NCBI GenBank assembly: GCA_051294375.1
Contig: JBJCIZ010000122.1
Coordinates: 1 to 22,619 of the forward strand
From: Paraspadella gotoi
Taxonomy: Eukaryota > Animalia > Chaetognatha
Length of the DNA: 22,619 nucleotides
Direction of reading: 5' to 3'
In this document: piece after piece, positions 1 through 22,619 of the stretch
Position numbering within the stretch: the stretch's first letter is position 1
Layout of the letters: every line of letters begins with the position of its first letter
Made by a program: the position numbers and the translations under genes
Notes under the pieces: generated by a model
Seen by the model: the letters and a program-made list of their open reading frames with translations, nothing else
The model's database searches: none
What the model was told of the DNA's origin: nothing

Positions 1-100
1 GGCAGATCCGACATTGTTTGCTCAAACTTGTTTTTTACAAAATTCGGATACTGTGGCAGCAAGACTTAAAGCTGCCTCACTGCTGTCCGTCCTCAGCCTC

Positions 101-310
101 GTCTCAATGGCTGAGCAGGCTAAATCATCTCATTCCATCCGTGCGTCCCGGGTTCAATCCATGGGTATCCCGGTTCTGGCTTGTGACGGTGCCGGTATAA
201 ACATGCCAGTGACAGGAGGCGGTCACTGAGGGTCCGAAGCCCCTACGCCAGTTGGTGAGATACCCAGCACCCCGGGTATCACAGGCTGTCCTCCCGTTGC
301 CATAATACGT
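101..310 (+). mobile_element. tRNA-derived SINE-like element (Pol III head plus structured GC-rich body)
   Basis: A-box-like TGGCTGAGCAGG (108-119) and B-box GGTTCAATCC (151-160) at tRNA-like spacing, but no complete cloverleaf. Followed by a GC-rich body with hairpins that gives way to T-rich sequence near 310. Boundaries approximate. Confidence 0.6.
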
Positions 311-642
311 TTTGACTTTATTATTTTCTTGTCTTCATCAATGCAAATGTTTGAGGATATGAGTCGAAAGTTTGAAGAATTTTGTTAAAAAATAAGTCAA
401 TTAACGTTGCCGAATTTTAATTAAAACTTTCTAAATAAATAAAATAATAATCATAGCAAAAGTCACATGATCGACAAATCAATGCTGCTTATTTTGGGTT
501 AATTTTGTTAATACTTTGCAAATAAGTGATAAATCATGAAATGGTTGTTGTGCAATGTGCGTAATGTTGTTTTGCGTAGGAACGTAATAATCTGAAATTG
601 GCATGTACATCAGGTCACCGTTCTCACTTCCTCCTTGTCCAG

Positions 643-894
643 GCATCCCATCTGTCTCCGCTTTAGTGATGTTCGGGGATTTCGTTCACAATTTCGTCGA
701 CGGCGTCGCCATAGCCGTCGGCTTCTCCGCCTCCCTCACCGTCGGGTGGACGACCTCATTGGCGGTGCTGCTCCACGAGCTGCCTCACGAATTCGGCGAC
801 TTCGCCGTCTTCGTCGCCTCGGGAATGTCGTACAAAAGGGCCTTGCTGCTCAATCTCATTTCCGCGTTGTCTGCCTTTGTGGGGTTTTTCTTGG
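643..894 (+). CDS. ZIP/SLC39A LIV-1 subfamily metal transporter, penultimate coding exon (TM4-TM6 region)
   Basis: Translation contains GDFVHNFVDG and HELPHEFGDFA (the HExPHExGD LIV-1 signature). Acceptor ttgtccag ends at 642; donor gtaag starts at 895; phase 1 at both ends. Upstream exons lie outside the window. The paralogue cannot be assigned by eye. Confidence 0.95.
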
Positions 895-2084
895 GTAAGG
901 ACTAAGGACTGATGACCGGATTGAGGACTGAGTGAGATTTTGTGGGTAGAAATGTATGGGGGTGAGAAGTATAGTGCGTTAAGAAGAAATGTCATTCAGC
1001 ATAACAATACGTAATCATTGATGTATTAGAGCTAATATATCGAGAAATACATTATAATCATCAGTAATCACAAAAAAATAAGTTTTTATTTATATGTAAA
1101 CATTATGTTTTTAATCATTTTTTTAAATGGGTAAATAAATATCTTGCTATTTGCTAAATAAGAAAATTGTTAAGTTAAATGGGTAAGCTCATTTTTTACA
1201 AAGAGTTTGTTTTTTCAATCTGTTTAGTTAAAAAATTTAGGTAAGAAAGTTTTAGGAGAAAACATTCTTGTTGTAAGGCCACGGGATCACTTCAATCTGA
1301 AAATGTAGACGAATCTTAATTTCCTGTATCTTAATCATTTTTCTCATAGTCTTTTTAAGCAGCGTTTTCTATTTAAAAAATGATCGATAATACTCTTTTT
1401 AAAAATCTTACAAAAATGTTCATAAAAATTTAAACAAAATTTTTTCTTTCGGTAAAACTAGATTTTTCCAGAGAAAATAATTATTTTATATGTAAGGCTG
1501 AATTTCTACAAACTAAATTTTTAACTTAAAACTGATTCTTACAGTAAGCTCGAATTTCCTACTATTTTTAGATGTAATCTTCCTTCGTCTACAAGTACAT
1601 ACTTGGAGTTGTCATCACTAATAAGTCTAAATAAAACTACTTTAGCACATATTTCCAGCATGGGTTTTATGCTTTTTATGAGGTTTATGAGTTAAAAAAC
1701 TTATCGAATTTATTTCAATTGACTTGTTTACTTTATGTAAATGTAATGAGTTAAATGGAGTACAGGAATTTTGACTTTCTTGACGAAGTGAAGTTAAAAA
1801 CGAAGAGTGCAGCTCAAACCGTTGACGTCTTTCTTTGAAGAAAAAACAATACTTGGGCAAAGAAAAGAAAGGTGGCGGGAGACTTCGTATGAGGCGTTTT
1901 TTTGAAAAAAATGTATTTTCGTTCAAAGATATCAGAGGAATGTAATCCCAAAATTGATAAAAAACTAATCATAATTTATATGCAAGGAAGGCAAATTTTG
2001 AAAGTATCTTTTCATAGAATTGGAGGTCCGTTCGACTTTAAAGGTAATTCATGCCAAATTCTCCAAGGATAACGCCGCATTACC

Positions 2085-2283
2085 GTTTGAGGCCTGCAAC
2101 TTCTTCAAGATAGGTTTCTTTATTTTAATCAGTGACCAAAAAAATCGGAAAAAACGTAGGCATGACCGCCTTTGAAAAAATAGTTAAAGTGCAAATACAT
2201 TTTCGGAATCGTTTCCGGAGCTCTCCTTCGAAATTGGCCGAAGCTCCGGTTTAGCCTAATTATAAGTTTGATTGAGTGATCCC
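2085..2283 (+). repeat. Diverged dispersed repeat; second copy at about 4061-4243
   Basis: Shared blocks gtttga..cctgcaa..cttc.agataggtttctt, ttaaagtg, gaatcg..ggagctc and ttga.tga.ccc occur in the same order in both copies. Confidence 0.65.
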
Positions 2284-2290
2284 GGCGACC

Positions 2291-3100
2291 TTAACAACGA
2301 TTTAATTGACATAAATAGTCAGACATGTTTCGGTCTTTCACTTAAGCCTTCATCATGTTTTTGACAATCAATATTTAGTCTCTGTGAAGTAAGTTTTGAG
2401 AGAGGATGAGAGAGAGAGAGAGAGAGAGAGAAAAATTGAGGGAGAGTTTCCAACAAAGAATAATATAAGGAGCAGTGGTCAGATGTGGAGCGACAGCGTG
2501 AAGGAAGGAGAGAGGAAGAAGTAAGTCGTGAAAAATGAAAAAAGAGTGAGAGAGAGAGAGAGAGCAAAGGCAAAAATTTAAACAATACATGAGCAATGTA
2601 CAACAGAGATAAAGTTATTAAGTAAATCTAATACATAAAACTGAAATTAAATGTTAAACAACGGAAATAAATAAGTTAGTAGAATAAAGTGAAATTTGAA
2701 ATAAAAATAAGTGGTGAGGATAGATAAAGTGAAGAAAAGTGAAAGTAAGTAAAGAAAGAGCTCAAAAATAGCTAGCCCCCCCCGGCCGGGCATGGAGGGC
2801 GTTGACGATGAAGGCGGGTCAGTTGGCCTGTCATAAGTTGCTGGAGGGTATATATGTAGAGTTTGTCATGCTGGGATCCGGAAGAGATCCGCCTGGGAAA
2901 ATGCCAAGTGCTACTTGTATATTCCCTTTGGCCTGATAAGCCTGCCAAAGCCCTCTCTCACCATGCGGTGAGGAGAGCAGTTTTCGTGTTCTGGCCTGTT
3001 TTGCTACAGGAGATACAGACTCCTCTCCCCTCCTCCTGTAGCCGTCGTTTTGGGCGCGCTCGGCGCGAGGAGAGTCGCGCCAAGTTGCTACAGCGGCTCA
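2291..3100 (-). mobile_element. Penelope-like/retrozyme element copy A, 5'-truncated (coding remnant, G-run, CT-rich terminal repeat, defective hammerhead)
   Basis: Minus strand reads an 88-codon open frame (3097-2834), a G-run, an AT/CT-rich region, then aTGATGAAGGCTT..AGACCGAAACATGTC (2356-2322, first core C missing) and the tail aaatcgttgttaa. Homologous to 10521-11222. Confidence 0.75.
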
Positions 3101-3122
3101 GAAAGGTTATCGGACGTCCATT

Positions 3123-3606
3123 GCTCATTTTTGAGCTCTTTCTTCTTACTTACTTTCACTTTCTCACTTATCTATCCCTCACCATTTATTTTCTATTTCA
3201 AATTTCACTTATTCCACTAACTTATTTATTCCGTTGTTAACATTTAATTTCAGTTTATGTTTTAAAGATTTACTTAAATGCACACTTATCTCTGTTGTAC
3301 ATTGCTAAATGTATTGTTTAAATTTTGCTTTGCTCTTCCTTCTCGTCTCCACTCTTTCATTTTTCAAAGACTTACTTCTTCCCTCTCCTTACCTTCAGCT
3401 GTCCTCACATCTGACCACTTGTCCCTTATTCTTATTCTTTGTTGGAAACTCTCCCTCAATTTTTTTTTCTCTCTCTCTCGCTCTCTCTCTCTCTCAAAAC
3501 TTACTTTCAACAAGAACTAAAATATTGATTGTCAAAAACACTGATGAAGGCTCTAAGTTGAAAGAGCCGAAACATGTCTAATTTATTTCAATTAAATCGT
3601 TGTTAA
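3123..3606 (+). repeat. Inverted copy of the terminal repeat (pLTR-like) of copy A
   Basis: Reverse-complement match to 2291-2772 along about 480 bp with small indels (gagctcaaaaat / atttttgagctc at the inner ends; ttaacaacgatttaattg / caattaaatcgttgttaa at the outer ends). Confidence 0.92.
3527..3590 (+). ncRNA. Minimal type I hammerhead ribozyme, intact core
   Basis: CTGATGA (3541-3547), extra A, stem II GGCTCT/AGAGCC, GAAAC, AT, GTC with predicted cleavage after 3578. Palindromic ACATGT at stem III. Stem I is poorly paired in this copy. Confidence 0.85.
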
Positions 3607-3895
3607 ACACAAACGTTTTTCTCCTAATACCTCAAAAAACAACGAAAAGAGAAGTATATACATAAGCGTAAGAAGTTTAAAACACGGTATGGGTTAGTTG
3701 TAGAAGGGAAGAATTAAACAATTAATCTCGTTACTCTTGTTGGTTTTCCAGTCATGAACAAATATCTTCAGTTAAATAGATGGTAAAGAAATTCGAGCTA
3801 CAATGAATCTACACTGAATTTGAAGAGTTGCAGCCTAAACGAATTACAATAATATTAAATTAAAAATTTGATTAGCAATCTTAAAAAACATTTGT

Positions 3896-4013
3896 AAAAA
3901 TGTAATAGAGAGACATTTGATAAACGCGTTCCAGTTAGGAAGAATTCAAGGTTAAAGTTTAAAAAACATTTCATTCAAATTGAAATTTAAAAATGTCTCT
4001 CTATTACATTTTT
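3896..4013. repeat. Perfect 23-bp inverted repeat within a larger imperfect foldback (about 3820-4082)
   Basis: aaaaatgtaatagagagacattt (3896-3918) is the exact reverse complement of 3991-4013. Outer imperfect arms lie at 3820-3840 and 4061-4082. Confidence 0.85.
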
Positions 4014-4665
4014 CTAATTCAGTAATAAAAATTCATAAAAATATCAGATGGATTGCTTTCGTTTGACCTGCAATCTCTTCAGATAGGTTTCTTTTATTTT
4101 ATATTATAATTAAACCGATTAAAATGGGGTAGAATGCATCAAATGATTAAAGTGAAACATTTCAGAATCGCCAGGAGCTCAGCTTTCTGAATTTTTAGCC
4201 TATTCTATTTTTTGGCCTATTCTAAAGTTGAATTGAATGACCCTTTTTCTTAAGTGTGGTTATGACACATTTATTTTATTTGTCAATATCATTCATTATT
4301 TCAGCAGATAATTTGTTCATTTTTTTATTTTATCCATAAATTTTATGTCCATTTTTTGGTTGATTAATTTCATTTGTTAATTTATTTCATCTTTTCATTC
4401 ATAAATTTTACCAATTAATTTTTTTCGCCTATTCATTCTTTTATTTTACTTGTTAATTTTATATTGACATTTCTTTCATAACTTTTGCTACTTTCATTCA
4501 TTCATGAATTTCATCAGTTTATTTCATTCGTTCATTTTGCTCATTCAATTCAATTGTACATTTCATTATGTTTCTTTTATAAATTTGGTTACTTCATTTA
4601 ATTCATAAATTCTATCAGTCTATGTATTTTGTTTGTTTAAATCTTTAATGCACTATTCCCTTCAG

Positions 4666-4880
4666 GCGTTCAAGTGGCAACGGAAGACAATGTCCGTAAT
4701 TGGCTGATGGCAATCACGGCCGGGATGTTCATTTATGTGTCTTTGGTGAACATGTTGCCCAGCGTCATGCATAACGGAGTCACAGTCAAAGAATTCTTGC
4801 TTCAAAATCTGGGCATTTGGATCGGAGTCATAATTATGTTGCTCGTAGCCATCTACGAGGAGGACCTTCATGGACACTGA
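4666..4880 (+). CDS. ZIP/SLC39A LIV-1 subfamily metal transporter, last coding exon (TM7-TM8)
   Basis: WLMAITAGMFIYVSLVNMLP and FLLQNLGIWIGVIIMLLVAIYEEDL are typical LIV-1 C-terminal segments. Acceptor ends at 4665; TGA at 4878-4880. Confidence 0.95.
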
Positions 4881-5241
4881 TTCTGAATTTAACTGTATTT
4901 GACTGTAAATGACTGTAAATGATTGTATTTCGCTATGATACTGTTTGTATGTATATTGGCTGTATACGTGGCTGTTGAATAACTAGTTTTTACTCGTTCC
5001 TGGTATGACACGATGCAAGTGAGCGTGGCATAGTGTATGCAGCCATAAAAAAAAAAATCGGTGATTGAAATCGTCATCTCTGAATAAGTTATATAAAACA
5101 TCATGGTTTTCTTCAGATATGAAAAAAAATCAATACAAAATAATATTTGGTAGTTAGGATGTGACTAAATATAGAATAATTAAAAAAAATGATAAGTATA
5201 ATGTACAAAGAATTTCTTATATGGCTCTATACCCAAATATA

Positions 5242-5302
5242 TGAATGAAGACTCGAAATGAAGAGTCGAAACATGTCCGTATACTAATAAAAAAATCGTT
5301 GA
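5242..5302 (+). ncRNA. Hammerhead ribozyme remnant (variant stem II, damaged 5' core)
   Basis: ATGA-A-GACTC-gaaatgaa-GAGTC-GAAACATGTC (5245-5277), followed by the family tail aaatcgttga. CTGATGA is replaced by TGAATGA. Confidence 0.7.
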
Positions 5303-5304
5303 CG

Positions 5305-5475
5305 AAAACATTTCCAAACTTTGTTAAATATTTTTTTATAGAAAGGAAAAGAGTTCGTCCCTACTCAGATTCGTCGAAAAACGGGTTCAGCTCTGCAGCG
5401 GCGGTCCAGCGGCTGTCCAGCTTCTCTCTTACCATCGAAAGCTGGCTCGATCCTTATGCTTTTAAGATTTTTTTT
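5305..5475 (+). mobile_element. Deleted 3' fragment of the Helentron-associated element
   Basis: atcgaaagctggctcgatccttatgcttttaagattttt (5434-5475) matches 8889-8927. 5368-5430 matches about 7142-7200. Confidence 0.75.
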
Positions 5476-5700
5476 CAAGCCTTCATCAATCATCAACGTT
5501 CAACAGTTTGTGAAAATAGAGTTGAAGTTTGTGCATAGGAAGAGTGTGAGAGAGAGAGAGAGAGGGCAAAAGTTTTCCAATAAAGTGGTGAGACAGAATA
5601 GTGGTCAGATGTGAGGACAGGGTAAGGTGAGGACAGACTGAGTAAGTTGTGAAAAGAAGTGAAACTTATTAGAGAGAGAAAGAAAGAAAGAAAACTAGTT
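5474..5700 (-). mobile_element. Penelope-like terminal repeat fragment with 5' half of the hammerhead
   Basis: ttcaagccttcatca (5474-5488; TGATGAAGGCTTGAA on minus), a (GA)n tract, and the family motif gtggtcagatgtgaggacag near 5601-5620. Confidence 0.75.
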
Positions 5701-6257
5701 ATTCTATTTTTTTCATTTATTACCTTTGTCAAGCTAGTTCTCCAGAACTGAGTTGAATTATAATTTGTATTAAGTAATAAGTATATTGTCAATTCAAAGG
5801 TTGTGAAAGACTTAGAAAAATATATTAAGCTTACTTGATTAATTTAAGAATAGATCCAACTTTTTTTCATATATATATATATTGGTTGTACCAATTTCTT
5901 AATTTTTATAATTTGTCTTGTTTCAGTAAGATGCGTGTATAAATTCTATATATCTTAACGAGCAATGGCAATAACAAATAATGCTGACAATCAATAAATA
6001 ATAATAACAATCAATAAACATTGACGAATAATATAAACATTAATACTGAAGTACTAAACATCCATCATTTGGAAAAGATCCTTTGTGAGAAAGCAAGATG
6101 TTAGAATGATGGAAAACATACAATTGAAACATTCTTTGAAATATTTTCCACTTCATTGATAGGGAAGCCAGGTACTCTGGGAGTGAATAATCGAGATTGT
6201 GTGAGTCTTGATTGAAGTCCTACAGGGACATGTTATGTTATTATTATTATTATTATT

Positions 6258-6310
6258 AAAGCCGAAACTTGTCTGTACCATTAAAATAAAATCGTTGATG
6301 TAATAAGACT
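6258..6310 (+). repeat. 3' half of hammerhead plus tail of the same family
   Basis: aaagccGAAACTTGTCtgtaccattaaaataaaatcgttgatgtaataagact closely matches the reverse complement of about 10527-10578. Confidence 0.8.
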
Positions 6311-7426
6311 TCGTCTTTAATCTCAAATAATAAAATTAATAATACTAACCAGTAACCACTTTTATTTTATCATTAAATTTGCTATTTTTTTCGATTTTTT
6401 TGCATTCTTATCGCATTATAAAATCGATAGAACGGAAAAATTGGCCGAGCGAATTTGTAATTTTTATCGAGCCTTGACCGGCGAAGCCGGGTCAGGCCCT
6501 ATAATGTTTTAGGGTTGCTTCTTTGTGACGTAGTCGTCGTCGTCGTCGTCGTCCGTCACGCTGTTTTCAATATATAAAACTACTACGCTTTTATAGGTTT
6601 GGCTGTGACTTACCGTTTTTTTTAAAAATAAAAATTATTATGAATTATGATAAAGTTTTACAAAAGTGTGCGATCATAGTAAGTTAAAAATTTAGATATG
6701 GCTTTTCATCTTGAAATAGCTGTGATATTTTCATATTACATTTGGATTTAAGTATTTTTTGTTTGAATTTCCACTTCATTATGATTTACTGCAATATGCA
6801 AATGAGATTAAAGTACTCCTTATAATATCCAAATTAGTATATAGAAATGCTTTAATCTAATTTACATATTGCAGTATATAATATTGAAGATGAAATTCAA
6901 AAAATTTGTTTTAAATTTTTAATAAAAATGGGAACTCAAAGGATTTTTTTAATGAGAAGCTATATCTTAATTTTAATACATATATAAATTAAATCTTTTA
7001 CAAGCTGCGATTTGGAAAAAAATTGGAAAAAATTTCCAATTGTAAACAATTGTAACATATTTTTGCCTTTCTTTTATTTCTTTAAATTATATATAGATTT
7101 TCTTTCCTATATTTGTCAGTTGCTGCTTTTTCTGAACCCTTAAAAAACGAGTTCAGGTTCTGCAGTGACTGTTCAGCTGGCTTCCAGCTTTCTCTTTCTT
7201 TCTGTTCTTTTGACTCTCTTTTTTCTCTTTCTGTCTCTCTTTCTCTCTCTTTCTGTCTTTTCTGTCTCTCTCACCTGTACGATCTTCGTTTTTTTTGAAA
7301 AATTCTGAATTATTTTTTTCCTCTCAAAACTATTATTATCGCCATTTATTCCGCGCTTTTTTTTTCAATACAAAATCCCAAATTTATATCTGAGATATAA
7401 TTGGAAAGAAATTCGGTTTTTCTTTT

Positions 7427-7465
<39 letters not shown>

Positions 7466-7923
7466 ATTTTTTTAAAAAAAATGAAGAATAACTTATAATG
7501 ATATGCATTATCACATATAAATAAATCAGCTAATGTGACCTATTATATATGCAGCACTTTCGCCGAATAATATAATTGGCATGCATGCACATTATAAAAA
7601 AAATTTTGTGTTTTTATTTATTATTGCAACTTTGGACCGGTTGGCCCACTATTGGCAAATTATATCTAAAAATAGGAATTGATAAGAGAGATATAGTCAA
7701 ATTAAACATTACTTTTTTTTGTTATTCTGATAATTTGTACTATTATTAAATTTATAATATTATTTTTAGTGTATATATTTAATCATTTTTAAACTTTTTT
7801 TTTAAATAATAATTATTTGAGTTGTGATAACTATTTATAAATTAATTAATATGCAAATATTAAATTTGACCCTCGGTCTGGTTTCTTCCTAAAAAAAGAA
7901 CAATCTTTTTTTCTCTATCTCTC

Positions 7924-7954
<31 letters not shown>

Positions 7955-8293
7955 TCTCTTCTCTTTTTCTCTCTTTTTTTTTCCTTCTAAAAACTTTTAT
8001 TATCGCCATTTATTCCGAGATTTTCGTGGATTTTTTCCTTCTAAAAACTTTTATTATCGCCATTTATTATTTTATCTCAATACAAAATCCCAAAATACAA
8101 TAACTTACTTAACCTAGATTTCGTGGTCGTTGCGGAGCAACAAGTAAACAATGTCGAGGAACATGACCTAATAACGCGTTACGTGTATAAAAAAAAAAAT
8201 CAACATAGACCCAATTTCACGACGCCGTTGCGAGGCAACGGATAACCGATATAAAACGAGAGTGACCTAATAATGCGTCTCGTTGGTGGGAAA

Positions 8294-8327
8294 ACTCTCT
8301 CTCTCTCTCTCTTTCTCACTCTCCTCC

Positions 8328-8401
<74 letters not shown>
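8294..8401. repeat. (CT)n microsatellite; related tracts near 7200-7270, 7430-7460, 7910-7975 and 8581-8610
   Basis: Read directly. Most tracts lie next to a repeated unit ttattatcgccatttatt (about 7333, 7998, 8050, 8423). Confidence 0.95.
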
Positions 8402-8409
<8 letters not shown>

Positions 8410-8580
8410 CCTTCTAAAAATTTTATTATCGCCATTTTATTCCGCGCTTTTTTCTCAATACAAAATCACAAATTTACATCCGAGATTTTCGTGGATTTTT
8501 TTTTCTAAAAATTCTGATTATTCTTTATATAAACGAGAGAGACCTAATAATGCGTTTCGTTGGCGGGAAAACTGTCCAGC

Positions 8581-8611
<31 letters not shown>

Positions 8612-8654
8612 TCTTTCACCTCATACACGCATTTTGTTTTGTTTTTATTTACGA

Positions 8655-8890
8655 TGAATGATTCAGCGCGTCAATGAATCACTATCATCGCATCAATGAA
8701 TGACTATCATCGTATCAATGAATGATTATCATCATATCAATGAATGACTATCATCGCATCAATCATTTGATTATCATCACATCAGTCATTTTGTTATCAT
8801 CGCATCAATTATTGGTTATCATCGCGTCAATATTTGGTTATCATCGCATCAATATTTGGTTTATCATCGCATCAATTATTTGGTTACTAT
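8655..8890. repeat. Minisatellite, 22-24 bp unit, about 10 copies
   Basis: Core tatcatcgcatcaat repeated with linkers gaatgac, catttgat and atttggt. Confidence 0.9.
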
Positions 8891-9172
8891 CGAAAGCGGC
8901 TCGATCTTTATGCTTTTAAGATTTTTTATCTTAGATTTACATTCGTTTCAAAAAATTAGGAGGGCACAAGTTGTCCTTTATCGTCTCGAGAGACACGTCA
9001 AACCTCTCGTCTACGGCAAGAAACCACCCTCAACGTCTCTTTAATCTTCAACAGAGGACGCCGCTCCCGAGAGATTTCTCCGAGCAACTTAGCCGACGCA
9101 CCAGGCTCATCTGCTTTCGATTTCCCGCCATCGTCACCCGAAATCGGAAATTACGCTAACGTCAACGGCGAA

Positions 9173-10075
9173 ATGGCGGCCCCCACCGGCGCCAACGAAA
9201 CGGAAGTGTTGCGCTCCGCTCTCGCAGCGGCGCTCAAAGCCCTCGAAAAAAAGAACAAGCCCGAACTGCCGACCTTCGAACCCAAAAACATCGACATTTG
9301 GATCCGGAGGGTCGAGGCGACGTTCATCGCGCTAACATCAAGGAGGCGAGCGAAAAGTTCACGCATCTTGAATCGAAAATTAGCGTCGACGCCAACTCTC
9401 GCATAAATGCTTTTCTCTATGGCGATCCTTCTGAAGCAAACTGGACGGAATTCACTGCTTACCTCCATATTCCATAAGGAATACGGAATGACCCCGCGCC
9501 AAAAAGCGGCGCTCCTCGACGGTTTCGGACGCGATGGCCTACGCCCATCTCAACATCTAGCTAGACTAGAAGAAAAGATAAAGCCCATCACCATTGACGA
9601 TATCAAAAAAGAGACGACAGTCAGAGGTTTGCCACTCGAAATAAGGCGCGCCCTTGAAGACATAGTTGATGAATGGACGGCGTCGCAATTTGCCGACGCT
9701 GCCGACAAATTCTTCGATGCAGAGGGACGCCCGACTCTCGCGGCACCAACTTCGACGATCAACGCCGCTATCTCTGACAATCGCGCCGAAGACACGGTGA
9801 GCGGATCGGACAACGAAAACATCGGCATCAACGTCGTTCAGGGACAACGCCGCGACAGAAGTCGCCCGCAGCCATCCAGTTGGCGCCCTGGCACATCGAG
9901 CGCCTCGTCGGCGAACACTCGCCTCCCTAACGGGCGCCTGAAGCTGGTCTGCTGCTGGCACTTGAAGTTCGGTGACGCCGCTTTCCGCTGCGAGCGCGGC
10001 TGTGCTCGTAAAGGCAAACGCCGCGACCGAAAAGAAACCCAGTCAGGAAATGACGCCGCGGGACAGCGCAGGTGA
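9173..10075 (+). pseudogene. gag: Ty3/Gypsy gag, frameshifted
   Basis: N-terminal LPTFEPKNIDIWIRRVEATF, LRPSQHL motif and C-terminal CCWHLKFGDAAFRCERGC knuckle, typical of animal Gypsy gags. Two frameshifts near 9328 and 9465. Confidence 0.8.
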
Positions 10076-10385
10076 ACGCTGTACCCCGCGCCAATAAGGA
10101 CGATTCACCTGACAATTATCTGCTGCATGTAAAGGATGCCAGCGATGGCCGCCAATTGTTGGTCAATGGTGGTGCCCTCATCTCCCTCGTCCCGCCCACT
10201 GCAGCACAAAGAGTAGCAGGACCTGTTGGACCTCAGCTTCAAGCAGCCAACGGAAGCCCAATAAACTCCTATGGCGTCGTACATCGACGAATAGTACTCG
10301 GCTTGAGAGTTTTTCTTTTCGACATGCTCGCGGCCGATGTAACTCAAAATATTTTGGGCGCCGATTTCTTAGCCGTGTTTTACCT
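10072..10385 (+). pseudogene. pol: Ty3/Gypsy pol 5' end (aspartic protease), truncated before RT
   Basis: LLVNGGALISLVP (catalytic D replaced by N), LQAANGSPINSYG and ADVTQNILGADFL. In the -1 frame relative to gag; sequence turns AT-rich abruptly after 10385. Confidence 0.85.
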
Positions 10386-10480
10386 AGGGTTCCGTTAACC
10401 GTTAATTTTTGAGGAACTTCGCTTTAAACCGTATAACTAACGTTTTTAACGGTTAACCGTTAAAATCGGTTAATTTTATA
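10386..10480 (+). mobile_element. Possible terminus of a non-autonomous hAT-like DNA transposon
   Basis: Starts TAGGG exactly where the protease is cut and is followed by clustered AACCG/CGGTT motifs. The other end and a TSD were not seen. Confidence 0.4.
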
Positions 10481-10520
10481 ATTTAACTTTAAATTTAAAA
10501 TATTAATATTATTGAAACTA

Positions 10521-11222
10521 AAGACAAGTCTTGATACAGCAACGATTTTATTTTATTGTACAGACAAGTTTCGGCTTTCATTCAAGCCTTCATCAGTGCT
10601 TTGACAATTCACAATTTTCATGTTTTTCCAAATTAACTTTGGAAGAGAGAGAGAGAGAGAGAGAAGAGAATAGAGAGAGAAGAAATGGCCAACAAAGATA
10701 TGAGACAGGACAGTGGTGAAATGTGAGGACAGGTTTAAGTTAGTAGAGAGAGAGAGAGAGAGAGGAATGTGAGGGAAAAGAAATTAAATTTGTGAATGAG
10801 GGAGAGAGAGACAGAGAAGCAGAGGTTAACATTTGGTAAGAAGAGTTACATTAGAAAATGTACAATGATAAATTTAATAAATAAGTAGACAGACTTAAAC
10901 AAACTAAAATATTTAAATTAATTCAGATAAATTAATTAATAAAGGAGTGAAGTTTAGATGAAATTGAAATAAAGATGTTGAGGGATAGGTAAGTGAAAGA
11001 GTAGAGAAAAATATAAGAAAAAGAAAAGAAAAAGCTCAAAATGAGCTGCCCCCCCCCCGGGTCAACAATGGGGGATGCTGACGATGTGGTCGGGTCATTG
11101 GTTTGTCATAGGCTGAGAGGCTATTGTGGTGGAGTGCGACATGGACGGGTCCGGTAGAGACCCCAGGCGGAAAGAGGCCAAGTGCAACTCGAATATCTCT
11201 CAGCGCTGATAAACCTGCCGGC
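10521..11222 (-). mobile_element. Penelope-like/retrozyme element copy D, 5'-truncated, abutting the BEL LTR
   Basis: Same order of parts as copy A: coding remnant (11222 to about 11100), G-run, CT-rich region, motif cagtggtgaaatgtgaggacag, hammerhead and tail. Confidence 0.8.
10555..10608 (-). ncRNA. Minimal type I hammerhead ribozyme, intact core with bulged stem I
   Basis: Minus strand reads ATTGT-caaa-GCA-CTGATGA-A-GGCTT-gaatga-AAGCC-GAAAC-TT-GTC-TGT-ACAAT. Stem I is GCA:TGT plus ATTGT:ACAAT. Confidence 0.88.
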
Positions 11223-11735
11223 AGACTTGGCTCTCCCGGCGTCGCGAGGTAGGCGTGGCTCGTCGTGAGAGAGACGTAAACGTAAATCTGACGGATCTCG
11301 AACGTCGAAAATATCTCGAAGAGAAAAGACTCGAAAACGGAACCAAATAATAAGACGAAATATAAATGTAAATGGAATATATCGAGCAGTAAGTCAAGCA
11401 GAAAATCCGACGTAAATCAAGCAAAAAATCGTACAAAAATCCGGAGAAAATAGTCGACGTCCGTAGAAATATCCGTGAGAAAATAGTTTGTGTCCAAAGA
11501 AAATCGTAAGCAAATCGTGATCAAAGTGAACTAAACTCGGTCTGTCTGGTCTTGTCCAAATAAAGTATTAGAGAGAAAGGGCGGGAGAAACCGGTAAGAG
11601 AGAGAGAGAAAGAGAGAGAGTGCGAATGAGTCGTACGGTCAATAACAGTCCGGTCAACTGGTCAGTCCGACGAACTCGGTCTCTCGTCCTTCGTCTGTCA
11701 ATCTCTTGGTCGGTCTGTCAGGGCCTTTCTCTACA
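11223..11735 (-). repeat. 3' LTR (about 520 bp; terminal 7 nt missing)
   Basis: Starts TGTAGAGA at 11735 on minus. 11223-11256 matches 22587-22619 with one indel. The 5' LTR ends TCTCTACA, giving an 8-bp terminal inverted repeat. Confidence 0.92.
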
Positions 11736-11745
11736 CCCCCGCCTC
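11736..11745 (-). promoter_or_regulatory. Polypurine tract
   Basis: GAGGCGGGGG immediately before the TG of the 3' LTR. Confidence 0.85.
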
Positions 11746-12837
11746 AGCTAGGAAACTCCGCTGACCATCTATAAGGCCTCGCAGGACCGACGGTCACATG
11801 GCGAACTTGTCTGACCTATCAACCCCAGATCGTTTGACTAGAATAAGTAAAAGACAATGACTAGAATATTTTTCCTGAGTAAATGGCCCGTTAAGTCGTT
11901 CTTCTCAGTTTTTTTGAAGGCGGTTGATACTGTCAGGGATGCGTCGGCCACCATCGGATTTCCTTTTGGTGTCGGTTGACGTAGTTAGCTGTTCATATAG
12001 GAGGGAAAGGAAAAAACACAGCAGACACAATTTCTTAAGCATTTCTCTTCATTCGTTATTCTTTCACATTCGCTTTTCCCATTATTTCCAATTTCATTAT
12101 TCATGTTTTATTTTATGAAACATCACTCCCCTGTTAATCTTTCCGGCGTCCATTGACGCCGGTCCCGTCGCTGACTTTTGTTTGAGGTTCAAGTGGACGT
12201 GACGCTGTTGGAGATCTGAGACTTAAAAGAAAGTTGTGGGGAGGGGATTCGAATTTCGGGATTTGTCTGATGGAGTTTAAACTCCGTCCCAATTGTTTAT
12301 ATAAATACGTGATAATTATTATGTATATATTTATATGAGTGTTCTCTATCGCTTTTTTATTAAAATCAAATCGTGAATTGTTATTGTTAGATTCATTTTT
12401 TTTTTTAAATAAATTAATAAATTAAAATATGTTTTCCTTTAATCATTTTTAAAATCGTCAAAGGGTTTATTAATTCTTAAATCATGATTCTTTTTCTTCC
12501 AGATAAATTGGTACTCCCACAATACGTATATCTTTTTTCAAAATCTCCAAACAATAATACTGCTATATGCAAATTTCATTTAAAGTCATACTATGAATTC
12601 AGAATGGAGGGCCCGTTGGGCCACGTCCAGAGTGGAGAGTCGCATCCAGATCCTCCGGCGGTTTTGAAGTACATGTAAAAAGGGGGCAGAAAAGAAAACA
12701 AATATCTTAATTAAATTAATGAAGTGTTTATTTAATCAATATTCTAATTAAAATTTAATTTCAGATTCGGAATTCGAATCCATCATCATAATAAAGGTAG
12801 AACAGGCTTTTTCTCATTTGAGATCACTGAAGCGTAC

Positions 12838-13537
12838 CTTAGGGATTCTCGGTGGATGAAATCTTGCACGTGCATCGCGTATCATGTCCCAACAAGCCTG
12901 CCCTCTTGTTGGTCAACCACCTTTAAGGATCAATGACCCTTCGGCCGAGAAGGGATGCCTCCTCTTCTGGGCCTAGGTTTATATCAAAAGGTGTTTCTCC
13001 CGGCTGAAGGTCAAGGATGGCGCTCTCACGATCGCCTTCATCCATCTCTTCTTCATCGTCTCCTTCATCTCCATCTTCTTCTTCGACGTGTCCTCGTCTT
13101 CCGAAGGGTCGTCAATTCGATCATTCCAATTTCTTGATTCTTTATTTTTTCCTTTGCCTTTTCCTTTTCCGGATTCATTCTGATCGCTTGTGCCTTCGCC
13201 GGGATCAGTCACCGTTTCTACCACACGTTCTACATTTTCACGAATGTCTCGGCTCCGGAATTCAACTTCTGTGCTCGCACTGCCAAATTTTTGTAGTCGG
13301 TTATTTTTTTTTACTTCTTCTCGAATCCTGTTGAGGGTTTCATTGCCTAAACGTTCAAAAACTGAAGTTCTTTTTCAATTTTTCCGGTAATGGTTTCCCG
13401 TTGTTTTAATCCGGTTTTGTTTTTTCTCATGTCTTCTGCTTCAAGGATGCCATCAACTTCGCCGGGGTGGAGATTGTAGTTGGGTCCCACGTTGATAATT
13501 TGACGGGCGGAGAAAGCCTTTCATGATCTTGAGATGT
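12838..13537 (-). pseudogene. Probable disrupted continuation of the accessory ORF
   Basis: Coding-like, charged segments in alternating frames (e.g. LHPGEVDGILEAEDMRKK, IRENVERVVETVTDPGEG, ILDLQPGETPFDINLGPEEE) broken by stops and indels. Ends at a donor-like AAG|GTACGC at 12837. Confidence 0.5.
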
Positions 13538-14575
13538 TTAAAAATCGGGATCCGCCGCGCCCTCTGCCGCGTCCTCGAACGTATACGGCGATGCGGGGGG
13601 CAGTTCCTTTTCTGATCCGGAGCCATTTCCAAATTCACACGTGTGGCCGCATCCAACTCCAGAACTGGCCGATTGGCCACGTTCAGAGCAGAGGGCCCGT
13701 TGACTATGTCCAGGACGGAGGGCCTGGCGGCCACGTCCTCTCCCTGGAAGGTTCACGGAGTTGCGGGTTTTCGCTGAAGGTCCACTGACTCCAGGGTCGG
13801 GTCCTATGGAAATTTCCCTCGCTATCTCCGGTTGTTTCTGCGCGAGCATAAGTCTCCTTAGTCGTCGTTTTTCCGTTTTCGTTTTGTAGTCCATCAAGCT
13901 ATTCGAGGTTGTTGGAGGGGCCCGGTTTGACGATCGAGTAGAAGACGGTGTTGGAGATGGAGCCGGCCTTGAACTTGAAGACGGGATTGGAGTTGGAGCC
14001 TGGATTGGTCTTCCTCCAGATCTTTGTCCTGAAGTTGTCGCCGTAACCGCTCTCCTGTTTTCGACCACTCTTGCTGCAATCCGCGCCTTTTCCACGATAT
14101 TTGGGAGTTCCTCTGAGGCCTTCTTTATGTTTGGTCGCTCATTTCTCATGAAGTCGTTTACAACAATATCCGGTTCGGAAGAAGGGGGCTCAGAATGTCC
14201 TTTGAAGCGAAACATGTCTCGTCTGAGTTGAGCAAATTTATAGCATCCTCCATGTTTCTGCCACCAACGATGGAGGAGCTCGCCTGGCTTCGCGGGAGCA
14301 TCCAAAACGACGATGTCAAACATCTGCTCGCACCAAGACATCAACAAAAAATCACATCCTTCTACAGTTTCATCTGGGAGGAGACCATAGACAGCCTCTT
14401 CGTTTGCGAATGAAGCCTTCACAAGCCAAACACGCTTTCCTTCATTGAGAGTCGCCGTCAGGAAAAATTCGATGGCGACAGTGCGATTTCCGCCGATCAT
14501 TCCAGCGCCGCCTCGAATATCAACGTCGCGTCTGATGCCGACAAAGGAATCGTAATTGTTGACATTGGCACTCAT
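13538..14575 (-). CDS. Accessory ORF of the BEL/Pao element (345 aa, unknown function, not env-like)
   Basis: ATG at 14575 lies about 45 nt after a strong acceptor ccccatctttcAG (14622-14621). Globular-looking N-terminal ~125 aa, then a Ser/Pro-rich linker and a basic patch KTKTEKRRLRR. No signal peptide or TM segment visible. Confidence 0.7.
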   Translation of the reverse strand: MSANVNNYDSFVGIRRDVDIRGGAGMIGGNRTVAIEFFLTATLNEGKRVWLVKASFANEEAVYGLLPDETVEGCDFLLMSWCEQMFDIVVLDAPAKPGELLHRWWQKHGGCYKFAQLRRDMFRFKGHSEPPSSEPDIVVNDFMRNERPNIKKASEELPNIVEKARIAARVVENRRAVTATTSGQRSGGRPIQAPTPIPSSSSRPAPSPTPSSTRSSNRAPPTTSNSLMDYKTKTEKRRLRRLMLAQKQPEIAREISIGPDPGVSGPSAKTRNSVNLPGRGRGRQALRPGHSQRALCSERGQSASSGVGCGHTCEFGNGSGSEKELPPASPYTFEDAAEGAADPDF

Positions 14576-14663
14576 TCTCAGTTTTTTATGTGTTTATCAC
14601 AGATTTCGTAAGAATATCACCTGAAAGATGGGGAAATCGATTTAAAGTTAGTCTTAAAGTTGA

Positions 14664-14694
<31 letters not shown>

Positions 14695-15779
14695 TTTAAA
14701 AGGGTCTCAAAAATTCTAACTGTGCAAGAATCAAGTCTTTTGATCGAAGTTAAGGATCCACAGTTCACACGCATCGTCGCCACAATGGAACCCAGTTCCG
14801 ACGTTCGTTCTCTAAGAAAAACAAAATAATAGTTAGAATTTACAAAATTTACAATGTCAGGTATATCATCATTCGTAAATCGTCATTCATAATCTTCCTA
14901 TAAGAGGATGTTTTATGTTTAAAATAATTTTAATAATAGTCTGAAAATAAACTGAATAATAAAAGGAATAAAATAAAAAAATCTAGTCATTAACTAAATA
15001 ATTTTAAATTTAAAAAAAAAACATAAATTCCATTAATTAGAATGACAAGCAGTGTCATATGCGCATCTGCTAATGTGACTCATAGGCGGTACCTACTAAA
15101 TATTCGGCAGTTACACCAAATTAATTTAAGCACATTATCATTCAAAGGGAAAAAAAAAATTTTATTTACTATTGTAGCTTTGGACCGGTCGGCCCACTAT
15201 TGCCAGATAATATCTAAAATAGTAACCGAGAAGAGATATAATTAAATAAAACAACTTATTTTGTTATTATAATGATTTGTACTATTATTAAATTAATAAA
15301 AAAATATAAATCTATTTACAAAAAATATTTATTTATTTTTCTTTAAGTTTATAATTGTTTGAATCGCGTTAAATCTTTATAAATTAGTTGAATATGCAAA
15401 TATACAATTTGACCTCGGTCTGGTTTCTCCCTAAACAAAAGATATTTCTGAAATTTAATTCAAGATTAAAATTTGTAAAATGAGGAAATAAAATTTATTT
15501 GATAAGTAAAAAGAAATGAAAATATTTAGAAGTCGAAAATATCATAGTCGTTAACTGAGTATTTTCGACTAAATATTTGTTTATAGAGACTAATTTTTGA
15601 CCATTATTATTGAAATAGTTTAACCCTATCGCGAGACGGAGTTTTCATTTCATACAATCAATCAATCTCATTCTTTTTCATTAATATGCGAATGGTGAGG
15701 TCTTCAACCTCATTTTGAACTTGGTGAACAAAAGACTTCAGTCTTATTTCAATTAAAAAAATAGAAAGTTAATTGAAGC

Positions 15780-18700
15780 TTAATCACACTCTAACAAAAC
15801 AATTTTATTTCTATCACGTTCTAAATATTTGTTTGCGGTTTTGATAACCACTCTTCTTACGTGACCATTCTCATTGTCCACTCTTTCCACTCTTCCAAGT
15901 TTCCATTCATCCCTCGGTAAATTTTCGTCAACTATCAAAACTAGCTGACCTATTTTTACATTCGGTTCTGTTTTCTGCCACTTTTCTCGGGCTTGGAGGG
16001 TCAATACATACTCATCTCTCCATCTCACCCAGAATTCATCAATAAGATCACGTGATTTAGTCCATTCAGCTCTAAATTCATCCCCTGACCAAGATTCTGG
16101 TGGAATAATCGCTGGTCGTGAACCAGTGAAAACTCCTGGATAAAGAATATCGGCTGGGCTGATTGCGTTCAAGTCTGTTACGTCGTCACTTTCTTGTGTA
16201 AGGGGGCGTTTGTTTATAATGCCCTCTACCGCGACGAGTACAGTTGTAAACATTTCCAAAGTTAAGTTTTCTTTTTTCAAAACAGAATCGAGATGGCATT
16301 TTGCTAGTTTCACCATTCGTTCCCAGACGCCGCCCCAATGGGGGGCGTTGGGGGGACCAAAAACCCATTCAAATCCATATTCTAATAATCTATTGCTCAT
16401 TTGTTCATTTTGCCAACTTTCAATCGCCTTTTGGATTTCGAGATTCGCGCGTCGAAAATTCGTTCCATTATCGGAGTAGAATTTTCGTGATCCTGGGCGA
16501 CGGGAGTTGAATCGAATTAATGCATTTATAAAGGATGAGCTTGATATATCATCTAAAACTTCAAAATGCACACCTCTCATTTTTAAACAAGTAAAGAGAG
16601 CAACCCATCGTTTATGCACTGCTCGGCCTGTAATTTTTACTTTATAAGGGCCAAACAAATCCACTCCGGTTACTTCGAAAGGCGAGCCGCGATGGAGCCG
16701 GTCCTCAATAAGTGGCGCCATTTTTTGTATTGCCGGGGGTTTGAAGTTCTTCTGACAACCAATACATTTCCCAATAACTTTTTTCGTGGTTCTACGGAAA
16801 CATTGGATGTGAAATCGTTTTCGTAATTCACTAATTACGTGATTTGTGCTGGCGTGACATTCGGAAATATGAATATGACGAATCAGATCGTGAACTATAG
16901 AATCATCCTTAGGCAGGATGATAGGATGTTTCATGTCATAATCATAACTGGCATTACACAATCTACCACCAACTCTCATCAAACCACTCTTGTCCAAAAA
17001 CGGGTTCAGTTGTCTAAGAATTGACTTTAAGTTTAACTCTTTTCTCCCGCTTGGTTCATTAATGTCTTTTTCTCTAAGTTCTTTTATTTCTTTTTCGAAA
17101 TAAGCATTTTGCAGTGCCTTAATCATTATTCGTTCAGCATTATTAATGTCGTCCAAAGTGAGTCTCATCTCTTTTACATTTAAAATTTCTTTTTTTGCTT
17201 TTCTTTTTATTGCCTTTTCAACTAAGGCAATTCGTCTGAGTTTTTGATAATACCGCTCAGTGTACTTACCAAGCTTAATTGCCCAGTGGTTGATAGGGCT
17301 ATCATCTTCACGTTCAAACATTTTCGCATCTACAGAATTGACATTTAAATCATATGGAAGTGGATCCATTGAGATTTTCTGTTCTGGCCATTCCTCTTCA
17401 GGAAGGCATAAAAAATCAGGACCTTTGTGAAAACGTTGCCATTTTTCATCGTCAGCTGATAGGCCACGGCTGCAGTCATCGGCTGGGTTCATTTTTGTCG
17501 GAACATATCGCCAATCTTCGATATTACTTAGTTCGTGAATTCGAGATAAGCGGTTTTTGAAAAATACCACAAATCGTTTTGATTTGTCTCGGATCTGTTT
17601 CAAAACAGTCTCACTATCAGTCCACATTACAATTCTTAAAAATTTATCATTCGTGCATTCTTCAACAATCAATTGACGGATTTCACAAGCCAATCTTGCC
17701 GCCGTCAATTCAAGTTTTGGAATGGAGTTGTGGTGACCCGTTTTTATCGAATCTAAGGGTGTGACCTTAGACTTTGATAATAGAAACGCAACGTGAGGAT
17801 CGCCCCCGCCTTTTGGGCACGCCCTCCGGTAAACGGAGACTCCATATCCCTCCATTGAAGCATCACAAAAGATGTGAAGTTCTGCAGGTTCATTGGTAGT
17901 TGCTGGAGTGGCAACCCATCGTGGGATTTTAACTTCCTCAAGCTTTGGAAGCTGTTCTTTCCAAGCATCAACTTCTTTTTGGAGATCATTCGGCAAGGGA
18001 GCATCCCAAGCCATCTCCAAGGCTGTTGCCTTTTGAAAAATCATTCTTCCCTTTATTGTAAAAGGGGAAACAAGACCAAGTGGATCATACAAGCTTGCAG
18101 TCAAGGAAAGGAGTTGTCTCCTTGTTTTGCAAGGTTTCGCCAATTTCTCTTTGTTGATTTTAAAGTGAAAATGGTCATCACCAAAATCATAACCAACACC
18201 CAGGATTTTGTCAGTTACCACAAGAGGTTGACATAACCGATCTGGTTCTAAAACAAGAGTTGGAGGACCATCTCCAATCTCACCAAGCACACTGGGATCT
18301 GAGCACTTCCACTTGCCCAGTTCAAAGCCACCTCTGGCCATTGCTTCAGTCAGACCTTCCTTCAACTTCCTGGCTGTCTCAGCATCAGGAATGGAGCTGA
18401 TGAAGTCATCAACATAGAAAGCTCGAAGGATGGCTTCAATCACATCGTCAGGGAAGACTCCAACAAGGGACTCAGCATGGTAGTGGAGTGCATAGTTTGC
18501 AACAACTGGAGATGAAGTGGCACCAAAGATGTGGACCTTCAACTCAAACAAAGCAAGCTTTGTGCATTCTTTGTCTTCCCACCACCAATATCGGAAGACA
18601 TGGACATCATTTTCGTCAACAAAAATCTGGTGAAAGAACATTTTAATGTCGGCATGAATAGCAATCTCATGACGTCGGAAACGAAGCAAGATGCCAATCA

Positions 18701-19781
18701 AGCTGTTCATTAAATCAGGGCCCGTTAAAAGCTGGTCATTGAGACATTTTCCTTTCACCTTTGCTGCAGCATCATGACAAACTCTCACTTTGTTCTTGTC
18801 CTTACGGACAACAACAAGCAACGGTAAGTTCCACTGAGGAATGCCATCCTCAGTCTCAACATGTTCTACTTTCTGGACATTCCCAGCATCAACCTCTTTC
18901 TTAATCTCTTCCCAAACCTTAGCTCGGGCCTCAGGATCTTTGTTGAGCTTTTTCATTAGGGAATTTAGTCGATTTAAAGCCATTCCATTTGAATCGCGTT
19001 GATTCAAGATCTCGGCTGCTTTCTTTCTCCCTTCCTTCCAGGGTAACCCTACTACATAATGGCCTATATCAGGGTCAAACCTAATGGATGATCTCAACTG
19101 ATGCATAGCATATTCATCATCTAGAGAAGGTTGGAGTTTCATAGTGGGTTTTGTTTCAAAATCCTGATTAAAGAGTCGTTTTATATCCTCTCTAATTGTC
19201 TGCTCATCTTCTTCCACAAATTCTGCAGTCATACGAGCACAATCAATCGTTTCTTCATTTACTCCTTGGCGTGGTCCAATCAAAGTCCAGCCAAAGTCAG
19301 TTTTCATGCCAATAGGAAGATTTTCATCACCCCGTCTAATCTCACCATTAGTCCAAGTGTAGGCTAATTGAGCGGGCAAGAGAACTTCAACTTCCTTATG
19401 GTCCAATTCATAAAATTTGATGCCTTCAAGATGGGGCATCCCTTGAATCTCTTCATTTGTTGGTGGAAAATCATCTTCGGTGGAAAGTAGATTCCCTACC
19501 ACACATTTTTTCATAGTAATGGAAAAATCGCTTTCTAAGTTTTCGAGGTTTACATCACAAAGATCCTTCTCACAAACAGAAACTGAGTCATAAGATCGTA
19601 TTTTCATAGTTGCTTTCGTTGTTTCAATTCCCATGTCCTTAGCAGCGCTGGTCTTAATCACACATCTGTTGCACCCTGTATCAATCATCGCCCATGTGGG
19701 CTTTTTTCTACCATTCCATTCAATCACTACAGGAACAACAGGCCGATATGATGACTCACCGGGGGCAGAAGCCACAGCTAG
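15780..19781 (-). CDS. pol: BEL/Pao Pol polyprotein (PR-RT-RNase H-IN), intact
   Basis: PR AMIDTGC. RT RVCHDAA, LLTGPDL, ADIKMFFHQI, FGATSSP, FYVDDF. RH LHIFCDAS, IPKLELTAA, WTDS, NPADDCSRG. IN HHCC, GVDLFGP, SDNGTNF, WGGVWERMV. The frame is open directly after the gag stop; the ORF track start at 19775 is a GTG. Confidence 0.98.
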   Translation of the reverse strand, partial: LAVASAPGESSYRPVVPVVIEWNGRKKPTWAMIDTGCNRCVIKTSAAKDMGIETTKATMKIRSYDSVSVCEKDLCDVNLENLESDFSITMKKCVVGNLLSTEDDFPPTNEEIQGMPHLEGIKFYELDHKEVEVLLPAQLAYTWTNGEIRRGDENLPIGMKTDFGWTLIGPRQGVNEETIDCARMTAEFVEEDEQTIREDIKRLFNQDFETKPTMKLQPSLDDEYAMHQLRSSIRFDPDIGHYVVGLPWKEGRKKAAEILNQRDSNGMALNRLNSLMKKLNKDPEARAKVWEEIKKEVDAGNVQKVEHVETEDGIPQWNLPLLVVVRKDKNKVRVCHDAAAKVKGKCLNDQLLTGPDLMNSLIGILLRFRRHEIAIHADIKMFFHQIFVDENDVHVFRYWWWEDKECTKLALFELKVHIFGATSSPVVANYALHYHAESLVGVFPDDVIEAILRAFYVDDFISSIPDAETARKLKEGLTEAMARGGFELGKWKCSDPSVLGEIGDGPPTLVLEPDRLCQPLVVTDKILGVGYDFGDDHFHFKINKEKLAKPCKTRRQLLSLTASLYDPLGLVSPFTIKGRMIFQKATALEMAWDAPLPNDLQKEVDAWKEQLPKLEEVKIPRWVATPATTNEPAELHIFCDASMEGYGVSVYRRACPKGGGDPHVAFLLSKSKVTPLDSIKTGHHNSIPKLELTAARLACEIRQLIVEECTNDKFLRIVMWTDSETVLKQIRDKSKRFVVFFKNRLSRIHELSNIEDWRYVPTKMNPADDCSRGLSADDEKWQRFHKGPDFLCLPEEEWPEQKISMDPLPYDLNVNSVDAKMFEREDDSPINHWAIKLGKYTERYYQKLRRIALVEKAIKRKAKKEILNVKEMRLTLDDINNAERIMIKALQNAYFEKEIKELREKDINEPSGRKELNLKSILRQLNPFLDKSGLMRVGGRLCNASYDYDMKHPIILPKDDSIVHDLIRHIHISECHASTNHVISELRKRFHIQCFRRTTKKVIGKCIGCQKNFKPPAIQKMAPLIEDRLHRGSPFEVTGVDLFGPYKVKITGRAVHKRWVALFTCLKMRGVHFEVLDDISSSSFINALIRFNSRRPGSRKFYSDNGTNFRRANLEIQKAIESWQNEQMSNRLLEYGFEWVFGPPNAPHWGGVWERMVKLAKCHLDSVLKKENLTLEMFTTVLVAVEGIINKRPLTQESDDVTDLNAISPADILYPGVFTGSRPAIIPPESWSGDEFRAEWTKSRDLIDEFWVRWRDEYVLTLQAREKWQKTEPNVKIGQLVLIVDENLPRDEWKLGRVERVDNENGHVRRVVIKTANKYLERDRNKIVLLECD

Positions 19782-22256
19782 TCAGCTAGATAAGGGAGGA
19801 GTTGCGGTGGCAGAATCTTGTTGGCGAGGGCCTGGAGAAGATGGCGTTCTCGCAGCAGCTCCCGTGAGTGGAGTCATATTGAGGCGTTGATTTTGAGGCG
19901 GCCGGGTCGGGGTTCGTGCCGGGGAGTTGGCGACCACCTTAGCATACGTCGTTGGGTCCTGTCTTGGAGAAAAAGCTGTTATACCATGCACTACTGTATT
20001 ATGTGGACCAGTACACACGAGACAGCATTCTTTGTCCCAAGTACATTGCTTAGCAAGATGATTTTTGCCCAAACAACGAAAACATAATCCATTCTTTTTC
20101 ATGACATTGGCTTTACCTTCTTTTGACAGTTTCAGAAAAGATTTGCAAGCCTCAAGCATATGCCATTCATTGCAGTATTCACAAGCATGTTCCAACACAT
20201 CACTAATATGATTCAATGCAATATTGGTTTCATCAACTTTCACCTTGCGAGTATGTCGAGATCCAGATGGTGGAGATCCTTGGGTGACCTTTAGGGGCCT
20301 AACCTTCGTCACTGATCCCCCGCCGTTTACATTCTGGCGCGACTCATCGGCGTTGATGGCGGCGACGTCGACCGTAACCTTTTTCTTTTGCCTCGCATAG
20401 GCGCCTTTCTCGAAGAGAATCCTTTTCTTAAGGTAAGCAATAAAGTCATCAAATTTCAACTTTTTTCCGTGGTCGTATTGGTAGTCGGCGTCTTTTTTCG
20501 CGAAATCTGTCTTTAAAAAATCACATCTTGTTTCCAAAATCTCATTGATCACCGTATCTTTATCAAGGTCTGATCCTTTGCCATTCTTGTCAGCCATAGC
20601 TTTAACATTCTCAAGTTCCGTGGTCAGCTTGTCAAGTTCGGTCTTGTTGCCTGGTAAGATCTTTGGTTTGGATAGAATATCCTTCAGCAAGTCATGAACA
20701 GTAGCATTCTTCTTTCCAAATTCCTTCCAAAGAGTTTCTAAAGCTTCTTTGATAGCCTCAGTGTGACCAGATTCTTTCATAAGGAATTTCGACAATTTCA
20801 TTTGAGCTAAACCAGTAAACCAGTGGTTAAGTTCTTGTAACTTGACTTCGTCCGTAGCTTCGGCCTGACACATGGTTGTCTCATATGCACGCATGTGTAA
20901 CTCAAAAACAGGTCCAGCATTCTTATCTTCACCTGTAAATGGTTTCTTTGGCCTTCCTTGTTCAACATTTCGTAGCATGGAATCCTTTTTTGATTGCTTT
21001 ATCCAAGCAGCCATGATTGAATCGTCAAAACCTGATGTTGCTCGGGCTGGTGATGAAGTTGGAGCAGGAGCAAGTGTTGGAGTAGGAGCTGGAGAAGGAG
21101 CGGGTTTTGTAGTTGGTTTTGAGGTTGGAGGAGCCGGATCGAATGAAATACTGCGAGTAGAGGTCCCTCCAAAACTGACTCGGCGTTTCTTCTCTCTGTC
21201 TAGTTCCTTAGTAAGGGTTTCAATGGTTTTTTCAAGGTCGTGAATTCTGCTTTCCTGCTTCTTCAGTTCCACTCCATGATTGATGCAACAGTCTTCTAAT
21301 TGGGTCATGGTTTCAATTTGTCCAGGTCGAAATTCATTGAAGGCGTTTTCCATGCATTCCATTCGTCCATGAAGAGATTGGAAGGCTCTTCTCATTTCCA
21401 TTAATTCATTTCTCAGTTGGCCATTCTCTACAGACAAAGATTGCCGTTCCTTTTTGACAGTGCTCGTCCTTGCATTGGCACCAAAGAATGAGCGGGCCTC
21501 ATTGAAAGATTGAGTCTTCTTTTCAAGCTTCTCATTGATGAGCTTCATCTCTCTTTCTTTGACTTCATTCATGTGAGCCATTTCCTTTTCAATTTCTTGT
21601 TTTCTTTTTTCCATTTCACGTCCATACTGCTCTTCCTTCCTTTTCTTCTCAGCTTTGATGAGAGTCAACTCACGTTCTTCCTTGTTCAGGTTGCGAAATG
21701 TTTGATCATCCCAAGACAGGTCCAATTCTTGGAGGTCGTAGTCAGGTCCGGAATCCTCATCATCGTTAGCAGCAACATTCGTTCCATTCACAACAGCATC
21801 ATATGCCCTATCAATAAATCCCTCAAGATCATTGGAATCACCATTCACCTGCTTCACTGCCGTTTCCGGGTTTTCCGAAGTCGAATCATTATCGTCTTCT
21901 TCACTTTGCTCTTCATCCAATTCCTTTTGTGGTTCGTTGGCCTCATTCACGGGTGCGCGGGCGTTACCATCTCGACGTCGACGGATGGTAACGTGCCCCA
22001 TTTGAGTGCTTTCGTCAAGCATCCGGCGTTGTATCGAGCCTTGGGGGTAGGATATTTTTACCATCTTAATCTGAGAGATTTTCTCCATGACGAGTGGCTC
22101 CAATCCCTTGGCCATGGCGACTGCCTCCGGGGTGCCGAGTTCGTGATAACGCTCAATCAGATTGGTAAGAGCTTTGACGGCATCATGTATCCCCTCAGGA
22201 GTAAAATCGTCCATGTTGATCTTTCCGCGCTCCACGATAAGAGATTCAATCGACAT
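19782..22256 (-). CDS. gag: BEL/Pao Gag (824 aa), intact
   Basis: Coiled-coil N-terminal half, Pro-rich linker, capsid-like region, and triple knuckle CEYCNEWHMLEAC / CFRCLGKNHLAKQC / CLVCTGPHNTVVH. Confidence 0.95.
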   Translation of the reverse strand: MSIESLIVERGKINMDDFTPEGIHDAVKALTNLIERYHELGTPEAVAMAKGLEPLVMEKISQIKMVKISYPQGSIQRRMLDESTQMGHVTIRRRRDGNARAPVNEANEPQKELDEEQSEEDDNDSTSENPETAVKQVNGDSNDLEGFIDRAYDAVVNGTNVAANDDEDSGPDYDLQELDLSWDDQTFRNLNKEERELTLIKAEKKRKEEQYGREMEKRKQEIEKEMAHMNEVKEREMKLINEKLEKKTQSFNEARSFFGANARTSTVKKERQSLSVENGQLRNELMEMRRAFQSLHGRMECMENAFNEFRPGQIETMTQLEDCCINHGVELKKQESRIHDLEKTIETLTKELDREKKRRVSFGGTSTRSISFDPAPPTSKPTTKPAPSPAPTPTLAPAPTSSPARATSGFDDSIMAAWIKQSKKDSMLRNVEQGRPKKPFTGEDKNAGPVFELHMRAYETTMCQAEATDEVKLQELNHWFTGLAQMKLSKFLMKESGHTEAIKEALETLWKEFGKKNATVHDLLKDILSKPKILPGNKTELDKLTTELENVKAMADKNGKGSDLDKDTVINEILETRCDFLKTDFAKKDADYQYDHGKKLKFDDFIAYLKKRILFEKGAYARQKKKVTVDVAAINADESRQNVNGGGSVTKVRPLKVTQGSPPSGSRHTRKVKVDETNIALNHISDVLEHACEYCNEWHMLEACKSFLKLSKEGKANVMKKNGLCFRCLGKNHLAKQCTWDKECCLVCTGPHNTVVHGITAFSPRQDPTTYAKVVANSPARTPTRPPQNQRLNMTPLTGAAARTPSSPGPRQQDSATATPPLSS

Positions 22257-22384
22257 CGTATGAAATCAAGAAAAATAAAATTGGATGAGAGAAAGCAAAG
22301 GTAAGTTGGAATCAATCAATTCAAATAAAGTTGAGTTTAAATTTTAAATAAAAAGTTGCTTAAAGATTTTGGCAAATTCGTTGT

Positions 22385-22385
<1 letters not shown>

Positions 22386-22438
<53 letters not shown>
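22386..22438. repeat. (CAAT)n microsatellite, about 13 units, in the element 5' leader
   Basis: Read directly. Confidence 0.95.
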
Positions 22439-22439
<1 letters not shown>

Positions 22440-22568
22440 CTTTGATCCGATTTACCTTGGATTGATGTCGGTTCCGATCCAAAGGTTGTCAGTAACTAGT
22501 TTGGAAGACGGCAAAAAATCCAAATAAAATCAATCAAATGAACCAAACTTACCTGTTGATGCAATGGT

Positions 22569-22579
22569 TATTTTCTCAC
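22569..22579 (-). promoter_or_regulatory. Non-tRNA primer binding site candidate (GTGAGAAAATA)
   Basis: Directly follows the LTR-terminal CA, has no TGG, and is complementary to the LTR 11-mer at 11475-11485. Confidence 0.6.
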
Positions 22580-22619
22580 TGTAGAGAGACTTGGCTCTCC
22601 CGCGTCGCGAGGTAGGCGT
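22580..22619 (-). repeat. 5' LTR, U5 end (partial)
   Basis: Plus strand TGTAGAGAGACTTGGCTCTCC..., matching the 3' LTR end at 11223. Confidence 0.92.

Follow-up and report, generated by a model that had tools for sequence, protein, structure and literature searches.

The expression and replication of BEL/Pao retrotransposons are poorly understood. The ICTV profile lists only gag, pol and env for them and describes, as a range and not as a demarcation rule, gag and pol that are continuous or overlapping and elements of 4.2–10 kb (PMC8742986). Several other systems come close to the locus presented here. In Cer1, a Ty3/gypsy element of C. elegans, CERV, which has an NLS, was shown to export the genomic RNA; exons in the gag frame are joined to its ORF, and gag and pol follow each other without a stop (PMC10309623). 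In copia of Drosophila, with its gag RNA, and in plant Ty1/copia elements, with shGAG, a single ORF is present; an intron removes the pol region and the splice supplies the stop, leaving a Gag-coding RNA (PMC5580714). Bdelloid rotifer LTR elements carry family-specific third ORFs, typically expressed from spliced messages, such as GDSL esterases, DEDDy nucleases and TM proteins (PMC5408684). Type II readthrough at UGACUA(G) is described in alphaviruses and human genes (PMC13517186), and, as Tca2 of Candida shows, the flanks of a gag-UGA-pol junction do not necessarily suffice for readthrough (PMC2194720). The sORF2/FAST small fusogens consist of a short ORF with a TM segment and usually an MGxxxS/T motif (PMC11952523).

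We analysed a window of 22,619 nt of Paraspadella gotoi DNA (Table 1). The region 11746..15779 belongs to a minus-strand BEL/Pao LTR retrotransposon of about 11.9 kb (estimate: 11,884 nt), of which it forms the 3' part. Indeed, pol has the order protease-RT-RNase H-integrase with Pao-type domains (motif order and Pfam: PF05380, E 1.7e-40; PF18701, E 1.9e-23; PF00078, PF13650, PF17921), Gag contains the triple Cys-His box (aa 692, 725 and 744) that is a BEL/Pao hallmark (PMC554778), and LTRs and a polypurine tract (PPT) of about 10 nt are present. The end of the 5' LTR (22587-22619) matches 11223-11256 of the 3' LTR at 97%, its terminus and the start of the 3' LTR are inverted repeats of each other, and the final ~7 letters of the 3' LTR are replaced by a different repeat. 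The leader bears two candidate donor sites, at 22552 (9/9 of the consensus) and 22455 (8/9). BEL/Pao elements have a primer-binding site for tRNA-Arg or tRNA-Gly; the window contains no tRNA gene. Viral contigs yielded no relative. An in-frame stop between gag and pol and a length of ~11.9 kb place the element outside the descriptive range given for the family, env-bearing members included (PMC8742986), a mismatch that marks a variant and not a separate family. The region lies after pol (stop at 15782-15780) and before the PPT (11745-11736) and the LTR. Since contigs from other copies connect it with the LTR, it belongs to the element, as the initial annotation had proposed.

Table 1. Features of the element and its surroundings in the window
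Feature	Position	Strand	Basis or remark
5' LTR, 3' end, terminating TCTCTACA	22580..22619	-	only 40 nt inside the window, rest outside
Leader, no ATG	22257..22579	-	
gag, triple Cys-His box	19782..22256	-	tblastn similarity to gag of L003-L006
UGA-CUAG, predicted readthrough signal, gag and pol in frame	19778..19784	-	sequence
Intact pol of 1333 codons, encoding protease, RT, RNase H and integrase	15780..19781	-	Pfam, motifs
Intron A, 4948 nt, GT..AG	14812..19759	-	joint 14811/19760, one X7 contig
High-copy repeat over last pol codons and AT-rich spacer	15001..15860	.	ends approximate
Exon between introns A and B	12592..14811	-	continuity presumed from separate X7 contigs
ORF3, 345 codons as read here	13538..14575	-	last ~35 codons unreliable
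Broken ORF3 continuation, basic and acidic protein-like pieces, alternating frames	12920..13537	-	
Intron B, 370 nt, GT..AG	12222..12591	-	presumed 3' UTR; spliced and retained
Polypurine tract	11736..11745	-	LTR follows
3' LTR, begins TGTAGAGA, without ATG	11223..11735	-	high summed depth in DNA runs

At the gag/pol boundary, the UGA-CUAG, which is absent from the initial annotation, consists of the same seven letters as type II readthrough signals between two in-frame ORFs, and is here predicted to join gag to pol (PMC13517186). The UGACUA context is conserved: TGA-CTAG is identical in four (L002, L003, L004 and L005) of the five relatives showing the junction, with a best-segment identity of 36–41% (42% for L003), against a background in which CTAG follows 8 of 2044 TGA in the window and the loci. 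No stable structure of the kind that can stimulate type II readthrough was found in the 150 nt tested 3' of the UGA (z = -0.9). From the signal and its conservation we infer that readthrough very probably yields a little Gag-Pol from unspliced RNA. Among the 120 pol relatives listed, all with PF05380, the best 39 are pol-sized (857–1473 aa) and fused proteins of at least 1700 aa begin at rank 40; 36 pol-only sequences form one clade (support 0.74).

Beyond pol, GC-richer blocks (0.44–0.51) alternate with AT-rich ones (0.24–0.33), as previously noticed. These blocks had been interpreted as a multi-exon coding structure, for which we find no support: the upstream "exons" fall within intron A, in a high-copy repeat, and fusion to the ORF from either acceptor is prevented by in-frame stops. 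The repeat matches 7612-7899 at 78%, extended to 15001-15442 vs 7466-7899, outside the element, and its summed contig depth in X1 reaches 12,848–63,108, against 82–91 across most of pol.

Splicing was followed in contigs of three DNA runs (X1, X4 and X5) and of X7, probably RNA by a software guess; the evidence for splicing consists of single contigs of this single run. None of the listed sequence sets matching the element is recorded as RNA, which has no bearing on expression. Two GT..AG joints were found in X7 and in none of the three DNA runs. The first (intron A) takes out pol except 7 codons, from a donor located 22 nt past the gag stop (8/9 of the consensus) to an acceptor with a clear pyrimidine tract; its contig has a depth of 3.8 and a short side of 103 letters, and the joint is absent from X1, X4 and X5. 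An intron spanning pol, the mark of copia-type splicing, was hence seen in one contig of one run, and it would leave a Gag-coding RNA as in copia and shGAG. Unlike in these single-ORF systems, the gag stop pre-exists here, and the 3' end of the intron falls within an accessory region that carries another ORF (PMC5580714). In the relatives, no strong donor follows the stop (best 5–7 of 9), so that splicing out of pol may be a trait of this element's family alone. The second joint (intron B, 12221/12592) has weaker support, one side being just 21 letters long. An X7 contig terminates exactly at 12592, while DNA contigs continue past, and another, 12253-12621, crosses the donor and represents the unspliced form; X7 contains the segment 12591-12222 in spliced as well as in unspliced form, in agreement with the retained sense-strand introns that had been postulated. 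Between the two introns, X7 contigs cover 14709-14811, 14456-14624, 14160-14427, 13910-14189, 13201-13482 and 12592-13199, leaving 14625-14692 without cover, and this exon holds an upstream ATG (14774) and a candidate acceptor (14622-14621).

The initial annotation had listed acceptor AGs at 15432, 15215, 14813, 14622, 12217, 11990 and 11839 and donor GTs at 15169 and 12837, and each of these dinucleotides is in place. The region is spliced as foreseen, with one predicted acceptor exact and another adjoining; the real donors (19759 and 12591) had been missed. In X7, one of the seven acceptors (14813) and neither donor is used exactly. An AG at 12223-12222 is used instead of 12217; acceptors 11990 and 11839 and donor 12837 (GTACGC) are crossed unspliced by contigs 11666-12142 and 12592-13199, respectively. 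No X7 joint involves 15432, 15215 or 15169, which sit in the repeat within the skipped part, the GT of 15169 not being kept in the copy at 7466-7899. At 14622, an X7 contig breaks off at 14624 without showing a joint and matches the intron side over 4 letters, a match that neither leader exon end predicts. By our own rule, the element strand has 5 acceptor-like sites, the opposite strand 4 and block shuffles 2.5 ± 1.6; since 36 of 300 shuffles reach 5, the count is not above chance. The rule recovers 3/7 of the listed acceptors, and donor-like sites number 15 vs 20.5 in shuffles. No leader joint appears among the loose ends listed and, independently of the leader, no X7 joint was seen that places ORF3 as the first ORF. 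Two joints in the DNA runs, 13396/21579 and 13069/21663, were discounted because the matches behind them are short and of low complexity.

ORF3 has the 345 codons initially announced, and none of 1000 base shuffles of 14700-12800 contains an open frame of that length (longest: 195). It is laid out as an N-terminal part with a hydrophobic core (aa 1-135), a Pro/Ser/Thr linker, a basic stretch and a Gly/Arg-rich tail. On a hydropathy scan it lacks both the signal peptide and the TM anchor of an env, as had been stated: the maximum over 19 residues is 1.19, the N-terminus has no signal-type hydrophobic core, and the downstream pieces stay at or below 0.74; there are 6 cysteines. ORF3 hence differs from the env genes of Tas, Cer7, roo and the mosquito gB-like elements, whose hallmarks it does not show (PMC554778, PMC13524379, PMC8742986), and it stands, like the ORFs of CERV/Rev-like RNA export factors, as a non-env orphan with pol on one side and the 3' LTR on the other. 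Homology to CERV was not seen, and the UGA between gag and pol and the stops that block fusion to gag separate this BEL/Pao element from Cer1 (PMC10309623). The "NLS-like patch" is indeed a basic stretch (aa 236-262, 26% K+R), without any K[KR]x[KR] match; a pattern scan, made with an uncertain true C-terminus, found neither a classical NLS nor a clear NES. Nothing resembling an enzyme, a zinc finger or a DNA-binding domain was detected. Searches gave no homologue in Pfam (best E 0.07), PHROGs, PDB sequences (best E 1.1), 5.8 billion proteins (189–604 aa and 605–2000 aa proteins searched), 1.84 billion representatives (phmmer, aa 1-185) or the ESM Atlas (best score 0.77), and nothing in a metagenome DNA scan. 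An AlphaFold single-sequence model of aa 1-160 has a pLDDT of 33. Because in-frame stops block fusion to upstream exons, ORF3 looks like one coding exon rather than several; a Gag-ORF3 fusion via the observed joint was rejected, the frame being the same and a stop occurring after 14 codons. The hydrophobic run (hydropathy 1.7) of a 62-codon frame upstream is a translated poly-T tract.

The continuation of ORF3 is disrupted, as first described. Among the differences listed, ten one-base indel sites and few substitutions distinguish other sequences from the window at ~12.9–13.65 kb, and this broken tail likely reflects assembly indels. A neutral evolution of the ORF had been named as a point to check: the copy differences listed, several copies pooled, lean synonymous (13/26 vs ~27% expected, p = 0.01), aa 265-295 alone giving 6/14, which is not significant (p = 0.23). 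Not every copy keeps the frame, because X1, X5 and X7 show a net 5-nt loss across 13910-14189 in one other copy, and all four runs a 33-nt gap at 13830-13864. ORF3 is likely a protein under selection. In the family L001/L003, whose pol is 42–44% identical to that of the element, more than 3 kb follow pol and hold a 464-codon frame that is non-membrane, basic, RS-rich, acidic-tailed and low-complexity, with a pyrimidine-tract acceptor ahead. ORF3 has no similarity to the L001 frame above chance (342/500 shuffles score equally). A VEFF/IEFF word common to ORF3 and a small L001 exon is also due to chance (101/500 shuffles), and a 58-nt internal duplication (12655-12598 vs 13740-13682) was discarded as borderline (score 45, shuffle maximum 47).

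We favour, with a probability of about 0.5, the reading that the 3' accessory region holds one orphan non-env ORF, is spliced, and probably specifies a soluble protein that would regulate the element's own RNA. Three RNAs would be made. The unspliced genomic RNA would give Gag, plus little Gag-Pol by readthrough. The RNA spliced from 19760 to 14811, with pol removed, would give Gag alone, as in Drosophila copia; its joint was seen once and the gag-only product is probable. In a third RNA, predicted from the sequence as the simplest route and to which we grant slightly less than even odds, a leader donor (22552 or 22455) would be joined to the acceptor at 14621, making 14575 the first AUG, and ORF3, which is not fusible through either acceptor, would start at its own AUG. 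The basic and acidic, mostly disordered protein would act in export or splice balance. Strong splice sites have to go unused in the genomic RNA, which calls for an export route for intron-containing RNA; we therefore propose, by analogy, a putative CERV- or Rev-like role, the most likely job for ORF3 and still a tentative one. It is somewhat unlikely that the whole picture holds, namely that an undescribed BEL/Pao clade became "complex" independently of retroviruses and Cer1, combining alphavirus-type readthrough at UGA-CUAG, a copia-like splice and a fast-evolving orphan gene in the spliced 3' region as a putative Rev-like switch exporting intron-containing genomic RNA. The readthrough signal across the clade, the pol-skipping splice and the non-env third gene go beyond the ICTV picture (PMC8742986), and a third gene exporting unspliced RNA, if true, would be a further independent invention of Rev-like function.

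A divergent envelope or small fusogen is a highly improbable identity for ORF3. It occupies the env position, in a family whose env can be F-like, gB-like or phlebovirus-like (PMC13524379, PMC9094657), and the 62-codon frame offers a hydrophobic run; nevertheless, ORF3 and its downstream pieces show neither signal peptide nor TM segment, with 6 cysteines, and the 62-codon frame, whose hydrophobic run is translated poly-T, is without the MGxxxS/T found in sORF2, which largely refutes this idea for the frames read here. ORF3 could also be a genuine accessory protein that serves a different function (such as anti-silencing, LTR transactivation or particle trafficking), splicing mainly setting Gag levels, a possibility that we consider less likely. 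Its linker, basic stretch and acidic pieces would suit many nuclear or nucleic-acid-binding proteins equally, rotifer LTR elements have non-env ORF3s of varied roles, none of those described matching ORF3 here (PMC5408684), and a nuclear-staining sORF1 is reported in Drosophila MDG1 elements (PMC11952523). However, a domain that would point to such a job (enzyme, zinc finger or DNA-binding) was not detected, and the splicing seen makes a specific need for unspliced RNA export.

In contrast to the regulatory protein that we favour, the region might consist of captured host and repeat DNA that forms a long 3' UTR, with ORF3 a decaying or untranslated passenger on gag RNA and splices that only shorten it. 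About 0.85 kb of it is high-copy repeat, ORF3 sits behind gag and an upstream AUG in the sole joint seen, the frame is lost in one copy or more, and no homologue was found among 1.84 billion representatives. We nonetheless hold this quite unlikely: the 345 open codons exceed the shuffle maximum of 195, the listed differences show a synonymous excess, and in a relative at 42–44% pol identity a long frame of comparable composition follows pol. Moreover, a 160-nt part of ORF3 is common to a more abundant relative that otherwise diverges on both sides of it.

On the minus strand of the window lies an element of about 11.9 kb that is real and out of the ordinary: a variant of the BEL/Pao LTR retrotransposons with a spliced, non-env accessory region. 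By its sequence it belongs to BEL/Pao, since pol has the Pao-type domains PF05380 and PF18701 and a triple Cys-His box is present in Gag. The window's final 33 nt match 11223-11256 with 97% identity.

Features of the element and of the gag/pol junction
Feature	Position	Strand	Remark
gag	22256-19782	-	same frame as pol, single stop between
pol	19781-15780	-	PF05380 + PF18701 Pao-type domains
Post-pol region in question	4 kb	-	between pol and PPT
PPT	11745-11736	-
3' LTR	from 11735	-	directly after PPT
UGA-CUAG	window 19784-19778; L002 168; L003 3775; L004 2068; L005 342		in-frame gag/pol separator
Intron A	19759-14812	-	8/9 donor 22 nt past gag stop, to proposed acceptor 14813
Intron B	12591-12222	-	X7 joint, only 21 letters on one side

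The gag stop is a TGA followed by CTAG, and UGA-CUAG is a type II readthrough context according to PMC13517186. Among six related loci, the junction is visible in five, and four of these present the identical seven letters in frame; in L006 (29% identity), gag and pol are fused without a stop. Only eight of the 2044 TGA of the window and loci are followed by CTAG, five of them being these junctions. Of 120 listed pol relatives, the best 39 have the size of pol, fused proteins appearing from rank 40. In a midpoint-rooted tree of 54 of 62 rows (8 left out for low coverage, and loci L005 and L001 not part of the tree), all 36 pol-only rows group in a single clade (support 0.74). Judged from these sequences, the gag stop is clade-wide and is therefore a feature of the clade, not a lesion. 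Folding of the sequence behind the UGA gave no stable structure, and in the relatives the stop is not followed by any strong donor. We consider that readthrough of UGA-CUAG produces Gag-Pol (probability around 0.85). Such a gag/pol separation across a BEL/Pao clade known mostly from metagenome contigs is possibly a finding that stands on its own. The fused L006 contig sits in a bacterial metagenome-assembled genome bin and is likely a eukaryotic contamination.

In the literature, searched through titles and abstract starts with subscription papers mostly outside the search, no report came up of UGA-CUAG readthrough, splicing around pol or an accessory gene other than env in a BEL/Pao element. 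Gao and colleagues (2003, RNA) reportedly described a stop-separated gag/pol in a few elements, probably with one of the BEL group among them; for Cer7, Bowen and McDonald (1999) reportedly described an additional region. The supplements of PMC3118150 hold BEL/Pao sequences and may include this clade.

Splicing was surveyed in sequencing runs. Nine of the eleven listed runs contain the stretch, none being on record as RNA and X7 alone being guessed to be so; the contigs of four of the nine were compared, over two stretches that both exclude the leader (22371-22619), with loose ends judged among the rows listed. Three of the six rows of the resulting joint table are unique to X7, and two of them are GT..AG on the element strand (introns A and B); the third is an LTR variant. 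Intron A is carried by a single X7 contig of depth 3.8. At intron B, a second X7 contig stops exactly at 12592, where DNA contigs continue, and a third spans the donor unspliced. Both joints are absent from the DNA runs X1, X4 and X5. Since both canonical joints are found in X7, we argue that this one run contains spliced RNA. A message spliced across intron A would quite probably give Gag only.

The initial annotation had proposed a multi-exon accessory gene between pol and the PPT. Its motifs, GC/AT alternation and 345-codon ORF are all present, and the region is indeed spliced, non-env and accessory, but most of the proposed exons are wrong. Under our own rule, the list of splice-like motifs does not exceed chance (5 acceptor-like sites vs 4 on the opposite strand and 2.5 in shuffles). 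Among the seven acceptors suggested (15432, 15215, 14813, 14622, 12217, 11990 and 11839), 14813 is used exactly and a neighbour 5 nt from one other is used, while two are read through unspliced, two show no joint, and the X7 contig at 14622 is ambiguous. Neither donor (15169, 12837) is used in X7 contigs. Moreover, sites 15432, 15215 and 15169 lie inside intron A and inside a high-copy repeat: 15160-15442 is 78% identical to a stretch beyond the element (7612-7899), and the X1 summed contig depth, which is not a copy number and serves as a contrast only, is 12,848-63,108 over 14950-16065 vs 82-91 over most of pol, marking the repeat. Its matches extend into the last pol codons (loose ends at 15818 and 15836), a pattern that fits a repeat having picked up this spacer from such an element at least as well as a simple insertion. 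This repeat of very high copy number (15001-15860 and 7466-7899) has the pol 3' end and the following spacer in common with the element, and the direction of capture could be either way.

The post-pol frame itself (ORF3, 14575-13538 as read in the window) makes up one coding exon that starts at an AUG of its own, because stops block both upstream joins, against the multi-exon coding structure proposed: the gag frame continued across intron A runs into a stop 14 codons on, and the ORF3 frame from acceptor 14621 does so after 7. X1 and X7 contigs confirm this stop-bearing stretch without differences. Neither the leader nor the LTR holds an ATG, and donors of 9/9 and 8/9 are present in the leader; a predicted splice from the leader to 14621 would make 14575 the first AUG of the ORF3 RNA, though we hold such a message for somewhat doubtful.

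ORF3 is far longer than expected by chance (0/1000 shuffles reach it), and its hydropathy, without signal peptide or membrane segment, agrees with the non-env status proposed; the NLS-like patch is a basic stretch with no classical NLS pattern match. No homologue appeared in any search (Pfam, PHROGs, PDB, protein, ESM Atlas, metagenome DNA), and the fold model was not usable. Among the differences listed inside ORF3, 13/26 are synonymous vs ~27% expected (p = 0.01), with 6/11 at aa 100-130 (p = 0.03) and 6/14 at aa 265-295 (p = 0.23). As these counts come from rows listed over two stretches with several copies pooled, they are not a dN/dS and give a lean toward selection. Against that lean, 5 nt net are lost across 13910-14189 in one copy. 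The tail of ORF3 is broken, with ten one-base indel sites listed between ~12.9 and 13.65 kb and common to contigs of two to four runs. Decay is probably not the cause: gaps outnumber substitutions in this tail (6 vs 1 in 736 nt) and are absent from 4555 nt of pol and gag, which suggests unpolished assembly errors. We favor, with some reserve, ORF3 as a selected protein. That it would act in export or in the balance of splicing is a tentative proposal of rather low probability, made from need and by analogy with CERV, the accessory export protein of Cer1 (PMC10309623), not from sequence.

The 3' accessory region and LTR (11750-14200) are represented by several variant contigs, gag-pol being in single long contigs, and there may be copies that lack pol or are recombinant. 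Over 160 nt of ORF3 (13647-13805), a relative of higher abundance is ~89% identical and diverges to either side, as a conserved motif or RNA element might. In a borderline 58-nt internal duplication (12655-12598 / 13740-13682), the end of one copy lies 6 nt upstream of the donor of intron B. At 13374-13345, a downstream frame opens with the word SVFERLG; similar VFxRLG words presumably occur in RNA-binding proteins and plant gypsy Gag.

The only family with enough post-pol flank, loci L001 and L003 (mutual identity 99.7%), presents >3 kb of AT/GC-alternating post-pol sequence. There, a predicted exon of 21 codons is in phase with a frame of 464 codons, which has a basic, RS-rich composition, an acidic end and no membrane segment. 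Its similarity to ORF3 is not significant, and the contig stops before any PPT or LTR, so the location of the frame within the element is presumptive. In this family, then, a multi-exon gene may exist as proposed, though the idea fails in the window element. The predicted two-exon gene with its RS-repeat spans L001 3812-6079, with tandem 80-nt repeats near 3995-4156.

Elsewhere in the window, 591-896 (PF02535) and 4664-4883 are host ZIP zinc-transporter exons around a long repeat-filled intron, and 8960-10398 (+) is a disrupted piece of gag-protease from a different LTR element, resembling Ty3/gypsy by eye. A repeat with 480-nt inverted arms occupies 2291-3606 and 10561-11219, and the 3' LTR is missing its final bases, cut off by a relative of this repeat.

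Follow-up and report, generated by a model that had tools for sequence, protein, structure and literature searches.

The stretch of DNA analysed here (the window: 22,619 nucleotides of contig JBJCIZ010000122.1 from the chaetognath Paraspadella gotoi) carries on its minus strand a BEL/Pao retrotransposon whose gag and pol genes are separated by a stop codon, which raises the question of how such an element would obtain its Pol proteins. Across the junction the minus strand reads ...TCT AGC TGA CTA GCT GTG GCT..., with the TGA at 19784-19782. The TGA and the CTAG behind it (19784-19778, minus strand) form the sole break between the two genes, and the 2159 gag-pol codons include exactly one TGA and the terminal TAA. 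Re-reading the sequence thus confirmed the layout first described from the letters alone, namely one in-frame TGA-CTAG between an 824-aa gag and a 1333-aa pol that are otherwise open and share a frame. The junction is composed of the following features:

19785..22256, minus strand: gag, 824 aa; from N to C terminus a coiled-coil region, a capsid-like region, three Cys-His knuckles and a low-complexity tail
19782..19784, minus strand: in-frame TGA, unchanged in bridging contigs of the DNA runs X4, X5 and X7; a sister family has it too
19775..19781, minus strand: CTAG context, letters to +7 identical in the sister family
15780..19781, minus strand: pol, 1333 aa; protease, reverse transcriptase (RT), Peptidase_A17 region, integrase and DUF5641 (Pfam)

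The Gag knuckles begin at residues 692, 725 and 745. The third is of the form CX2CX3HX4H (residues 745-757); the stop lies 68 residues beyond it and 34 residues ahead of the protease Asp, in agreement with its earlier placement between the Gag knuckles and tail and the protease. Gag residues 410-780 resemble a DUF1759-bearing BEL protein (E 5.5e-12), a Pfam search of gag by itself gave no match, and comparison of the C-terminal half of Gag with solved structures gave no useful match. In pol, Pfam recognized Asp_protease_2, RVT_1, Peptidase_A17, Integrase_H2C2 and DUF5641, and the first ATG is codon 32, two residues ahead of the catalytic protease Asp. Judged from the sequence, the element has the domain order and RT kinship of BEL/Pao, together with TG...CA LTRs, a polypurine tract and a three-knuckle Gag of the DUF1759 type. 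From base composition, CTAG would be expected behind a given stop about once in 273 cases, and 2156 codons contain CTA-G in frame 5 times.

Contigs from other DNA runs that bridge the stop show no difference from the window (X5 and X7) or a single one, at 19851 (X4); a contig of X8, which may be an RNA run, also shows none, with only 22 letters covering the 3' side of the stop. These contigs check the assembly rather than further copies, run X5 possibly stemming from the window's own study, and the element's own family may comprise a single locus. The sequence-only reading had named a sense codon in other copies as the observation that would mark the stop as a private mutation; what we found is a second, diverged family of this organism, sister to the first, which keeps TGA-CTAG at the identical offset (loose ends, one contig each from X5 and X7). 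Around the stop, 10 of 30 letters differ between this family and the window, and the 10 letters from the TGA onward are identical. All seven third codon positions outside the conserved letters differ, versus none of the three inside (Fisher p 0.008, or 0.028 when restricted to the two four-fold sites). The frame is kept in the sister family, because its X4 contig has 147 letters over the junction versus 144 in the window. On this comparison of two families of one organism, the context of the stop is conserved past coding needs in one diverged sister family, and TGA-CTAG is neither an assembly error nor a private mutation.

The boundary was also scrutinized among related Pol proteins. RT phylogeny places the element in a clade with FastTree support of 1.00 in two trees and a median RT identity of 37%. 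None of the 49 clade relatives starts upstream of the position equivalent to the stop, versus 110 of 128 proteins outside the clade (103 of these by more than 30 aa), and the earliest clade starts lie at 0, 5, 7, 7 and 7 relative to that position; the 49 relatives are gene-caller products, 29 of which exceed 1200 aa and some of which may be contig-edge fragments, and p-values overstate independence here because tree tips are kin. When only proteins starting near the boundary are considered, 12 of 33 outside the clade reach upstream versus 0 of 49 inside, so that a stop is favoured over an overlap. Listed cluster members longer than 1200 aa all start in the protease (41 of 41, on contigs of up to 19 kb). 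A profile search revealed no fused clade member among the 120 matches listed (proteins up to 2566 aa); in a different listing, each of the 120 homologues listed carries PF05380. Contig scans revealed no relative in viral contigs. A metagenome scan yielded three loci, all with several stops, two of which stop short of the junction; in one (L001) a TGA separates knuckle from protease, but this locus was given no weight because of its further stops. Two genome-contig scans yielded no locus and one locus (L004), the latter rejected as a clade member since it falls outside the clade; it has a frame change within the start of the protease.

We consider programmed UGA readthrough of an inherited stop the probable and best reading of the gag/pol split. 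Under readthrough, gag would terminate at the inherited in-frame UGA-CUAG, ribosomes would pass the UGA in a small share of cases to make Gag-Pol, and Gag would be kept in excess of the enzymes. The UGA would be decoded by a near-cognate tRNA, at a level of perhaps a few percent, and the remaining clade members would likewise carry a UGA and no other kind of break. According to the available part of PMC4132726, UGA-CUAG gives efficient readthrough in reporter assays and UGA-CUA alone 1.5%. Counting against readthrough, the flanks of the Tca2 UGA directed none in a yeast reporter, as reported in an excerpt of PMC2194720. A conserved block downstream of the stop, at +20 to +71, may assist, either through RNA structure or by providing a splice donor that yields a gag-only RNA. 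The features downstream of the stop are:

19711..19762, minus strand: conserved block, 48 of 52 nt the same in the sister family (X4 record 2, X5 record 6, X7 record 13)
19754..19762, minus strand: candidate splice donor with the perfect consensus CCG/GTGAGT, 22 nt past the stop
19666..19741, minus strand: predicted 14-bp stem, 19741-19728 pairing with 19680-19666, not statistically exceptional

A weak hairpin proposed earlier as a possible aid to readthrough can form (-5.7 kcal/mol), yet it has a z of -0.25, is equalled by 76 of 200 shuffles and disappears in 142- to 200-nt folds, and it was given up. The strongest predicted stem is the 14-bp stem, which begins 40 nt after the stop, with pair probabilities mostly of 0.8-1.0, an energy rank of 12 among 127 windows and a z of -0.3 to -0.65. 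Comparison with shuffles revealed no exceptional RNA structure near the stop (z -0.25 to -0.65, one window at +1.11). A -1 frameshift at this junction was rejected, as no slippery heptamer is present in 20100-19700 and the other frames are closed.

Several other explanations must be weighed. Pol could be made from a spliced RNA if an intron from a donor in gag to the AG of TGACTAG removed the stop in frame, the conserved letters then being an acceptor. This AG (19779-19778) is in phase 1, as are four of seven donor-like sites in gag (21841, 21673, 20932 and 20116), and clear splice-site consensus is found elsewhere in the element, in the leader donor and the 3' acceptors. We nevertheless regard splicing as unlikely: a stronger AG 8 nt upstream (11 of 12 versus 7 of 12 pyrimidines) would retain the stop if used, in the sister family the TGA is retained in full along with the exon-side letters although YAG suffices for an acceptor, and Gag-Pol would lose its knuckles or capsid. 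Separate translation of Pol, which has been discussed for Tca2, is improbable, whether by re-initiation, by internal entry or from an internal promoter. A promoter is described at the Tca2 junction (PMC2194720, in part), and several clade proteins have the Met two residues ahead of the protease Asp; this Met is not shared throughout the clade, however (Leu or another residue in P0002, P0011, P0012, P0014 and P0033), a start there would omit the conserved R-P-x-V-P-V protease strand, no ATG is present in the R-U5 region of the LTR or in the leader, and the in-frame pol and retained CTAG would be left unexplained.

The chance is similarly small that the stop is kept in this organism's families while most of the clade uses another break, such as a short-overlap frameshift or other stops; readthrough might then still act here, but the clade-wide reading would be wrong. 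The evidence on the 49 relatives comes from their proteins, which leaves room for this explanation; against it, no clade protein begins upstream of the boundary, versus the 12 of 33 broken or split outsiders. Least probable, and largely refuted by the presence of the stop in a diverged family and in contigs that bridge it in three runs, is an accident of a dead copy (an assembly error or a private nonsense mutation), for which the damage seen (a clipped 3' LTR and a high-copy 3' insertion) could be cited, or a host code with UGA as a sense codon, against which Trp is encoded by TGG in all 36 cases and Cys by TGY in all 40. Code reassignment and selenocysteine are ruled out by this codon usage and by an Rfam search of 11000-22619, up to E 1, whose sole match was a weak snoRNA and which returned nothing SECIS-like.

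The outer parts of the element are composed as follows:

22580..22619, minus strand: final 40 nt of the 5' LTR, with TCTCTACA at the end; the remainder lies beyond the window edge
11223..11735, minus strand: 3' LTR, 513 nt with the final 7 nt absent; primer-site complement at 11485-11475
11736..11747, minus strand: polypurine-tract-like run ahead of the 3' LTR, recognized from its sequence
22569..22579, minus strand: candidate self-priming primer-binding site, adjoining the LTR, a perfect 11-nt complement of LTR 11485-11475
22547..22555, minus strand: splice-donor consensus AG/GTAAGT in the leader, one of three G/GTRAGT sites in the element
13538..14572, minus strand: a third ORF, 344 aa counted from its Met, located in the 3' region and preceded by acceptor-like sites

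Over 33 nt the 5' LTR equals the end of the 3' LTR apart from one indel, and its end TCTCTACA repeats the 3' LTR start TGTAGAGA in inverted orientation, giving an LTR of about 520 nt with TG...CA ends. A match of 11/11 nt to the LTR arose by chance in 6 of 5000 shuffled LTRs, and among 6788 internal 11-mers two, the candidate primer site included, match the LTR in this way. No TGG tRNA primer site directly follows the LTR: the leader opens with GTG, and the first TGG is 34 nt in. LTR position 11483 has a different letter in most of the contig depth, in four runs, and its partner 22571 is not listed. The third ORF has no match in Pfam. The copy is partly damaged, its 3' LTR being clipped and a high-copy insertion lying in its 3' region.

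Control of the Gag:Pol ratio is poorly known in BEL/Pao because most members have one fused frame. If readthrough is correct, a lineage in which a leaky stop has become fixed would demonstrate that readthrough can set this ratio in BEL/Pao, and would offer dozens of natural diverged readthrough cassettes, probably in invertebrate hosts, for a comparative search for 3' stimulators. Annotation tools are likely to score such elements as broken although they are not. More tentatively, and on balance doubtfully, the clade could be a deep undescribed BEL/Pao lineage in which UGA-CUAG readthrough has taken the place of the fused Gag-Pol frame throughout, tuned by the conserved block behind the stop, which would also serve as splice donor for a gag-only RNA, and in which reverse transcription is self-primed; an animal retrotransposon would then have arrived at readthrough together with self-priming independently of Tj1 in fission yeast. 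No description of BEL/Pao readthrough was found in the literature searched, whose coverage lay outside Repbase and most subscription journals.

The element resembles the Belpaoviridae in its LTRs, gag with knuckles, PR-RT-RH-IN order, polypurine tract, Peptidase_A17 and DUF5641; it differs in the in-frame stop between its genes and in the lack of a tRNA site behind the LTR. The split is a departure within the BEL/Pao family and not an exclusion from it. Kamikaze, a BEL element of the silkworm, was reportedly listed by Gao et al. in 2003 with a stop between gag and pol. A leaky stop between these genes is apparently unusual for BEL/Pao and known in other retroelements. The ICTV profile describes gag and pol of BEL/Pao only as fused or overlapping, and gives an 18-nt primer-binding site for tRNA-Arg/Gly, behind the 5' LTR, as typical (PMC8742986).

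The sequence-only reading described gag-pol readthrough as best known from gammaretroviruses; a UGA between gag and pol is also known from LTR retrotransposons, according to partial texts: as TGA-CT in Tj1/Tosmo (PMC10085805) and in Tca2 (PMC2194720). Tca2 (Candida albicans, Ty1/copia) and MuLV (a gammaretrovirus) have gag and pol in the same frame with one stop (UGA in Tca2, UAG in MuLV), followed, in the part of PMC2194720 available, by an 8-nt purine-rich spacer and a (potential) pseudoknot; none such was found in the element. Vertebrate UGA-CUAG readthrough genes share its stop and 4-nt context (PMC4132726, excerpt). Like the alphavirus-type UGA-C with a 3' stem, the element has a predicted long-range stem downstream; the stems of PMC3159437 start 7-12 nt past the stop and are backed by covariation, whereas the element's core stem starts at +40. 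The nearest parallel at the stop itself is gag-TGA-CT(A/G)-pol in Tj1, Tcry1 and Tosmo1-3, Ty3/gypsy chromoviruses of fission yeasts, which the accessible sections of PMC10085805 and PMC4600332 describe as conserved across families, with no AUG for pol; in Tj1, by the same sections, the stop is required for transposition and priming is by the element itself. These elements belong to another superfamily and kingdom and have GAA as the 5' codon where a Ser codon stands here, and, unlike Tj1/Tosmo, the present element has BEL-type Gag knuckles, Peptidase_A17 and DUF5641. With self-priming Tf1 it shares a candidate primer site beside the LTR that is complementary to an LTR segment, here over 11/11 nt.

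The element on the minus strand of the window, which judging by its Pol domains, Gag knuckles and long terminal repeats (LTRs) is a member of BEL/Pao, is organized as follows.

22256-19785, minus strand: gag, 824 aa, in the same frame as pol
19781-15783, minus strand: pol, 1333 aa, in the same frame as gag
14572-13538, minus strand: third ORF, 344 aa, preceded by acceptor-like sites (near 14620 and 14810)
13374-12979, minus strand: further open stretch (open frame) in the 3' region
11735-11223, minus strand: 3' LTR, behind a purine run and without its last 7 nt

The gag-pol junction reads TCT AGC TGA CTA GCT, with the TGA at 19784-19782, and apart from this TGA and the terminal TAA the 2159 gag-pol codons are free of stops, which confirms the sequence-only reading that gag and pol share one frame split by a single UGA-CUAG. 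The placing of the stop between the Gag knuckles and the protease also held: it lies 68 residues past the last of three Cys-His knuckles in Gag and 34 residues before the protease Asp. From base composition, the chance of CTAG behind a given stop is 1 in 273. Pol displays the Pfam domains protease, RT, Peptidase_A17, integrase zinc-binding and DUF5641, and Gag gave two matches to DUF1759-bearing BEL proteins (best E 5.5e-12).

Judging by contigs from other sequencing runs, the gag-UGA-CUAG-pol junction is real and inherited. The stretch is present in nine runs from three studies, none recorded as RNA, of which five were compared with the window (X4, X5, X6 and X8 in one comparison; X4, X5, X7 and X8 in another). 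Contigs across the stop showed no differences in X5, from a study that may be the source of the window, and a single one in X4, at 19851, both over 19560-20120, none in X7 over 19575-20120, and three, given without positions, in X6; X8 agrees at the stop, but its 3' side comprises only 22 letters. These bridging contigs exclude an assembly error as origin of the TGA and, since the window's family may be a single locus, do not test other copies. Deeper contigs, at 5 to 11 times the depth (which is not a copy number), belong to a sister family, a diverged related family in the same organism, and align to the window only at 19711-19762 (48 of 52 letters identical) and 19907-19973 (56 of 67). In their loose end beyond 19762, TGA-CTAG occurs at exactly the window's offset (one contig each in X5 and X7). 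Near the stop, 10 of 30 letters differ between sister family and window, with none in the 10 letters from the TGA onward; on the protease side, 8 of 30 letters of the loose end differ. Outside the 10-letter run every third codon position differs (7 of 7), against none of the 3 within it (Fisher p 0.008; restricted to the two four-fold sites, 0.028). In X4, a sister-family contig crosses the junction with 147 letters where the window has 144, so that gag and pol are still in frame. The sequence-only reading had proposed looking for TGA-CTAG in related families; its presence at the same offset in one diverged sister family rules out a private mutation as origin of the stop.

The junction is probably common to a deep BEL/Pao lineage, as the Pol relatives suggest. 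A first homologue search gave 186 relatives, 120 of them listed (searched lengths 733-2333). A tree built from the window and 58 of the top 59 grouped 13 relatives with the window (support 1.00), all 13 being Pol-only. From the best 150 of 19416 matches among 50%-identity representatives in a second search, 146 new proteins were pooled with P0002-P0040 of the first search to give 185, of which eight were dropped for too little RT. The resulting RT tree places the window within a clade of 50 (support 1.0) with a median RT identity of 37% (range 24-86%). Counted on gene-caller protein products from related tree tips, none of the 49 clade relatives starts upstream of the stop-equivalent, versus 110 of the 128 outsiders (103 by more than 30 residues); 20 of the 49 fall short of 1200 aa and are possibly truncated where their contigs end. 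Among proteins starting near the boundary, more than 5 residues upstream are reached by 12 of 33 outsiders and by 0 of 49 clade relatives, the pattern to be expected from a stop that ends the pol frame at the boundary. All 41 listed cluster members longer than 1200 aa (10 clusters), on contigs of up to 19 kb, begin in the protease, and a profile search added no fused Gag-Pol clade member among its 120 listed matches (up to 2566 aa).

The layout points to a known mechanism, UGA readthrough, as the likely source of Gag-Pol: most ribosomes would halt at the UGA, releasing Gag, and a few would insert a residue and continue. The view of UGA-CUAG as a strong readthrough context agrees with reporter assays in which it is efficient (PMC4132726). 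The weak downstream hairpin once proposed as a helper found no support (-5.7 kcal/mol, z -0.25) and is replaced in longer folds. For a predicted 14-bp stem that pairs 19741-19728 with 19680-19666, the pair probability is high, but the 150-nt segment holding it comes only 12th of 127 across the element and 7th of 28 among segments of similar GC. The stem begins 40 nt past the stop, versus 7-12 nt for the stems of PMC3159437. In the sister family the block +20 to +71, the aligner's best piece, is better conserved than the sequence on either side of it (binomial p 0.001-0.014, uncorrected for that choice of piece). It opens with a perfect splice-donor consensus (19762-19754, minus strand, 22 nt past the stop; one of three in the element), and splicing from this candidate donor could yield a gag-only RNA with the stop retained.

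Splicing might instead take out the stop by ending at the AG of CTAG, and four donor-like sites are in phase 1 for this; the AG found 8 nt upstream is stronger, however, and such a splice is unlikely. Separate initiation of pol is a shade less likely again, with the first pol ATG at codon 32, within the protease, and no ATG found in R-U5 or the leader; in Tca2, the UGA flank failed to direct readthrough in a reporter (PMC2194720). The same small probability goes to the remaining clade members having a different type of break. A mutation, an error or a recoded host is very improbable, and the Trp codons, TGG in 36 of 36, argue against the last of these.

The LTR is about 520 nt long with inverted ends TGTAGAGA / TCTCTACA, and of the 5' LTR only the last 40 nt lie within the window. 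The 3' LTR adjoins another high-depth repeat at 11222 and below, which together with the missing 7 nt leaves no readable target-site duplication. A tRNA primer site was not found after the 5' LTR. The 11 nt right after this LTR (22579-22569, minus strand) agree at every position with the complement of LTR 11485-11475; such a match occurred in 6 of 5000 shuffled LTRs and for 2 of 6788 internal 11-mers, one being the candidate primer site. The LTR segment sits in an initiator-like YYANWYY. Position 11483 carries another letter in most LTR contig depth (four runs), which counts against the self-priming pairing. Within the leader there is also a microsatellite, (GATT)n, roughly 55 nt long (22385-22439).

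The 4-kb 3' region comprises the third ORF and a high-copy insertion. Neither the third ORF nor the further open stretch has a Pfam match; contig depth over the third-ORF region exceeds that over gag, which may mean that related elements carry it too. Contig depth is very high over the AT-rich stretch at about 14810-15780, and partial copies of it lie near 7600-7850; it probably represents a small high-copy element that inserted downstream of pol. Elsewhere, 8960-10398 (plus strand) contains broken gag- and protease-like frames without Pfam match and by eye looks like a second, Ty3/gypsy-type element, and at 591-905 (plus strand) lies an exon of a host gene for a ZIP zinc transporter (PF02535, E 2e-23).

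In Gao et al. 2003, a gag-pol stop is reportedly recorded for Kamikaze, a BEL element. No description of BEL/Pao readthrough was found in the literature searched; passages of PMC3118150, PMC554778, PMC8556966, PMC12440569 and PMC13524379 make no mention of a gag-pol stop in BEL/Pao, and those of PMC5009743 and PMC11889832 added nothing on it. Since PMC8742986 describes BEL/Pao elements as metazoan, the host is probably an animal. A BEL/Pao retrotransposon contig within an archaeal genome bin (L004:1-6415, from a separate scan) is probably eukaryotic contamination. In the ICTV profile of BEL/Pao (PMC8742986), gag and pol are continuous or overlap, and there is a primer site for a tRNA; the window's element departs from it in both. 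Readthrough at a gag-pol stop is itself an already known mechanism. Tj1/Tosmo of fission yeasts have a conserved TGA-CT and Tj1 requires the stop (PMC10085805 and PMC4600332); the gag-UGA-pol layout described here would work in the same way, and the candidate primer site with its LTR complement matches the self-priming geometry of Tf1 and Tj1 (PMC4600332).

What the first reader, a model, noticed from the sequence alone, without database searches (positions are those of the whole stretch)
22569..22579. BEL/Pao retrotransposon with a Tf1-like self-priming signature instead of a tRNA PBS
Seen: on the element strand the 5' LTR ends ...TCTCTACA and is followed at once by GTGAGAAAATA; there is no TGG-starting tRNA PBS next to the LTR. 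Inside the LTR (3' copy, 11485-11475) the same strand reads TATTTTCTCAC, the exact 11-nt complement. The pairing stops precisely at the LTR boundary, so the 3' end of this 11-mer would sit poised to copy U5. The 11-mer also starts in an initiator-like CTATTTT near mid-LTR. Established: fission yeast Tf1 and related Tf1/sushi Ty3/Gypsy elements prime minus-strand synthesis with the first ~11 nt of their own RNA, whereas BEL/Pao elements are normally described as tRNA-primed. Inference: this lineage may self-prime, which I do not recall being described for BEL/Pao. Caveats: the 5' LTR copy of the 11-mer is outside the window, and the LTR has related A-rich repeats (gagaaaata near 11444) that raise the odds of a chance match.
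Basis: partly seen in the sequence, partly recalled or inferred. Interest (0 to 1): 0.9.

Follow-up and report, generated by a model that had tools for sequence, protein, structure and literature searches.

The report
BEL/Pao clade lacking tRNA primer site
This animal jumping gene and its closest readable relative lack the usual tRNA landing site; this copy instead carries 11 letters that pair with its own terminal repeat, so it likely starts copying itself with its own RNA, but the pairing is not kept in the relative and the idea is untested.

Summary
Observation confirmed. On the minus strand the 5' LTR ends TCTCTACA and is followed at once by GTGAGAAAATA; its exact complement lies at 11485-11475 in the 3' LTR (6 of 5000 dinucleotide shuffles; 29 of 1500 tetranucleotide shuffles). 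The missing TGG site is not a private deletion: a sister leader in two runs and a relative with 42% Pol identity (L001) also lack it, while 5 of 5 more distant BEL/Pao junctions have it. L001's best complement is 4 nt; most LTR depth in 4 of 4 runs has a mismatch in the 11-mer; an LTR variant lacks it; the sister leader changed at +3 with no compensation seen. What all three keep is CTACA|GTRAG, a splice-donor-like word. The 11-mer is one unit of a T-rich array, and the best initiator-like word lies about 47 nt upstream. Verdict: priming without a tRNA 3' end is likely for this gag-stop-pol clade; self-priming is the leading but unproven mechanism (about 0.4). The scan noted BEL/Pao self-priming before on other DNA (six unchecked notes).

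The parts
22580..22619 (-). last 40 nt of the 5' LTR (U5 end, ...TCTCTACA)
   Evidence: 97% match to 11223-11256 and 8 of 8 inverted match to the LTR start
22569..22579 (-). post-LTR 11-mer GTGAGAAAATA at the primer-binding position, zero spacer; begins with a splice-donor-like GTRAG
   Evidence: identical in an X4 contig over 22448-22607
22548..22555 (-). second donor-like word CAG|GTAAG, 27 nt after the LTR
   Evidence: sequence; use as a donor not shown
19782..22256 (-). gag-position ORF, 824 aa from ATG, ends in TGA; no Pfam family passes
19778..19784 (-). gag/pol junction TGACTAG, pol in the same frame; inferred stop-codon readthrough signal
   Evidence: same 7 letters in 6 of 6 clade members with this junction
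15780..19781 (-). pol, 1333 aa open frame: protease, RT, Pao Peptidase_A17 region, integrase zinc finger, DUF5641
14812..19759 (-). 4948-nt stretch with GT..AG ends skipped by one contig of run X9 (RNA is a guess): likely intron removing pol
   Evidence: table 5
13538..14593 (-). extra ORF (351 aa stop to stop) between pol and the 3' LTR, no known family
11736..11749 (-). polypurine-tract-like stretch abutting the 3' LTR
11223..11735 (-). 3' LTR, 513 nt, cut short at its end by a high-copy repeat
11529..11534 (-). TTAGTT, best arthropod-type initiator-like word (motif recalled), about 47 nt upstream of the 11-mer
   Evidence: start site not mapped
11506..11516 (-). upstream array unit GATTTGCTTAC, ending in the complement of GTAAG
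   Evidence: aligns with the TTAC unit of L001 in a weak low-complexity alignment
11475..11485 (-). TATTTTCTCAC, exact complement of the post-LTR 11-mer; candidate self-primer
11412..11491 (-). 80-nt block of the T-rich array holding the 11-mer and two sister units; skipped by an LTR variant in 3 of 4 runs
   Evidence: tables 5 and 5c

Best explanation
This is a BEL/Pao retrotransposon of a gag-stop-pol clade that has no TGG tRNA site next to its LTR, and it likely primes minus-strand DNA with a piece of its own LTR-derived RNA, for which the 11-mer at 11485-11475 is the best but untested candidate. Shown: the element, the missing TGG site in three leader types, the exact complement in this copy. 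Inferred: the R region folds back onto the first bases after U5, RT/RNase H cuts 3' of the paired stretch as in Tf1, and the freed 3' end copies U5. Probably unlike Tf1, the paired unit sits in a T-rich array and may lie some 47 nt inside the transcript, and the primer site likely doubles as a 5' splice site (GTRAG), which would explain why its first five letters are kept.
For: Exact 11-nt complement that stops at the boundary, rare in shuffles and the best anchored duplex in 0 of 200 shuffles. Zero spacer. No TGG site in the window, in a sister leader (X4, X5) or in L001, whereas 5 of 5 outgroup junctions carry TGG 0-5 nt from the LTR and have only 4-5 nt of LTR complement. The window's form of the 11-mer is a real path in X1 (227 of 969 depth lack the linked change at 11472), of the order of two LTRs of the element (internal depth 64-82). 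The common variant still keeps 8 contiguous pairs at the priming end (-9.2 against -12.5 kcal/mol). The array has a unit ending CTCAC (fits GTGAG) and one ending CTTAC (fits the sister's GTAAG); the variant lacking the 80-nt block has depth 752 in X4, about twice the sister leader's 369, a fit that is not proof of linkage. Self-priming is the documented alternative at a zero-tRNA site in Tf1, Tj1, Tcn1 and TAR (passages read in PMC7175516, PMC4600332, PMC6317226).
Against: L001, the only independent clade member with a readable junction, has 4 nt of exact complement and an anchored duplex no better than chance (47 of 200 shuffles). The mismatched form carries 56% (X1), 76% (X4), 100% (X5) and 100% (X9) of depth at 11483, and no leader with the matching change at 22571 appears among the 55 records laid. 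The sister leader pairs with either 11-mer form at only -6.1 or -2.8 kcal/mol, and the X5 LTR contig shows no compensating change. An LTR variant lacks the 11-mer in 3 of 4 runs. The window's 3' LTR has letters seen in none of the runs (11393, 11560, 11645), so it is a mutated or error-prone copy. The T-rich array raises chance to 2% (exact rule) or 14% (loose rule) under tetranucleotide shuffling. Free covariation would not keep GTRAG fixed.
Confidence: 0.4

Rival explanations
1. The conserved feature is a 5' splice site placed at the LTR boundary (for a leader intron, a subgenomic RNA of the extra ORF, or U1-based masking of the 5' poly(A) site). The 11-nt match is a by-product of a T-rich LTR array, and the true primer is a host RNA not yet identified, such as an internal tRNA fragment.
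For: GTRAG at +1 in the window, the sister leader and L001, though it occurs once in 4044 nt of the 3' region. L001's leader has an acceptor-like TTCCTTTACAG at +546. The element is spliced elsewhere in one X9 contig. No complement in L001. Half-tRNA priming is known in copia lineages (PMC6317226, passage).
Against: Window and L001 share only the first five or six letters, too few for one shared host primer. No contig joins at this donor (X9 does not cover it). It leaves the p of about 0.001-0.02 match as luck.
Confidence: 0.33
2. The capped 5' end of U1 snRNA (or another trans-acting small nuclear RNA) pairs with GTRAG at the LTR boundary and, after a Tf1-type cut, serves as the primer.
For: Explains why GTRAG is fixed at +1 while the three bases before it (ACA) do not fit a donor's exon side, so pairing would stop at the boundary (sequence; U1 pairing rule recalled, not from a call).
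Against: Only about 5-7 pairs are possible, fewer in the window's GTGAGAA; no precedent known to me; no Rfam match or host snRNA was available to test.
Confidence: 0.07
3. The copies are defective or mis-bounded: a normal PBS was lost or the LTR end is misplaced, and the match is chance.
For: The 3' LTR is truncated and carries private differences; L001 is a collapsed metagenome contig whose LTR start lacks the first T.
Against: gag and pol are open; the same junction is in other runs; two lineages at 42% Pol identity have the same TGG-less CTACA|GTRAG junction.
Confidence: 0.12
4. The primer is made by splicing an intron inside the LTR, as two earlier notes of this scan propose for other BEL/Pao families.
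For: Only the earlier unchecked notes.
Against: All GT/GC..AG pairs in both LTRs were tried: best 8 nt at offset 2 in the window, best 6 nt exact in L001, none at a good donor.
Confidence: 0.04

Closest known systems
Tf1/Tf2 (S. pombe), Tj1 (S. japonicus), Tf1/sushi and Tcn1 chromoviruses (Ty3/gypsy); TAR copia lineage
   Same: No tRNA site; a stretch of the LTR is complementary to the bases right after the 5' LTR; 11 nt as in Tf1 (PMC7175516, PMC4600332, PMC6317226, passages). [quoted passage not shown]
   Different: BEL/Pao Pol; the 11-mer is not shown to be the first 11 nt of the RNA; it sits in a degenerate array; it is not conserved in the nearest readable relative; the site begins with a splice-donor-like word.
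Belpaoviridae / BEL/Pao elements (ICTV profile PMC8742986, whole text read)
   Same: Domain order PR-RT-RH-IN, Pao Peptidase_A17 and DUF5641 hits, TG..CA LTR of about 0.5 kb, purine tract.
   Different: The profile gives an 18-nt tRNA-Arg/Gly site and one continuous or two overlapping ORFs; here there is no TGG site, gag and pol are in one frame split by TGACTAG, the element is about 11.4 kb plus the unseen LTR part, and an extra non-env-matching ORF lies 3' of pol.
C. elegans Cer7-type BEL elements with an element-encoded primer RNA (recalled; not confirmed by any search)
   Same: BEL/Pao members said to prime without a host tRNA.
   Different: There the primer is recalled as a separate tRNA-like RNA ending in CCA; here no TGG site exists and the only long complement in the whole element is the LTR 11-mer.

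Membership tests
BEL/Pao (Belpaoviridae) | Pol with PR-RT-RH-IN order and Pao-type domains | tested here: met
   Peptidase_A17 E 1.7e-40, DUF5641 E 1.9e-23, protease, RT and integrase-zinc hits in order; named homologs carry the same Pfam set
BEL/Pao (Belpaoviridae) | TG..CA LTRs of 0.2-1.2 kb and a purine tract | tested here: met
BEL/Pao (Belpaoviridae) | PBS complementary to a host tRNA 3' end (starts TGG) | tested here: not met
   first TGG at +35 in the window and +13 in L001; 5 of 5 outgroup junctions have it at 0-5 nt. Phylogenetic membership stands; this trait departs.
Tf1-type self-priming | 10-12 nt LTR complement to the bases right after the 5' LTR | tested here: met
   11 of 11 in this copy, read from the 3' LTR; the 5' LTR copy is outside the window
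Tf1-type self-priming | complement conserved or covarying among relatives | tested here: not met
   L001 4 nt; variant at 11483 without a partner change, sister leader change without a visible partner change; only one independent relative, and linkage of variants unknown
Tf1-type self-priming | the complement is the first 11 nt of the transcript | tested here: inconclusive
   7 YYANWYY words in the LTR; TCAKTY at nt 107 and TTAGTT at nt 202, not at 251; only contigs were available
Tf1-type self-priming | RNase H cleavage of the RNA duplex and an RNA primer on strong-stop DNA | not testable with these tools
   needs biochemistry
Tf1/sushi group (Ty3/gypsy) | chromovirus-type RT phylogeny | tested here: not met
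   Pol is BEL/Pao by Pfam and homologs
half-tRNA priming (copia type) | PBS complementary to an internal tRNA stretch | not testable with these tools
   no host genome held; no tRNA gene in the 8 loci scanned
splice-junction self-primer (earlier scan notes) | 11 or more nt complement formed across an LTR intron | tested here: not met

The most novel reading that the evidence does not exclude
A whole uncharted BEL/Pao clade (gag-TGACTAG-pol, extra spliced 3' ORF) has replaced the tRNA site by a 5' splice site at the LTR boundary that is also the primer site, primed by a cut piece of the element's own R-region array (or by U1 snRNA), so that splicing and the start of reverse transcription compete for the same five bases.
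Probability: 0.2. Interest if true: 0.9.

Novelty: new variant of a known kind. Interest (0 to 1): 0.56.

Why it matters
BEL/Pao elements are described as tRNA-primed and their replication as poorly understood (PMC8742986). A tRNA-free clade would show that priming without a tRNA 3' end arose in a third LTR superfamily, would explain why PBS-based finders miss such elements, and gives a sharp test: map the RNA start and read the primer. The kept GTRAG suggests a link between splicing and priming that I did not find described.

Tried and rejected
No whole genome is held, so family-wide covariation and host tRNAs could not be examined. Viral contigs: no relative by protein; one 19-nt pattern match (L058) has no other similarity and is chance. 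Prokaryote genomes: one short pol fragment, no LTR. Of 56 metagenome loci only L001 gave a clade junction; L002, L005, L006, L010, L011 end before an LTR could be called; L012 was not resolved; L021 and L022 are near-copies of L020 and were not scored. No RNA holder listed on record; X9 is a guess, and its lack of cover at the leader is not used. Splice-junction primer rejected. Folding L001 LTR plus leader from four candidate starts gave a local hairpin over the site, not a 5'-end pairing. L001's AGTTCATTTAC (11 nt from a TCAGTT word, 6 pairs then a loop) looked Tf1-like but is no better than chance (47 of 200). Rfam: nothing relevant. Host identification through the ZIP exon timed out; the protein atlas did not answer. 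Extra 3' ORFs of window and five loci share no tblastx similarity. Two primary Tf1 papers were not held.

Full report
Observation. On the minus strand the window begins with 40 nt of an LTR ending TCTCTACA, followed with no spacer by GTGAGAAAATAACC. The 3' LTR starts TGTAGAGA at 11735 behind a purine tract and is cut short at 11223 by another repeat. TATTTTCTCAC lies at 11485-11475, LTR nt 251-261, and the pairing is exactly 11 nt. The first TGG after the LTR is at +35. An 11-nt complement at offset 0 arose in 6 of 5000 dinucleotide, 23 of 5000 trinucleotide and 29 of 1500 tetranucleotide shuffles; 3 of 10,814 positions along the element reach 11 nt, one being the site itself; under the looser rule used for plant elements (10 nt or more, offsets 0-5; PMC6317226, passage) chance is 95 of 5000, 383 of 5000 and 207 of 1500. 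The match is real and above chance, by a margin that depends on how much of the LTR's T-rich texture is kept.

The element. An 824-aa gag-position ORF ends in TGA and is followed in frame by a 1333-aa pol with BEL/Pao domains. The junction reads TGACTAG in 6 of 6 clade members that cover it; readthrough is inferred, and the UGA-CUA-G context is recalled, not from a call. About 4 kb lie between pol and the 3' LTR, with a 351-aa ORF of no known family; one X9 contig joins 19760 to 14811 across GT..AG ends, X9 being RNA only by guess. In a FastTree RT tree of 71 sequences (window, proteins up to P0045 plus 11 picked named ones, loci with over 170 RT residues; midpoint root; no named reference elements) the window groups with unnamed metagenome proteins and L001, L002, L004, L005, L007, L008 (support 0.88 on this side, 1.00 on the other), apart from all named animal proteins and from the TGG-bearing loci. 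The host was not identified.

Is the tRNA site lost only here? No. Of the records laid on 22200-22619 (20, 23, 9 and 3 in X1, X4, X5, X9), one X4 contig is identical to the window over 22448-22607 (depth 281); a sister leader with 22 differences and 4 gaps is in X4 (369) and X5 (15) and reads GTAAGAAAATA after the same LTR end; LTR ends followed by GTGAGA and a GA run are also deep (X1 263, X5 110). L001 (42% Pol identity) holds one LTR of about 284 nt after a purine tract, ending GACTACA and followed by GTAAGTACCGG. Five more distant BEL/Pao loci with readable junctions (L020, L023, L025, L031, L032) all have TGG 0-5 nt from the LTR. So the TGG-less junction is a clade trait as far as two lineages can show.

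Covariation test. It did not pass. L001's longest exact complement is 4 nt (757 of 1000 shuffles reach it) and its best anchored duplex, -7.6 kcal/mol, is matched by 47 of 200 shuffles, against 0 of 200 for the window. In the runs, a change at 11483 (third base of the 11-mer) carries 742 of 1327 depth in X1, 14,717 of 19,453 in X4, and all of it in X5 and X9 (40 of 192 difference rows shown, threshold 5%), and no leader shows the matching change at 22571 (all rows shown). That form keeps 8 contiguous pairs at the priming end, -9.2 against -12.5 kcal/mol; the sister leader pairs at only -6.1 or -2.8. An LTR variant skips 11412-11491, the block with the 11-mer, in X1 (204), X4 (752) and X9 (17). 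In favour: the window's form is a real minority path in X1; contigs drop minor paths, so X5 and X9 cannot exclude it; variants cannot be linked to leaders; a sister LTR under 85% alike or under 5% of depth would be invisible. The X4 depth of the shorter LTR is about twice that of the sister leader, and the unit left in it, GATTTGCTTAC, ends in the complement of GTAAG; this would be a weak covariation if the linkage holds. The window's 3' LTR also has letters seen in no run (11393, 11560, 11645), so it is not a clean copy.

What is kept. All leader types begin GTRAG after CTACA. GTRAG occurs once in 4044 nt of the 3' region and twice in the 322-nt leader, and L001's leader has an acceptor-like tract at +546. 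This looks like a 5' splice site (motif recalled); no joined contig shows its use. The 11-mer is one of a run of degenerate ATTT..YAC units from 11516 on. Its 'initiator' is one of 7 YYANWYY words; TTAGTT lies at LTR nt 202 and resembles L001's TCAGTT at nt 35, so the RNA may start about 47 nt before the 11-mer. A primer formed across an LTR intron, suggested by earlier notes of this scan, was tested and not found.

Mechanism. Most likely (0.4) the R region pairs with the first bases after U5, is cut 3' of the duplex as in Tf1, and primes; the site likely doubles as a splice donor. Rivals: conserved splice site with an unknown host primer and a lucky match (0.33); defective or mis-bounded copies (0.12); U1 snRNA as primer (0.07); splice-junction primer (0.04). 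Every step after the pairing is inferred.

Literature. Read whole: PMC8742986 (ICTV profile: 18-nt site for tRNA-Arg or -Gly). Passages only: PMC7175516 (Tf1: first 11 bases, RNase H cut between 11 and 12), PMC4600332 (Tj1), PMC6317226 (Tcn1, TAR, half-tRNA), PMC3601003, PMC5443660, PMC3118150 and PMC2996953 (no mention of PBS or primer found), PMC554778, PMC4558846, PMC3315495, PMC2194720 (nothing on this point). Searches: 'BEL Pao'+self-priming+retrotransposon 0 papers; related searches listed 5, 6, 4 and 7 papers and 20 of 215. None of the passages read gives self-priming to BEL/Pao; the other listed papers were seen as listings only. Subscription journals and Repbase reports are not in the library, and no supplements were opened; PBS tables there could bear on novelty. 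Cer7-type self-encoded primers are recalled only. Six earlier AI notes on other genomes report BEL/Pao self-priming; they are unchecked leads, and none matched this DNA by sequence.

Verdict. Observation confirmed; interpretation partly supported. A TGG-less BEL/Pao clade is well indicated; this 11-mer as a Tf1-type primer is plausible, unproven, and failed the one independent conservation test. New variant of a known kind; interest 0.56.

Noticed in passing
window 19784-19778 (-); L001, L004, L005, L007, L008: gag and pol in one frame, split by the same TGACTAG in 6 of 6 clade members: likely stop-codon readthrough, not listed in the ICTV profile of the family
   Followed up: partly
window 15779-11736 (-); L002 3030-6175; L006 2570-5135; L010, L011 3' ends: long 3' regions with extra ORFs unrelated to each other by tblastx; one X9 contig splices out pol (19759-14812)
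   Followed up: partly
window 8960-10400 (+): second, broken LTR-element-like piece: gag-like frames and a weak aspartyl-protease match (Pfam E 0.13)
   Followed up: partly
window 591-902 (+): exon of a ZIP zinc transporter (Pfam E 2e-23)
   Followed up: partly
window 2291-2769, 3127-3606, 5541-5689, 10540-11219: high-copy repeat family, two copies inverted at 86%; one copy abuts and cuts the 3' LTR at 11223
   Followed up: no
window 22578-22619: the last 40 nt of the LTR are shared with far more abundant related LTRs (depth about ten times the LTR's in X5); some are followed by GTGAGA and a GA run, perhaps a non-autonomous family
   Followed up: partly
window 22376-22447: (ATTG)n microsatellite inside the leader
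   Followed up: no
window 22305-22297 (-): AACTTACCT in the leader is complementary to the second donor-like word at 22554-22546
   Followed up: no
window 15160-15442 and 7612-7899; 8654-8892: another repeat inside the element's 3' region with a copy at 7612-7899; a degenerate 22-nt tandem array at 8654-8892
   Followed up: no
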